This document shows, in pieces, positions 1 to 64,000 of a stretch of DNA of 64,000 bases. The notes below the pieces were generated by a model that was not told the DNA's origin, did not search any database, and saw only the letters and a program-made list of their open reading frames with translations. Position 1 is the first letter of the stretch. Each line of letters starts with the position of its first letter. Origin of the DNA: an uncultured virus (IMG/VR IMGVR_UViG_2061766007_000688) (lineage: Duplodnaviria > Heunggongvirae > Uroviricota > Caudoviricetes). The stretch lies in IMG/VR virus record IMGVR_UViG_2061766007_000688; one strand, 5' to 3'. The position numbers were made by a program, and so were the translations under genes.

Positions 1-217
1 TTTCTGATTTGTCGTTGGGAGTATAGTATGTATAGAATATTCAATGGCCATCGTTCTCCGCTTTATTTTGCATTTGTAGTTCCATTGTTTGTTTTTTGTA
101 TTATGGGGAGTATTATATGTATGAGGTGTCCTTCCACTCCTATATCCATTCTTCTGGGCCGCCTTTTCCTGTGTATTATCTATATTACATAGGTTTTAAT
201 GGAAGTGAAAGTAAATA

Positions 218-242
218 AAAAGGGGGAGCTTTCACTCTCCCT
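218..242 (-). terminator. Intrinsic terminator ending the early small-gene region
   Basis: Minus strand AGGGAGAG-tgaaag-CTCCCCCT followed by a T-run. Confidence 0.65.
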
Positions 243-259
243 NNNNNNNNNNNNNNNNN

Positions 260-613
260 NNNNNNNNNTGTCCTTTCTCCCTGCTTGAATATTCTATGCC
301 AGCCAGTGAATGCTCTCCCCGTACAGTCGTAGCAACTGTTTGGGGAAGGGATGTATATCTCCTCTTGAAACCACAACTCTGCGTCTGCTACATCAAAAGG
401 GACTATCAGCTTCTCTATATATCCATCTATGCCGTAATCTTTCACAAGATGTGCTTTGTCCTTATCCCTCTTTAAGTAGTCTCTTATCTCCTTCTTATAA
501 TCTCTTATGAGCGCCTGAGCTTTCTCTGATGTCTTCCCTGTTTCCTCTAACAGATGTTTGAACATCACCAGTGCATCGTACTTAATCCTTAAATCTCTGC
601 TGTCTCTTATCAT
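260..613 (-). CDS. Hypothetical early protein (CxxDC motif); 3' end falls in N-run
   Basis: ORF with AGGAGGG RBS; the listed 185 end runs through a gap and the terminator. Confidence 0.65.
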
Positions 614-626
614 AGTTATTCCCTCC

Positions 627-839
627 TTATGCTACTTCGTCTGCTTCAAAATATCCCCAAACTTCCCCACACACATTGTAAAGTTCATACCAGCCCGGTT
701 TGTCATCTTCTCCCTCTGCTACCTCTACACTGCGAATGTGCTTGTCTAAACGGAAGTCTATCTCTGACTTCTACACAAGTTTAACATCCACTACAACTTC
801 TTCCTTGATGTCGCTGTTCCAGTATCTGATTGCTCTCAT
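627..839 (-). pseudogene. 70-codon acidic ORF interrupted by in-frame TAG at 771-773
   Basis: RBS AGGAGGGAATAAGTATG; MRAIRYWNSDIKEEVVVDVKLV*KSEIDF...EADEVA ends at TAA 627-629 overlapping the next RBS. Confidence 0.6.
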
Positions 840-851
840 ACTTATTCCCTC

Positions 852-1121
852 CTATTCTGCTATGTAACTTCCCCATGTCTTTACTCCCGAGAATGACATC
901 TCAGGAAACATATTCTGCTCTCCCACAAACTCCAGTGTTCTTCTGTCGTACAGTCTCAAGATTGGATCCAGTACTGCTGAATACACAACTGTCATGAGGA
1001 AGTTTCCCTCAATGCTGATGAGCTTTTCGTCCACATCATACTCTGCTCCCTTCATACACTCAAACTCATCCGCTGTATAGATGATTCCTCTTTTCCTCAG
1101 TTCCCTTGTGATTGCTCTCAT
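852..1121 (-). CDS. Hypothetical early protein
   Basis: 89 aa ORF with strong RBS. Confidence 0.7.
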   Translation of the reverse strand: MRAITRELRKRGIIYTADEFECMKGAEYDVDEKLISIEGNFLMTVVYSAVLDPILRLYDRRTLEFVGEQNMFPEMSFSGVKTWGSYIAE

Positions 1122-1291
1122 ACTTATTCCCTCCTGTGATTGTGATTTGTTTGAACATCTTGGTACTGCACAAGCTGGCCACTAATTGTTCTCAACTGCA
1201 ACCAGCTGTGTCCATTCCCTTAGTTTGTTCTCTTTTCTTTTACTATATACAGAATATCATAAGGAAAGTATTGGTAACAGACGGACTGCAT

Positions 1292-1579
1292 TTACTTTGA
1301 TTTGGAAATATATCTCCCATATTTTGCTTTCGGGAAGTAGTTGATATTACCATTGTATCTGTAATACACTACTCCGCCTCTGCCTTTTCTCTGCTCTACT
1401 GTTTCGAACTCCTCTTCGAGTAGCTCCAGCTCTCCGCTTATCTTGATGTTCTCTATATTCTCCAAGTTCCTCTTTTCAGCGTCAATTACAACTGACGGAG
1501 CTTGCATATCTTCCAGCTTGTATATTCTATCCTTAAGCGCCAGCTTTGTACTCTTTATGATGTGTTCCTTTACTGTCAT
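1292..1579 (-). CDS. Hypothetical early protein
   Basis: 95 aa ORF with RBS. Confidence 0.65.
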   Translation of the reverse strand: MTVKEHIIKSTKLALKDRIYKLEDMQAPSVVIDAEKRNLENIENIKISGELELLEEEFETVEQRKGRGGVVYYRYNGNINYFPKAKYGRYISKSK

Positions 1580-1581
1580 AG

Positions 1582-1803
1582 TTATTCTCCCTCCAACACC
1601 CGCCAGCTCTTTCGAGCTGNNNNNNNNNNNNNNNNNNNNNNNNNNNNTACATCTGTGATGAACAAATCCGCGAAGTATCTTCCGTCTGACTCCGAGTTTG
1701 TGTTCAGCACATACTCTTTAAGGGACTCTGCTTTCTCCTGTGTGAGATTTCTTGCGACTACATATTCCACTCCCCACTTTGCTAACATTACTACTTCCTT
1801 CAT
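1582..1803 (-). CDS. Hypothetical early protein (start MKEVV)
   Basis: GAAAGGAG RBS before ATG 1803; spans an N-run. Confidence 0.55.
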   Translation of the reverse strand: MKEVVMLAKWGVEYVVARNLTQEKAESLKEYVLNTNSESDGRYFADLFITDVXXXXXXXXXXARKSWRVLEGE

Positions 1804-1823
1804 ACTCTTATTCTCCTTTCTGA

Positions 1824-1991
1824 TTACTGAATGTCTACATCCCCGCCCATGTCTTCCACTAATGCGCAACAGATGTGATCCACATCTCTTATCTTCTCCC
1901 AAGTTCTTTCATCTTCCTCAGTCTCGTCTCCGAAAACATCCTCAAGCTTGAAAAGAAGTCTCCTCAGTTCATACAGTTCCTCAAGTGTCAT
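1824..1991 (-). CDS. Small acidic helical protein (start MTLEEL)
   Basis: First gene after the cassette promoter at 2038-2072; RBS GAAAGGAG. Confidence 0.65.
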   Translation of the reverse strand: MTLEELYELRRLLFKLEDVFGDETEEDERTWEKIRDVDHICCALVEDMGGDVDIQ

Positions 1992-2075
1992 AGTTCCAAC
2001 TCTCCTTTCTGTGTGCTGTGTATCATTTACTATGTATAGAATAACACATGGCAACAGCAGGTAAAATACGGACAA

Positions 2076-2112
2076 TAAAAATGGAACTGAGGAGATTTCT
2101 CACTCAGTTCCA
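2076..2112 (-). terminator. Intrinsic terminator
   Basis: 10-bp stem TGGAACTGAG/CTCAGTTCCA plus T-run on minus strand. Confidence 0.7.
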
Positions 2113-2130
2113 CTGTATGAAGGGAAATAA

Positions 2131-2271
2131 CTATGAAATGGAATAATCGTTTCTTACCTCGTCGAGATACTCCATCAATGCTGATACTATCTCGGCGACT
2201 GACATATCCAGTTCTTCTGCTACATTGTCCAACCTATCTGCATCGTCACTGTATATTTCCACTGTTGTCAT
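2131..2271 (-). CDS. 46-aa protein, ribbon-helix-helix-like (not in ORF track)
   Basis: MTTVEIYSDDADRLDNVAEELDMSVAEIVSALMEYLDEVRNDYSIS; ATGA overlap with upstream gene and AGGAG RBS. Confidence 0.55.
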   Translation of the reverse strand: MTTVEIYSDDADRLDNVAEELDMSVAEIVSALMEYLDEVRNDYSIS

Positions 2272-2519
2272 TTTATCACTCCTTCCTTTACAAGTTTCTC
2301 ATGTGTGTAGAATCCGTCTTTCCATGCTCTGAATACTTCAATCGTCTGTCGGGGAGTTTTCTCTGCCACAAGCACCGTAAGTACTGCTCCTGTGTTTTCG
2401 TCCTCTCTCACTATTCGATAGTAACCAGACCACGCTGTAGCATGTAATGGGAAGCTTGGATGTACTTCATTCCATGTAGCAACTTCTTCCCGTAAATCTT
2501 TGTATGTAATTCTTATCAT
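2268..2519 (-). CDS. Hypothetical early protein
   Basis: 83 aa ORF with RBS, translationally coupled. Confidence 0.65.
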   Translation of the reverse strand: MIRITYKDLREEVATWNEVHPSFPLHATAWSGYYRIVREDENTGAVLTVLVAEKTPRQTIEVFRAWKDGFYTHEKLVKEGVIK

Positions 2520-2641
2520 GCTGGCTCCTTTCCTGTCTGTTCTCTGTAGTCATCTTCCAGTTCCGCAAATTCTATATCTGTCAGTCCTGATGGGTCAAAT
2601 CCCTCATAGTACTGATACTCCAACCATTCTTTGAATGTCAT
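2516..2641 (-). CDS. 41-aa acidic protein (not in ORF track)
   Basis: MTFKEWLEYQYYEGFDPSGLTDIEFAELEDDYREQTGKEPA; ATGA overlap with next gene. Confidence 0.55.
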   Translation of the reverse strand: MTFKEWLEYQYYEGFDPSGLTDIEFAELEDDYREQTGKEPA

Positions 2642-2661
2642 TTCCTTTACCTCTTCTTTCT

Positions 2662-2937
2662 TCATTCTTCTGTCTCTCCTACTGATTCCCTTATATTGAA
2701 GTTCCCGTAGTGTATCAGTGCGAGTCCATGATTCCCACCTACCACATACTCATCCTCATTGTACTCTTTCTCCGCTTCATCTATATACTTAATGGAGTTT
2801 CCTACTCCCTCTCTTTCCTCGATTTGGTCAATCGCCTTATCAAGCACTGCTCCGTAGTCTGTTGTTTTCTCGTCCATCTCTACTATCTCAGTAGACATCC
2901 AAGCTGTACCATTTCCATACATAACCTCATACTTCAT
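2662..2937 (-). CDS. Hypothetical acidic early protein
   Basis: 91 aa ORF with RBS. Confidence 0.65.
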   Translation of the reverse strand: MKYEVMYGNGTAWMSTEIVEMDEKTTDYGAVLDKAIDQIEEREGVGNSIKYIDEAEKEYNEDEYVVGGNHGLALIHYGNFNIRESVGETEE

Positions 2938-2994
2938 AGTTTCTCCCTCACTTTCTGAATTGCGGGGACAGCTCTCACTGTCCCCATTAGCTGA

Positions 2995-3183
2995 TTACTG
3001 TCCACAGTCGTACACTTCCTCAAGAGTGTTCATCAGATATCCAACACTCGCCAGATGTGCGTCAAAATCGAACTGCTCAGGATCCTCTGCATCTTTCTTG
3101 CAATCTTCCAGATACAGCTTGAAGTTGTTAAGTTCCTCATACAACCTTTCGCAATCAAACTCGTGATAAACATTTCCGCTCAT
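2995..3183 (-). CDS. Small acidic protein (start MSGNV)
   Basis: GAAAGGAG RBS after the cassette promoter. Confidence 0.65.
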   Translation of the reverse strand: MSGNVYHEFDCERLYEELNNFKLYLEDCKKDAEDPEQFDFDAHLASVGYLMNTLEEVYDCGQ

Positions 3184-3280
3184 AATGTATCTCCTTTCGT
3201 GTCTGTAGCTCCTCAAGAGCTGTCTTTGTTTTCTATGATTATATAGTATCACGCGGTCAACGCTGGTACAACACGGCTAT

Positions 3281-3394
3281 TCAATCAAGAAATTCTCCTG
3301 TATCATCGTCATCATCCCAACCGTCTTCCCAATCATCATAATAATCGCCCATGTTGCAATCATCCTCATCATCATTATCATACTCAGGTCCCAT
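3281..3394 (-). CDS. 37-aa hyper-acidic microprotein (not in ORF track)
   Basis: MGPEYDNDDEDDCNMGDYYDDWEDGWDDDDDTGEFLD; RBS GAAAGGAG 7 nt upstream. Confidence 0.6.
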   Translation of the reverse strand: MGPEYDNDDEDDCNMGDYYDDWEDGWDDDDDTGEFLD

Positions 3395-3448
3395 TGTATG
3401 TCTCCTTTCTATAAATGAGGGAGTTCTCGAAAGAACTCCCGTTGCTTT

Positions 3449-5829
3449 CTAAAACCACATATCCTTGAATCTCAAATACGCCCTGTACTGCTCTTGCTCA
3501 TAAGGCCTGTCTGACTTTTCATATACTTTCAGCGCCTCAATGCTGTCAAAGTCTACTGGAAAGAGAATATCTACCTTGAGTATCTCACCATTTCCAGATA
3601 TTTCCTCTTCTAACAACTGTCTGCTCTCCTCTGTGATTTCAAACACAGCATCTTGGATCCTCAAAATGTGCTTTGACACAAAAGCATCCTGTCCATCATA
3701 CCATACAACATTACACATTGCCCAGCTCATTGTCTTTCCCTCCTTTGTGAGTGCTGATTTACTTTAACTATCTTAATAATATCAGCTGGCAACATCAGGT
3801 ACAACTCGGAAACTTAACTCCGATGTTCTTTATATTTTTCCTTTTAATAAGGTCCTGCACTTCTCTATCTGTGCTGATAATGTCAGTCCCACCAATAATA
3901 CTGCTATNNNNNNNNNNNNNNNNNNNNNNNNNNNNNNNNNNNNNNNNNNNNNNNNNNNNNNNNNNNNNNNNNNNNNNNNNNNNNNNNNNNNNNNNNNNNN
4001 NNNNNNNNNNNNNNNNNNNNNNNNNNNNNNNNNNNNNNTCTTTCTTGATGTAAGTATCAATCCTCATCGAACTTCTCCCTCTCTTTCCAGCTTATCTCCC
4101 ATTTATAGTAGTTATACGGATGATTGTCTATTTCATACGGCACACAGGCCAAATATGCTTGGTGCATGTTCAAGTTTAGTCCCAGCACTAAATCTTCTGC
4201 CTGTGCTTTGCTCATTTCAAGAGGCTTATCTTTCCAGTTCCACTCTGCTGTCTTATCTGAATAATGTACTTTGGTCACAAATATGGGACCCTGCTCTGAT
4301 ATTACTAATACATAGTAATGGTTCTTCTTTGCTGACATGATTAACCCTCCTTGCTCACGATTTTGTCACAGTACAGCCCACCGCTCTTTTCTGCTCTACG
4401 CATAAGTCGCAGGAACAATCCCATAAGCTCTGCAAATGGCTTATCTTCACAGTACCACTCCAGCTCTTCATCTGTTGTGTTCTCGTCAATGTCGCCGTCT
4501 GCTACCCCGACCATTAACCAGCTCTCGAAGATGTCCTCATCATTGATACATCTTGCAAGTGTCTCCATTGCTCTGACTACCTCTGCTCTCCTCTTGATGT
4601 TCATTTCACTCATAATTTTCTCCTTTCGTGAGTGCTGTCTTATTGTTTACATTATCAGAATATCACGAGGACATAGCTGGTACAACATGGTAGTCTATGT
4701 CCTCGCTGTGGATTTTAGTATGCTCTGATGTCTACATCAGGCCTCTGCAACAGCTCTCTGTCATACAGGTAGAACTGTTCGTGGCAAAGCTGGGTCATCT
4801 GCTTTGAGGTAGTCGGGCTATACTTCCCGAACTCATACACTTTCCTCTCTTCTATATCAACCATGCCTACAATAGTGCTGTAAGACTTGATGAGGATATA
4901 TCTGCTATCCAGCAACTGACTTATCCACATCTGTCTTGACTTGATTCTTGTCCAGTTAATACCTCTGTTCTCCAACATTCCCTTCACGCTATTCAGTTCC
5001 CTTGCCTTTTCGATTATTTCACTCATGTTCCTGTTCTCCTTTCTGAGTGCTTGTTTATCATTTACAAGTATATAGTATCAAATGGCTATAATGGGTACAA
5101 TTGGGAGATTACTCTCCCAACAGATATCCTCTTATTTCATCATAAAAGTAGCTTCTCCCCTGCACACCCTCACTGTTTTGTGTCATTATAACCGTAATAT
5201 CTTCACCCTCACAATGGATTGCTCCTTTAACTTCATATCCCCACCTTCTTAAAAAGCCGTCAAGCCAATGACAGGCAAAATTGTATGAGCATTCTGAAAG
5301 CATCAGCTCCCTGCCTGTTTTGTCATCCTTTGTTGAATAATGTCTCCTCATAATCAGTACTCCTCTCAATCAAGATTTCCATGCCACCAAGCATCGTCTG
5401 TCTTTACTCGCTTAAGGCGAAGGTTTGTAAATCTTTTACAGGTTCTCACTGTGCTTGGATCAGATCCATCTATACACTCCTGCAATACTTTCTTTGCATG
5501 TTCGAGGCTTTTACCACAAGTGAACACAAGACATCCTTTATACTCCGCTGTATCTCCTGCAACTATGAACTCATAGCCTTCCTCTTCTCTTAATTCTTCG
5601 CTCATAATATCCCTCCTTATACTGTTAACTCTACAAAGTTGCCGTTCTTCCTGACACATCTGTAATCCCTGCCATTTGTTTCATCCTGAATGATGTATCT
5701 TATCCCACCTTCAAAAGCAGGATACTCTCGCATTATCTTTCCGTATCTTCTTTCTCCACTTCTGTCCTTGAACTGAACAATGTTTAGATTAATCCATGTT
5801 CCTCCCATAGTATCTGATTTTGTCTGCAT
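3449..5829 (-). CDS. Run of ~8 small hypothetical early genes (3449-3730, 3795-4067, 4057-4338, 4341-4613, 4715-5026, 5109-5351, 5366-5605, 5617-5829)
   Basis: Tightly packed ORFs, most with RBS, grouped behind cassette promoters; no family recognised. Confidence 0.65.
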
Positions 5830-5932
5830 ATCCACATCTCCTTTCAGTGTGTGCTGTTTTCTTTGTTACAAGTATATCATATCTCAAGGAAAAAGCGGGT
5901 ACAACACGGATGTATCATACCCGCTCTTGGTT

Positions 5933-6319
5933 TTACACTTCTGCTATACTCCTTATATCATCAAGTGCTCCTTCAAGCTCCTGTATTCTACCTACCATCT
6001 CGTCAATAGAGTCATAGTCCGTATCTTCAAGGACTTCGCTTATCGCCTTATTGGCAACTTCGTCTCTATCTTCAACTTCCTCAAGCCAGTCATACAGGTC
6101 ATCCACGCTGTAAAAGCCTTTGATTCGAGACAGCAGTGATTCCTCCCACGCCTGCTTTGCTTCATCAACAGCTTTATCTATCCTTTCCTGCATAGACTTC
6201 TCTGCCTGCTCTTTGAAGTACAAATCCTCGATAATCTCTTTGGCGTTCTGCATCTCTCCGGGGTTGTTAACACCCATGTTAACCTGTAACTCACCGTCTT
6301 TGAAAATTTTCAGTTCCAT
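5933..6319 (-). CDS. Acidic helical protein, paralog of 6354-6761
   Basis: Shares DLxDW and TDYDS[IL]DE motifs with neighbour. Confidence 0.7.
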   Translation of the reverse strand: MELKIFKDGELQVNMGVNNPGEMQNAKEIIEDLYFKEQAEKSMQERIDKAVDEAKQAWEESLLSRIKGFYSVDDLYDWLEEVEDRDEVANKAISEVLEDTDYDSIDEMVGRIQELEGALDDIRSIAEV

Positions 6320-6353
6320 ATTCTTTTCTCCTTTCTGAACTATGCTGTGGATT

Positions 6354-6761
6354 TTAGCATCCGCTGTCTGCTACATAATCGTTGATGTCCCTTGCAAGGT
6401 TACCTATTGCTTCGAGATTCCGCGACATTGATTCCACTGCATCAATCAGCTCATCCAATGAATCATAGTCTGTCCCTCTGAGTGCATCCTTAATAAAGCT
6501 ATCTCCCACACTCTCCGTGTCTCCGTTCTCCATTATCCAGTCCAGCAAATCTGAGTAGTCATTGATGTTTGCCCCATAAATGTAGCTTCCAAGCTCTCTC
6601 ACAATACCCTCTGTACACTCATTGACAACTTCTTTCTTGAAGTCCTCTGTGAGGGTCTGACTCTTGAGACACCTCTGAACGGCTTCCTGCACAAGATTTA
6701 CATCCTCAAACTTCTCTACNNNNNNNNNNNNNNNTTCTGATACCTTAATTGCTACTTCCAT
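6354..6761 (-). CDS. Acidic helical protein, paralog of 5933-6319
   Basis: DLLDW...TDYDSLDE. Confidence 0.7.
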   Translation of the reverse strand: MEVAIKVSEXXXXXVEKFEDVNLVQEAVQRCLKSQTLTEDFKKEVVNECTEGIVRELGSYIYGANINDYSDLLDWIMENGDTESVGDSFIKDALRGTDYDSLDELIDAVESMSRNLEAIGNLARDINDYVADSGC

Positions 6762-6848
6762 ATTAGTTTTCTCCTTTCTGTGAAAACTGTGCTGTTTTTT
6801 GTTTACAAGTATATCATATCAACTGGTCGTGTCTGGTACAATACGGAT

Positions 6849-7197
6849 TTACAGAATATTCACAATCCTCTGTAAGGTGTTGTTCAGTTTGGTATAGAGT
6901 TCTGCGAACCCTTTCTTGCCCAGCGTCTGACTCTTTATTTTCTCCATGTCATAAGTGATTACCTCTAAATCAGACTTTACCTCATAGAGTTCATCACGGT
7001 ATCCTTCATTTTCGCTCTCGATTGCGGCGAAGTCTGAATTAAATGACCTCTCAGCATAATCAGCNNNNNNNNNNNNNNNNCCACTCTTCACTCATTTGCC
7101 TTGCCTCTTCACTGATATATTTACCAATGAGGTCAAGCATATCCCTTTTTGTGTTGATGACTGCATCGCCATCTGGTGTTCTCACTAAATCAGCCAT
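6849..7197 (-). CDS. Hypothetical coiled-coil protein across N-run
   Basis: MADLVRTPDG... with AAGGAG RBS, joining the 6849-7091 frame after the gap. Confidence 0.55.
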
Positions 7198-7409
7198 ATT
7201 GTCTCCTTNNNNNNNNNNNNNNNNNNNNNNNNNNNNNNNNNNNNNNNNNNNNNNNNNNNNNNNNNNNNNNNNNNNNNNNNNNNNNNNNNNNNNNNNNNNN
7301 NNNNNNNNNNNNNNNNNNNNNNNNNNNNNNNNNNNNNNNNNNNNNNNNNNNNNNNNNNNNNNNNNNNNNNNNNNNNNNNNNNNNNNNNNNNNNNNNNNNN
7401 NNTCCTCTT

Positions 7410-7862
7410 CTATACTTCATTCTCACACCATCCTGTTATCTTCTCAAACCCACACTCTTCATACCATTTATCTTGATATGTAAGGGCGTTTGTCACATCA
7501 CCATAGTCATAGTTCTCTTTACAATAGTCCACTAACTTCTTGTATGAGAACACTTCCCCTGTTACCTTGTTTCTGTATGTGCCGTGTGCATTTGACTTGC
7601 AACTGCAAAGGAGTTTGGGATAGAACACCATCATCACATTGTCAAAACTACATCCCAATGTCTCCGCTATCTTGTACATCATTGGCACTGACACTGCATA
7701 CCTACCGCTTAGTCTGTCGCACAGATTAGCGTGGGATATTCCTGCTGCCTTTGCAAACTGTCTGACATTCTTATAGCCATAACTTGCAACCATCTTTTCA
7801 AACAATGTCCTATCTGGTATTAAATCATCCAGCTCCTCAAGTACTCCTTCTTTAACCCTCAT
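7410..7862 (-). CDS. XRE-like helix-turn-helix protein
   Basis: VRQFAKAAGISHANLCDRLSG...KIAETLGCS. Confidence 0.65.
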   Translation of the reverse strand: MRVKEGVLEELDDLIPDRTLFEKMVASYGYKNVRQFAKAAGISHANLCDRLSGRYAVSVPMMYKIAETLGCSFDNVMMVFYPKLLCSCKSNAHGTYRNKVTGEVFSYKKLVDYCKENYDYGDVTNALTYQDKWYEECGFEKITGWCENEV

Positions 7863-9229
7863 AAGCTGTCCCCCATTCCTCTGTTCCTATAAAAGACATA
7901 TTCACTCCTGCAGGGAACTGACCGAGTATGTAGTTGAACCAGTATGTAGACTTATCATCCGTTGAATTGAATACTGACTTAATAACATCTGCAAGCTGGT
8001 CAGAGACCTGCTTTGTATGGAATGTATATTCAATCTCCTCATACATCCTGAAAGCGAGTGTCGCCTTATGCTTCTCGTTTACAAATGAGAAAACATCTGT
8101 TGTACCTGCCCATTCTGTGAAATCATACATCTTTCCGTAGCTAAAATCCTGTGTCATTCTTATGCCTCCTGTTCTATGGTTATATTGACTACTCTATCCA
8201 TTTTACTATTGTAAAGTAAAATGGCAGTGAAATGGAAATTGTATCCCGGAATCACTCTCGGGTTCCTGCAAGTTATCATGTGCTTCACACCGATTGTATT
8301 CACACCCACAACTTCCCAGTTTACACCAAATCTTTTCGCAATTATATTTGCCTCTTCTTTAGTCATCTTCATCCTCCTTAAACGGTGCTATCTCATGCGA
8401 ATAGTTTTCTTTTGTATCCTTGAACCAATCAAAGACTGTGTAGTCAGCAGGCTGAAACTGCAATAAGTCCTGCACTGCAAAGATATATTCATCCGTGACT
8501 TTCGTATATCCTGCATTTACCAACACTGCCCTAATTGTGTAGAACTCTCTGTCCTTGCCTTCGATATCTTTCATATTTTTCTCCTCTCTCTTGCTTAACG
8601 CATCCAATTGACTCACCTGCGACTTAATATCTTTATGCTTATATTTTATCACATATGATATTAGGTGCAACAAGGTAAGTCAGCTGGACGCATCACCTGT
8701 TATCTTGCAACGAACACAAAAAATAATACAATCGCTAATGGGGGATTTACACAGAACAGGGCTATACATCCTGCTATGAGTAATACTTTGAGCAGTTTCC
8801 TCATGCAACACCCTCCTCTTCGAGTGCTTCCATGAGTTCGCTGTACTTATCATAAAAATCTGAATCACCTATACACATAAGCTCCAAGAAGTCATAATAT
8901 GACTTCTGGCACGCCTTGTGTGTCGCTACTATCTGACTTACTTTTCCTGTGCCCCCATAAAACTCATTTGCAAAGTCATCCAGTGACATACTTCCGCTGT
9001 CTGCATCTGATAAGAAGCATCTGAATGCTTCCAGAAGTTCTTTCTCTGTATTGATAGACGGATTAGCTATGCTCGGATAGTAGTCAAACTCTATCTCACT
9101 TCCGTTGTACTCTACTGTGATGACATGATGTCTATCCATTGTCGGGGGATATTTCCCATCATCCCATATCGCATTCTTTTCTCCCTCAAATCTGCTACTC
9201 AGATTTAATCCCTTGAACTCTGTTTCCAT
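7852..9229 (-). CDS. Four hypothetical early genes (7852-8157, 8160-8372, 8359-8574, 8801-9229)
   Basis: Packed ORFs with RBSs. Confidence 0.6.
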
Positions 9230-9383
9230 AATTGTTTTCTCCTTTCGTGTGAAAACTGCTTTGTTTTTGTTTACAAGACTATAATATCAACAGGCGACAA
9301 AAGGTACAATATGGATATTGCACAAAATTAAAGNNNNNNNNNNNNNNNNNNNNNNNNNNNNNNNNNNNNNTATATAGAAGAAA

Positions 9384-10215
9384 CTAATTTCCTTCGTCGT
9401 ACTTCTGCACATCCTCTTTGAATCCTTTGTCAGACATTTCATACACACTGGAAACCTCATCTGCTGTACCGCGCTTTCTCAGACGCTCTTTTCGGCGCAT
9501 CTCGATTTCCTTTTTAGCATTATCACGGTTGTACTTCCTCTGTCTCTGCTTATTCTTATACTCAGGAGTGCTTCTGTACTTTTTCAGATACTGGTTCNNN
9601 NNNNNNNGTAGTCTCTTCTCAATATCTTCCTGCCATGTGGGAGCTCGCTCTTCACTCCAGAACTCATGACCCATTATGCACTGCCTTCTTGTATAGATTA
9701 CTGTATCCAAAAATACTCTTTTCGCCCTTGGTTTTGGCCAAGCAAGCTCATCACAATACGGACANNNNNNNNNNNNNNNNNNNNNNNNNNNNNNNNNNNN
9801 NNNNNNNNNNNNNNNNNNNNNNNNNNNNNNNNNNNNNNNNNNNNNNNNNNNNNNNNNNNNNNNNNNNNNNNNNNNNNNNNNNNNNNNNNNNNNNNNNNNN
9901 NNNNNNNNNNNNNNNNNNNNNNNNNNNNNNNNACAGACTTTTGAGCTTTTTCTTTTGCTTTGGTGGGGCTTGTCTTCCGTCTGCAAACTGGACTTCATAT
10001 TCTTCTCCTCTCTGTTTTGCTCTGTGCTTCTTGCCTCTCTCCTTTGTCCATTCTCTGAACTGTGCGAGGACTTCTGGGTCATCTGAATCTACCAACTCCT
10101 CTTTTGAGTAGAACTTGCAACTACACTCGGGACACTTGAAATGACGGTAGTTCTTTTTTGTACTGGAGATTGTCTCCAGTATTTTCAGTTTGCTGTTACA
10201 ACTTGGACATAACAT
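9384..10215 (-). CDS. Two tandem zinc-ribbon proteins (NrdR-N-like), boundary hidden in N-run
   Basis: CPSC...RHFKCPECSCKFYSKE and CPYC...RRQCIMGHEFWSEE, each followed by a basic helix. Confidence 0.55.
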
Positions 10216-10303
10216 TTGATTTACCTCTCTTTCTTTATTCACCTTTTCACCGCTATTTTTGGGTTGTTTAGATTTTCTATTTAATATGCTATAATGGCCT
10301 CGA

Positions 10304-10579
10304 TTATTTTTCAGAAACTCCTGTTTCAATTTCANNNNNNNNNNNCATCTTGCCGTTTTTGTTATAATAGGGCACAATCATTCCATTATACATAATATAC
10401 AGCGTTCCTTCAGACTCAAATTCATAAAGTGTGCCGCTACATGTACTCACAATGGGTTGAGTTGATATATTTCTTGGCTCTATCTCACAACCTGCCAATA
10501 ATGGAATGATTATCATAGCTAATACCACGCCTAACAGTATTTCTACAAACCCTATACCTTTGTTATTCATCATTTTCAC
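10304..10579 (-). CDS. Small putative lipoprotein
   Basis: Hydrophobic N-terminus ending in LLAG-C lipobox. Confidence 0.5.
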   Translation of the reverse strand: MKMMNNKGIGFVEILLGVVLAMIIIPLLAGCEIEPRNISTQPIVSTCSGTLYEFESEGTLYIMYNGMIVPYYNKNGKMXXXXEIETGVSEK

Positions 10580-12958
10580 ACTCCTTATCTGCTTCTATGA
10601 TTGTCGGACAACTTCTTGTATCAACATGCCCTATGATATGATTATCTATGTCATCCGCATCTATCAATCTTCCATGTCCTTTCGGAATTGGTGTGCCGTT
10701 GGCTATATACTTATAAACAATATCGCCGTGACCTTGACATAATTTGTATATGTACTCTGGTATATCAATTACTATCTGCATCCTCGTGTACCTCCTGTAA
10801 CATTTTATCTAAAGTACGCTTTTCGTAGTTCATCACTATGGTGTTATTGCCACCCAAAGCCAAGGTGTAAAGTCGCTCCATTTCTACATTTCGAAAAGAC
10901 GCTAACACTATGCCTTGATTGCCCTGCTCTAACACCAAACACGGCTTTTTTCTGTCGGGATAATGCCTAATCACAATCTGCATCCTGCACCTCACTTCAC
11001 CTTGTACTTGTCGATAATCTGATAGGCCAACATCAGCCCAAACCTTACGCCCTCGTTATAGTCTCCATCAGCCATAAAGTCATATTGCTTTTGGTCTATC
11101 CTGTCTTTTACTTTCTGTAGTGGTGTGCCATATTTAACCGCTATCATCAAAGTATCAAGGCATTCTGTGTCCCATTGTTTTTTACAAAGTGCATATTCTT
11201 CTTCGGGTATATCAATCACAAGTTGCATTTTCGTCCTCGCTTTCATGTGGTTCAAGCCTTTTTATTCGCTCTGTGATTACTTCGCTCGATACAGTTCCAA
11301 AATAACCACCATCATTCCTGATAATAACTACATCTTTCCGAATTTCATCAATATAGCCATGAATATATACTTCATCTCCTATCTTCATTCCTTATCCTCA
11401 CTTCTACTGCACAAAATCAAATTACCAAAATCTGATAGCATATTAGCCTCAACTTTAATTGGGGGCATATAATCCAAACTTGATTTATTACGATAAAATT
11501 GAACTGCAAGTTCTTTAGTAATTGGTATATACCCATCAGCGATAATGGTTATATTATCAATCGTAACTTGAAACTGCATTATTCTCCCTCATTATCCGCT
11601 TCTATGATTGTTGGTAGGTTATTGAGATAATCTAAACTAACTGCTTCTATGTATTCACCACCTATTGTCAAACTAATTACAGGGTTGTCGGAATCAATCC
11701 TATCCTCGTCTATCTTGCCTATATCAATCAATCTACCATGACCTTTCGGAAGTGGTGTGCCATTCTTAATTGCGTGTAACATACATTCTTTGCTTGCTAC
11801 GTCTGCAAAAACTGTTTTCTCAGACTTCATTATCCATCTGTATTCCTCTTCTGGTACCTTAATTACTAATTCTATATCTGCCATATTATTCCTCGCTTTC
11901 TGCCTTGTATGGTTTAGGTAATGGCATCCATGCTATTACTTCATAGCAGTATTTTTTTGCATCTTCCCAAAACTCACCGTTAAAATAGTCGCTCCTTACG
12001 TATCCGCTTGATGCACACCATAATGTGTATGAGTATTTCTCAGGCAACCTCTCGCTGACAGGAATCCACCTTGTCTGTTCTCCCAACTGTTTTAACTCTT
12101 TTAACCATTCAACAAGCTGTTCAAGCTCTAAACACTCCTGCAAGTTACCGTCCGTCTTCTCATAAAAAGCATTACTTGTATATCTTTTGATTGCTTCATC
12201 AAGTGTCATTCTTTATCCTCACTTTCTGCCTTGTGTGGTTCTGGTAATGGCATCCATGCTATCGGTTCAAAATACAACGCATCACCATCCTCATTAAACC
12301 ATCCTGTTTCGTTCATATCTTCATATTCAGTCGGATAAAAAGTATTATCAATGTGATAGTAAACTACTTCCATTCCACCTTGCTGATAACACACAAGTAC
12401 ATCCTCATCATTGTTTGGTAGCCTCTCACTAACAGGAATCCAATGCCCTGTCTTTGGCTGTGGTTTGACATGTGGTAAATCATACAAGGCTTTTAGAGCG
12501 TCACATCTTATACCACTTGTTTTAGTTAATGTATCAATTACTGCTTGTCTGCTTATAGCATACTCACAAGGCTCTTGCTCTACTATTAGTCCGTGTTTTG
12601 CTAAAGTATCAGCAACATCTTTAATACTCCAAGTATCTGTCTTTGGCTGTGGTGTGACGGATGGTAACTGTTTGACCACCAACTCCGCAAAGGAATAAAA
12701 ATCATCTTGTGTGCCTGTGCTTTGTGACTTATAGATATATCTATCAACTTCATCAAGCACCGCCTGTCTGCTGATTGCATCCTCGCATGGCTCTTGCTCT
12801 AATACTTTGGCTATCTCTTCAAGGTTTTCTATTATTTCACCCATATTTCCGGCATCATATTGTGTCGGGCAATTATCATCACAGGACTTGCCACTTACTT
12901 TACATTTCATACAAGTGATTAAATGCTGTAATTTTTCGATCCTTTCTTCTCTTGTCAT
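10563..12958 (-). CDS. Cluster of modular small genes including two DUF551-like (WIPVSERLP...IAWMPLP) proteins at 11886-12209 and 12206-12958
   Basis: Recurrent segments VIDIPE, GTPxPKGHGRLID, PTIIEAD, EQEPCExAISRQAV, PQPKT, ESE(DKE). Confidence 0.7.
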
Positions 12959-13006
12959 TCTGTGCCCTCCATCATTCGTGCCCGTGCATTACTTTCACCA
13001 GGAAAC

Positions 13007-14016
13007 TCAATCGTTGCTATCATCTTCATACCTCTCAAAATCTCTCTCGGGTTCAGAAGGGCTTACCCAGCCACTACATCTTATGGCCATTGTTCCGTCT
13101 TTTCTTATGGGATAGAAGTTCAGGCTCTTGTAGTAGTCTACATCGAGCCACCCTATCTTTCCGTCGCTCTTTCTTCTCACCTTACCATCTAAGCCCAGCT
13201 CTTTGAGCCATTCTTTCACATCTGCCTTAAACTCTTCTGAGATTTTATCTCTTTTCTCATAATACTTTTCCAGTGCCTCATCGAATGTCATTTTTCTTCC
13301 TCCTGCTTTCCTACTTCCATTAAGTACTTATCAAGTACTGCAAACACCACTTTCTTTTCTATTACTTCTAATGGTGCGTCATCCCTGTCTTTAACAAACT
13401 TCGTCTTTGTTGCCAGCTCACTTCTTATACTCGCCCATACTTCATTTGACTTTATCAGCATTGTTCTCCTCCCGCTTTTCATGGTATCTCATAAGTTCTA
13501 CTTTATCGCCTATCTGATACTGTAATGAGTTTAGGAAACTCTCAAAATCAGGTCTTCCTCTCAAAGTCTCTTCTATCTCTCTGTTTATTGTGTTGTTGAT
13601 TGTCTCACTCAACACAATAAGGTCTTTTATATACTGCTTTGCTGTCATTTTATATCCTCCTCTGTCATATCGAGTTCTTCGTGCATGATTCCAAGGCAAC
13701 TCTCGAAAGCATGTCGCTCGCCGTTCAACATCAAGCACATTGCCATACACTCCGTGCTTTTACCATTCATTCTTGTAGCATGATATCCATCAAGCGACTC
13801 TCTTATAGAGTTTTCCAATATACTGACTCTATGATAAACCTGTGCAACACCTTTTCTATACAACTGCAACTCTTTCAGCCAGCGTATCAGATTTTCATGG
13901 TCATCTATTGACTGCTGATTGGCTGTTATACAGTACTCATCCGTGTTGAACTTCTTGACATTCTCTATCTTTGTAACAAAGTCCTCAAACTGCTTTATTT
14001 GTTCATCGAGTGTCAT
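13007..14016 (-). CDS. Four small hypothetical genes
   Basis: Overlapping start/stop ORFs with RBSs. Confidence 0.6.
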
Positions 14017-14060
14017 ACAATCTCCTCTCTATATCTTTATATGCTTATTATATTACACTG

Positions 14061-14977
14061 CTAAAGAATTGACAAGAGGGAATATTCGACAGCGACAGCA
14101 CTTTCTACTTCCCCGACCTTTATTCCTCTCTCCATACTTCGCAATAACTTGCAAGCTGCCACAAGTTCTTCATCAAGATACTGGTCAACATACGGCTGAA
14201 CAAGTTTTACTTGAAATCCGTTCAACCCCGTACTCTTTGAGATTGAGTCTCCTGTTGATGTTTGTACTTGCAATAGATTCCTAAGATTGTCATACAGCAC
14301 AGTAATTATTACGAGGTCTGCTTCTCCTACACCTCTGCACTCTGCTAACAGTCTGAACACTCTCTTAGGCTTTCTCGACATTACTGCGGCTACTAAATCA
14401 AAAATAGCATCTTTCGGCGGCACATATATGGNNNNNNNNNNNNNNNNNNNNNCATGTCAGTGCATTTGTATTGCCACATTCTTTTTATCTTGTCTATTTC
14501 TAACAATATTCTTCCGTAGTCATTCTCGCATATCTCTATCAACCGCTCACAGTAGTCATCACTCAAATCGGCAAGCTCTTTATGGATATACTTTGTCAGA
14601 ATACGGTTATCTAAATGCTCAAACATGACCGCCCGGTTTTTGAAATTTTTCCAAAATTTTAACCTACCGTCTACAGATGTAAATTGAAAAATTACCAAAT
14701 CGTTTTTGAGATTTTTCACCCTATCCCACAACTTCTCCTCTTTGATAAATTCTTTGTCATCATAGATGAGATAAAGAGTCGGCACTGAAAGTATTGACTT
14801 CATTTTTACTTTCGTCAAAACTGAGGATAATTTATCTACAACTTCAAGACGATAGTTTCCTTTTTCAACTATCTTCTTTATATAGATATTCATTACCTCA
14901 ATCTCATCTCCTGCAAAGATATAGAAGTCATCAAACTGTCCGCTCTTTATATGTGCTTTAACTGTCCCGATGTCCAT
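14061..14977 (-). CDS. holA: Clamp loader delta subunit (HolA-like); frame broken at N-run
   Basis: FYIFAGDE...LIEICENDYGRILLEIDKI...IFDLVAAV...LLRSMERGIKVG; adjacent to dnaX/holB. Confidence 0.7.
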
Positions 14978-15773
14978 TCTTTATCTCCCTTATACTAAAC
15001 AACCATGCTTCGTATGTGTATCTTTTGTTAATGGCTGTGTTCTGTATGTCTGACAGGCTTCTTTCTGTTGCTTCTAACATTCTATACAGCATAAGAATGT
15101 TTTCAGGTCTGTCTTTGCTCTTCGCCCGCTCATAAATCTCTGCTCTTGCTGCCTTAAAGAAGATAGACACATCATATCCACTCTCCCCCTTAAAGTCTAT
15201 GAGTGTCGCTGACTTCAAAAGATTGGCGAGTGTAAGAGTGTTTGCTTTATCAAGTACTGTATTTATATGCTTCTGTAACGCTGTTATTTCGATTTTAAGC
15301 AACTTATCTATATCAGACATAGTAGTAGCTACTGAAAGTATATAACGCTCATTTTGAGCTGATTTCGAGTGCATAAGATACTCTTGTAATTCTGCCCTTN
15401 NNNNNNNNNNNNNNNNNNNNNNNNNNNACCACGACTTTTCAGCGTTCCCAAGATAGTCTGCTCATAACTGACTGTCATAATGAATGTTGCAAACTTTGGT
15501 GGTTCTTCAACTATTTTCAGCAAAGCGTTTTTTGCTTGCGGAGACATTCTGTGTGCATCAGGTATTATATACAGNNNNNNNNNNNNNNNNNNNNNNNNNN
15601 NNNNNNNNNNNNNNNNNNNNNNNNNNNNNNNNNNNNNNNNNNNNNNNNNNNNNNNNNNNNNNNNNNNNTTTCTTTCCACACCCCTCTTCACCAACAATCA
15701 TAGCGAATTGCGGAAAAACATTCTCTGACACCATATCAGATATTTTCTGTCTTAATTCTTTCTGTCCTATCAT
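14958..15773 (-). CDS. holB: Clamp loader delta-prime subunit (HolB-like); broken by two N-runs
   Basis: MIGQ...GEEGCGK, IIPDAHRM...NALLKIVEEPP...TLKSR. Confidence 0.75.
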
Positions 15774-15780
15774 ATCTACC

Positions 15781-16809
15781 TCACATTGTTATCAATGCTA
15801 CTTCAATGATGTTCTTCGGCGACTGACTCCACTTTATATTGCTGTCAAGTCTTATTATCTCATGTATGATAATATTCATCTGTTCTGATATATCCTCATA
15901 GTCAGACGCAAGAGCTGTTATCCTATCCCGCATTTCTTTTGTCTCGGGGAACTTTGTATAGGTAAGCTCGTCAGTAAGCAGGAATTTGTAGATGTCCATA
16001 CAGAAATCAAGATATGATTTCACGAACTGTTTCATATCCTCGCCCCTACTATACACTTTCTCGATAATCTCTATAACCTTGTCATGCTCTTTATACAGCA
16101 CACTCTCTGTGAGGTCAAAGAGTTCATCAAAAGAGCTACCACCAAGGGCAGCTACAACATTCTCCATCGTCAGTTCAGGTGAGTATGCTAAACACTTATC
16201 AAGTGTTGTTAAGGCATCTCTCATACCGCCCTCACTGAGTCTTGCGATATATTCAAGTGCATTATCATCTACAGAGTCAACCATGCTAAGAGATTCTTTA
16301 CCACAAATATATTTCAATCTGTGGATAATGCCCTGTGTGCTTATGCGGTTGAATGTGAAACGCTGACTTCTTGAAAGTATCGTCTTTGGTATCTTCCAAT
16401 AATCAGTCGTACACATAATGAAAATACTCCTTGCAGGTGGTTCCTCTATCAGTTTCAGCATAGCTGCCCATGCTCCTGCACTGAACATGTGAACCTCATC
16501 AAGAATGAATACCTTATAATCACTGTCAAGGCTCTTTGTCTGTGCCATCTTTGTGATTTCTCTCACATCATCTACACTGTTATTAGAGGCAGCATCCATC
16601 TCAACAGGTCTACCTTTTCCTTTGTTTATCTCATTTGCGAATATTCTCGCACATGTTGTCTTTCCACACCCTGCACTGCCTACAAATATGTAAGCATTTT
16701 TTATCTCGCCAGTATCAAGCTGGTTCTGTAAGATTGCTCTCACAGAACCCTGCTCAGTGACTTCACTAAATGAAGTCGGGCGATATTTCACTGCTAATGA
16801 TTTCGCCAT
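15781..16809 (-). CDS. dnaX: DNA polymerase III gamma/tau-like clamp loader ATPase
   Basis: LAVKYRP, GSAGCGKTT, DEVHM, LKLIEEPP, SEGGMRDA. Confidence 0.92.
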   Translation of the reverse strand: MAKSLAVKYRPTSFSEVTEQGSVRAILQNQLDTGEIKNAYIFVGSAGCGKTTCARIFANEINKGKGRPVEMDAASNNSVDDVREITKMAQTKSLDSDYKVFILDEVHMFSAGAWAAMLKLIEEPPARSIFIMCTTDYWKIPKTILSRSQRFTFNRISTQGIIHRLKYICGKESLSMVDSVDDNALEYIARLSEGGMRDALTTLDKCLAYSPELTMENVVAALGGSSFDELFDLTESVLYKEHDKVIEIIEKVYSRGEDMKQFVKSYLDFCMDIYKFLLTDELTYTKFPETKEMRDRITALASDYEDISEQMNIIIHEIIRLDSNIKWSQSPKNIIEVALITM

Positions 16810-17243
16810 TATTTTGTTTCCTTTCTACTATCCCAAGTCAGCGCCGCTATCATTCCGCTCTTGATAACTTCTTTGAGGTCAATCTCAGCAACAGCTTCTT
16901 TTATACCCTCTTTAACCCCGAGATAGATTGCTTCTCGCAGTTTGTTATAGTCGATTGACACGCCCGATTCTGACTGATCCAGACTCTTCTTATTTTCTGA
17001 CCTCTCAGTGTCCTCTTTAATAAGATACACTTCGGGGTCAAGATTGTACAAGCTTTTAAGCAAAACCGGCACATTCTTGGGTAACTGAGCACACCCGCCT
17101 ACATGCTTACAACTTGAAAGCTGTGACACAAAGTAAGCTTTTGCGTAGCCCAACTGTTCTGCAATTACATGATGGTCAAGACCCTTCTTAACCAAAAGTG
17201 CATAAAACTTGTCTGCATCTACTTTTACCATTGATTTTGCCAT
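16809..17243 (-). CDS. Hypothetical protein, possible HTH
   Basis: ATG 17243 right after N-run; VIAEQLGYAKAYF. Confidence 0.5.
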   Translation of the reverse strand: MAKSMVKVDADKFYALLVKKGLDHHVIAEQLGYAKAYFVSQLSSCKHVGGCAQLPKNVPVLLKSLYNLDPEVYLIKEDTERSENKKSLDQSESGVSIDYNKLREAIYLGVKEGIKEAVAEIDLKEVIKSGMIAALTWDSRKETK

Positions 17244-17244
17244 G

Positions 17245-17462
17245 NNNNNNNNNNNNNNNNNNNNNNNNNNNNNNNNNNNNNNNNNNNTCTCACCTTTGCT
17301 GTTCTCTTTTTCTACTGTTACAATGTTCATACCCTGTTTTCTCAGATTGAATATGATTGCTGACAAGCGGGTTGTGTGACACAACTCAAATGCTGATAAG
17401 CTTGTCAATCTTTCTCCTCTTTCAAGGGCTTCTTTTACTGCTGTTGTCTTTTTACTGTTCAT
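17245..17462 (-). CDS. Winged HTH DNA-binding protein
   Basis: LTSLSAFELCHTTRLSAIIFNLRKQGMNI. Confidence 0.7.
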
Positions 17463-17779
17463 CTGTTATCTCCTTTAACTGTAAGAAGTCTTTCTCGGAT
17501 ATGATGTAATGATTCTNNNNNNNNNNNNNNNNNNNNNACTGCTGAATGATGTTTGCCCATCTGAAATGCTTCTTCCCTGTTCTTATCTATCCACTCTTTC
17601 TTGACTGACATAGACATACTCGGTGAAGTTTTCGTCTTGCACTCTATGAGCCAGTTCTTCGCTACAACATCTCCTTTAACAAAGGATGTAGCCCCGCTGT
17701 TAGCAGTCTGACGACCACTAACAGCTTTTGCTACTTTCTTTTCCTGTTGGTTACTGTAAAATCGTGTTGGTCTCGGCAT
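17459..17779 (-). CDS. PD-(D/E)xK nuclease / resolvase-like
   Basis: QQEKKVAK...NSGA...KGDV...LIECKT. Confidence 0.7.
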   Translation of the reverse strand: MPRPTRFYSNQQEKKVAKAVSGRQTANSGATSFVKGDVVAKNWLIECKTKTSPSMSMSVKKEWIDKNREEAFQMGKHHSAXXXXXXXXESLHHIRERLLTVKGDNR

Positions 17780-18041
17780 AGCTCTTCTCCACAATAAACT
17801 GTTTGTACGATGTTGAGAGTTCCGGGGTGCTGTTGACAAAAGCCCTGTACTGTTCAAGAGCTTTCTCCTGATACTCTACTTTCTCTTTGAGTTTCTTGGT
17901 CTCTTCCTGCTCACGCCAGTACCGATTTCTGTAATCAGCACTCTCTTTCTCGGCTTCCATCGCTCTTTCGATTAAATCTCGATACTCGTCTGTGCCGATT
18001 GTTACCTGCCCTACTACTGAATACTGCTTGTTCTCATCCAT
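17751..18041 (-). CDS. Hypothetical coiled-coil protein
   Basis: VTIGTDEYRDL; own promoter and RBS. Confidence 0.65.
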   Translation of the reverse strand: MDENKQYSVVGQVTIGTDEYRDLIERAMEAEKESADYRNRYWREQEETKKLKEKVEYQEKALEQYRAFVNSTPELSTSYKQFIVEKSYAETNTILQ

Positions 18042-18127
18042 GTCTTTGTTCTCCTTTCGTGAATGAATTGTGTTTTGTTATTTGATAGTTATATAATATC
18101 ATAACTACGAAACAATGCAAGTAGGAA

Positions 18128-18499
18128 TTAAATCAATCTCTTAACTCCCTTTTTCTTCTTAGCAACTACTTGTGCCGCTTGTTTTGGTCTTTGTTCAATC
18201 TCCAACAGTCTCTCTGCTATTGCTATAATTTGGTTATCATAAGTCAGATGTGCTCCACTACTACCGTCCCAATCTGAAAACTGCTCAGCAAATTCTACCT
18301 CTTTCGCAATATCAGGATGTTCTGTCTGCAACTGTTCAAGTTCTTTCGCCCATTTTATCCACTTTGCATCAGACACGATGTTGGTGTCTTTCTCATAATA
18401 GAGATAAGAATGAACCAACATCTGNNNNNNNNNNNNNNNNNNCTCTGCAACTGTCTGTAAGGGTTTACTTATCAACTGTCTTACCGAACTCTTTGCCAT
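18128..18499 (-). CDS. Stand-alone NAD-ligase domain Ia-like protein
   Basis: HSYLYYEKDTNIVSDAKW...ELEQLQTEHPD resembles the LigA N-terminal helical hairpin. Confidence 0.65.
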   Translation of the reverse strand: MAKSSVRQLISKPLQTVAEXXXXXXQMLVHSYLYYEKDTNIVSDAKWIKWAKELEQLQTEHPDIAKEVEFAEQFSDWDGSSGAHLTYDNQIIAIAERLLEIEQRPKQAAQVVAKKKKGVKRLI

Positions 18500-19211
18500 G
18501 CTTCTTCTCCAAATCTTCTGCCCTTTTCATTAAACTACTGATATAACTATCAGCATTTTTCTTTAGAGTACCATTACTATTCACCCAGCCCCCATAATAC
18601 GCAAGTGCTGTGTACATATCACCTGTATCCTCGCAAAGCTCTGCAAGATAATCTGTTGCTACAAGAATGTTACTGTATGGGTCAAGCAAGTCTGTCACGC
18701 CAAGTTTATTCATTCTCTTCTTGTGCCATCTCTCACTCACTTGGCATAATCCTTTACAGCCTGAACTGTTCACTGCTGACGCATTACCTCTGCTCTCTTT
18801 TTCAATCATAGCTTCCATTATCTCGGGGCTTACATTGTAGATACGACCTATAACTTCACACATCTCAACATATTTCTGGTCAATGAATGTATCTTCAATA
18901 TTCGGGTACTCATCGACCTTCTCTATGGTAATCTTCTTCTTTTTCTTCTTCGTCTTTACTGCCTTAACTTCTGCGACCTCTGTCTCTTCTTGCACAATCT
19001 CAACTACTGCTGGTATTGCAGTCTCTACAACTTCTTCCTCTTCTTCGGGCAACTCCGCATTCACTACTGCTTCTGCCTCTACATCTTTCAACTCGATTGA
19101 ATCATGTCTACCCATCTCAACCCCTATGAGCATCACCAGCAATACTGCCACTACTACAATCAACACTTTCATAACTACTTCCATAAACTTCTCTAATCTA
19201 CTGTTCAGCAT
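18465..19211 (-). CDS. Membrane-anchored lytic transglycosylase (SLT domain)
   Basis: N-terminal TM; IEKESRG...GLCQV...DPYSNI...ALAYY. Confidence 0.8.
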   Translation of the reverse strand: MLNSRLEKFMEVVMKVLIVVVAVLLVMLIGVEMGRHDSIELKDVEAEAVVNAELPEEEEEVVETAIPAVVEIVQEETEVAEVKAVKTKKKKKKITIEKVDEYPNIEDTFIDQKYVEMCEVIGRIYNVSPEIMEAMIEKESRGNASAVNSSGCKGLCQVSERWHKKRMNKLGVTDLLDPYSNILVATDYLAELCEDTGDMYTALAYYGGWVNSNGTLKKNADSYISSLMKRAEDLEKKHGKEFGKTVDK

Positions 19212-19465
19212 CTATTATCTCCTTTTCTGTCTGTTCTTCTTGGGGCATACAACTTAATCTCAAACTTCTCGCCATTCTTTGGCTTCCATTCTTTCAGATT
19301 ATTGTGCATTGTACCGCTGTAACTGAATGTTCCTTTCCATTTCTCAATCACTGATTTCAAAGCAATCCTCCTTTCAATCACTGCTTTGCTATTTGCTTAC
19401 AATGAATACTTTATAACATCGTCAAATAAAAAACAAGAGGGAGATGTTTCTCCCTCTATCTGTTG

Positions 19466-20492
19466 TTATATCTGAGCATCTATATAGTTCTCAATGAATG
19501 TTAAAACATCCTCATGTTCTACATCTCTCAGATAGTTGTACACATTTGGCATACCCTGTATCTTCTCTGACTTACACTCGCCAGTATCAGGATCAACTAT
19601 TGTGAACCACGCCCCCGACTGCTGTATCATGTCATACTTCAATGCTACATCTACCAAGTCTCGCAAGTAGTTTATGCCGTTAGCATAATCGAGACTGTAG
19701 AAACCACCTCTTCTGTTAGGCGGACATGTCTTGTTCTTTTCCATTGACATCAGCACTATATTTCCTGCGGGGCTTTCTGATGACTTCTTTATCTCCTCAC
19801 CCTTATCATTAAGAAATGAACCTCTTCTGAACTCCATTCTTACTGAACAGAAATGTTTCAGTGCTCTACCACCCGGCGTTCTTGTTGCACCAGGATACAA
19901 ACTCTTCAAGTCATCTCTCACCTGATTTATGAAGATAAGGGTGACATTATTCTTTTTGCAGGCAAGCTCTGCTTTCTTCACAAACTTTGTCATAGCCATA
20001 GCGTTTCCTGCATACTGAGCATCCCCTATATCTCCTTCAAGTTCTTTTGCAGGTATAAGAGCGGGCACACTATCTATAACTCCCATACCTATCTCACCGT
20101 TTGTGATGAGTGACAGCATAATGTCCAACAACTCTTCTGCACTCTCAAACTCAGGCTGAATTATAATTACTTNNNNNNNNNNNNNNNNCAGCCCAAACAG
20201 GATCAAGTGCGTTCTCAGCATCAAGATATGCAACAGGTCTATCGTCTAACTGCTGATAGTTAGCGATATTATCAAGTGCTGTACTTGTCTTACCACCATG
20301 CTCTTCACCAGAATACTCAATCAATCTACCTGTCGGTATACCACCGTAAGTACAGTAGTTCATTCTCGGTGAAGTGAACGGTATTCTCTGATATACTTCT
20401 CTTGACAGGCCAAAATGAATAATCTCTGCACCGCTTTTCTTGTTTATATTCTTCATAATGGTGTCAAGGTCTAACTTTGCTTCCTTTGCCAT
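19466..20492 (-). CDS. recA: RecA-like recombinase (frame broken at N-run)
   Basis: GGIPTGRLIEYSGEEHGGKTS, DAENALD, VIDSV, FINQVR, TPGGRALK. Confidence 0.93.
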
Positions 20493-20496
20493 TTTA

Positions 20497-21000
20497 TCAT
20501 CTCCTTGTCTGTATATTTGATAGCTCGGCTTCTGACATGCGTCTTGACATAACTTTTTTCACTGAACCGAGCAACTCCTGTGACGCTTCTACTTTCGCCT
20601 TTACTATCTTATATGACTTGTTATAGATAATATTAGCGATATGCTCTTCCATTGTGTCAAGTTCTGCTTGTGTGTTCTTGTCTGCTACTGTACCCTTGTC
20701 TATGAGCGTCCTGGCAGTGTTATAAGCTTCTTTGTAAATACTTCTTGACACATCATCTTTAACGCTCAGACGCTCAGCACCAACGCTTGTATAGTATATC
20801 AGAGTAGACAAGTTAAGTGCGAACTTATCAAGCTCCTCATCTGTAACAGGGTTATCTTCGTCTCTCAGTGTCCTGTCTATAATGTCAACATACTCGTCAA
20901 GGTCAGCACAATATTCATTAGTGATAGTTGTTATTGCCTTATCTATCTCTTCTGAATAATCTTCCACTCTTTTGAGTGTATCTTCATTTAATTTCTTCAT
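20497..21000 (-). CDS. Helical protein next to recA, possible recombination mediator
   Basis: 167 aa helical ORF; context only. Confidence 0.5.
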   Translation of the reverse strand: MKKLNEDTLKRVEDYSEEIDKAITTITNEYCADLDEYVDIIDRTLRDEDNPVTDEELDKFALNLSTLIYYTSVGAERLSVKDDVSRSIYKEAYNTARTLIDKGTVADKNTQAELDTMEEHIANIIYNKSYKIVKAKVEASQELLGSVKKVMSRRMSEAELSNIQTRR

Positions 21001-21298
21001 TTACTGCCGCTCCTTTATTCTTATGCTTTGTCAGAACTGGTTTCTTTTTTACTATCTGTTCAAAGGGTTCATAACCATCACCCTCACAGAAGTAATACAT
21101 GTCTGTTGGCTTGTTTGCTTTCATTGTGTAAACAGTATCACCATTACCATCGTTCCACTTACCACAGATACATATACCATTACCAAGCATTACTGCGTTG
21201 GCACAATTTGAGCAACCAGCACAACTTTTCTTCTGCTCCTTGTACTTTTTGTACTCAGACAAACTGATAATTCCTGTTTCAAACTGTTCTTCTTCCAT
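20984..21298 (-). CDS. Cys-rich hypothetical protein
   Basis: CAGCSNC...CIC...FC. Confidence 0.55.
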   Translation of the reverse strand: MEEEQFETGIISLSEYKKYKEQKKSCAGCSNCANAVMLGNGICICGKWNDGNGDTVYTMKANKPTDMYYFCEGDGYEPFEQIVKKKPVLTKHKNKGAAVNEEIK

Positions 21299-21386
21299 CT
21301 CTGTCTCCTTTCACAATATCTTGTGTCATTCTTTTAGCTAATTATATCATAGCATACAGGATATAGTAAAACAATGCGGAGATAGA

Positions 21387-21863
21387 CTACATCTGTATTT
21401 CATCAAAGAACGATTCAAAATCATACTCGAAAAACACTCGTTTCTTTTTACCTGGAATGTTATAGATTGGATGTTCGTTATCAACAGGATCCTCAAGATA
21501 GCTGATACTCTTTTTACCGAGAAGATTTCTGTAGAAACAGAGTGTTTCAATGGGTATGAATCGTGTCACATCTCTTTCTGTCCACCAACATATAACACCA
21601 GCCTTTATGCCCATACTTATATCAGCATACTTGACCATGCCATTCCATTGTGTGTCAGTGATATTTGAAAATGGGAAAGTATTACCACGCACTGACTTAC
21701 ACTCAAAGAGAAACATATTAGGATAGCGATATGCTATAAAGTCACAGATGTTTGCACTGCCCTTAAACCCGTTTGTCTGGTCATGTAGTCTGATAATAGC
21801 GGCACACTTCTCGACACTCTCTTTTATTACATTCTCAAAGTCTTTTCCTCTGTTTACAGACAT
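21387..21863 (-). CDS. recU: RecU-like Holliday junction resolvase
   Basis: NRGKDFE, CDFI, FECKS, ITDTQ. Confidence 0.8.
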   Translation of the reverse strand: MSVNRGKDFENVIKESVEKCAAIIRLHDQTNGFKGSANICDFIAYRYPNMFLFECKSVRGNTFPFSNITDTQWNGMVKYADISMGIKAGVICWWTERDVTRFIPIETLCFYRNLLGKKSISYLEDPVDNEHPIYNIPGKKKRVFFEYDFESFFDEIQM

Positions 21864-22657
21864 TAGTTATCCTTTCCGCACCGGTTTCTAAACCCGCAGT
21901 AATTGCACACACGCTTATCAACATTAGGTTTAGGTGGCACTATCTTTCTCTTTATGTATCCGTTGACATACTCAATGTAGTCTATAATAGTCTGTCTCAT
22001 GTCATCAGTAACATTGAACATAAAGGTTTTCATGTTCAGCATGTCTCTGTCAACATAAAGGAATATTACATCGTTTAGACCCATAGACAGTGAATAAGCA
22101 ATACCTTGATTGTAGTGCTTAGGATCTACTCCCTCTCTTGCATACCACTTACTACTTGTCTCCGTCTTTATTTCAAGAATATAATATTTCTTCTTGTACC
22201 TGATAATACCGTCACACATGAATGACATGTTGTACTTCTTATTGTATAGCTTCGTCTCAAAGCCATGCTTCTCTCTTATCACCAAATCTGTGAGTTTTCT
22301 GTGCTCTACAAACCATGCTACATCTATGTATTCGCATGGTATATTATTTGTCTGCATAAGTGATACTGCATTCTGCACCCTTTCATGTATATCAGAACCA
22401 GAGTTCTGTATCTGAATAGAGTTGAATGTGTTGGGTGTATCATCAGGCTTCTCACCCATTATCTGATAATAAGATGACCTAAAACAGTTCATCCCGCTCG
22501 GCTTAAATGTTTTAGAGCCAGGTGACCTGCCTTTTGCATCTGTCATCTCGATACTTCTTTTAAGGTCAGACAAAAATTGAGCCTCTACCGGCTCTTTACT
22601 CACATGATTGGCTTCATCCAGTAAGCGTGATACATTCTTCAAACTGCTTCTGCTCAT
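21863..22657 (-). CDS. Cas4-like PD-(D/E)xK exonuclease with Fe-S Cys motif
   Basis: PSGMNC, CDGII, LEIKT, QGIAY, CNYCGFRNRC. Confidence 0.85.
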   Translation of the reverse strand: MSRSSLKNVSRLLDEANHVSKEPVEAQFLSDLKRSIEMTDAKGRSPGSKTFKPSGMNCFRSSYYQIMGEKPDDTPNTFNSIQIQNSGSDIHERVQNAVSLMQTNNIPCEYIDVAWFVEHRKLTDLVIREKHGFETKLYNKKYNMSFMCDGIIRYKKKYYILEIKTETSSKWYAREGVDPKHYNQGIAYSLSMGLNDVIFLYVDRDMLNMKTFMFNVTDDMRQTIIDYIEYVNGYIKRKIVPPKPNVDKRVCNYCGFRNRCGKDN

Positions 22658-22702
22658 ATCATAACCTGGGGAGAGTTTTTATCTCTCCCCGCCTTTCCTT
22701 TC

Positions 22703-23857
22703 TTATTCTTCGTCATCTTCTGAATCATCTGCGAACGGCACTATCTGCTTCACATTTCCCTCAGATATCTTGAGGCCTGTGTCTTTGCCATAGTTCACAA
22801 CAATCTGCTCTGCGTGGTTAGATTTGATGATTGAGATGAGGACATTGATGTTCGTACTACATACAAAGTCTGAGAAGTTAGTACTCTCAATGTACGGTAT
22901 AATCTCATGTCCGCTCTGTGACTTACTTGTGATTGCTATGCCCTCTTTTGTGAAAGCAATATCAATCTCACCGCTGTCAACTTTCTCATTAACAAACAGC
23001 AACAGTCTGTCAAGCAGGCTGACAAGCTTTGTTCTGTCAATCTTACATGAACTCGGATACGGCTCATCGAGAAGTGCTTCAACTGCATCGAGCGGGAACT
23101 CATCAACATTGTCCATGAGTTTGCCGTACACAATGACATCTGATGTGATGAACTCAATATCCTCTTCGCTGTACTTAACATGTACATCTTCCTTTGTCAG
23201 AACATCGAGAAGATTTACAAGGTCAGCATGAACGAGAACAGCAGGATCAAACATCTCTATGTCGATACCACACATCGAGAATGTGTCTGTTGTTACTGCC
23301 TGCTTACCCATGAAGTATCCTGTGTACGGACTGCCGCTACTCTGCTCGTTTGTAGGAAGCACCGATGATTTCGCTGTAGTCATAATGAGTCTGAGTGTTG
23401 ACAGCTTTGTATCTGCCTCGTTCCACTCACTGTCATCTGCATCTTCAACAGGGTCAGGAAATCTTACAAGGTCTCCGTTCTCATCATACGGTAAGTCAAG
23501 TGAGTAGTTTCCGTCTGCTTTGACTACAAGACAGTCAGCAGCCCCGCTGTCGCCTGTCTTTACAGACATTTCAACATTCTCGCTTGTAAGCTTTGAGATA
23601 AGCCGCGCAAACTTATCTGCATACACAACGACATAGAAATCATCTCCTGCTACCTTATCTTTCTGAACATACAGGTAGTTGCTGTAGTCAGTTGTGATAA
23701 GTCTGAGTACTCCGCCTTTGAGTTCGATAGCCATGAGCTGTGTCATCAAGATATCTGCATTTGACGAACAACCCTTGATTGCTTTTGCAACCATTGTCTT
23801 GAACTCTCCTACATTCAGTTTGAGTGCTTTTGTTTCTGTTTTTGCTTTTTTCGCCAT
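22703..23857 (-). CDS. dnaN: Sliding clamp (DNA pol III beta-like)
   Basis: 384 aa, LRLITTD / AVTTD repeats, three-domain size; clamp loader genes nearby. Confidence 0.7.
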   Translation of the reverse strand: MAKKAKTETKALKLNVGEFKTMVAKAIKGCSSNADILMTQLMAIELKGGVLRLITTDYSNYLYVQKDKVAGDDFYVVVYADKFARLISKLTSENVEMSVKTGDSGAADCLVVKADGNYSLDLPYDENGDLVRFPDPVEDADDSEWNEADTKLSTLRLIMTTAKSSVLPTNEQSSGSPYTGYFMGKQAVTTDTFSMCGIDIEMFDPAVLVHADLVNLLDVLTKEDVHVKYSEEDIEFITSDVIVYGKLMDNVDEFPLDAVEALLDEPYPSSCKIDRTKLVSLLDRLLLFVNEKVDSGEIDIAFTKEGIAITSKSQSGHEIIPYIESTNFSDFVCSTNINVLISIIKSNHAEQIVVNYGKDTGLKISEGNVKQIVPFADDSEDDEE

Positions 23858-23938
23858 TTCAAATTCCTCCTTTGGTTATTTGGCTTAATCTTTTATATGT
23901 ATATGATATAACAAACTAAAAACTGCTACAACACGGAG

Positions 23939-24316
23939 TTACTCATCCGTTGCTTCAAACTTCAAGCCGCCTACTTCCCAAACAAACTTCTGTAACTCTG
24001 CTGTTGTAAACCCTTCTTCATCATTCTGCCACTTGTTATAATAGTCGAGCATACGGTCTGTAAACTTGCGAATGTTTTTCTGATAGTTCTTTGGCCAGAA
24101 GTTCTCGTCAAGTAACGACTTAATGGGCAGTGAGAATAACAATATCATGGCAGTATTGATAGCATCTGACATTGCATCTGCTTTTATCTTCTCTTTAGCA
24201 GGCCCCAACTGCTTTTCCATTTCTCTCTTTACAAGCATTGTTAACTGCTCCTGAGTAAGAGTAAATGTTGCCTTCTTTGCTCTGTTCTCTCTCAACTCTT
24301 TTCCTTTGTTACTCAT
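23939..24316 (-). CDS. Hypothetical protein
   Basis: 125 aa ORF coupled to upstream glycosyltransferase. Confidence 0.6.
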   Translation of the reverse strand: MSNKGKELRENRAKKATFTLTQEQLTMLVKREMEKQLGPAKEKIKADAMSDAINTAMILLFSLPIKSLLDENFWPKNYQKNIRKFTDRMLDYYNKWQNDEEGFTTAELQKFVWEVGGLKFEATDE

Positions 24317-25170
24317 GCTTTCTTATACCTCCCCGATATTATTTTTGGCACGGCTGCGTCCCAATCTATATTATGATGTGGTCGATAGTGTCTATCTCCC
24401 ATCATCCCTACCTTTACACAAGACGGGCTACAAAGCACTGTGTAGAAACTCTTCTGATATGTTCCCACACCTAAATACAAATCTGCCATACCGCCTGCTT
24501 GCGACTGTGTTTCTGCTTGGTCTATCATCATAAAGTCAAATGTTATGAATATCTGACCTCTTGAACCGTTACACACATAAGCATTAACATCCTCATTTAT
24601 TGTGCCGTTGAATATTATCCTTCTGTCTGTCTTACAGATAAAACTATTCATGGCTTTTCTGAGATAATGCTTTCTGACAAGATTACTCCCTACTCCACCA
24701 ATATAATCTCCTGCTTGACCAAAAGCTACTGTGTAGATGTTCTCATTAGTCTCAAGGAAATCAAGATGTGCTTCAAATACTGCGTCAAGGTTAGCTCTTG
24801 TACTGCGATAGAATACTCCATCTTCTTCCCAGCGATATGGGTTTGAGATATAGTCATCATCATACTCGCAAAAATATTTCAATCCCTCTTGTTCTGCTAT
24901 GTCATAGCAAGCGTTTCTTGCATACACTATACACTTACGGTGTTTAGGAATATCCATCGTGTCAAACTTTTTCACGACTTCATCCTTAGAGAAAATCTTC
25001 ACATCATCACCATAGATATCTACATAGTTCTGCAAGTCCGGGTCTTGGTCATCACACACTATCAAGATTCTTCCTGTGTACCCATACTTTCTCAGAGTCG
25101 CATAAGTCGGGGTGTTTTCTGCTCTGCCGTGACATATTACCATTACAGCGAACTCATCAAGCTTGCTCAT
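24313..25170 (-). CDS. TAGT/GREB1-like glycosyltransferase (start MSKLDEF)
   Basis: CHGRA, GYTG..IVCDDQD, YARN, YDDDY, NEDV, GGMADLY, HH..W...PKI. Confidence 0.75.
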   Translation of the reverse strand: MSKLDEFAVMVICHGRAENTPTYATLRKYGYTGRILIVCDDQDPDLQNYVDIYGDDVKIFSKDEVVKKFDTMDIPKHRKCIVYARNACYDIAEQEGLKYFCEYDDDYISNPYRWEEDGVFYRSTRANLDAVFEAHLDFLETNENIYTVAFGQAGDYIGGVGSNLVRKHYLRKAMNSFICKTDRRIIFNGTINEDVNAYVCNGSRGQIFITFDFMMIDQAETQSQAGGMADLYLGVGTYQKSFYTVLCSPSCVKVGMMGDRHYRPHHNIDWDAAVPKIISGRYKKA

Positions 25171-25729
25171 TCTTTTCACCCTCTTCCACAGGTGCAGGCA
25201 TGAAGTCAACAAAGTCGTCTGCTTCTTTCTCTGTCTGCTCAGGTGCTTTTTCTTTCTTCTCTTTTGCTTTCTTAATAGCAAGCTCCCTCTGAGCTTTTAG
25301 CACTCTTGCGGCTTCTCTTGCTCTGCTGTCTCTCTTTTTCTCCTCGTCTATGAGCTGACGCATCTTCTCTGAAAGAACTACATATCCATTTGCTATTGCG
25401 TCATCCATGTCGAGAATTACAAGAGCTGACTGCTCCATCAATCTCTGCATTTCAGGTGTTGCATGGGCATAATAATCCGCTATCTTACTATAAGAGAAAA
25501 CGATGTGCCGAGTGGCAGCGAGTTCGAGGAATTTCTTTTCTTCTGCTGATACTTTAGACTTCTTAATGGCATTGAGAAGTTTGCCATATTTCTCAGTGTC
25601 ACACAACTGAGCTATTACAGGCTGTTCATTACTCGGTGTGTACTGAGGTACTGTTATTGCCCGTGAGTACTTTGTGTCGTTACCCATGGGATTCTTCTTT
25701 GCTCTGTCATCTTTCAACAACTGTTTCAT
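25157..25729 (-). CDS. Glycosyltransferase-associated helical protein
   Basis: FLELAATRHIVFSYSKIADYYAHA..MQRLMEQSALVILDMDDAIANGYV; sandwiched between the two transferases. Confidence 0.6.
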   Translation of the reverse strand: MKQLLKDDRAKKNPMGNDTKYSRAITVPQYTPSNEQPVIAQLCDTEKYGKLLNAIKKSKVSAEEKKFLELAATRHIVFSYSKIADYYAHATPEMQRLMEQSALVILDMDDAIANGYVVLSEKMRQLIDEEKKRDSRAREAARVLKAQRELAIKKAKEKKEKAPEQTEKEADDFVDFMPAPVEEGEKNEQA

Positions 25730-25794
25730 GCTGTTCTCCTTTCAACTGTTTGTGTATCTTCTAATGATGATATTATACATCAGCACACAAACTA

Positions 25795-26649
25795 TTACAA
25801 GTTGGAATATCTCGAACTGATTATCTTTGGAAATGTGTTTTCTCTTTGTACTGCACCATACCATCGTGTCTTATAGTACTGTGCTTTCATAGATGTAGGA
25901 CAATACATTGTTTCACACTGCACAAGCTCTAAACTATCCTGTGACTTATAAAGCTCTGTCATACCGCCGTCTGATTTGCCTTGAACTACCATATCATTGT
26001 GAATAACAGGCATATTCATCCACACATTTCCGACAATACTACTTGTGCAAGCTGTTATCAAATCTTCTCCGTATGAGCCTCGCCAGTCAACTTTATGCTT
26101 GCTGTTCCTAAACACAAAATTATAGGCTACTCGATTATTGCAAGTAGTAACTGGTTCAAAAACACTTGTGCCTTTAAGATATGAAGATGTAAAGCCAAAT
26201 GAAAGGGCTGTCAAGTCAGCGTTCACAAGATAATCTACAAAGGTGTCTGCTACTTCATCAAAGTTCTTTGTTATCGGCAAAGCTCTTAACTTTCCGTCCT
26301 CTATAAATCTGTACCTTAACTGCTTTGTGTCATCATCTGAAATAACAAATGTTTTGAGGTTAAGCCCTTTTGCAAGTTTTTCACATGCACACTTACCATA
26401 CAGAATTACTTTTCTGAACAGCTTAGGTCCATAATCTACATGTTCTATGTAGTCTTGCTTACAAAACACATAGACGCCTGTATGGTCATCTTCGTACTTG
26501 CTACTTAAACTATCGACGGTGTCATCCTCATCATCTACTACAAGTATTATCTCTCCTGTATAACCCGCTTTTCTCAATGTTTCAAGAGTGTACTGCTTAT
26601 CAGGTCGACCGTGTGTACATATCATTATTGCAAAGTTTTTATTCCTCAT
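25795..26649 (-). CDS. Second, divergent TAGT/GREB1-like glycosyltransferase
   Basis: THGRP, GYTG..LVVDDED, SDDD, GEDL, GGMTELY, PKIIS. Confidence 0.7.
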   Translation of the reverse strand: MRNKNFAIMICTHGRPDKQYTLETLRKAGYTGEIILVVDDEDDTVDSLSSKYEDDHTGVYVFCKQDYIEHVDYGPKLFRKVILYGKCACEKLAKGLNLKTFVISDDDTKQLRYRFIEDGKLRALPITKNFDEVADTFVDYLVNADLTALSFGFTSSYLKGTSVFEPVTTCNNRVAYNFVFRNSKHKVDWRGSYGEDLITACTSSIVGNVWMNMPVIHNDMVVQGKSDGGMTELYKSQDSLELVQCETMYCPTSMKAQYYKTRWYGAVQRENTFPKIISSRYSNL

Positions 26650-26911
26650 TATCTATGTCCTCAAACTCAACTGTCTTACCATACCATCTGTCTGATACTT
26701 CGACATCACATGAGATAGGAATTGTAAACATATCTCCGGGTGCTTCTGACATTATCTTTGAAAACAGCTCTACAACTTCTTTTGTGTTCTCTTTAGGACA
26801 CTCTGCTATTATCTCATCATGTACAGGTATCAACATTCTGAAACCAAGTTCTCTCAGACGCTCATTCTGAAACAGCTTTATCATAGCCAGCTTGGACATG
26901 TCAGCTGCACT
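26639..26911 (-). CDS. polA: DNA polymerase family A, exon 2
   Basis: SAADMSKLAM...PVHDEII (motif C). Confidence 0.9.
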   Translation of the reverse strand, partial: SAADMSKLAMIKLFQNERLRELGFRMLIPVHDEIIAECPKENTKEVVELFSKIMSEAPGDMFTIPISCDVEVSDRWYGKTVEFEDIDNEE

Positions 26912-27890
26912 CGATTACTCACTATTTTTCAATAATGACCTGACTATCTTTTCAGTGTTACTAAACACTGTCCACCTCTTCCACTTGTAACTCATCTTCA
27001 AGTGTACTTCCCTACAAAGGGAATAGTCGATACACCTTCATAATTTAGTCCAAGAATATCCAAATGTCTTTGCTCTTTTACCATTCTTATTAAACTTATC
27101 AGCATATTTTAGCAAGTTTCCTGCTTCCTTTGTAGGCTTATTCAAGAATCGTAAAGCATCTGACACACACTCAAACTCCTTAATTATAACTTCGTTTTCA
27201 ATCATACCAATTCTAATCTTCTTTGAGTTGTTATAATTTTTGAATGTGTCAATATACTTACCAGACTGACGTTCAGATGTCCTTTTGTTGAACTCTTTTC
27301 GTTTCTCTGTATTTCCAAAATTCCATTCATCAAAAGGAACTCTTGTCTTTTTTACCATCTCTGGGTCAGACATTATTCTTTTATGCTTTTCTCTTACAGA
27401 CAATTCATCCATTGGATTTTCATCCCCACCCCACGAGATGTTGTAACCACCTTCTGTATAATGGGTGTGATAAAACTTGATATAAAATGTTTCAAGCTCT
27501 TTCCAATGTTCATCATCTGTTACACATATTTGCTCTATCTTAAAATTTTCTTTACCATATTTTTGTATTGCATTATGTATGTAAGTGTTATACCACTTAC
27601 AATTACAATGTTGTGAAAATCTATGAGATAAAGTGTATTTTGTCTTGCCTACATACTGCTTTCCGTTAATAAGATTTGTTATAAGGTATATTCTTGTCAT
27701 ATCTACTATCTCCTTTCACATTCATTATATCACTGCGATATGTGAAAATCAATAGCGGATATGTGAAAATTATGCTTGGCACGGGATTAGCATATCTCTC
27801 GACTTAGCCTTCCCCGTTAGCAATTACTTTTGTAATCACACCCCTGAGTAATAAGGTTCAATGGATAAGGGCAGTTAACCGATTTGGTTT
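26912..27890 (-). mobile_element. Group I intron (979 nt, IA2-like) in polA
   Basis: Exon 1 ends IQG (GGU), intron ends in G, exon 2 resumes SAAD; P 27807-27822, Q 27775-27788, R 27024-27036, S 26942-26950; IGS GCCCU pairs with exon AGGGU. Confidence 0.92.
27038..27700 (-). CDS. Intron-encoded GIY-YIG homing endonuclease
   Basis: RIYLITNLINGKQYVGKT...RFSQH...E..YI...GYN..GG; NUMOD-like C-terminus. Confidence 0.92.
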   Translation of the reverse strand: MTRIYLITNLINGKQYVGKTKYTLSHRFSQHCNCKWYNTYIHNAIQKYGKENFKIEQICVTDDEHWKELETFYIKFYHTHYTEGGYNISWGGDENPMDELSVREKHKRIMSDPEMVKKTRVPFDEWNFGNTEKRKEFNKRTSERQSGKYIDTFKNYNNSKKIRIGMIENEVIIKEFECVSDALRFLNKPTKEAGNLLKYADKFNKNGKRAKTFGYSWTKL

Positions 27891-29981
27891 ACCCTGTATT
27901 CTGCTGTTCACTACTTGTCGTGTTGCTTTCTGTCTATCATTTCTGTAGTCGTGTATGATAATACCATGTACTTTTGCTTGATTCTTTATTGCTTCTCTCT
28001 TTGAAGGATCCCATGTCTTATCAAGCTCCCGTGTGTACTGTCTACATATCTTCTCAGGTACTTCTTCATTCTCTAACCCATCGTCATCAAAATCAAGAGG
28101 GTCACCAGACATACCTGCACCTGTTGCATACTCAAACTCATAGTCATTGTGCATAAGAACAGGTAATCTTCTCTTTCTTCCCCAAAGGGTTGTTACATAT
28201 CCCAGAGTCTCAGCCATTTCAAGACTATCTTCTTCAAACTTTCCTATTGCAGGGAAACCTTTCATAACGCTGTCTTTTATCTGCTGTGCTTTCTTTGTAG
28301 ATACTCCCAACTGCTCTGCTATACTCGGTACGCCTCTTCCATATAGCACTCCTAATAAGATACTCTTGGCTTGGCTTCTTCTCTCTTTACCTGCAGGATA
28401 TGTAATCTTCTCTCCGTTCTCATCAAGCACAAAAGAGCCATCTTCATTTGTCATAAACTCGAGGCACTCTCTGTATGATGTGTTAAACGATAATGAGGCA
28501 ATCTGTGCATATAAATCTTTTCCCTGTTGATAAGCGTCTATCATTAACGGGTCTTTGCACATCATTGTCATTACTTTTGGTTCTTGCTGGCTATAGTCAG
28601 CCGACATCATTACATATCCGTCAGTTGCTTTGAACATAGGTCTTATATCTTTATTATGAGACGGTATGTTCTGCAAGTTCGGGTCATTACTTGAAAATCT
28701 TCCTGTATCTGCCCCATACTGATTGAACTTACAATGTACTCGCTTATCTTTCTTGTTAACGACTGTTGGCATTTTTTCTATATAAGTTCCCATTAGTTTC
28801 TCAATACTGCGATATTCGAGTATTGCTTTTCCAAGAGGTGTTTTCATCTTAGCAAGTATCTTTTCTCCTGTGCCTCTTGGGCTATCTTTATCAACTGACT
28901 TCTCTCCCATTATGTCGTAGAGTAATACTGCAAGTTGTTTGGGACTTGATAGATTTATAGGGTCGTCAAGATGAACACTGCCATTATACTGTGCTATCTC
29001 GTCCTTATACATATCTACAATCTTGTAGCACTCTTTCTCCGCTTTCTTTAACAACTTTGAATACTTCTCCTGTAATTCTTTGCAGTATTCAAAGTCAAGT
29101 GCTACTCCTGTGTCCTCAAGTTCTACATCTACTTCTACAATTGGCATTTCTATATTCAGAAACATCCACGACACACCATTCATACCGTTTCTGTCAGACA
29201 TTTTACAAGTAGGGTCATAATAAAGATACTGTTTCTGATACTCATAAAATTCAAGTGTTATCCGAGCGTCATGGGCAGCGTATAAGAAACCAGTCTTTAT
29301 AGGAACAAATGCAAAGTTAAGTCCGTCAAATAATTCATCGAACTTGAAAGCATCTTCCTGTCCTTTAAGCACATACTTCTGATGTAACTTTTTCAGACCT
29401 TTCTGACCCTTCAGCTCATTCTCATTCATACAGCGACTTGCTACTGATGTGTCCCAGAAACATTTTAACAGCACCCCAACTTGATTTTTGATAACACGAC
29501 AGTCGAACACTCCGTTGAACATTACTATCATGTCACGATAACCAGACAGTCTTTCAAGACACTCTCTTGCGTCATCAATGCTCATTTGTTCTTTAACACG
29601 CTGTCCTGTAACAAACGATACATGATTGAGAGGGATGTAAGCTGGGTGTTTTGCAAATGTGGGGCAACAAATACTAAATCCTACAATCTCATCTTGCATA
29701 GGGTCAAGTCCTGTTGTTTCTGTATCTATTGCACATATTCCATCTTCGATACACTGGTCTATATACTTATTCAGGTCTTCTTTAGTTTTGATACATCTGT
29801 ATTGCTCTTTATACTTACCAAGATACTGTTCAACTGTCGCATTGATAGACGATATCCGAGATGAAAGTCCCCCACCCCCTTTTACTGAGGTGGAGGATTT
29901 TTTCTTACTCTGTGTCTTTTTCAGAAGTGATTTATCATGTGCGGCTGAACGAACACTTGGTACATTCAGTAGTTGTTTCAT
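27891..29981 (-). CDS. polA: DNA polymerase family A, exon 1 (3'-5' exo plus polymerase; no 5'-3' exo)
   Basis: IDTETTG, TGRFSSNDPNLQNIP, ADYSQQE, RSQAKSILLGVLYG, NSRIQG. Confidence 0.95.
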
Positions 29982-29983
29982 AC

Positions 29984-30667
29984 TCAGAACTCCTCATCTG
30001 AACTGCGACGGCTTCTTGAAGAGCGTGAACTTCTTGACGGCCTGTCATCTTCGTCACGATCCCTCGAACTCCTTCTTCTTACTGCCGGCTCTTCGTTGTC
30101 ATCATTATCATCCGGAAAATCACCATGGTCAAGGAAATATTCCATCTCTTCTGCTGTCTTGTCAAGAACATATCTGCCGAGAACTTCCGGTACATCAAAA
30201 TCTTCGAGTTTTACATCATCGTCTTTTCCGTCATCGTAGAACTGATATGTAGTGCCCGTGTCTTTAGGCTTGCCGTGTCTTTCGATTTCTGTAACCCAAG
30301 AGAATACATCTTTATGTCTTGACACATATCCTGAGAGTGTCTTAAAGATAGCCTTTCCTCTCTCCCACATCTGCACTTCCTTTGTATCAAGATTGTACAG
30401 CGGTATAAAGCACTTCGCTACAATCTTCATCTTCTCAGCACAGAACGGACAAACATCTATCGGGTCGCTATACTCTCTCAGACAGTTTACAAGCTTTCTG
30501 CTGTCACCTATCTTTACTTCGTGACAAGCATACCCCGGAAAGTCGTTCATGTCTCTGCCGAGTATTCTGACTTTTGCTACATCCATGTCGTTTTCGAGTT
30601 TGAAGTAAGAACCACCTGACCCGTTACCACCATATTTGTCAGCGTCCTCATAACTAAATGTACCCAT
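29984..30667 (-). CDS. Single-stranded DNA-binding protein (gp32-like)
   Basis: YFKL, Zn ligands H..C..CPFC, TTY, acidic tail EEF. Confidence 0.7.
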   Translation of the reverse strand: MGTFSYEDADKYGGNGSGGSYFKLENDMDVAKVRILGRDMNDFPGYACHEVKIGDSRKLVNCLREYSDPIDVCPFCAEKMKIVAKCFIPLYNLDTKEVQMWERGKAIFKTLSGYVSRHKDVFSWVTEIERHGKPKDTGTTYQFYDDGKDDDVKLEDFDVPEVLGRYVLDKTAEEMEYFLDHGDFPDDNDDNEEPAVRRRSSRDRDEDDRPSRSSRSSRSRRSSDEEF

Positions 30668-30668
30668 T

Positions 30669-31370
30669 TTACTTTTCCTCCTTTTTGCTGTTATCTGTTG
30701 GGATCTGTATAAACTGTAACAGCTTAGTCACGAAGTCCTGTGCTGTCTCTTCAAACAACTCGATTGCAAGCACAGGTATCTCATACTTTGTGTGCCAATC
30801 TTCGTGATAAACTGCTGAGTCACTGAATTTCCAGTCGCTACTGTAAGCCTTGAAGAAGTTGTCATTGATACACAACTTTATCATGCCCTTCTGACACTTG
30901 GGCCAGAACTCTACCATGTGTCGGTTCTTTAAGCACAGCGACACACTGCCCTTTGCACCCGGTGCTACTCTGATTGTAGTGCCTTCAACCATCTTTTCGA
31001 GAACACTCTTGATGTGCATTACATACTTAACACTGTCCTCATGACTGACTCTCTTTGTTACCGGTGCTGTTACTGACTTCTCGACAGTCTTGGCTGCCTG
31101 CTTCTTCTCTTCTGCTTCTTTGTGTTTTTCTTCTTCACGCTGGGATTCTACCTGAGATGAAAGCTGAATAACTTTGTCGCCGTTATACTTTCTCCAAGTG
31201 CTCTTGAATGTTGAGAAATTTACATTGAATGAATTTCCGTTCTCATCTCTGAACATGAGAGTTTTGAACTTCTCGTCCCTGCTTTCAAGGACTCCTACCT
31301 TTTTGTTTGTGCGGTTCTCATACATCTGTCCGATGATACCGACTTCTTTTACTTCTGCTGATTTTGCCAT
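30669..31370 (-). CDS. Hypothetical protein
   Basis: 233 aa ORF, own promoter and RBS. Confidence 0.65.
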   Translation of the reverse strand: MAKSAEVKEVGIIGQMYENRTNKKVGVLESRDEKFKTLMFRDENGNSFNVNFSTFKSTWRKYNGDKVIQLSSQVESQREEEKHKEAEEKKQAAKTVEKSVTAPVTKRVSHEDSVKYVMHIKSVLEKMVEGTTIRVAPGAKGSVSLCLKNRHMVEFWPKCQKGMIKLCINDNFFKAYSSDWKFSDSAVYHEDWHTKYEIPVLAIELFEETAQDFVTKLLQFIQIPTDNSKKEEK

Positions 31371-31492
31371 TGTTCTGTTCTCCTTTCGACTGTTAAGCTG
31401 TTGAACTGTTCAACTTGTTTGTTTCTATGTGAACACTATACTATATATTTTTGATTTTGTAAAGCAGGAATTGAAAAATTTTTTAACTCCTT

Positions 31493-31699
31493 CTAAACAT
31501 ACTCTCCCTTGCGCATATTCTTTGTGATTTCTTTAAGAAAATCAAACACCTCATTCTTGCAACTCTCACAAAAATCAAATCTGCCCTGCAATCTTTCGGG
31601 TGCATTTGTGAGTGTCACTGTTACATAAGTACTTTGTCTGTGCGGTACAAGTGTTTTACCACATCTGTCACACCACATATCTGTTGTTGTCTTAATCAT
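31493..31699 (-). CDS. Small zinc-finger protein
   Basis: CDRC...CESC. Confidence 0.55.
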   Translation of the reverse strand: MIKTTTDMWCDRCGKTLVPHRQSTYVTVTLTNAPERLQGRFDFCESCKNEVFDFLKEITKNMRKGEYV

Positions 31700-32697
31700 A
31701 CATACTCCCTCCAATCTAAAATATTCTTTACTTGTTCTGCACTGCACTCGCCTATATCTTTTATTCCCTTTGGGAATATTATCTCTGAAAAGATTTTGCC
31801 TTTGACAATAGACTTTATTCTATCTCTTGCATCATCACCTGCCTTGTCATTATCTGTCGCAAGTATCAACTCTCTACACGGTAAATCTTCAAGCTGTTTC
31901 ATCTGTAAATTATTTCCAAGTCCGTTAAGAGCTACTGCATAATGTCCTGCCTGCCATAATAATATACAGTCTATCATACTTTCACAAACTAATATACTTT
32001 GAGGGTCGCCGTCTAATTCATCTACACCGCCTATCTTTCTGTCTGCGTAGAACTCATATAATCCATAGAGAGGCTTGGTGACACCCTTTGGATAGTTGAA
32101 GAACTTTGTCTTAACATTTCTTCTGGCAACAAATAAACAGTTCCCGGATATGTCACGGACTGGGAAAGTGATACAGTGCGAGTGCTTGTCATATCCCAAA
32201 TCAAATAACTCAATGATGTCATCATCTACTATACCTCTTTTCTCCCAATATGGATGTGTGTATCTGTATAAGTCAAGTTCTTCTTCTGATACATACTCTT
32301 GCTTTGCTTCTTCTTTCTTTTTACCCCGGCTGAAATCTAATTGAATGTCTTGTCTGTTTTCTACTTCTATTGATAAGAAGTTTTTTATCAGNNNNNNNNN
32401 NNNNNNNNNNNNNNNNNNNNNNNNATCATTATGGTCAAACACAAATGATATCACTTCGGGCAATGTATGAGTTTCCTGGCATGCGAAGCAATGGAATGTA
32501 CCGTCTGTCTCTTTTATACCAGCTGACGGCTTTTTCTCTGTACCATCCTTATGATAAGGGCAACTCACCATATAGTTGCCCGCTGAATATCTTACAGTCT
32601 GCAAATATGGTGAGTTGTTTGCTCTTAACTGATTTTGTAGTTCTGTTAAAATAGTTCCCATGTCATCTACAAAATCTACTTCGTTTATTCTGACCAT
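31696..32697 (-). CDS. dnaG: DNA primase (CHC2 zinc finger plus TOPRIM)
   Basis: CPYH...HCFAC, VCES..D, DND.AG, KD. Confidence 0.9.
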   Translation of the reverse strand: MVRINEVDFVDDMGTILTELQNQLRANNSPYLQTVRYSAGNYMVSCPYHKDGTEKKPSAGIKETDGTFHCFACQETHTLPEVISFVFDHNDXXXXXXXXXXXLIKNFLSIEVENRQDIQLDFSRGKKKEEAKQEYVSEEELDLYRYTHPYWEKRGIVDDDIIELFDLGYDKHSHCITFPVRDISGNCLFVARRNVKTKFFNYPKGVTKPLYGLYEFYADRKIGGVDELDGDPQSILVCESMIDCILLWQAGHYAVALNGLGNNLQMKQLEDLPCRELILATDNDKAGDDARDRIKSIVKGKIFSEIIFPKGIKDIGECSAEQVKNILDWREYV

Positions 32698-32933
32698 TAT
32701 TTAAGCTCCTTGTGTTCTACATTGTACAATAATGCGTCTTGTGACGCCTCTGCTAATAACTTCAAGTGTCTATTACAAAGACACACCATAACACTACCTG
32801 TATAAACAGCGTATAATGGTCTTTCAACAAACTTCCTGTTACACACCACACAACTGTGATTCATGTCACAATCAGATACTACTCTTATTGTTCCTAACTC
32901 TTGTGGTACATTCAATTCTGATAATCTTCCCAT
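32697..32933 (-). CDS. Small zinc-binding protein
   Basis: CVVC...LCNRH. Confidence 0.5.
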   Translation of the reverse strand: MGRLSELNVPQELGTIRVVSDCDMNHSCVVCNRKFVERPLYAVYTGSVMVCLCNRHLKLLAEASQDALLYNVEHKELK

Positions 32934-32942
32934 AATCTCTCC

Positions 32943-34286
32943 TTAAAACACTTCTTCCATGTTAGGCGACTTCTTTGTTGCACCTGACTTACTGCTCTTT
33001 CTCTTTGGTCTATCGCTATCTTCATCATCAGGTGATGATATGTCTACTTCTTCTTGATAAACAAATGTTCCTTTATCAATATCCCACACATACTTGTACT
33101 GCTTTCCGACTTCGCCTGTTCTCGACTTCTTCGTCTGTATAATGAGAATAATGTTACCCTCATTATCTTTTACCTGTCTTACAGCAAAGACTGTACTACT
33201 ATTTGCTCCTATACCGTCACTGTCTTTGATGTTCTCTAACTCGGGCGTATCGAGTGTTCCTTTCTCTACTACACCACCTCTGTTTGCTTGCACAACTACA
33301 ATAATGGGCACACCAAGTTCTGACGATAAGTCCATCAAATCTTCACTGATGTTTGTCAAGCTGACAGCTCTACTGTCACCCTTTTTATATCTTTCGTCTG
33401 AAAGATAAGTGATACCGTCTACTGCAACTACATCAAGATGTCTTGCTTTTATCCAAGTTCTCAACTTTGAAACAGTCAGCTTTCTGTTAAAGTCTTTTGG
33501 CTTTGTGACATACATCTTGCCAGTTGTCTCATCCTTAAGCTCTTCTGCATACTGCTTATAATCTTCAAGTGTGTATTCTTCATCGAACTTACCAAAGAAA
33601 ACAGTTCTATTAGGAACATTACCATGTAGAGTATCAAATCTATAACCAAGTTGTGCTACACTCATCTCAGGTGAGAATATTCCTACCCTGTAGCCCTGCT
33701 CTACTGAGTGTGTTGCGATTGCTTCAAGTACCCAAGACTTACCCATGTTTATTCGAGCTACAATAGTGACAAGCTCATCACCTCTCTGTAAACCGACTAT
33801 ATCATCGTCTATTTCGTCAAATCCTGTAGTGATAAACTTTGATGCAACATTCTGATTTACATATTCAGAGGCTTCGACACGCTTGTCTATATTCTCTACT
33901 ATTTCCTCATCATTGATAGAGTAAACAGGTTTCAAATCTGCTTTAAGCGCCTGTTCAAGAAAATCTCTGGCTTCTTCACTGTCTTGTTTCAACAGCTCTG
34001 CTACTTTTGGCAGTATCTTTGTAAACTTGGTATATAAATGGGATTCTCTGATAGTGTCAACAAGGTATCTATTACTGTCTGTGACTTCTACTAAATCAAA
34101 GTCTGGGAATTTATCAATGAATGATACTTCATCAGGTACTTTATGATACTGATTATAAAAATCTTTGAGGAAGTTGTATTCGTTCTCATACCCCTCAAAG
34201 TAACTCTCGTCCAAGAGATTATCTTCAATTATTGAGTAGTCTTTTGTGGCGAGAACTCTTGATATTATCTGAACAGATACTAACAT
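32943..34286 (-). CDS. dnaB: Replicative DnaB-like helicase
   Basis: ARINMGKS, FSPEM, VAVDG, VVQANR. Confidence 0.9.
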   Translation of the reverse strand: MLVSVQIISRVLATKDYSIIEDNLLDESYFEGYENEYNFLKDFYNQYHKVPDEVSFIDKFPDFDLVEVTDSNRYLVDTIRESHLYTKFTKILPKVAELLKQDSEEARDFLEQALKADLKPVYSINDEEIVENIDKRVEASEYVNQNVASKFITTGFDEIDDDIVGLQRGDELVTIVARINMGKSWVLEAIATHSVEQGYRVGIFSPEMSVAQLGYRFDTLHGNVPNRTVFFGKFDEEYTLEDYKQYAEELKDETTGKMYVTKPKDFNRKLTVSKLRTWIKARHLDVVAVDGITYLSDERYKKGDSRAVSLTNISEDLMDLSSELGVPIIVVVQANRGGVVEKGTLDTPELENIKDSDGIGANSSTVFAVRQVKDNEGNIILIIQTKKSRTGEVGKQYKYVWDIDKGTFVYQEEVDISSPDDEDSDRPKRKSSKSGATKKSPNMEEVF

Positions 34287-34978
34287 CTTGTACTCTCTCC
34301 TTTGAACTCAATAATCTCGCTTGTGCGCCATATTCTATTTGCAAGACGCTCACCAATAGCGTGAGATAAATCTTCTTCGCTTGTAAAGTTTGTAGTGAAC
34401 ACACAAAAACGGTGAGCAAAAATGCGTCTTTCAATAGCTACATACAATGTTGTGTAATCATACTTGCTATAGTCAGCCGCACCTATATCATCAAAAATCG
34501 TGAACTCTGACATATCAGCTACCTTTGCTGTTTCTTCAAATCTCGGGTAGAATGATGTGTTAAACTGCTTTGCATCAAAGATAAACTGGTTAGTAGGTAC
34601 AAAGCACCCATGAAAGATATGTTTATCTTCTGCATCAAGATAACTCTGTCCTGCTATCTGTACAAAATATTTTTGTAGCAGTTTTATTGCCCAAGCTGTC
34701 TTTCCATTACCACAATGACTGCTACATATTACAAGATTTTTATAATCATCATCTTCGACAGGATTTACTCTGCTATAGATATCTTCTCCTATCTCTGCTA
34801 ATCTTGTAAACGCTTCTAAATCACAAGCGTTTGGTGTTAATACTTTGCTGATTTTCTGAACATTGGGCAGCCTTGCATAAGTCAACAGACTTTTTAGTGA
34901 AGCTCCCCACACACATTTTTCTGCATCACACTCTGCTTTTGGACACAGAAAAAGTTCATCTTTTACCATACAACTCAT
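34280..34978 (-). CDS. DnaC/IstB-like helicase loader ATPase
   Basis: GNGKT, IFDDIG, FTTN, GERLANRI, FKGESTR. Confidence 0.85.
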   Translation of the reverse strand: MSCMVKDELFLCPKAECDAEKCVWGASLKSLLTYARLPNVQKISKVLTPNACDLEAFTRLAEIGEDIYSRVNPVEDDDYKNLVICSSHCGNGKTAWAIKLLQKYFVQIAGQSYLDAEDKHIFHGCFVPTNQFIFDAKQFNTSFYPRFEETAKVADMSEFTIFDDIGAADYSKYDYTTLYVAIERRIFAHRFCVFTTNFTSEEDLSHAIGERLANRIWRTSEIIEFKGESTRC

Positions 34979-35055
34979 GCTGATTTCTCCTTTCGTGATT
35001 TATTCTTTACTCTTAAAGAGTAGCACACTACATTATATCATTCAAGCAGGAAACA

Positions 35056-35942
35056 TTATTGGAACGACGGTAATCCTGCATCTTTTCTTCTTTGCATTTC
35101 TGCTTGTACTTTTTCTTTAGTATCAAAGGCGTGGTCAATGATGATTTTATCATCAAGAACAGGTCTATATCCACCGTTCTTTTTACTATGCTCTTGCTTT
35201 TCATCTACAAACACATACCACTTTTTCTCGATTGAGTTCTGTATTACTTTAACTAAATCACAGCCTTCTTCTCTTAACTGTAACAATGTATTCAGTTTTG
35301 TTCTCCACAATTCTACATTTCGTATTCTTCGATTATCTCTGCCTGATATAGCCCATTCTAAATACTCAGCAAGTTTAATTTTCTCTGCATTTGAAAACTG
35401 ATACTTGCTATCTTCTATTTCATCTAAACATTTCTCTTTGGTAGTCTTTCTTCTTTTCTTCTTTTCTTCCTGTTCTGCTATTTCAGCCCCGCTTGACAAT
35501 TTATCTGTAAGCTGTTTAGTTTCCTTCTGAAAATTTCGAGAATGTTNNNNNNNNNNNNNNNNNNNNNNNNNNNNNNNNNNNNNNNNNNNNNNTTATTTTC
35601 TTTTTTATTTTCTATATATAGAAGAAACTCATTTTTGTCTGGGTCAGACTCGCACGATTTACTATTCAGAGTAGTAAATTTTACTACCCTTAGAACTCTT
35701 GTTCGCCCGTCAAAACTTTCTGTTTTTATATAGCCCATCTTCTTTAATTTTGAGATTGCTTTAGTGATAAAGGACTCACTTGTGTTACAGAATTTTGCAA
35801 GATATTCATTTGACGCAAAACATCCGTTCTCACCATCTAAACTATCTATCTCTGCAAACAAAGCCTTTTCAGCTATTGTTAACTCATCATTCAGCCAAAT
35901 CTCTGCGGGTATCCAGACTCCCTTAAATGCTCTTTCTTCCAT
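35056..35942 (-). CDS. Replication initiator (N-terminal wHTH); frame broken at N-run
   Basis: Start MEERAFKGVWIP after GAAAGGAG; CFASNEYLA...AISKLKKMGYI; upstream of the loader. Confidence 0.8.
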
Positions 35943-35959
35943 ATTATCTCCTTTCGAAA

Positions 35960-36143
35960 ATAAAAAAGACTTAGATAAGTATGTCTCATGTTCAAGGAAC
36001 ACAAGATGAGGGCTTGCATACTTATCTAAGTCATTAACCGATAACATCGGTGTTGACTGTGTGTAGCGACTGTGAAAGCCCCCACTAAACACAGTCAACT
36101 TTGTTGTATAAAGTATCTTATCATAGAATGTTATATTTGTAAA
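35960..36143 (-). promoter_or_regulatory. Promoter plus structured leader/attenuator of the initiator gene
   Basis: TTTACA-17-TAAGAT; 11-bp stem 36052-36099; 16-bp perfect stem 35968-36032 followed by T-run just before the RBS. Confidence 0.6.
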
Positions 36144-36445
36144 GCTGGAGTTATAAAAATTTGATGTGCTGTCTAAACAATCCAGTTGACTTATATAGCG
36201 TATCTGATTTTTAAGCGAACATTTTATAATGAAATAATCTAAAATGTCTGCCTGAGTCAGCCTCGATGTCACCAGATAGCTTACAGCTTTTTCTTTTCTA
36301 TAACGAGAAAAAGCACTCATAAAGAGTGCTTTTATCTCGGTAAACAATCACAATCACGTTAGAAAAGAGTTATTATGACGAGTTGTTTTCTCAACTCTGA
36401 TTGCATTATATCATCTGAAAATAATATAAGCAAGTTGGAGTTGAA

Positions 36446-37227
36446 CTAATTTACATTGGAGATTATATCCGCTGCCTGGTTGTCTACAACAGCGTTTACT
36501 GCGTCAAAGAGAAGAGACCATTCTTTATCCATGTCTACTCCCTCTACATCGGGAATACTTCTCTTCTCCATAGCCTCTATTGTGTAGTAGTCGCTACTGC
36601 CGTTTTTCTTCTTAATACAAAGAGCAACCCTGCTTGTTGCTGAAATCTCGGTTGTCTTTGCGAGTGACTGGTATTCTTTTTTAGTTGTTTTCTTTGCTGT
36701 TGCCATTTCTTCTTCTCCTTTTGCTTCTTATATATGCTGTTACCACAAGTGCTAAAAACTCTGACGCAAGTGTTGCTACAACACCTGCCCAAAAAGGATC
36801 AATGTACATATCATTCTCCTTTCTTCGGCTTTATGATATTCAAGACAGCAGTAGGTACTTCTGACTTGAATGTACTGAGCTTTTTGATAATCTTTGCGGG
36901 CAAAGAGTTGTTATAGAGTACACTCTCTAAGGCATCAAAGTCGATATACTCTTTTGTCTTAACAAGATTATCAGCATAGCCTGCTTTTTTCAGATATGCT
37001 ATCATAGCTTCTTCATCCCACACATCTTTTGAGCGATAAGAAAGAAATACGCCAGTATTGTCAACCATGATACTCTTATTGTCATCTTTAAGAGAACTGA
37101 GATATTCCTTTAACTCAGTATTAAGAGCGCCTGCTGTGTCTTTTGCTTCTTTTTCTACTGCTTTTGCGGCAATATATGCCTTTGCTTTGTCTTTCCAATC
37201 AGTTTTTTCTGTTGTTTTTCTTGCCAT
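36446..37227 (-). CDS. Two hypothetical genes (36446-36706, 36811-37227)
   Basis: ORFs with RBSs. Confidence 0.65.
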
Positions 37228-37519
37228 TTTTCTTACTCCTTACACTTTTTTGTGAAACATCACCTAAGATACCATTTCTCCCATGAGGTATTGACTTCTG
37301 AAATTCTCTCAACATCTCAATGTCCTGTTCTGACCAAAGTCTCATGCTGTGTGCTGACTTTTTCTTTGGTTCAGGTAACAATCTTGTCAGCTCATGTTCA
37401 GGATGAACTTTCTTCCATCTGTACCACATGTTGATTGTCTGTGTTGAACATCCTAACTGAATTGCTACCCATTCAATCTGATAACCGTTTGAACAATCCA
37501 CTAACTCACCTCCTCTCAA
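37199..37519 (-). CDS. MerR-like HTH protein
   Basis: VAIQLGCSTQTINMW...RLWSEQDIEML. Confidence 0.7.
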   Translation of the reverse strand: MRGGELVDCSNGYQIEWVAIQLGCSTQTINMWYRWKKVHPEHELTRLLPEPKKKSAHSMRLWSEQDIEMLREFQKSIPHGRNGILGDVSQKSVRSKKNGKKNNRKN

Positions 37520-39189
37520 TCTAATAAATATTCGATAAGCTCACGCTTACTACCGACAATCTTACCATCTATAATACACTCTGCCATCTTGCCCTTTTTA
37601 TTGACAAGTGCCCAAACTTTTTCATCTATTGTGCCTTTACACATAATGTTGTAGATAGTCAACTTGTTATTCTGACCAATCCTGTGACACCGATCAACTG
37701 CCTGGTCGTATAATGCTCTGGTCCAAGGGTGGTCAAGAAAGATTACTACAGTACCAGCAGTTAGTGTTATACCTGTACCCATAGCCCCTGTTGTGCCAAT
37801 GACTACTCTTATATTTCCACTCTGAAATTCATCAACAATATGCTGTCGCTGATTATCAGGTGTTTCGCCAGTTATTGACGCAACTGATATTCCCATTGAC
37901 TCAAGCATATCGAAAGCAGGCTCTGTGATAGATGTCCAGTTACTAAAGATTACTACCTGTCGTTTGTTACTCAATGTTTCTTCTACAATCTCGAACATTC
38001 TATCGAACTTTGCTGAACACGGTTCTCCAGTTGATAATATTCCAGTGAACCCTGTCGCCTGTCGCAGTCTTATCATTTCAGCAAGCGGGTTAGGAGATAT
38101 CTCTAACTTATCTATATTAGATTTTATCTCTGCATTAACCTCTTTATAAATGACTGCTTGTTTTGGTAGCATCTCAACTACTTCATCTATGTAAACTTTG
38201 TCAGGCAAGTCAAGTACTTCTTCTTTAAGTCGTCTGAGCATTATCTTTGAAAGTTTGTCCTGTAATTCGTCAGTATGTCTGTAGCCAATTACTTCGTACC
38301 CTCCAAAGCCCCCATACACACCATAATAATGTTCAAACTGATACTTGCTGTGACTTTCATAGCCAAGCCATTTGAGAATGATATATAAATCAAACGGCGA
38401 GTTAAGAAGTGGTGTACCTGTCATAGCAATTCTATACTCTGATTGAAGTTTTAGAAGAGCTTTACCCTGCTGAGAACCTGTATCTTTGCACTTATGTATT
38501 TCGTCAACTGCAATAAATTCGAGCTTGTGTTCTTTTATTAAAGAAACAAGTTTGTCTGTAATATCAGAACTCCTCAGACTTTCTACATTCGTTATAATAA
38601 AGTAGTCTGAAATGTTATCGAGATTCTCAAGGTCAGCGAGTTTGTCTTTGTTTAAACCAACATAAATCTCGCCAGACCTTTTCTTTACTCTTTGCCCAAG
38701 AATATAGGCGTGCTCAGAAGAGTGTGTCTCAACTTCTCTTTGCCAGTTCCACTTCAAACTGTTTACTCCACAAATTATCAGACAGTGCGTGTAATGCTTC
38801 TTTTCTTTTAACGCACACGCTATGTCTATAACTTGCTTTGTCTTTCCTAATCCCTGCTCATCTCCAAGAAACCATTTTGTGTGATTCAGACCATACAGAA
38901 AACCAACTTTCTGATGCTCATAAGGCTCTGTCTTAAACTGATAATCAATATCAGTAACAGGCGTCATATCAACATATTGTCCGCTGATTTTCACATCTTG
39001 TTTCTCAAACAAATGAAGCAGGTTTTCAAGCTGATTAACTGGTACTTCCCATTCTTTTGTATCTTTGTGCCACGCTCTTTCAGGCAGTTCTTTAATTTCA
39101 TCTATAAAGAACTGATTGAAAGAAAAACTGACATACAATGAGAACTTATCAGCAACTTTATCAGCTTGTCTGCACTCAATGTTTATCAT
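37516..39189 (-). CDS. SNF2-family helicase
   Basis: DEQGLGKT, DEIH, MTGTP, QAVDRCHRIGQ. Confidence 0.92.
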   Translation of the reverse strand: MINIECRQADKVADKFSLYVSFSFNQFFIDEIKELPERAWHKDTKEWEVPVNQLENLLHLFEKQDVKISGQYVDMTPVTDIDYQFKTEPYEHQKVGFLYGLNHTKWFLGDEQGLGKTKQVIDIACALKEKKHYTHCLIICGVNSLKWNWQREVETHSSEHAYILGQRVKKRSGEIYVGLNKDKLADLENLDNISDYFIITNVESLRSSDITDKLVSLIKEHKLEFIAVDEIHKCKDTGSQQGKALLKLQSEYRIAMTGTPLLNSPFDLYIILKWLGYESHSKYQFEHYYGVYGGFGGYEVIGYRHTDELQDKLSKIMLRRLKEEVLDLPDKVYIDEVVEMLPKQAVIYKEVNAEIKSNIDKLEISPNPLAEMIRLRQATGFTGILSTGEPCSAKFDRMFEIVEETLSNKRQVVIFSNWTSITEPAFDMLESMGISVASITGETPDNQRQHIVDEFQSGNIRVVIGTTGAMGTGITLTAGTVVIFLDHPWTRALYDQAVDRCHRIGQNNKLTIYNIMCKGTIDEKVWALVNKKGKMAECIIDGKIVGSKRELIEYLLD

Positions 39190-39252
39190 GCTTTCAGCTC
39201 CTTTCGTGTCGTGTTGTAAACATCATACTATATATTTATCTTTTTGTCAATA

Positions 39253-39285
39253 GCAAAAGGCGAGGGAAATTAAATTCCCTCGCCT
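39253..39285 (-). terminator. Terminator of the lysis operon
   Basis: AGGCGAGGGAA/TTCCCTCGCCT stem plus T-run. Confidence 0.75.
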
Positions 39286-39360
39286 AATGCTTCACGACAA
39301 CCTTGTGGAGGCCCGATGGTCTGAAACAGAATCAGAACCAGCATAATCAGCATATATTGA

Positions 39361-39747
39361 TTATACTTTATTAAGTAAATATTCGTCAAGTCTTTTCTTT
39401 GATTGGTTAAGCTGTTCAACATTGTTTCCGTCTATAGCATGATTGGTTAGCGCCTGTAGACTTTCCATGATTACTCTTGTAGTTGTTTTCAACTCATGTT
39501 CGAGATTATCTATTCTCTGTGCTGAGATACACTGTTGTTTGTCGTCATCTGTTATCTTGTTTTTGATGTCTTTTAAGTCTGTTTCCAAAGCGTCTAACCT
39601 CTCATTCTGTTTTATTTCCGGCGTTCTTGCTGTGTTCACAAAACGAACAATAATACCAAGTGCGGCTGAAATAGTGACGATTGCACCACATACAGCTATA
39701 ACGATACTAAATATATCCGCTACTGTCAATCCTATAGGTTCATTCAT
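39361..39747 (-). CDS. Lysis-associated membrane/coiled-coil protein
   Basis: N-terminal TM plus coiled coil, downstream of endolysin. Confidence 0.6.
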   Translation of the reverse strand: MNEPIGLTVADIFSIVIAVCGAIVTISAALGIIVRFVNTARTPEIKQNERLDALETDLKDIKNKITDDDKQQCISAQRIDNLEHELKTTTRVIMESLQALTNHAIDGNNVEQLNQSKKRLDEYLLNKV

Positions 39748-39760
39748 AAGCTCCTCCTTT

Positions 39761-40474
39761 CTATGCTACAACTAACTGGCCAAGTTTTAACAAGTTCAGC
39801 AAGTAAGTATTCTGAGAAGCTGTGCCACTATAATTGCCCATGCCGTTTTCTTTCGCTATTCTTTTTCTATGCAAGTATGAAGTATCTGTTTCACCGACAG
39901 CTTTTAAGGCGGCTACAATAGATGTTGTGTTGCCGTTATAGCAAGGATAATACTTGCTATTATTATGTCTTGGCGCACCTACAGTAACGACTACTGTGTG
40001 ACACTTTGTTTTAGTAACAAGAATGTCACCTGTGTACAAAGTCATGCCCTCTTTATACTCAAACTTCTTGAACAGACCTGTCTTTAACAGTGCGTTCAAC
40101 TCTGTTTCAGTAGTAAAGTTACCGGGGTCAACATGTGTTGCTTCAAGTACACACTTTCTAACAAGTGAACTACAGTCACATTCTGTAGGTTGTTTGGAGT
40201 CTGTGCCCTTTGACATGATATCGAGTCTATTACCCTGGTCATACCCAACATTCTTATTGTTGCAGGCAGTAGTCATGCTTGCGGCTATACCCATTGCATG
40301 TTCTACTTTCAAAGCACGGGCGACATTCCAACCTTTTGAACTGACATAAAACTTCTGCTGTGACACCTCTCCTTTGTAGTCTTTTGCATCAGTCTGTTTC
40401 TGGTCACCTGCTTTACCGCCTAATGCTTTTCCTCTTTCATCTATTCGAGCTGAACCGATATAAACTGCCATCAC
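39761..40474 (-). CDS. Endolysin (NlpC/P60/CHAP-like Cys amidase plus C-terminal cell-wall-binding domain)
   Basis: GYDQ..R, ECDCSSLV, GDILV...HT; C-terminal SIVAALK...HRKRIA...YSGTASQN. Confidence 0.8.
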   Translation of the reverse strand: MMAVYIGSARIDERGKALGGKAGDQKQTDAKDYKGEVSQQKFYVSSKGWNVARALKVEHAMGIAASMTTACNNKNVGYDQGNRLDIMSKGTDSKQPTECDCSSLVRKCVLEATHVDPGNFTTETELNALLKTGLFKKFEYKEGMTLYTGDILVTKTKCHTVVVTVGAPRHNNSKYYPCYNGNTTSIVAALKAVGETDTSYLHRKRIAKENGMGNYSGTASQNTYLLNLLKLGQLVVA

Positions 40475-40677
40475 TTGCCTCCATTCTTATAAGAGATTGA
40501 AGATATGCCAAGTAATGCGCCGAGGAAAGTATCAATAGCTGTAATAGTTCCAACTATCTGTTCTCCATAAGGCAATCCCCAAATCGTTGACAAAGTGAAA
40601 TACAGAGTGCCGATAGCCGGCAGTACAATCTGTGCGATAAATTTTAGAACATCATATACTTTATTTGGAAGTTTCAT
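40471..40677 (-). CDS. Holin, Dp-1 family
   Basis: KVYDVLKFIAQIVLPAIGTLYF...WGLPY...FLGALLGIS; two TMs. Confidence 0.88.
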   Translation of the reverse strand: MKLPNKVYDVLKFIAQIVLPAIGTLYFTLSTIWGLPYGEQIVGTITAIDTFLGALLGISSISYKNGGK

Positions 40678-40709
40678 AGCGCAAATCTCCTTTCTATTTT
40701 TTCACTCAC

Positions 40710-40739
40710 ATTATAGTCAAGAAGGGTTAAAATTGTCAA
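40710..40739 (-). promoter_or_regulatory. Consensus sigmaA promoter before holin
   Basis: TTGACA-18-TATAAT. Confidence 0.6.
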
Positions 40740-40797
40740 GTAAAAAAGCGACAGGCTAACTNNNNNNNNNNNNNNNNNNNNNNNNNNNNNNNNNNNN

Positions 40798-41139
40798 NCA
40801 GCTTACTTATACATCTCATAATCACATCACGCTCTCTGTCTGAGGAAGTCTCATTCATCATACGGCGTAATTTATCAGACATTTCTCTGCTGTAGTTAGC
40901 ATAACTATCTCGGTTGCTATAACCGTCACGGCTTCTACCTTCATTGTATCNNNNNNNNNNNNNNNNNNNNNNNNNNNNNNNNNNNNNNNNNNNNNNNNNT
41001 GGAGAATCTTATCAAGGTTCTTTATTGAGTGTGAGAGCTTGTCAATCATATCAAGGTCAGACATATTTATCTCTTCCTTTTTAGCGAGCCTTTCAAGTTC
41101 CTCACACAAAGTATCCCGTAAGTTCTCTAACTTGTGCAT
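40798..41139 (-). CDS. Helical protein with R/Y/S/G-rich middle (accessory cassette)
   Basis: MHKLENLRDTLCEELE...; after the gap reads GYNEGRSRDGYSNRDSY... Confidence 0.6.
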
Positions 41140-41152
41140 ACACTTCTCCTTT

Positions 41153-41596
41153 CTATGCGACTCTGTTTATGCTAAGGCTACCGTCAATCACATTGATAAA
41201 CGGAGTTGGAACAACTGTTGGGTCATCAACAACACCGCTTACATACTCAACAGAGACTGTAAAGCAACATCCCTTAGGTACATCTACCACGGCTCTGCTT
41301 GTGACATTGCCATATTCGTCAACAGCGGCAGGTGTGAATATAGCTCTNNNNNNNNNNNNNNNNNNNNNNNNNNNNNNNNNNNNNNNNNNNNCGCCACCGT
41401 CAGGAATAGATATGTTGCCTGTGAACTCTACTTCGTATCTTGCGAAACAGTTGTTGGTGATGCCACGCAGAACAAAAATTCCTGTGCCATTCTGATGAAA
41501 TACATATCCTTTGTTGCACCGAATAGAATCAATAAACGGAATAGGAGAATTAAGAGCAACATTCTCAACCTGATCCCTTGTTAAATATTCTGCCAT
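41153..41596 (-). CDS. Beta-sandwich protein, possibly BclA-C/TNF-like (start MAEY)
   Basis: PIPF...GIFVLRG...YEVEFTGNI...alternating beta pattern. Confidence 0.55.
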   Translation of the reverse strand: MAEYLTRDQVENVALNSPIPFIDSIRCNKGYVFHQNGTGIFVLRGITNNCFARYEVEFTGNISIPDGGXXXXXXXXXXXXXXXRAIFTPAAVDEYGNVTSRAVVDVPKGCCFTVSVEYVSGVVDDPTVVPTPFINVIDGSLSINRVA

Positions 41597-41599
41597 ANN

Positions 41600-42487
41600 N
41601 NNNNNNNNNNNNNCTTGCACAGCCACATCCATTGTTATTGCAAGTGAATATAGGAGTGCGGCCATAAACAGGAGTAGTCGGAACAGGGCATGAATTGAGT
41701 CTGTTGTACAGTGCATCAACTTCATTAGAGAAGCCCTGCTGAATAAAGGCATTCTGTGCTACCTGTGAAGCTGCCAGGTCTTTCATAGCTATCTGCTGAC
41801 GGAGAGCTGATATTTCATCATTCTTCGCATCAATCTTATCCTGGCAAAGCTGATCCTTAACACTCTGAATACCTGCATTAAGGGCAGTAAGAATATCACG
41901 GGTGTTGTTAGCATCAGCAAATCTTGTGGCATTGCCTTCGTTCTGAATGATGTTCTGTGTCTGGCATGTAGCAAGACGATTTTCGCAACAGCAGTTAGCC
42001 TGCTGTGAAGCTAAATCAGTAATTGCACCAGTAATAGCAGTCTGGCTATTGAAAGCCTGTTGCATATTGGCAATCTGTCGAGCATTAGCAGAAACCTCTG
42101 CATTAGCAAATCCGTTGCTAACTGTTGCATTAACTCCTGCAAAACCGTTACACAAAGACTGCTGAACATCAGCAAAGCCTCCACAAAGCTGTGTCTGAAT
42201 ATCACCGAGGTCAGACTGTACAGCAGTTATCTGATTCTGTGTTGACAGATTCTGGAAACCGTTTGTTGTGACTTCTGCCTGGTTCATCCACGGATAAAGC
42301 ATTGCTCCATCAGCGGCAAAGCCACCCATATTTCCGAAACCACCAAAGCCTCCCCAACCGTTACCCATCAGAGCAAACAGAAAGAGTATTACNNNNNNNN
42401 NNNNNNNNNNNNNNNNNNNNNNNNNNNNNNNNNNNNNNNNNNNNNNNNNNNNNNNNNNNNAACCATGTTACCTACACCATTGTCCAT
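41600..42487 (-). CDS. Gly/Gln/Asn-rich coiled-coil protein with CCC and GCGC motifs
   Basis: ATG 42487 after GAAAGGAG; LFLFALMGNGWGGFGG...QQANCCCENR...NGCGC. Confidence 0.7.
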
Positions 42488-42539
42488 TGTAGTGTTCTCC
42501 TTTCAAATTTTTTTATATACACTCTTGCAAGAATTGTAT

Positions 42540-43153
42540 TTAGAGTTTTATACCAAAGCTCTGTGCCATCTGATATATCTTATTGAAATCAGCCTGTGAC
42601 ATTTTGCCGTTATTCATAAGATACTGAACAGCCCCACGAGGATTATTCTGAAATTCAGGTGGTAAAGAGATTTTACTTTGAGTTAGAAATCCCATGGGAT
42701 TCTGCATGAAGCCTTGAAACTGTTGAAAAAGATTCATCACTTATTACCTCCATCTGTATTCTGTAAACGATTCAATTCCTCTTTCAGAGAATGAACTTCT
42801 CTCTGTAGCTCTTTTACTTCTTCTCTGTCAGCAAAATATGATGTGTCCATACATCTGTCATAGGAATTTCTCTGAGGCTCATTGATAACCTCGTGGTATG
42901 CGTATTTCTTCATATTAAGTCTGCCCATAGTATCAGCAGTTTTCATGTAGAAATACTGTCCATCTGAATCCATAAGCAATACAGAATTGCCAGGTGCTAC
43001 AGGGTAAGCAGTAGCCCCTACATCACCCTGTGTCCATGCTACTGTAAGTGTTGTGGGTATTTGCTGTGACTGTTGTGAGTACTGAGGATACATCTGAGGC
43101 TGTGTCATTTGTGGTGAATACATCTGAGGGTAGTTAAAATTATTCATGGTCAA
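42540..43153 (-). CDS. Two Gln/Met/Asn-rich small proteins (42540-42740, 42737-43153)
   Basis: NPRGAVQYLMNNGKMSQ; WTQGDVGATAYPVAPGNSVLLMDSD..FYMK. Confidence 0.7.
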
Positions 43154-43530
43154 ATCTCCTTTGTATAATAGTATAGTGGTATATTATTTCCTGAATCCCA
43201 CGCATCATAGTAATCACCATCTATTACTGCGACAGCGTGAGTGCCAGTTCCTAATACATAAGTGCCATGAGGATGCTCATCTGCAAATTGCTTTACTGTA
43301 TAACAATCGGGGCAAAAATTTGGGATAATCTCTCTTGAAAATCCTTCTGAAATCAGTTGGGCATCCCAGACTGCATTTGAACTTGGCATGTCGTGCATGA
43401 CATAAGCTCGAAGTGTCAATTTTATAAAGGCAGTGTCCCAATCAATATTAGTTGCGGCAGAATAAGCTCTGATAACACAATCACCAACATCTTTATGCAA
43501 TTTGTTTGGGTTGAAGTATTTGTAACTCAT
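43150..43530 (-). CDS. Putative papain-fold cysteine peptidase-like protein
   Basis: NPN...GDCVIRA...THAVAV...YDAWDSG (Cys/His/Asp). Confidence 0.55.
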   Translation of the reverse strand: MSYKYFNPNKLHKDVGDCVIRAYSAATNIDWDTAFIKLTLRAYVMHDMPSSNAVWDAQLISEGFSREIIPNFCPDCYTVKQFADEHPHGTYVLGTGTHAVAVIDGDYYDAWDSGNNIPLYYYTKEI

Positions 43531-43547
43531 ACTCTGGATTTTAGACC

Positions 43548-43581
43548 ATAAAAAAGACGCCCACAATAAAGTGGACGTCTT
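43548..43581 (-). terminator. Terminator between fibre operon and accessory cassette
   Basis: AAGACGTCCAC/GTGGGCGTCTT plus T-run. Confidence 0.65.
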
Positions 43582-43596
43582 ATTTCCGTATGATTT

Positions 43597-43791
43597 TTAG
43601 TTCAGTGACACTGAGATGTGGGAAGCACTGATGATAGACCACTGAGCAACTGTTCTTGCTTCAATAGTATCATCAAGACTTGCATAACCACTTGCTTTAA
43701 GCTGTGTTATCTCATTACCAGTGGTAACATCTTTAATTGTTACCTGAATTGTATCAGTCGTGAGGACTGATAAGAACTGTGTAAGTGTCAT
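43597..43791 (-). CDS. Small hypothetical protein
   Basis: 64 aa, GAAAGGAG RBS. Confidence 0.6.
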   Translation of the reverse strand: MTLTQFLSVLTTDTIQVTIKDVTTGNEITQLKASGYASLDDTIEARTVAQWSIISASHISVSLN

Positions 43792-43831
43792 ATTGTTCTC
43801 CTTTCTTTTACTCCAAAGTTATTGACTGCCA

Positions 43832-46814
43832 TCAATGTGAATCAAAGTATTGTCTTACTTTCTGTGCAAGTGCTTCAAAGGTGTCAGCAGTAAATTGCAC
43901 ATCACCAGCATCCATACCACCTTGTATGGCAACAGCACCACTAATTTTGTAGGTAGTTGAATGTTCGTAGTTTGTACTTGAATTTGTGCGTACATTGTAC
44001 CAAGTGCCAGCACCTTGTTTCATATCTATATCATGTAATATAGCATTTTGAGGAGGGGTTAAGTCATCATAAAAGGTACCAATATACCAACTTGTACCAG
44101 AACCATACGCACCAGTTACTGAACTCTTTGGTGCATTCTTAAATGTAACTCGAACAACGGTGCTTGCACTAAATCCTGCGGTATATTGAGCATACTTGTT
44201 AGGTACATTTGGATAACAGAAGAAGCATGACATACCCATTATATTTGCCATATTTATTGTCAGACTGCTTGACGACATATCTCTTGTGACCATATCATCA
44301 TTACCAACTTTGTATTTCAACACACCATCAAACTGATTGATTGTGACTGTTGAACCATTTGCAATAGTCATAAAATCACCAGTCATTGTTGAAGTATGCG
44401 GCACATGTTCATTAGTCTGTTTTACAATACAAGCCTCAGTAGGTCCACCCGTATACCATAAGAACGCCATTTCACAGCCAGGATATTTAACATCTTTTCT
44501 TGCGATAATAAGTCTGTCGTATGCTACATCCCGTGCGGGGAATGTCTGCGATACCAAATAATTCTGTACATAGCTTGAATATGCTGGCAAGATACCTACA
44601 TCACCACATCTTACATCTTCCGCAAGTTGAGTAGTTACTGCATAATTGGGCTTGCTGTTAAAGTATGTTCTTGCGGCTGAAAGTGCATACGACCAAATAT
44701 TTGCAGTGCCCTCCCAAACTTTCACGAATGGAGGATTTTGTACTATCGGACCAACAGCATTACCAACATCACAGTATGTAATATTGTTTGTTGAATCATA
44801 CATAAGCGTAGCCGTGTTCGTGAATGGGGCATAGTCCCTTATGCTCTGATATGTTACAGTAATCAGCGTTCTGACATCACCGTCAAATAAAAGTCCTGTA
44901 GTTCCAACACCTGCACCATCAACTGATAACTGATAGCCATAGCATACTCTTAACCCCTCGCCATTAATAACTGTCACATTTTCTCTGTAAATATGATACT
45001 GGTTACCGTCTGGAGTGCCTATGACTGAGAACGGTGCACGATAAGTGGTAGAACACAACTGTTTCAGCATCTTGCCTTTGAACTCTGAATATGGCTTGTA
45101 GNNNNNNNNNNNNNNNNNNNNNNNNNNNNNNNNNNNNNNNNNNNNNNNNNGCCCACATGACTTCAAAATCGGGTAACTGTGCTGAAGGTGTCAAGTTAAC
45201 ACTTTCATTGCCAGTCGCTGTGATATCTGTGCTCTGACCAGTAGTCGCTGACTGAACTCTATAGCTTCTACCCAATTTTGTTGTAGGTACAGTGAATGTA
45301 ACAACGCCCTCACCATCCGCAATCTGGTCATCAAGAAGTGTACCATCTTTGTCAAATATCATAACATCATCACCTGCGGTTGTATTTACTGTAAGAGTTG
45401 AATCTTTTTCAAGAAATACCATTGCAAAGCCTTGGAAAAATGTCTGTGACCAACTATCGTGACCGTCTAATTTTTGCACATATCCATAAGCATTTTGTAT
45501 AATCAAGTCACCATCAAAGTTAGTATATTTTTCAGTCGCATAACCATTTTTGCGTAGATAAGTACCTGTATCTCTTTCAGCTTGTTTTGTTATACTGTTA
45601 TAAAAATAACCATAATTATCTCTATTATAAAGATGACTCCAACCTATTTCGTCTGGTAACTCTGTTTCATCTTGGAAAGCAAGCAATGTATATACACCTG
45701 TTACAGAATATCCACTATAATTAAAAGTGTCTCCAGCAATAAGATTTTGTCTTGTAATCTTTACTAAATAGTCAGTTGGGTCTTGTTTTATAGCTACTAA
45801 AGTACAATCTTTTTTAGCTGTGAGAGTGCATGAATAAGGCACATCAAAAAAATCTGAAGTGATATCCAAATAATCTCCAATAGCTTTGTAGGTTCGTAAT
45901 GTATCGGGAACCATAGTTCCTATCTTTAAAATATCATACATGTCAAAAACTACTTGACCGCTATTTCTATTATCACAAATAACTGATTCAAAGGGATAAT
46001 TTGTGAATGACTTATACTTAATTGCGAACGACACGCCTATTGACCAACTTGGAGATACTTCCGCAACAACTGGACTTGAAGCATCAAAATCAACTATTTC
46101 AACATTGCTTGCACCTCTGATAAGTCTAACTTTACCATTGAACAAAACACGGCTTCGCAAAATCTCGTTTGGTGATTCATACGTATATACGAAATAATCT
46201 CCTACAACAGATGGTGTTGCCCACGAACGCACTCTTTTATTTTTTCTTACAATGAATGCTTGCAAAGATGTTGACCCCACATTATACCACGAAAGACCGA
46301 CCTCATCAAACGGTAATGTATCTGTCTGGCTTTTTTGGGCTATGATAAATCTTTCATATGTTCCACCACCAGTTATAATCGTATCCGCATTATAAAGATA
46401 ACTACCAATGTAGGTATCATCTGCTACATTTGCACCTATACCGCCACCAATGTACTCTTGCAAAGCTGTTGTTATGTCCCTGCCAGATGAGGGCACTTTG
46501 AAAAATGTACTTGTAAAGGGTTTTGAGTCACTCTGACTGAAAAATAGCACATTGAAATTGCTATCAACAATAATCATCTGACCGTCAGAGCTGTATATCC
46601 AGTCAAAGAATATTTCCCACGAAACACCACTGTTGCCTAATCTGTACACCTTATCATCAATTCTGACTTTCAGTGTTGTGCCGTCGCTACCATCATCCTC
46701 AACTAATGGTATATATGTGCCATCATAGAGTGTCATTCTCGGAAATTCAGCACTATCAACAGCAGGAAATTCCGCATTCTCGCTCTGCCCTTTAATAACC
46801 AATTTGTAAGACAT
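43832..46814 (-). CDS. ~990-aa beta-rich putative adhesin/receptor-binding protein (frame broken at N-run)
   Basis: ORFs 45003-46814 and 43832-45166 join at the gap 45102-45150; T/Y/G-rich. Confidence 0.55.
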
Positions 46815-46820
46815 AGGCTA

Positions 46821-47471
<651 letters not shown>

Positions 47472-47538
47472 TGTCTTATCTCCTTTCGTTGAAAATATTT
47501 GTAGTGATTGTCATGGTGTGCCTCCTTTACGATATTCA

Positions 47539-48615
47539 TTAATATTTTACACCTAACACTATGCATTCTACAGTTGCAGATGCATCTGTAACAAGAGTGT
47601 TAGTTCCTTTAAGATACACAGTGACAAACCACCCATATGATGATGAATGCCATGTATACAAATCATATGTGGACCCATACACACCTCCAAAAGGCACTGC
47701 TACAACAAACGGAAAAACGCTTGTTGGCATATCGAGCCCCACATATCCGTTAGCATCGGGATGACCTGTGACCGACTTAATCACTATCCTCTCCGTCAAC
47801 TCCCTATTAGTCATAGCATACGGAACATATGTCGGGTCTGTGATTCGGGCGTCCTGAATCATTGCTCTATTTGTTGCAAAAAATGCTGATGGAGTAGTTA
47901 TCGCACTGTTAAATCCAAATGAAGCCTTTATGTATCGAGTGTTACTGTCAAGAGTTATTGTCCGTGAATAATGCGCATCTGATGATAAGTTTATATTCAT
48001 AGTGTCCTTGATAAATGTTTTGTTTGCATCATATTCACAAAACCTAACACAATAATTATCTTCCGAACCATCTTTCCATCCTTGAATTATAATGGTACCA
48101 CTAATTTCAACATAATCAGATGTTATCCAGTAGCCATCTGAAAGGACACCGCCTGTGTCATGGTCTAATAAACCGTTAACAAAAGTATTAGGATTAAATA
48201 AATTCTTCGCCCCATACTCATTCACTATTGCTTCAATGGCGCCAGTGTTATCAGCAACCTGTGCTCCAGACGGTACTGAATATACACTCTGACCCACCTG
48301 TAACTTTGTTAATTCCGCTGTTGCCTGCGCTTCGGGATTTGCTACGACAATCACTTCCTGCGCTGTATCATCAGTAAAGCATACATGGGTGTACTGTGCT
48401 TTCTGGTCTGCGGTTAACTGTGCCCATTCAGTTGTGGTGCCTGTAAAAAGATTCTGTATTCCTAACTGTTTTGATGATTTATTACCCACCAATTCGTTGC
48501 CGTTTATTGATGGATGATTTCTTAATGCTTCATAATCAAGTGTTCCACCACCACCTTCTATTTCGTGGTCTACATATGCTTTGGCAGCGGCATAGGTTTC
48601 AGCATCTATTCCCAT
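47539..48615 (-). CDS. Tail fibre / carbohydrate-binding structural protein
   Basis: DYEALRNHPSINGNELVGNK, GAKNLF...YVPYAMTNRELT modules typical of fibres. Confidence 0.6.
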   Translation of the reverse strand: MGIDAETYAAAKAYVDHEIEGGGGTLDYEALRNHPSINGNELVGNKSSKQLGIQNLFTGTTTEWAQLTADQKAQYTHVCFTDDTAQEVIVVANPEAQATAELTKLQVGQSVYSVPSGAQVADNTGAIEAIVNEYGAKNLFNPNTFVNGLLDHDTGGVLSDGYWITSDYVEISGTIIIQGWKDGSEDNYCVRFCEYDANKTFIKDTMNINLSSDAHYSRTITLDSNTRYIKASFGFNSAITTPSAFFATNRAMIQDARITDPTYVPYAMTNRELTERIVIKSVTGHPDANGYVGLDMPTSVFPFVVAVPFGGVYGSTYDLYTWHSSSYGWFVTVYLKGTNTLVTDASATVECIVLGVKY

Positions 48616-48628
48616 TTCTTATCCCTCC

Positions 48629-48835
48629 TTATACCCAATTCCATGTACCATCAGACTTCATAAAAGCAAGCTCTCCTGAGGCAGTAAGAAGTGAACTGCC
48701 GAAAGATGGAGCATATCCTTCGGGCATACCCTCTATTGTACCTGTCGCTACTTCTGCTTTTGTGTCAGCAAAGATAGAAACATTAGCTACTTTAAGGTTA
48801 TCATCAATACCTTTAATTTCTTTTACAAGAATCAT
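48629..48835 (-). CDS. Small fibre-associated protein
   Basis: 68 aa, ends MKSDGTWNWV. Confidence 0.55.
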   Translation of the reverse strand: MILVKEIKGIDDNLKVANVSIFADTKAEVATGTIEGMPEGYAPSFGSSLLTASGELAFMKSDGTWNWV

Positions 48836-49053
48836 TTCTGTTCTCCTTTCTCCAGCTTTTCAAACAGCCGTGATTGTGCTTTATAAACAATACTCTTTAC
48901 ATGAGGTACTGATAAGTCAAATTCTTCTGCTAAAGGCTCATAGCATATACAATCTATAAGTCTCCGCTTTAGAATCTGCCTATCTCTTTCACCTCTTATC
49001 CAAGTATCTATCGCCTCGGATATTTCTTTGTTAGAGTAATTGTCAAGTATCAT
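48832..49053 (-). CDS. Sigma region-4-like HTH protein
   Basis: ERDRQILKRRLID...YEPLAEEFDLSVPHVKSIVYK. Confidence 0.7.
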   Translation of the reverse strand: MILDNYSNKEISEAIDTWIRGERDRQILKRRLIDCICYEPLAEEFDLSVPHVKSIVYKAQSRLFEKLEKGEQK

Positions 49054-49074
49054 TTTCTTCTCTTCCTTGATGAA

Positions 49075-49359
49075 CTACTGCGAGAGCGTGTCGCTCTTCT
49101 CTTGTATGTCCTCTTTTGTGTAGCTTTCGCCATAAGTATCTCCCATCTGCTGATAGATGTTTTCACTATCTTCTGCTTCTATTGATTGCTCTTGTGATAT
49201 TTCTTCTACAGGAAGAGTTATATACCACATAAAAAGTCCTATTGTTGAAAACCAAAGAACGAGGAGAATAATGTTGAGTATGAATAATCTTTTTATTGTT
49301 CTTTCTTCTCTGGCCAATGAACTTTCAAAGGCTATATAAGATATAAACTTCTCGTCCAT
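49075..49359 (-). CDS. Single-TM membrane protein
   Basis: LFILNIILLVLWFSTIGLFMWYI. Confidence 0.65.
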   Translation of the reverse strand: MDEKFISYIAFESSLAREERTIKRLFILNIILLVLWFSTIGLFMWYITLPVEEISQEQSIEAEDSENIYQQMGDTYGESYTKEDIQEKSDTLSQ

Positions 49360-49380
49360 TATAACCCTCCTTATATTGAA

Positions 49381-49409
49381 ATAATATCATGTGTGATATG
49401 ATATGTCAA
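49381..49409 (-). promoter_or_regulatory. Strong sigmaA promoter with internal palindrome
   Basis: TTGACA-17-TATTAT with TG; ATATCA-N4-TGATAT at 49384-49399. Confidence 0.65.
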
Positions 49410-49416
49410 TTATTTG

Positions 49417-51653
49417 TTATTCACCGACATAGCTGAGATAATACGCTGTAGTTCCGCTCGGAACAGATGTTCCTCTACTCCACTGTAATCCATCTCCTGA
49501 ATAATACAGGTCTGTTCCATTACTTGCAATCGCAACAAACTTATTATTTCCGTACACCATACTACGAAATGTGAAGTCTTGAGGAGTATAGTCAAACCAG
49601 GTGCTTCCACTATCGGTTGAACGATACAACTTACCTCCACATCCACACAGAAATACTCCATCTTCATTGTGTACTAAAGCACCAACAGTACCAGTTTCAC
49701 TCGCTACAGAAAATTCATTCCAAGTATCGCCACCTATTGACTTGTATATCTTTCCACCATCTCCCCAAGCAATAAAGAAACCATCACACCACTCAACACC
49801 TCTAACCTTTCGAGAAACCGTAACTTCTGTCCAATCATCCCAACTCAAAGGACTTGTTGTGTATGCTATATAGCCATAGTTTGAGCCACCAATAACTTCT
49901 CCTACCATGACCCATGTACCTGTGCCATTATAAGCGATAGCTCTTGGAGTAAATGAAATATTTGCTGAAATGCGTGACCATGTAGTACCGTTCGTTGCAA
50001 GATATATTACAGTATCATAACGACTGTATTTTGTGCAAACTACAAGTTTATTGTCTAAGAATTTAACATCCTGTATTGAGTTTGCTACAACATCTTGAAC
50101 CTGTGACCATGTCTGACCTTTATCAGGCGATACATACAGGTAAGTGCCAGACCCCTGATTGGCATATACATGTCCAAAAGCATAAATTGCAACATCACAG
50201 GCAGTAGGAGCTTCTGATGTTTCTGACAAAGCACCGTTGGGATTTCTGGTGTATAGCATTTTTCTACTACCTATGCCAATATAATAGTATGCGAAGATTG
50301 CAGGCTCAAGAGTTACTGTACAATCTTGAGTAACAAACTGCTCCAATGTTGCTGCGAAGCCTTCAGACTCAAATACAAGAAGTTGACCACCAACAGGTAT
50401 TGTTACAGGAATAACTGCTGAAGATTCTCCTAATGCAAATGTGACTTGCATAAGCACTGTACCATCTTCATCTGATACAGTTATGGTATCATCTACTGCT
50501 GCCTCAACTGTGATGTTTACTGTTGTGGTAACTATCTCCTCAGAAGCATTTACTTTTGAAGCAAGTCCTGAGCCTGTAGAAACAGTGTATTCTGACTCTC
50601 CATCACACCCAAATGTTTGGTTTATTAAAAGTGGACCAGAGAAATTGTTCTTAAACACATAAGTATAATATGTAACAGATTGACCGTTAACATGTGCAAG
50701 TATCGTTACCCTGTCTCCGAGTTTTATGTCATAATCACTTTGTATCATCTTTACAGAGCAAGGTCTGTAAGTTATATGGTCGATAGCGTTATACAACTCT
50801 ATTGCCCTATTCTTCATGCTCTTCTCTTTTTTGCCTTCAAAGAAAACATTGTAAGGAAAAGCAAAGATGTTATCAGCATCATCGTCATCATCTTCATCAG
50901 AGGATATAACCATTTCAGTATTCTCTACTGAAACACCGTCTATAACAGGCGTATCAAAATATTCAAACTCACAGTTCTCCAGCTCAACCATTTCAGAGTT
51001 GACAGTATGTGCTGATATGTCATCAAGCTCAATAAACTTCACCTCACCTGTCTCATCAATATGAGGAATGCAGGCATTGATAGCACACATCTGAGTAAGC
51101 AACTCACCAAATGTAATCTGCTTGAACTCTGCTGGCTCATATACTATCCTGCTATCATTCATCAATGTCACATCTTCATATCTGAAACCATATTTGTCAA
51201 GCAGTGCTTCTCTTATACCTTTTACAGTATAGTCATTGTCACCAGCTTTCCAATACTTCTTCCACCATTTTCTGACTGACTTATCTNNNNNNNNNNNNNN
51301 NNNNNNNNNNNNNNNNNNNNNNNNNNNNNAATAAGATGTGTTGTGTATCCTAAAGCATCCATCTTCATGCTGTCAACTTTGCCGAAGAATAAACCCTTTG
51401 GGTGTGATGTGTCGTTATCAATAATCTGATACACCCATATAGTTGTCTTTCGAGCAACAGAGAAATTATTTCTAAGGTCACACTCAAACTTATCAGCACA
51501 GGGTACACCAAATTCTAACCCACCCTCGATTAGAGTTTTATCTAATGAGAGTGAGTTTTCAATAATCTCATCACCTTTATCAAAGTATGAATTTGGATAA
51601 TCTGTATAGAAACGAATAAATGTTTGTCTATTACTTGAAGTTGCCATAATCAA
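49417..51653 (-). CDS. Baseplate hub/Tal-like protein with C-terminal beta-propeller (frame broken at N-run)
   Basis: Follows distal tail; Asp-box repeats SPDKGQTW, ATNGTTW, STDSGSTW, SGDGLQW. Confidence 0.7.
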
Positions 51654-52081
51654 TACTCCACTAATCCAATTTCAAACGCATTGTAAATGATATCATCCTC
51701 TGTTATTTTCTTTATAGGAAACTTAACATCAGGTCTATAGAAGTATGCTGTCTTGTAAACATTCTCCTCATCATTCCAATACTGTAACTGGACTTTCCTT
51801 TCTCTGTGTGCTGTCGTGCTATCTGTTTCTTCTTCCTCTGCATCTGTAAAGAACTTCTGTATTGCTATCTTGTCCTCAAGATGAAGATTAGCTCTTGTTT
51901 TGAATGTGAACGATGACTTATGTCCTACAGCCGTAATTCTATGTAAATTACGGCTGNNNNNNNNNNNNNNNNNNNNNNNNNNNNNNNNNNNNNNNNNAGA
52001 ATCATAAGCTATGTACTCATTAGGAAAATACTGATTTGTTTTAACTGCTTTGAGAAAATATCCTCTCCAACTGTTTGCCAT
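51650..52081 (-). CDS. Distal tail protein-like
   Basis: Position after tape measure; YWNDE..YKTAYFYRPD. Confidence 0.6.
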   Translation of the reverse strand: MANSWRGYFLKAVKTNQYFPNEYIAYDSXXXXXXXXXXXXXXSRNLHRITAVGHKSSFTFKTRANLHLEDKIAIQKFFTDAEEEETDSTTAHRERKVQLQYWNDEENVYKTAYFYRPDVKFPIKKITEDDIIYNAFEIGLVEY

Positions 52082-52092
52082 ACTGCCTCCTA

Positions 52093-55000
52093 TCAATAAG
52101 CATATCCTTCTTTTCCTGTCTGCTTATATCTCTTTGTATTCTCATCCCATACTGCTTGTGCAATCTGTTTTCCGTTAAGCATGAGAACAACAGGATCTTT
52201 ATTACTGTTAGTAGATACTACTCCTACTGTATCCTCTAATACATCTCTTATTATATCAGAAAGTTTATCCCAGTCAAACTCATCCTTACTTTTTTTCTGC
52301 AACTGTATTGAAGCGGGTATTGAGAAGCCCTGTGCAATTCTTGGTATTTTAGTTTTAGATACTCTCGTCAATGTGTTGTTTAAGCTGTCCACCTGCTTCA
52401 GGTTGCTCATCTTATCATCTATGCTATCAATCATAGTACTAATAATTGAAATAGCTTCGGTGCTCATGCTGGTAAGCGTATCAATGAATGTATCAGCAAA
52501 CTTATCAATGCTATCAAGAGCAAACGGTGAATCAGCAGTATCTGTAACAGCATCAGTAGTNNNNNNNNNNNNNNNNNNNNNNNNNTTGTGCCCTCTTCAA
52601 TACCCTCAGCTAATCCTTCATCTACATACAGACCAATCTGTTCAAATACTTTTGACGGAGAATTGATGTCGAGTTTTTCCTCAACTTTATCTTTCATAGC
52701 ATTTACAAGATTATTACCAGCATCTGCTACTTTACTAAGATTTCCATCAATACCTTTCTTAAAGCCTTCAACTACATTCTTACCTATATCAAACAATCCT
52801 TCAGCAACACCATTGACAATCTTGAATCCATCTTTTAAGCCAGATATGAATTTATCTACAATGTTTGTCTTTATCCAAGGACCAATACCTGTAACAGCAT
52901 CTATTATTCCTTCAAGAATACCTTGTAAGATGTATTCACCATAAGGCATCATTACTTTAGATGGTGAATTTATGTCGAATCCTTTCTTGAATCCGTCTAT
53001 AAATCCGCCAACGAATGATGTGATTGCTTGTGCAACAATCTCTAAGAAACGAGCTGGTGCCATGAATACCCAAAGTATTCCATTGAGTATGTCTTTACCA
53101 AACTGTGCCCAATCAACTTCTGATACCCATGTAGCAAGATTTTTAGGAAATTCTTTAAGAGTAGTCTTAACCTTTGGCCATGTAGTACTAAAGAAGTTTG
53201 CTAACCAATTACCAATCTTTGCCGGCAATGTCTTAAACCATTTATATATTTTTCCTGCTATTTTGCCGAGTCCTTCACCAACATTAGTGCCAAGATTGTA
53301 GAAAAAGTCAGAGACAGCAGTAAATATTTCATCAAACCACTGTTTAACATTATCTATCCAACTACCTATATCTTGTAATGTTTTATTTACTGACTCAGCA
53401 AATTCTTCAGGAGCAGTGGCTACATTTCGTAGGAAGTTGACTATTGCTACCCAGCATTCTTCAACCCAGAATATTACAGCACCAACAGCAGTTGCAATTA
53501 ACGCAGGAGCTCCAAGAACTATTGCACCTATTACACCAAGAGCAGTACCAAGTGCTGTAAGTGTGACAGTAAATATATTTATCTCTCCGTCAGCCTGCTT
53601 TACAACTCCGAACAGATTCATAAATGCTCCGGCTACTATTGCAAGTGCTCCTGCAACTGTTCCTGCAACACCACCACCTGCCGCAGCTCCTGCTCCTTCA
53701 CCACCAAGAGCACTCATTGACTTCGCAACANNNNNNNNNNNNNNNNNNNNNNNNNNNNNNNNNNNNTACTCCACCACGGTGCTTTTGCGGCAGTTTCTGC
53801 TGTTGTAGTTGCAGTAGCAATCGCTGAGCCAGCATTTCCAAATGCTACTTTGAATGTACCGAGTGTCTGAGCTACTNNNNNNNNNNGAGTGCAAGTTTTA
53901 ATGTAACAAGAGCAACAGCAATCTGTTCTATCTGTTTAGCCATTGTTTCAGCGTCAGTGTTCTCAATCCAATCTACTACCCAATCTATGAGTTTACCAAA
54001 TGCTTCTGAATTAACTACATCTGCTACTTTATCCCCTAAGTCACCGAGAACTATAATAAACGCATCCCAAAGCTTTTCATCAAACTGTTCGATTGCTCCG
54101 AAGAGTTTATCCATTCTTTCTCTGAGTTTATCCCAATCAATCCTATCTGAAATCTCTTTGATTTTATCAAACAGATTCGGCAGTCCTTCTTCAACCATGT
54201 ATGTCATAAACGGTAAGACAACTGTGTTAAAGAAATCTTCGACTAAAGCACAGATTGTTTTCAGTGGTCCTTTTTCAAGAGAATCAAGTAAGTCGTAGAA
54301 ATGNNNNNNNNNNNNNNNNNNNNNNNNNNNNNNNNNNNNNNNNNNNNNAAGCCTTCGGCTATTTTCTCTATTGAACCAGTTATGACAATGAGCATATCTC
54401 TGAGTTTTTCGAGTATTCTCAGACCAATGTCGTTCTCTTCCCAGGCTTCTCTTATTGAATCTCCCAGATTATCAAAGAAACCACCTATATGTCCGAGTGT
54501 TTTAAGAATATTGCTAAACACTATCTGTGTTTCACCTTCTTGCCAAACTTCCATGAAGTCTGAGCCAATAGAAGCGATTAGGTCTTTGATTGAGAACAAA
54601 GCACCTTTCCACTTATCTATTACCCACTCGCCATCTTTTCTCCATGCTTTTCTGAGTGGCTTAAAGAAGTCTTTGACAAGTTTCTGTATTTTCTGTGCCA
54701 GTTTCTTTGCATCTTCAAGCAAAGGCGACTTCTTATAGTCAAAGCCAGCATATTTGTCATCAAGTCCAGAACCACTGCCTTTCTTGTTGTCTTTGTGGAT
54801 AACATTCAGTTTATCATAGTAGCCAAGCTCTTTTCTTGCTTTCTTAGCCGCTTTACCTGTCTTATCAAGAGACTTTGCAAAGTCTACCTGTGACCTTGCG
54901 GCTCTGAATACAAAGTCCTGCCCTGTAAGAGTCGCTATAAATGATGAAGCATAATAAGCGGCCTTTTCAAAGGCGGCTGAAAGAATTTCAAGTGCAGGTG

Positions 55001-56643
55001 CAAGTACTTTGAGTATAGGCTGTACANNNNNNNNNNNNNNNNNNNNNNNNNNNNNNNNNNNNNNNNNNNNNNNNNNNNNNNNNNNNNNNNNCAAGAGCAA
55101 GTGCTTTAAGAGCATCTACTATTCCACCTCTCAGTTTATTAAACAGTACAAACAAAGAGCGAATACCGAAACCATATTTCAGTATCGTTGTAAGCCCGAA
55201 CTTAAACTCATTATTCATGTCCTTGTGAGCTTTAGTTGTTTTCTTAATACTTGCGGCGAGAGATAAGAAACCTGTACTAAGAGCAAGCACCATTTTACCG
55301 AGATTTTTACCCGCTTTGATAAAGCCTACACCAAGTTTATCCACATTCTGATTCATTGAGTAGACTTCATGGCTTAACATCTTAATACTTCTGACAAGCT
55401 TATAGAATGCACTGTTTGCTCTATCAGTGGCTTTATCCGAATTGCCTAATTCTTCATTTGCTTTCCTTTCAGCGTTCACTCTTTCGAGGGATAAATCATA
55501 AAGCTGTCTAACTTTACCTATAAGACCAGAGTATCTTTGCTCCATTCTTTCAAGTTCTCTGGCAGCTTCTCTGTTGTACTTTTCAGCAAGTTTGTCCTCT
55601 TCTACAAGTTGACCTGCCTGTGCTACTGTATCCTTAAATGAGCCAGTTACCTTTCCGCTAATAGCTAACTCTGCTTCTCTTGTATTGCCAATTCGCTTAT
55701 AGGCGTCAGTAAGCTGAGCACCTGCGTTAAGTTCTTCTCTTATCTTTTCAAGTATTGCCTGGTGTTCTGATAACGATTGTCTGAGATTTGTATTTATTAC
55801 CTCTAAGTTGTGAATCTGTTCTTTGTCGCTTGTTGGGTCATAAGCATTACCAGTCCTGCTCGCTGTTTCAGCGTTTGCTATCTTTTCTAAGTTTTTAGCA
55901 GTGACTTCCAGACCAGTATTTTCAAGACTAAGCGCCGCTAATATTTTTGAAATCTGAGTTTGTTCTGCTTTAAGACTCTTTTCAGTCGCAACCTCTGACT
56001 TTCTTTTCTGAGCAAGCTGTCTTTCCTCAGATGAGATAGTAGCAATGCCATGCTCATGTCGCTCTTTTTCAAGCTGTGCCATCTGAGCGGTATACTCTTC
56101 CTGCAACTTCTTTGAGTTCTTAATCTTCTCCTCAACATCAACAAGCTGAGAGGTGGCCTTCATTATAGAGTTCTGGTTTACAGCCTGTTTATGGTACAGG
56201 TCACTAAACTCTTCTGACATTTCAGTTTTCTTTGTCTCTTCTAATGCCTGCCTATATGCTTCCTCTTTCTGAGTTACAATATCCTGAAGATTTGCGATTT
56301 TTGTCTCGTTGGCAGCAATCTCTCTTGTAAGCTCCGCACTTTTTGTTAAGGACTCAAAACTTGCCTCAGCGTATGACTGACCCCGAGTATCGTTTGCCTT
56401 ACTAAAATACTGAGCTATCTCAGCCCACACACTTTTGACTCTGTTAGCTCTATCTTGTGTTTCCTGCATTCTTTCATTGATATGCTCTATATCTTCCTGA
56501 GTTACAGCGAGGTTTCTCTGATTGATTAAGTCTACTCGTCTTTTTTCAAGACCATTCATATAAGACCTAATCTGGTCAAGTGTCTGCTTGATGTTTCCTT
56601 GTTCGGCTTCGACTTTGACAGGAATTATAATTTCATCATTCAT
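52093..56643 (-). CDS. Tape measure protein (~1500 aa, five N-runs)
   Basis: Coiled coil, W/F-spaced amphipathic repeats, TM stretch, two DINSPSKV motifs, LMLNGKQIA C-terminus. Confidence 0.85.
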
Positions 56644-57224
56644 ACTGTTTCACCACACCACTGAGAAACTACCCAATCTTCAATCTCTTGTTCCTCAGCA
56701 GTCTTCCTTTTCCAGTTGAAGTACTGTGGGTTTTTCATGCGGAACTCTCTTTCCCACTTCTCTAACTTCTTGCCTCTTTGTATCTTTTCTCTTATATCTA
56801 ACACGGTTGACATTGCACTTTCTTTGACTGACATATAGTAACCTACAAATGTCCACCAATGTAAATAACTTTCTGCTCTTATCTCTTTGCCCGCAACATC
56901 ATTTATTGCGGCACAGACCATTGCTGAATCTTCGTTCCAGTCGATTAACTTCACTTCATCTTTTCGACCACCCTCTGGTCTACCGGCATTAAAGAACCAG
57001 AACATTTGGTCTAAAGCTTCTTGTAAATCAGAGAATTGCTCTAAACAATCTACATCATACATGTCCTCATAAAAGACACACAATGCTGCCGCTATTCTCT
57101 CATTTTTTGAAAGTGAGGTGTCTTCCAAAACTGAAAAGGTGCTGATTACAACTCGAAAATCTCCTTTGTCTCGAATGTCATAATCAACACCTCCAATGTT
57201 CAATTTAGTTGGTAAGTCGTACAT
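56640..57224 (-). CDS. Gp15-like tail assembly chaperone
   Basis: LPT..GDFR...IDWNED...YLHWWTF...IR. Confidence 0.8.
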   Translation of the reverse strand: MYDLPTKLNIGGVDYDIRDKGDFRVVISTFSVLEDTSLSKNERIAAALCVFYEDMYDVDCLEQFSDLQEALDQMFWFFNAGRPEGGRKDEVKLIDWNEDSAMVCAAINDVAGKEIRAESYLHWWTFVGYYMSVKESAMSTVLDIREKIQRGKKLEKWEREFRMKNPQYFNWKRKTAEEQEIEDWVVSQWCGETV

Positions 57225-57850
57225 TATCTCTTTTTATGGGATGCCGGTTTTCTTCTGTACTGAGATACCTTTGAGTTTACTCTGCTTCTCAGCTTCATAA
57301 ACTCCATGCTCATGTTGTTCTCATAGAGACCGCACAGAGCGTCGATAATGTGTTCAAATCTGAACATTCCCTGGTAGGGATCCCACATTGTGCCATCAGC
57401 ACAACAAGCATCTGCAACGGGTGAGCCGAAGATAAAGTCAACTTCTGCTCTCATCTTTACATCATACTCATCGAGGAGCTTTGCTGACTCTTCAACTGAC
57501 AGTTCATCAATCTTTGAGCCAATCTCTGCTATCTCTTCCATCATCTTTATCAGTCTTTCATAGCCTACCTTAAGTCTGCCATACAGACCCATATCTGAAA
57601 CATTCAGATAGATGATGTTGTTTGTATCTTTGATACGGAACGGTGACTTCTTTGCACCCAAGATAGTGACTTCTTTGATTTCTTCTTCCTTCTCCTCTTC
57701 TTTCGGGAGAACAGGAGCAGGAGAAGTTGATTCTTCTTCTGCTTCACTGTCCTCACCTTCGAGGAGTTTATTGACAGGAGTTTCTTCCTGCGCTACACTC
57801 TGAGTTTCCTCAGCAAGTGCGTCATTTTTAATGAATGATTTTCTGGCCAT
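57224..57850 (-). CDS. Tail assembly chaperone
   Basis: Between major tail protein and Gp15; VDFIFG. Confidence 0.65.
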   Translation of the reverse strand: MARKSFIKNDALAEETQSVAQEETPVNKLLEGEDSEAEEESTSPAPVLPKEEEKEEEIKEVTILGAKKSPFRIKDTNNIIYLNVSDMGLYGRLKVGYERLIKMMEEIAEIGSKIDELSVEESAKLLDEYDVKMRAEVDFIFGSPVADACCADGTMWDPYQGMFRFEHIIDALCGLYENNMSMEFMKLRSRVNSKVSQYRRKPASHKKR

Positions 57851-57868
57851 TTTAACTTTCCTCCTTAA

Positions 57869-58510
57869 TTATACATCCGGTGTGAATACGAAGTCCACAG
57901 CGAGCTTATCAACTGTACCAGTCGTAATCTTGTTCGAGAAGTGAACAGTGTACGGGAAGTTGATTGTTGTGTCACCACCTATGCTGTCATAGGTAACAGA
58001 GCAATCAGAGTGCTTCTCAGCTTCAAAAGCACCAGTTGATCCAGCATATCCTGTAAGGATGTATGCTGTGAATCCCTGCAACTCTGAAACAGCGTTTCTT
58101 CTGCGGATGTCGTTGAGCTTTGCCTGAAGCTTTGAACCACCACGAAGCGGTGAAGCATCGAACGTCTGCTCGGGCTGTGTCTTGTTGAGGTCTGTGTAGT
58201 TGTTACCGAGGATATCGGTTGTTGTCTCGATATCAGCATTGTACTCAATGCTTGAATCCTCTGTTCTGACACCACAAAGCTCTCTTGTGGGTGTTCCTGA
58301 GTAGTACTTGTTTGATGCCCAAGTCGGTGCTGTGGCGCCTGAAACATGCACATAACCGTTGGCTGTCTTTTCATAGTAGTCCTCATAATCGGTTGCCCAA
58401 TCATCAGGCTCAGTTGTCAACAGTGTGTATTCAAGCCACTCCAGTGCTGTAATGAGCAGTTTTCTTTCGGCTCTCTGTCCATCAGAGAGGTTAAACTGTG
58501 TAGAAGGCAT
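57869..58510 (-). CDS. Major tail protein
   Basis: RKLL...G...SIEYNADIETTTDILG...SIGGD; position. Confidence 0.75.
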   Translation of the reverse strand: MPSTQFNLSDGQRAERKLLITALEWLEYTLLTTEPDDWATDYEDYYEKTANGYVHVSGATAPTWASNKYYSGTPTRELCGVRTEDSSIEYNADIETTTDILGNNYTDLNKTQPEQTFDASPLRGGSKLQAKLNDIRRRNAVSELQGFTAYILTGYAGSTGAFEAEKHSDCSVTYDSIGGDTTINFPYTVHFSNKITTGTVDKLAVDFVFTPDV

Positions 58511-58523
58511 ATCGTCTCTCCTT

Positions 58524-58994
58524 TCATTTTATTGCTTTACTATTATCCAGATACTGGATACGAATAGTGAACGAATATTGTGCAAGTGGAGGGTTCTGAG
58601 AAGTATCTACCCCATTGAGATTAGGATCATCTGTTGTCGCTTTCATCTCGTCTATGACGACATCACTTCCGAAGTCGGGGAAATGATATTCTTCTCCTTG
58701 AGTATTCACCCAATCGAGAATTTCTTGTATGAGTGCGAGATTATCCATATTCTCATCAGCAAATCCAGTTTCGTCTACAATAGGATTGTGAGATACTGCA
58801 ACATAGCTGACTATAGAAAAAGTATAATACTTTAACCTTCCTCCGTCAATGTAGTTTTTAAGGGTACCGCTGTCCTCTTTAACGAACTGCTTTGAACCAT
58901 CCTCTTCCTCAGCAAAGTTAAAGAACAGTTTTTCGATGTTAGGGCAGTCAAGAAGGAAGTCTATGACAGCCTGTGTATATTCTGAATTTGTCAT
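58524..58994 (-). CDS. Tail terminator-like protein
   Basis: YIDG...WVNTQ...FPDF...AQY...IRIQY. Confidence 0.65.
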   Translation of the reverse strand: MTNSEYTQAVIDFLLDCPNIEKLFFNFAEEEDGSKQFVKEDSGTLKNYIDGGRLKYYTFSIVSYVAVSHNPIVDETGFADENMDNLALIQEILDWVNTQGEEYHFPDFGSDVVIDEMKATTDDPNLNGVDTSQNPPLAQYSFTIRIQYLDNSKAIK

Positions 58995-59489
58995 TTCTTT
59001 CCTTTCATTTCTTCTCGAATAGCTTTTACAATTAGAGGTTTAGCTCTTTGAGTAAATCTTGGCCAAATCTTTGACTGATGTTCTTTATCAGCCCAGTGGT
59101 CAGTAGCTTGTTTGTGCACAACTCGTTTACCCTTATTGAGAGTAATTTNNNNNNNNNNNNNNNNNNNNNNNNNNNNNNNNNNNNNNNNNNNCTACATTGT
59201 ATTGATACTCTGCTATATTGAAACCATCTGTTTGACCAATTCTTTTATACATCAACCCGTTTTTAGAGTCTGTATAAAATCTTGCAAGTTTACCAGTGTC
59301 ATACGGCACATATTTGTCTAAACAGTCACCAAGTACTTCAAGCAACTGTTTATACAGAGGTAAATTTTTTCGCATGGGATAGTTTGCAATCTTATCCACT
59401 TTCTTGGACAAGTCAGATTTTAGTTTTCTCATGTCAAAGCTAAATGTTAAATAGCTTCTCGCATTTGAACTTTTCCAATCTTCTGACAT
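58991..59489 (-). CDS. Head-tail/minor capsid protein
   Basis: KYVPYDTGKL...YQY...ATDHW. Confidence 0.65.
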
Positions 59490-59493
59490 TCAA

Positions 59494-59918
59494 TCACATC
59501 CCTTTTACTTTGTAGTGCTCATTTCCTCTACCACCACTTACATTGACATCAACTATCTCGATTGTAAAGCAACCAGGATAGTCTTTATACTCCTTAATCA
59601 AATCTGATGAGCGTTTACCTCTTGTGTACTCGTCTATCTCAAAATCAACTTCTTCGGGAACAATGATATCTCCTGCGGCAAGTGTGAAGAGCACTTCTTT
59701 GGCAGAATCGTCTAACATGTCATACTCACGCTTGTTGATAAACTTATCACTGACCTTTATCCTACAAATGGATGAGTCTGAGGTGAGTGTCGTATCGCCA
59801 GTCGTAACTTTCTCTACTGTGTGCTTGTAAAAGNNNNNNNNNNNNNNNNNNNNNNNNNNNNNNNNNNNNNNNNNNNNNNNNNNNNNNNNNNNNNNNNNNN
59901 NNNNNNNNNNATCATCAT
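59494..59918 (-). CDS. Head closure protein-like
   Basis: FTLAAGDIIV...HYKVKG; position. Confidence 0.6.
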
Positions 59919-60358
59919 TCTCCCGGGTAAACACCTCTGAAAAGAATGTTTCTTCCGAGGTCGTTTACTATTGATCCCATATACTGCTGTACTACATCAT
60001 TGACTGTCTTTGAGCCTTTGAAGAATGCAAGCAAGTCTCCTGCGGACGCTGTGTTGTATTTAGTGGTCACACCATCATTACTTTCTTCTGTAATTNNNNN
60101 NNNNNNNNNNNNNNNNNNNNNNNNNNNNNNNNNNNNNNNNNNNNNNNNNNNNNNNNNNNNNNNNNNNNNNNNNNNNNNCAACTGATACATACAACGCTTT
60201 AACTCTTCTGATTCAAGCACCTTCGCCCATTCAGTTCGTTTTAAGCGATTGAAAGTGTACCAGTTGACAGTACTTTCAGCGTCAAACTCTAAGTCATTGA
60301 AGGCGGCTTCATCCAATGTACCGCCCATATCGGTATATTCTTCATATGTTAAGTACAT
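59915..60358 (-). CDS. Head-tail connector/adaptor
   Basis: MYLTYEEY..MGG...YTFNRL...ESNDG...LFRG. Confidence 0.75.
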   Translation of the reverse strand: MYLTYEEYTDMGGTLDEAAFNDLEFDAESTVNWYTFNRLKRTEWAKVLESEELKRCMYQLXXXXXXXXXXXXXXXXXXXXXXXXXXXXITEESNDGVTTKYNTASAGDLLAFFKGSKTVNDVVQQYMGSIVNDLGRNILFRGVYPGE

Positions 60359-60379
60359 TGGATTTCCTCCTTTCGACTA

Positions 60380-61698
60380 TTATCCCAGAGAGATAATCTG
60401 AGCAATCGGGATAGCCTTGTCATCAATGTATGATGAACCACTGCTTACCAGATCCCAGTTAGCGCCAGTTGACAGCTCTGCGTTGGTCGGTGAAAGTGTT
60501 GCGATATTGTCGATACCAACAAAGCTGATACCATACGGTGCGAAGCACTTTCTCTGACGAGAGTACAGAGTATCCTGACCACCGTTTGTAGCCTCATCAC
60601 GAGACATTGAATACGGAACCTTTGCTCCACAGTTCGTGTACTCGATAGCACCCTGGCCAAGTACGAATGTTGTGTACTCTTTGTGACCAGTCGGAGCAGT
60701 CGTAGTAGCGGCTGTGATTGTGGNNNNNNNNNNNNNNNNNNNNNNNNNNNNNAGGCTGACCAGCACCATACTTGCCAGATTTCTCTGTAAGTGTGAGAAC
60801 TGCACCATCTCTTGAAACGCTGTAAGTAGCGTCTGAGCCAAGAGCGGAAGCAAGAGAAGTAGCAACACCAGTCGGTGTCTTTGTATCAGCGGNNNNNNNN
60901 NNNNNNNNNNNNNNNNNNNNNNNNNNNNNNNNNNNNNNNNNNNNNNNNNNNNNNATCATATACATCCTTAACCGGCATATCATCGTCAACAAGAACCATG
61001 CGGCCGTTAAGAGTTCCGATGTTAAGCTCACGCTCGATACCCTGTGCATCGTTGTACTTCAGGTATGTAAGAACCTTGAGGTTCTCGAGGTGTGTAGCAA
61101 CTGCACTGTGCATGATAGTCATGCTGAACTTGCTCTTGTGGTCACCACAAGCCTTCTGCATAGCAGTGTTAAGAGTTGTAGCATCCATGAAGCCTGTAAC
61201 GCCTTCGCTGTTCTGTACGGCTCTTACATCGTGTGTATGCTTCTGAGCGAATGCTGAACCAGCGGCTGATGACATTGAGAATACACCCTTGAGGATAGCT
61301 ACAAGCATCTCCTGGTCGATTTCATCCCAATACTCAGAAACCTGCTCTGCAACATTCTGCATGAAGTCAACTCCACCGGTGATGTCGTATGAGAAGTCCT
61401 TCTCTGTCCAAGCGGCAGCTCTACCAACAACAACTCTGCTGTGGCTGAATGTCTGGGTGTTTACAGACGTGATGTTTGTAACACCATCATAGTTCAGCGG
61501 TACTGTGCCGCTGATGAGGCCCTTGAGCGGTGTGGTAAGAAAGTTTCCACCAACCTGGTCGCTCATAGCACTTGCAAGCTCCGGTCTGCCAACGATTGCG
61601 CCGGACTTAATGAATGCGTTGAGGTGAACATTCGGAATACGGTCTACATATTTCTGGAATACTTCACCGTTGAAAAGTTTTGCATCAAACTGAGGCAT
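60380..61698 (-). CDS. Major capsid protein with internal insertion (frames broken at two N-runs)
   Basis: FDAKLFNGEVF, NYDG, GRAAAWTEKDF, MHSAVA, GRMVLVDDDMP, YTTFVLGQGA, GGQDTLYSR, IPIAQIISLG. Confidence 0.9.
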
Positions 61699-61718
61699 AG
61701 TTTTAATCTCCTTTCAGA

Positions 61719-62409
61719 TTATTCAAAGTTTATTACTGCATTAGGGTTATTGTTCTTCATCTGCATAAGCTCAGACAAAGAGTATTTCTGCCCCTGGCCA
61801 CCCTTGTCTCCAGGAGTAGACATTGAAAACTGAGGGGGCGGAGTCTGCTGACCGAGGTCATTCTGCTGTTTAGGTGCTTCCTGATAGAAAGCATCTTTGT
61901 TCTCTTTTGCATATACTTTCATAAAGTCGTCTGCTCCGAGAATAACGCCAGACTCCATAGGAAGATTTTTCGCTATCATGTTAGCCACAAAATCTCTCTG
62001 CGCCGCTGTACTTGAGAACTTCTGTTTAGCCGCATAGTCTCTGACTGCGAACTCATACGCCTGATGTGTGAGCTGTCCTTTAAGATTTTCCACATCATGT
62101 GTGTACTTCTCCTGCAACTGTGCGAGNNNNNNNNNNNNNNNNNNNCTTTCCAGCGTCTGTTCCTGCGTCTTTCAACTGTGTCTGCAAGGTCTGTAAGTCT
62201 GAATCACGCTTGGTGATTGTGTCATTAAGCCCTGCTATCTGTGTATCTTTTGCGGCGAGTTCATCAAGATACTTCTGTCTGTCCACATATTTACCTTCTG
62301 CCAGGTCGGTAAACTTCGCCTTGGACTCCTGTGCTATTCGGTTAAACTCTTCTACTGTAAGAGCTTTGTTCTCCGAAGTAGCTTTTGCAAAGATTTCTGC
62401 TACTGTCAT
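61719..62409 (-). CDS. Capsid scaffolding protein (frame broken at N-run)
   Basis: Coiled coil, YVDRQKY; directly upstream of capsid. Confidence 0.75.
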
Positions 62410-62663
62410 GTTTTTCTCCTCCTAAACATTCTTTAATTAGTTTGTCTTATAATTCCGCAGTCTCTTTCTGCGACGGAATGTGCCCGTCTTTAATCGACTT
62501 CGGGCGAGTCTTTATATAATAACTATCAGTACTGGCAATACTGATAGACTATTATCGGTGAGCTGACGCATGGGATACATCAGCTCACATCCCAAGGAGC
62601 TGGTTAAATGGCCAGTAAAACCATTCACAGGTATAATATACTATATGATATAACTTTTGTAAA
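62410..62663 (-). promoter_or_regulatory. Promoter and ~220-nt structured 5' leader of the scaffold/capsid operon
   Basis: TTTACA-17-TATATT; four stems and repeated TAAAGA. Confidence 0.6.
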
Positions 62664-62680
62664 GAGGTTTTTGAAAATTT

Positions 62681-64000
62681 TTACCCAACTTTCTGAGAGG
62701 CCTCGTTTGTTATCTTCTTCTCAGAATTGTTGAGGTTCTTAGGTGTGTTGGGATTGTTATTATCTCCTGAGAAGTCTTTACCCTGCCCCAAAGCACCAAG
62801 TTCCTGCTGTGCTGTGATATTTGTCTCCATAGATGACTTCTTTTCATCGTCAATCTGCTGTAAAGCAGCCTTTGCCTGGTTTTCAGTCTCTCCGAAGTAC
62901 CACATTCTTGTTTCGAGTTTAGAAGATATGCCAGCATTGATAAGCGATAATCTCTTTTCAAGCTCTGCCTCGCTGTCTACAATGATACTGTCATCCCACT
63001 CAAATGAGATTTCATACTTGCCAGGAGGCGTGATATTGTAGAGTGTGCAATAAACATCTGCTACATACACACTATCCCTCAAAGCGTCCTCAAGAGCCAT
63101 CTGAATATCTCTGTTAGTAGAGTAAGAACGCTGTTTCTGTATCTTCATCTCGGTTGCTGTCTTGGCTTCATAAGAGGGATCCTCTGATATTGTGCCACGA
63201 CTGAAACCGACTGCATCCTCTATTCTTATCAGAATAGTATTCAAGCCCTGTCTGATACTCTCGTCACGGAGTGCAGGAGCAAATACATTGTATGTTTCAT
63301 CAGAGTTCAAGTCTACCTTTCTGAACAGTCTTTCCTGCTTTGACGGAAGAACAGTCTGATGTGAACCATCTCCGTATTCTCTGATTTTAAGAGCGTCACG
63401 GTCTACATCAATAGCCATCTCTCCGCCCTCATATTCCCAGAGAAGTCTTGAATACTGCTCATCAGCGTCTTTGATAAGAGATGTAGCACGACTGAAACCA
63501 GACACTCCGAGAGGTGAGTACGGGTCAATCGTGTTTGCCTCAGGCATCTTGAAGTATGCAAACAGTGGCCTGTCTACATTGTCGATAGTAACAGACGGAG
63601 CAAGGCCTGCCCATTCGGGTACTTCTGTCAGCTTGCAAGGTTTACCAAAATTTGCTGAGTCTTTTGTAGCCATGCCCTGTCTTGAAAATCTGTTGTTATC
63701 AGCGACATAGGCAAAGTTCTGTACTGTAACACTTCTTCCTTCGAGTTTATGATACTCAACTCTTGTATAAACCTTCGTCTTATCGACTTTCTGCTGAGTA
63801 AATGCAGCCTCAGTGATTTTTCCGTTGTTATCGAACGATAGCGGATAAAATCTGTCTGCCTGAATGAAATCGAACTCTATTTCATACTCAGGTAACGGGT
63901 CTGAACTTGAAATAGCGTCTGAATCAGCTTTTTCAAGCTCTTCTGCTGATTTTTCTTTCTCTTCCCCGACTTTTGCAACAGGTTTCTTCTTTTCGCCCCC
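62681..64000 (-). CDS. Portal protein (A118/SPP1-type), 5' truncated by window edge
   Basis: Frame stays open above 63673 (ADRFYPL, YTRVEYH); PLFAYFKMP..N...SPLGVS, LLWEY, KTATE, FEWDDSII. Confidence 0.88.
   Translation of the reverse strand, partial: GGEKKKPVAKVGEEKEKSAEELEKADSDAISSSDPLPEYEIEFDFIQADRFYPLSFDNNGKITEAAFTQQKVDKTKVYTRVEYHKLEGRSVTVQNFAYVADNNRFSRQGMATKDSANFGKPCKLTEVPEWAGLAPSVTIDNVDRPLFAYFKMPEANTIDPYSPLGVSGFSRATSLIKDADEQYSRLLWEYEGGEMAIDVDRDALKIREYGDGSHQTVLPSKQERLFRKVDLNSDETYNVFAPALRDESIRQGLNTILIRIEDAVGFSRGTISEDPSYEAKTATEMKIQKQRSYSTNRDIQMALEDALRDSVYVADVYCTLYNITPPGKYEISFEWDDSIIVDSEAELEKRLSLINAGISSKLETRMWYFGETENQAKAALQQIDDEKKSSMETNITAQQELGALGQGKDFSGDNNNPNTPKNLNNSEKKITNEASQKVG

Follow-up and report, generated by a model that had tools for sequence, protein, structure and literature searches.

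The window analysed here is a 64,000-nt stretch of DNA from a cattle-gut phage. It carries a module of three genes placed between polA and the gene for a beta-type sliding clamp, that is, within the DNA-replication operon. On the minus strand the order is polA, GT-B, MID and GT-A, where GT-A and GT-B are two glycosyltransferases and MID is the protein encoded between them:

27858..29981, minus strand: polA, N-terminal segment (3'-5' exonuclease and most of the polymerase domain; DNA_pol_A E 6.2e-68, DNA_pol_A_exo1 E 6.9e-13)
26639..26907, minus strand: polA, C-terminal segment (DNA_pol_A profile positions 309-380 of 381, E 5.3e-13)
25795..26649, minus strand: GT-B, accessory TAGT-family glycosyltransferase of the GT-A type, 284 aa (Pfam TAGT, phrog_842)
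25157..25729, minus strand: MID, putative helper protein, 190 aa (homologous to the C-terminal domain of ParB_N-containing glycosyltransferase partners)
24313..25170, minus strand: GT-A, core partner-coupled TAGT-family glycosyltransferase of the GT-A type, 285 aa from ATG (Pfam TAGT)
23939..24316, minus strand: small protein, 125 aa (phrog_16126 E 2.2e-27; no Pfam match)
22703..23857, minus strand: phage beta-type sliding clamp (phrog_947, DNA polymerase processivity factor, E 1.9e-20; weak DNA_pol3_beta match)

The first 11 nt of GT-B fall within the end of polA, the start of GT-A overlaps the stop of MID by 14 nt, and the ATG of MID is preceded by a strong Shine-Dalgarno sequence (AAAGGAG). 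The most likely start of GT-A is the ATG at 25170 (MSKLDEF...). The start of the 125-aa protein overlaps the GT-A stop by 4 nt; its membership of the module is uncertain, and a homologue at E<=1e-5 was found in 0 of 83 related loci. Promoter and terminator scans gave counts no higher than those of shuffled controls. The window includes 1,797 bases masked as N, in 38 short runs, and represents only part of the phage genome, because the terminase gene falls outside it; no integrase was detected among the window ORFs scanned. A megablast search of positions 22000-30000 against the phage collection returned zero matches. Contigs of related phages, assembled from gut-metagenome runs of three other studies, cover the module at about 91% nucleotide identity, and in relatives' contigs polA is unbroken across the junction from 26907/8 to 27891/5.

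The original prediction, made from the sequence alone, was of two paralogous glycosyltransferases flanking a helical protein directly downstream of polA, and the coordinates, Pfam matches and paralogy all agree with it. Against the Pfam family TAGT (PF20691; curated cut-off 27.5 bits), GT-A scores 106.9 bits (E 1.8e-30, profile positions 1-205 of 205) and GT-B 64.4 bits (E 1.8e-17, positions 1-174 of 205), and both match phrog_842 (E 1.8e-53 and 1.6e-26, respectively). They share 30% identity over about 286 columns (E 3e-25). The HGR, DDxD, DDD, ED, GGM and PKI motifs described earlier are all found in the translations, and residues D40, D102, D103 and D191, belonging to the DDxD, DDD and ED motifs, are invariant in 44 aligned sequences, GT-B included. 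Searches of NCBIfam and PADLOC with GT-A, GT-B, MID and the 125-aa protein gave zero matches. Structural comparison, suggested as a check on the assignment, bears it out: the AF2 model of GT-A (pLDDT 90.6, pTM 0.89) is predicted to adopt the GT-A fold, with TarP as the best PDB match (Foldseek, E 2e-6), a match that at TM 0.45 and 10–11% identity reflects generic similarity among GT-A folds. The best matches of the model in BFVD are TAGT-domain phage proteins (E 7e-31, TM 0.85), and the T-even-type enzyme of Klebsiella phage PKO111 stands at rank 22 (E 7.8e-8, TM 0.58, 14% identity). No membrane segment or signal is evident in the GT-A model or in the module translations.

In a phylogenetic tree, GT-A groups inside a clade of 39 partner-coupled glycosyltransferases, and GT-B in a separate, fast-evolving accessory clade together with L006:3537, L004:8622 and L005:7761 (support 99/95), which has no MID of its own. 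Accessory enzymes vary from none to two per locus, and MID plus the core glycosyltransferase is constant. GT-B retains 37 of the 79 columns conserved in the core clade, those of the donor/metal half, and its losses are concentrated in the C-terminal, acceptor-side motifs. The replacements of YARN by YGKC and of RPHH by RWYG, from which a different donor or acceptor had been proposed for the second enzyme, are present in the translations; GT-B departs from GT-A mainly on the acceptor side, and this divergence fits a second, different transfer step.

By its AF2 model (pLDDT 81.5), MID is predicted to begin with a disordered N-terminal peptide, followed by a core of four helices (about residues 46-100), then a long K/E-rich helix (residues 108-161) and finally an acidic tail. 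The N-terminal peptide carries a KYSxxIxxPxYxP motif that is nearly invariant, yet predicted to be disordered (pLDDT 53–68); within it Tyr30 is invariant, Tyr21 is conserved and Ser/Thr22 is mostly conserved (Glu in locus L065). MID shares 42% identity with the C-terminal parts of phi jlb1 gp024 (E 6e-30) and HHTV-2 gp21 (E 7e-27), both of which carry ParB_N, and the phrog_620 match to MID covers the C-terminal part only. ParB_N itself (PF02195) is absent from MID, from the scanned window ORFs and from the related genomes G001-G004. The 'conserved helical protein' of the original prediction is therefore the tail of a ParB-type partner minus its ParB domain: at the window the ParB nucleotide-binding domain (NBD) is missing and the long K/E-rich helix has been added. 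Partners consisting of MID without ParB_N also occur in loci L004-L008, L066 and L074 and in Vibrio phages. Foldseek found nothing in the PDB for MID at E<=0.001, an ESM Atlas search gave zero usable matches, a wide VIA-align search produced only coiled-coil matches to the long helix (107-166, Z about 6), and Pfam only a sub-threshold match to the BBS7 hairpin. A PDB profile search with the alignment of partner proteins matched only their ParB_N part (ParB/Noc structures, E 1e-9). As the MID core has no recognisable fold relative, the label 'ParB CTD-like adaptor' is a matter of homology to the partner proteins rather than of an established mechanism. The role of activator or specificity factor that had been suggested for the middle protein is plausible.

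The view of the module as an orphan could not be upheld: it is one form of a cassette, very widely distributed, in which a ParB_N-containing partner goes with a glycosyltransferase of this clade. A MID homologue lies directly upstream of the glycosyltransferase gene in 81 of 83 loci examined (in the two misses the glycosyltransferase is at a contig end), and all 28 records of the phage collection with MID also hold a glycosyltransferase. Natural single-chain fusions of the form ParB_N-MID-TAGT exist (P0121, a cluster of 19 members, and P0122), as does a SAM-MTase-ParB_N-MID fusion (P0123), and a PADLOC model for type II methyltransferases recognises ParB_N of the phi jlb1 partner (E 2.6e-26). 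Phages carrying the pair, at 39–48% glycosyltransferase identity, infect E. coli, Lactobacillus, Vibrio, Nocardia and a haloarchaeon, and 1,580 of 5,426 complete E. coli genomes contain it. Across these very different phages the smallest conserved unit is MID plus the glycosyltransferase. Neighbours or fusions with likely sugar-tailoring roles at other loci include a cytidylyltransferase, an epimerase, a SAM-MTase and a radical SAM protein.

The cassette loci include a haloarchaeal virus and the Rac-type prophages of E. coli, in which the pair is annotated as ynaK and 'GREB1-related protein'; counterparts are carried by Lactobacillus phages c5 and phi jlb1, Nocardia phage NTR1 and halovirus HHTV-2. 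These pairs have in common with the window the same glycosyltransferase clade (39–46% identity), the MID domain (42–54% identity) and the overlapping gene order, a MID-domain gene lying directly upstream of a core-clade TAGT gene. They differ in that their partners carry ParB_N at the N-terminus and mostly lie just upstream of terminase, whereas the window lacks ParB_N, has the long K/E helix and a second, diverged glycosyltransferase, and is placed between polA and the clamp gene. A terminase gene occurs within the next three ORFs in 23 of 32 canonical loci, and in temperate phages the cassette is in the classical moron position, between lysis and packaging genes. The pair is found amid replication genes in the window, in L007 and in 195-kb Vibrio phages. 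The three genes are best explained as the replication-operon form of this cassette. Our literature searches found no published function for ynaK-type pairs or their counterparts, no functional paper on ynaK/ydaY, and no paper combining GREB1, ParB and phage, although supplements may list such cassettes; the available text of a survey of ParB CTPases (bioRxiv 10.1101/2025.10.10.680097) makes no mention of glycosyl partners.

The namesake context of TAGT-type enzymes is a genomic association with a TET/JBP (5mYOX) or hydroxymethylase gene providing the acceptor, a context found neither at the window nor in the relatives searched. The original prediction had noted the lack of an acceptor-making enzyme, and this holds for the 102 window ORF translations scanned (short, mostly plus-strand ORFs were left out): Pfam detected no Tet_JBP, thymidylate synthase/hydroxymethylase, DNA methyltransferase or queuosine/deazaguanine enzyme among them, and PHROGs likewise gave zero TET/JBP, hydroxymethylase, methyltransferase or deazaguanine matches. 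The search was also taken beyond the window, as had been recommended. Two complete relatives of about 75 kb (G001 and G002) have no TET/JBP or thymidylate-synthase-type gene, and an ORF-by-ORF scan of G001 found no methyltransferase gene either. Six-frame searches with Tet_JBP and Thymidylat_synt at E<=1 gave no match in nine records of relatives, of which four are rated at least 92% complete by CheckV and three are deposited phage genomes of 35–53 kb; the relatives searched with these profiles include G001, G002, phi jlb1, SPF_0923, HHTV-2, G005 and G006. An acceptor-generating enzyme outside the window had been named as grounds for refutation, and the lack of a recognisable one in the two complete relatives weakens that objection. 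With no such enzyme found, a DNA target would call for direct glycosylation, which is without precedent, or else for a cryptic enzyme. The 233-aa neighbour (30669-31370) was considered as a cryptic dioxygenase and rejected, giving only weak leads to hypothetical proteins and DUF5655.

We consider it about an even chance (roughly 50%) that the genes form a module for DNA glycosylation in which, with the help of an adaptor, a glycan is built in two steps on an uncharacterised acceptor. GT-A is the conserved core enzyme and would be a metal-dependent nucleotide-sugar transferase of the GT-A fold. MID would be its cognate helper, with the N-terminal peptide and four-helix core binding GT-A and positioning or activating it on a polymeric substrate, while the long K/E-rich helix, which occupies the place of the ParB nucleotide-binding (clamp-forming) domain of other phages, would serve in oligomerisation. 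GT-B, with its donor/metal half kept and its acceptor side rebuilt, may attach a further sugar to the GT-A product or next to it, in the way that the T2/T6 TAGT does on glucosyl-hmC. The substrate is most likely newly replicated phage DNA, and we infer a protective role for its modification. As no recognisable enzyme makes a hydroxymethyl-pyrimidine, the acceptor may be a canonical site in the DNA, or else be made by an enzyme that went unrecognised. The spread of the pair over phages of such different hosts, bacterial and haloarchaeal, implies an acceptor that is universal, such as DNA, or self-supplied, rather than a host-specific envelope polymer. The ParB_N domain of canonical partners, the methyltransferase-model match and the SAM-MTase fusion suggest a link of the partner to DNA and are a point in favour. 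The moron position in temperate phages is also compatible with a function not involving DNA, and the Tyr and Ser/Thr residues of the MID peptide could be acceptor sites instead of docking residues.

Known systems offer partial precedents. The founding characterised member of TAGT (PF20691) is the beta-glucosyl-HMC-alpha-glucosyltransferase of T2/T6, after which phrog_842 is named. It shares family and GT-A fold with the module (the structural similarity is only moderate), and is a soluble, phage-encoded enzyme that extends a sugar on DNA, its acceptor being DNA-linked glucosyl-hmC according to the accessible text of PMC13216743. As described there, 5hmC arises in T-even phages through a dCMP hydroxymethylase and is primed by an alpha- or beta-glucosyltransferase, none of which is present at the window, and a partner of the MID/ParB type is not mentioned in that text. 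In the available part of Pyle et al. (bioRxiv 10.1101/2023.12.21.572611, cited as Cell Rep 2024 in PMC13229309), glycosyltransferases associated with 5mYOX (TET) and C5-methyltransferases act on DNA-linked acceptors and, as here, have the GT-A fold, R...DDD...ED motifs and TarP as the top PDB match; sequential enzymes build di- or oligosaccharides on DNA, with ParB-like and clamp genes among the neighbours. They use 5hmC from a neighbouring methyltransferase and dioxygenase, neither of which is present here. About 65% of the glycosyltransferase contigs in that source have no 5mYOX or ThyS neighbour, and the module of the window belongs to this majority.

A precedent for the helper comes from O'Toole et al. 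(PNAS 2026, PMC13229309), where, in the text available, ParB-like proteins activate phage DNA dioxygenases on dsDNA. There 5mYOX176 needs its cognate, adjacent ParB-like protein ParB176, which lacks a DNA-binding HTH, and glycosyltransferases and terminases are frequent neighbours. Both the NBD and the C-terminal domain of ParB176 matter, whereas MID has no ParB NBD, and the partner enzyme of MID is a glycosyltransferase and that of ParB176 a thymine dioxygenase.

A more specific proposal is that MID and its glycosyltransferase modify a canonical base or the backbone of DNA directly, with no hydroxymethyl handle, guided by an adaptor domain that arose as the tail of a ParB-type clamp and is able to work when ParB is absent, and that GT-B extends the sugar. 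We hold this only tentatively, and it is on balance doubtful. If true, a new chemistry of DNA modification would be at work in a large fraction of phages, temperate and lytic alike, and by way of Rac-type prophages it would extend to between about one sixth and one quarter of the E. coli genomes sequenced.

Glycosylation of a protein, though unlikely, is the chief competitor to the DNA reading. The best candidate acceptor would be MID itself (Tyr30, Tyr21 and Ser/Thr22), a replisome, packaging or virion protein also being possible, and MID/ParB would then be substrate or scaffold and not a DNA adaptor. A self-supplied acceptor would explain both the inseparability of MID and the glycosyltransferase across bacteria and archaea and why an acceptor-making enzyme is not needed, and the near-invariance of a peptide predicted to be disordered would fit as well. 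GREB1, a TAGT/JGT relative with conserved catalytic residues in its glycosyltransferase domain, is a mammalian O-GlcNAc transferase that modifies ER-alpha at T553/S554, according to the accessible part of PMC7968844; it is a 1,949-aa multidomain cytoplasmic protein of eukaryotes, so its relevance is limited to proof that the fold family can take a protein acceptor. Against a protein target, Ser/Thr22 is not invariant, the ParB_N domain and MTase fusions of canonical partners point to DNA, and in the sources available the characterised phage members of the family all act on DNA-linked acceptors, and the accessory enzymes and the sugar-tailoring genes of other loci are similar to known DNA-glycan pathways.

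The module might instead take part in conventional hypermodification, glycosylating 5-hydroxymethyl-pyrimidines supplied by a divergent dioxygenase or hydroxymethylase from an unannotated gene, from outside the window or from the host. The terminase region lies outside the window, many ORFs lack annotation, and the thousands of 5mYOX-like contigs without TET/JBP Pfam annotation reported in the available text of PMC13229309 show that divergent enzymes do escape Pfam. Such a source is nevertheless quite improbable given the empty six-frame searches and G001 scan, the failure of the 233-aa neighbour to give a dioxygenase lead, and a minimal conserved unit of MID and glycosyltransferase only. Least probable by our estimate is a TarP-like action on wall teichoic acid, on some other glycopolymer of the host or on a metabolite, as might serve superinfection exclusion; the TarP fold match and the moron-like position between lysis and terminase genes can be cited for it. 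Against it, TarP is also the top match of proven phage DNA enzymes (bioRxiv 10.1101/2023.12.21.572611, available part), the cassette is common to phages whose hosts (Gram-negative, Gram-positive, actinobacterial and haloarchaeal) have envelopes unrelated to one another, neither a membrane segment nor a signal is evident, and at the window the module is embedded in the replication operon of a phage for which no integrase was detected.

The module is a widespread, uncharacterised kit, probably serving to decorate phage DNA, although the known acceptor-preparing enzymes were not found in the window or the relatives searched. Solitary TAGT-type enzymes, an acknowledged puzzle, occur in 288 of 753 glycosyltransferase-bearing phage genomes in the accessible text of PMC13216743, and the window helps to define the minimal unit of this class, tying the glycosyltransferase to a specific helper domain, MID, rather than to the nucleotide-binding domain of ParB. 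With DNA as the target, glycosylation would take place outside the known hydroxymethyl route, with a bearing on restriction and anti-restriction biology, phage engineering and the sequencing-based detection of modified DNA; with MID as the target, phages would have a glycoprotein system of a new kind. The question reduces to two or three small, soluble proteins with an either/or outcome, sugar on DNA or on protein. A possible tether of MID to the sliding clamp was also considered: the C-terminal tail of MID is not conserved among close relatives, and only 24 of the 120 closest homologues have a [FCVA][MI][NAEP]xP motif in their final 30 residues.

The window holds most of a tailed-phage genome in which almost every gene lies on the minus strand, and is incomplete in that the terminase is missing and 38 short runs are masked. 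Its structural, lysis and recombination markers include an SPP1-type portal, a Gp13-like capsid protein, a Dp-1 holin and RecU, and the phage encodes its own replication set (DnaB, primase, polA, beta-type clamp, clamp loader, RecA and SSB). The contigs holding the window derive from gut metagenomes of cattle and other animals. Between polA and the sliding clamp lie the genes for two glycosyltransferases (GT-A and GT-B) and, between these, a 190-aa helical protein (MID), as follows:

29981-27858, minus strand: N-terminal part of polA
27700-27038, minus strand: GIY-YIG homing-endonuclease gene (E 2.1e-7)
end at 26639, minus strand: C-terminal part of polA
26649-25795, minus strand: GT-B, TAGT family
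25729-25157, minus strand: MID
25170-24313, minus strand: GT-A, TAGT family
24316-23939, minus strand: 125-aa protein without known function
23857-22703, minus strand: sliding clamp

Start and stop codons overlap by 11 nt between polA and GT-B, by 14 nt between MID and GT-A, and by 4 nt between GT-A and the gene of the 125-aa protein, and a strong Shine-Dalgarno sequence precedes MID. The module is covered by related-phage contigs from four runs of three other studies; one such contig, 1,900 nt long, spans 24778-26677 with 175 differences. The polA gene is interrupted by an element of about 985 bp (26908-27894, minus strand) carrying the GIY-YIG gene (ORF 27038-27700). In related-phage contigs from four runs, position 26907/8 is joined directly to 27891/5, giving continuous polA alleles that lack the endonuclease gene. 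A group I intron match within the element (26920-27156) is weak and sub-threshold (19.2 bits, E 0.046); the element may be a self-splicing intron, or polA may be genuinely split.

The original prediction of two paralogous enzymes with a GT-A-like fold was borne out: they share 30% identity (E 3e-25), and both exceed the curated Pfam cut-off of 27.5 for TAGT (PF20691), GT-A with 106.9 bits and GT-B with 64.4 bits. Both also match phrog_842 (E 1.8e-53 and 1.6e-26, respectively). All the motifs quoted in that prediction are present in the translations, including the changes of YARN to YGKC and RPHH to RWYG, and the acidic residues of the DDxD, DDD and ED motifs are invariant. For GT-A, AF2 gives a confident model (pLDDT 90.6, pTM 0.89) with a GT-A fold, and TarP is its best PDB match (E 2e-6, TM about 0.45). 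Among viral structures, the best matches (E 7e-31, TM 0.85) are uncharacterised phage proteins with a TAGT domain, while a T-even-type beta-glucosyl-HMC-alpha-glucosyltransferase is found only at rank 22 of the viral matches (E 7.8e-8, TM 0.58). By sequence and fold, the two enzymes are members of the TAGT family, but they lack the genomic context from which the family takes its name.

MID (residues about 11-129) shares 42% identity with the C-terminal region of two partner proteins, one from phi jlb1, a Lactobacillus phage (E 6e-30), and one from halovirus HHTV-2 (E 7e-27). Both partners are encoded directly upstream of the glycosyltransferase and have ParB_N at the N-terminus. In a profile of 42 such partners, the first ~120 positions match ParB/Noc/Spo0J structures (E 1e-9), the MID part has no structure match, and ParB_N is absent from MID itself. 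The MID model comprises a disordered N-terminus (1-37), a four-helix core (46-100) for which structure searches returned no fold relative, a long helix (108-161) and an acidic tail that is again disordered. In the alignment, the peptide KY[ST]xxIxxPxYxP is nearly invariant (Tyr30 fully so), and is followed by FLxxAAxRHxVFxYxxIADYYAHxxxEMQxLMExSALVIxD. The best 120 homologues are all 150-219 aa long and without Pfam domains, and occur on contigs no longer than 75 kb. A motif, [FCVA][MI][NAEP]xP (e.g. DFVDFMPAP, EGFMNEP), lies in the K/E-rich low-complexity tail in 24 of the 120 MID-only proteins that are most similar (P0001-P0120), at residues ~172-180 in the window protein; it could be a docking motif, perhaps for the clamp, and is absent from most relatives. 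Tail conservation lends no support to a role as a tether to the clamp. Public names for the ParB_N-MID partner are inconsistent and probably wrong: that of Lactobacillus phage PMBT4 (L089, record positions 29645-30418) is called an 'adenine-specific methyltransferase' in GenBank, and other records use ParB nuclease or partition protein.

Coupling of MID to the glycosyltransferase is close to complete. Among 83 loci (the best 80 of 396 confirmed IMG/VR matches plus three named phages), a MID homologue is encoded immediately upstream of the enzyme in 81, and in the remaining two the enzyme lies at a contig edge. In a collection of 50,697 phage records, all 28 with MID also carry the glycosyltransferase. 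Eight records have the enzyme without a MID match; six of these are degraded, partial or remnant genes, and two are Porphyromonas phages with a near-full-length but distant enzyme (25% identity). The three domains are fused as ParB_N-MID-TAGT in P0121 (a cluster of 19 members) and P0122, and P0123 is a SAM-methyltransferase-ParB_N-MID protein. The E. coli version, known from Rac-type prophages and consisting of ynaK and a gene sometimes called 'GREB1-related protein' by PGAP, is found in 1,580 of 5,426 complete E. coli genomes, with coverage of at least 80% in 889. Partners with MID but no ParB_N occur in the window, at loci L004-L008, L066 and L074, and in 191-196-kb Vibrio phages, where the pair is flanked by primase/exonuclease genes and helicase genes. 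ParB_N, lost in the window phage, is therefore dispensable, which leaves the MID domain and the glycosyltransferase as the smallest conserved unit. At canonical loci, a terminase is found within the next three ORFs in 23/32 cases and a portal gene in two more. Other MID-glycosyltransferase loci have candidate tailoring genes beside the enzyme (radical SAM/SPASM, PAPS-reductase-like, cytidylyltransferase-like and NAD-dependent epimerase/dehydratase; L008:9526-10596, L007:3465-4346, L034:4296-4745, L022:6105-7079), and there are also fusions of core-type enzymes with a radical SAM or a class I SAM methyltransferase domain (P0125, P0128, P0129, P0131), which suggests that the sugars used across the family are diverse and tailored.

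In a maximum-likelihood tree of 44 glycosyltransferases, GT-A groups with the partner-coupled enzymes, 39 in all (support 94/88), apart from an accessory clade of GT-B and three enzymes of other loci (L006:3537, L004:8622 and L005:7761; 99/95). L007:8720 forms a very long branch, with a degenerate MID still upstream. Of the 79 alignment columns with conservation of 90% or more across the core clade, GT-B retains 37. Those kept include HGR, T19, GYTG, D37, D40, F57, K59, D67, R75, DDD101-103, D126, E190/D191, GG223-224 and Y229, and those lost include QxGD149-152, RKAMNSFIC168-176, N189, VN192-193, Q215, TQ218-219, GTY233-235, KSFY237-240, HH262-263 and W267, a pattern that fits unchanged donor/metal chemistry with a different acceptor. 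MID and the core enzyme are constant while the number of accessory TAGTs varies: none at most loci, one in the window and L006, and two in L004, L005 and the related phage genome G001. Directly after its primase gene, G001 carries two extra small GT2-family genes (L084:14122-15392) that are not in the window phage, so even close relatives differ in their set of glycosyltransferases (five in G001, two in the window).

Four lines of evidence favour DNA as the candidate target. Three are the characterised phage relatives, the ParB_N of canonical partners and its match or fusion to methyltransferase-type proteins (bioRxiv 10.1101/2025.10.10.680097), and the position of the genes, next to replication genes here and packaging genes elsewhere. 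The fourth is the precedent of a ParB-like protein proven to activate a phage-encoded DNA dioxygenase on dsDNA (PMC13229309). Since the pair is common to phages of E. coli, Lactobacillus, Vibrio, Nocardia and a haloarchaeon, its acceptor must be universal or self-supplied, which makes polymers of the host envelope less likely. Among the rival readings, glycosylation of a protein is the strongest: the TAGT/JGT relative GREB1 O-GlcNAcylates ER-alpha (PMC7968844), and the peptide of MID, in which the Tyr is invariant and a Ser/Thr mostly conserved, could itself be an acceptor.

The original prediction that no enzyme making the acceptor is recognisable held. Tet_JBP, thymidylate synthase/hydroxymethylase, DNA methyltransferase and deazaguanine families were found in 0 of 102 window ORF translations (Pfam; PHROGs). 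Because the window is incomplete, relatives were searched as well. Two related IMG/VR records, rated 100% complete, carry GT-A at 82-83% identity. One of them, G001 (74,461 bp, direct terminal repeats), is syntenic with the window: almost every aligned segment has 64-76% nucleotide identity, the exceptions being two matches of 42-46 nt above 90%. Six-frame searches (E<=1) detected no Tet_JBP, Thymidylat_synt or ParB_N in the related records G001-G004, and neither Tet_JBP nor Thymidylat_synt in phi jlb1, Salmonella phage SPF_0923, HHTV-2, G005 or G006. A Pfam scan covering 112 of the 113 ORFs picked in G001 found three TAGTs, MID and the two GT2 genes, and no methyltransferase, dioxygenase or hydroxymethylase. 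A cryptic hydroxylase is a possible source of the acceptor, as many 5mYOX-like contigs (those with TET/JBP-type dioxygenases) are without Pfam annotation according to section 12 of PMC13229309. Given the negative searches of window and relatives, an acceptor enzyme outside the window is unlikely, a very divergent one apart.

With DNA as the preferred target, MID would bind GT-A via its conserved peptide and helical core, and its long helix may oligomerise, occupying the place of ParB_N in other phages. The complex would then act on phage DNA emerging from the neighbouring replisome, and GT-B may add a second sugar, by analogy with the TAGT of T2/T6, which places a sugar onto glucosyl-hmC (PMC13216743), and with 5mYOX clusters, where glycosyltransferases act in sequence (bioRxiv 10.1101/2023.12.21.572611). 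The module would work like the ParB-dependent 5mYOX systems, yet it is not a member of that group. Solitary TAGTs and ParB-like neighbours are noted in general terms in PMC13216743, bioRxiv 10.1101/2023.12.21.572611 and PMC13229309; the literature searched, supplements aside, contained no account of MID as a domain, of its obligate pairing with this glycosyltransferase clade, or of ParB-less variants. The question of the acceptor is readily testable.

Other features of the genome were observed. A stand-alone 123-aa protein (18128-18499, minus strand) is limited to domain Ia, the NAD+-binding N-terminal domain found in NAD-dependent DNA ligase (PF22745, E 7.4e-26), with no ligase catalytic domain seen near the gene, and is also kept in G001 (L085:14499-14864). 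RecA (19466-20492) and a clamp-loader subunit (14061-14977), both on the minus strand, are each represented by two overlapping ORFs; since a masked N run lies at both junctions (20173-20188 and 14432-14452, respectively), the splits may be masking artefacts rather than real frameshifts. Lastly, a full-length Rfam GP20-a RNA motif (RF02991; 62415-62514, minus strand; 72.5 bits against a gathering threshold of 47.2, E 3.7e-11) is situated with the portal gene on one side and the scaffold/capsid genes on the other.
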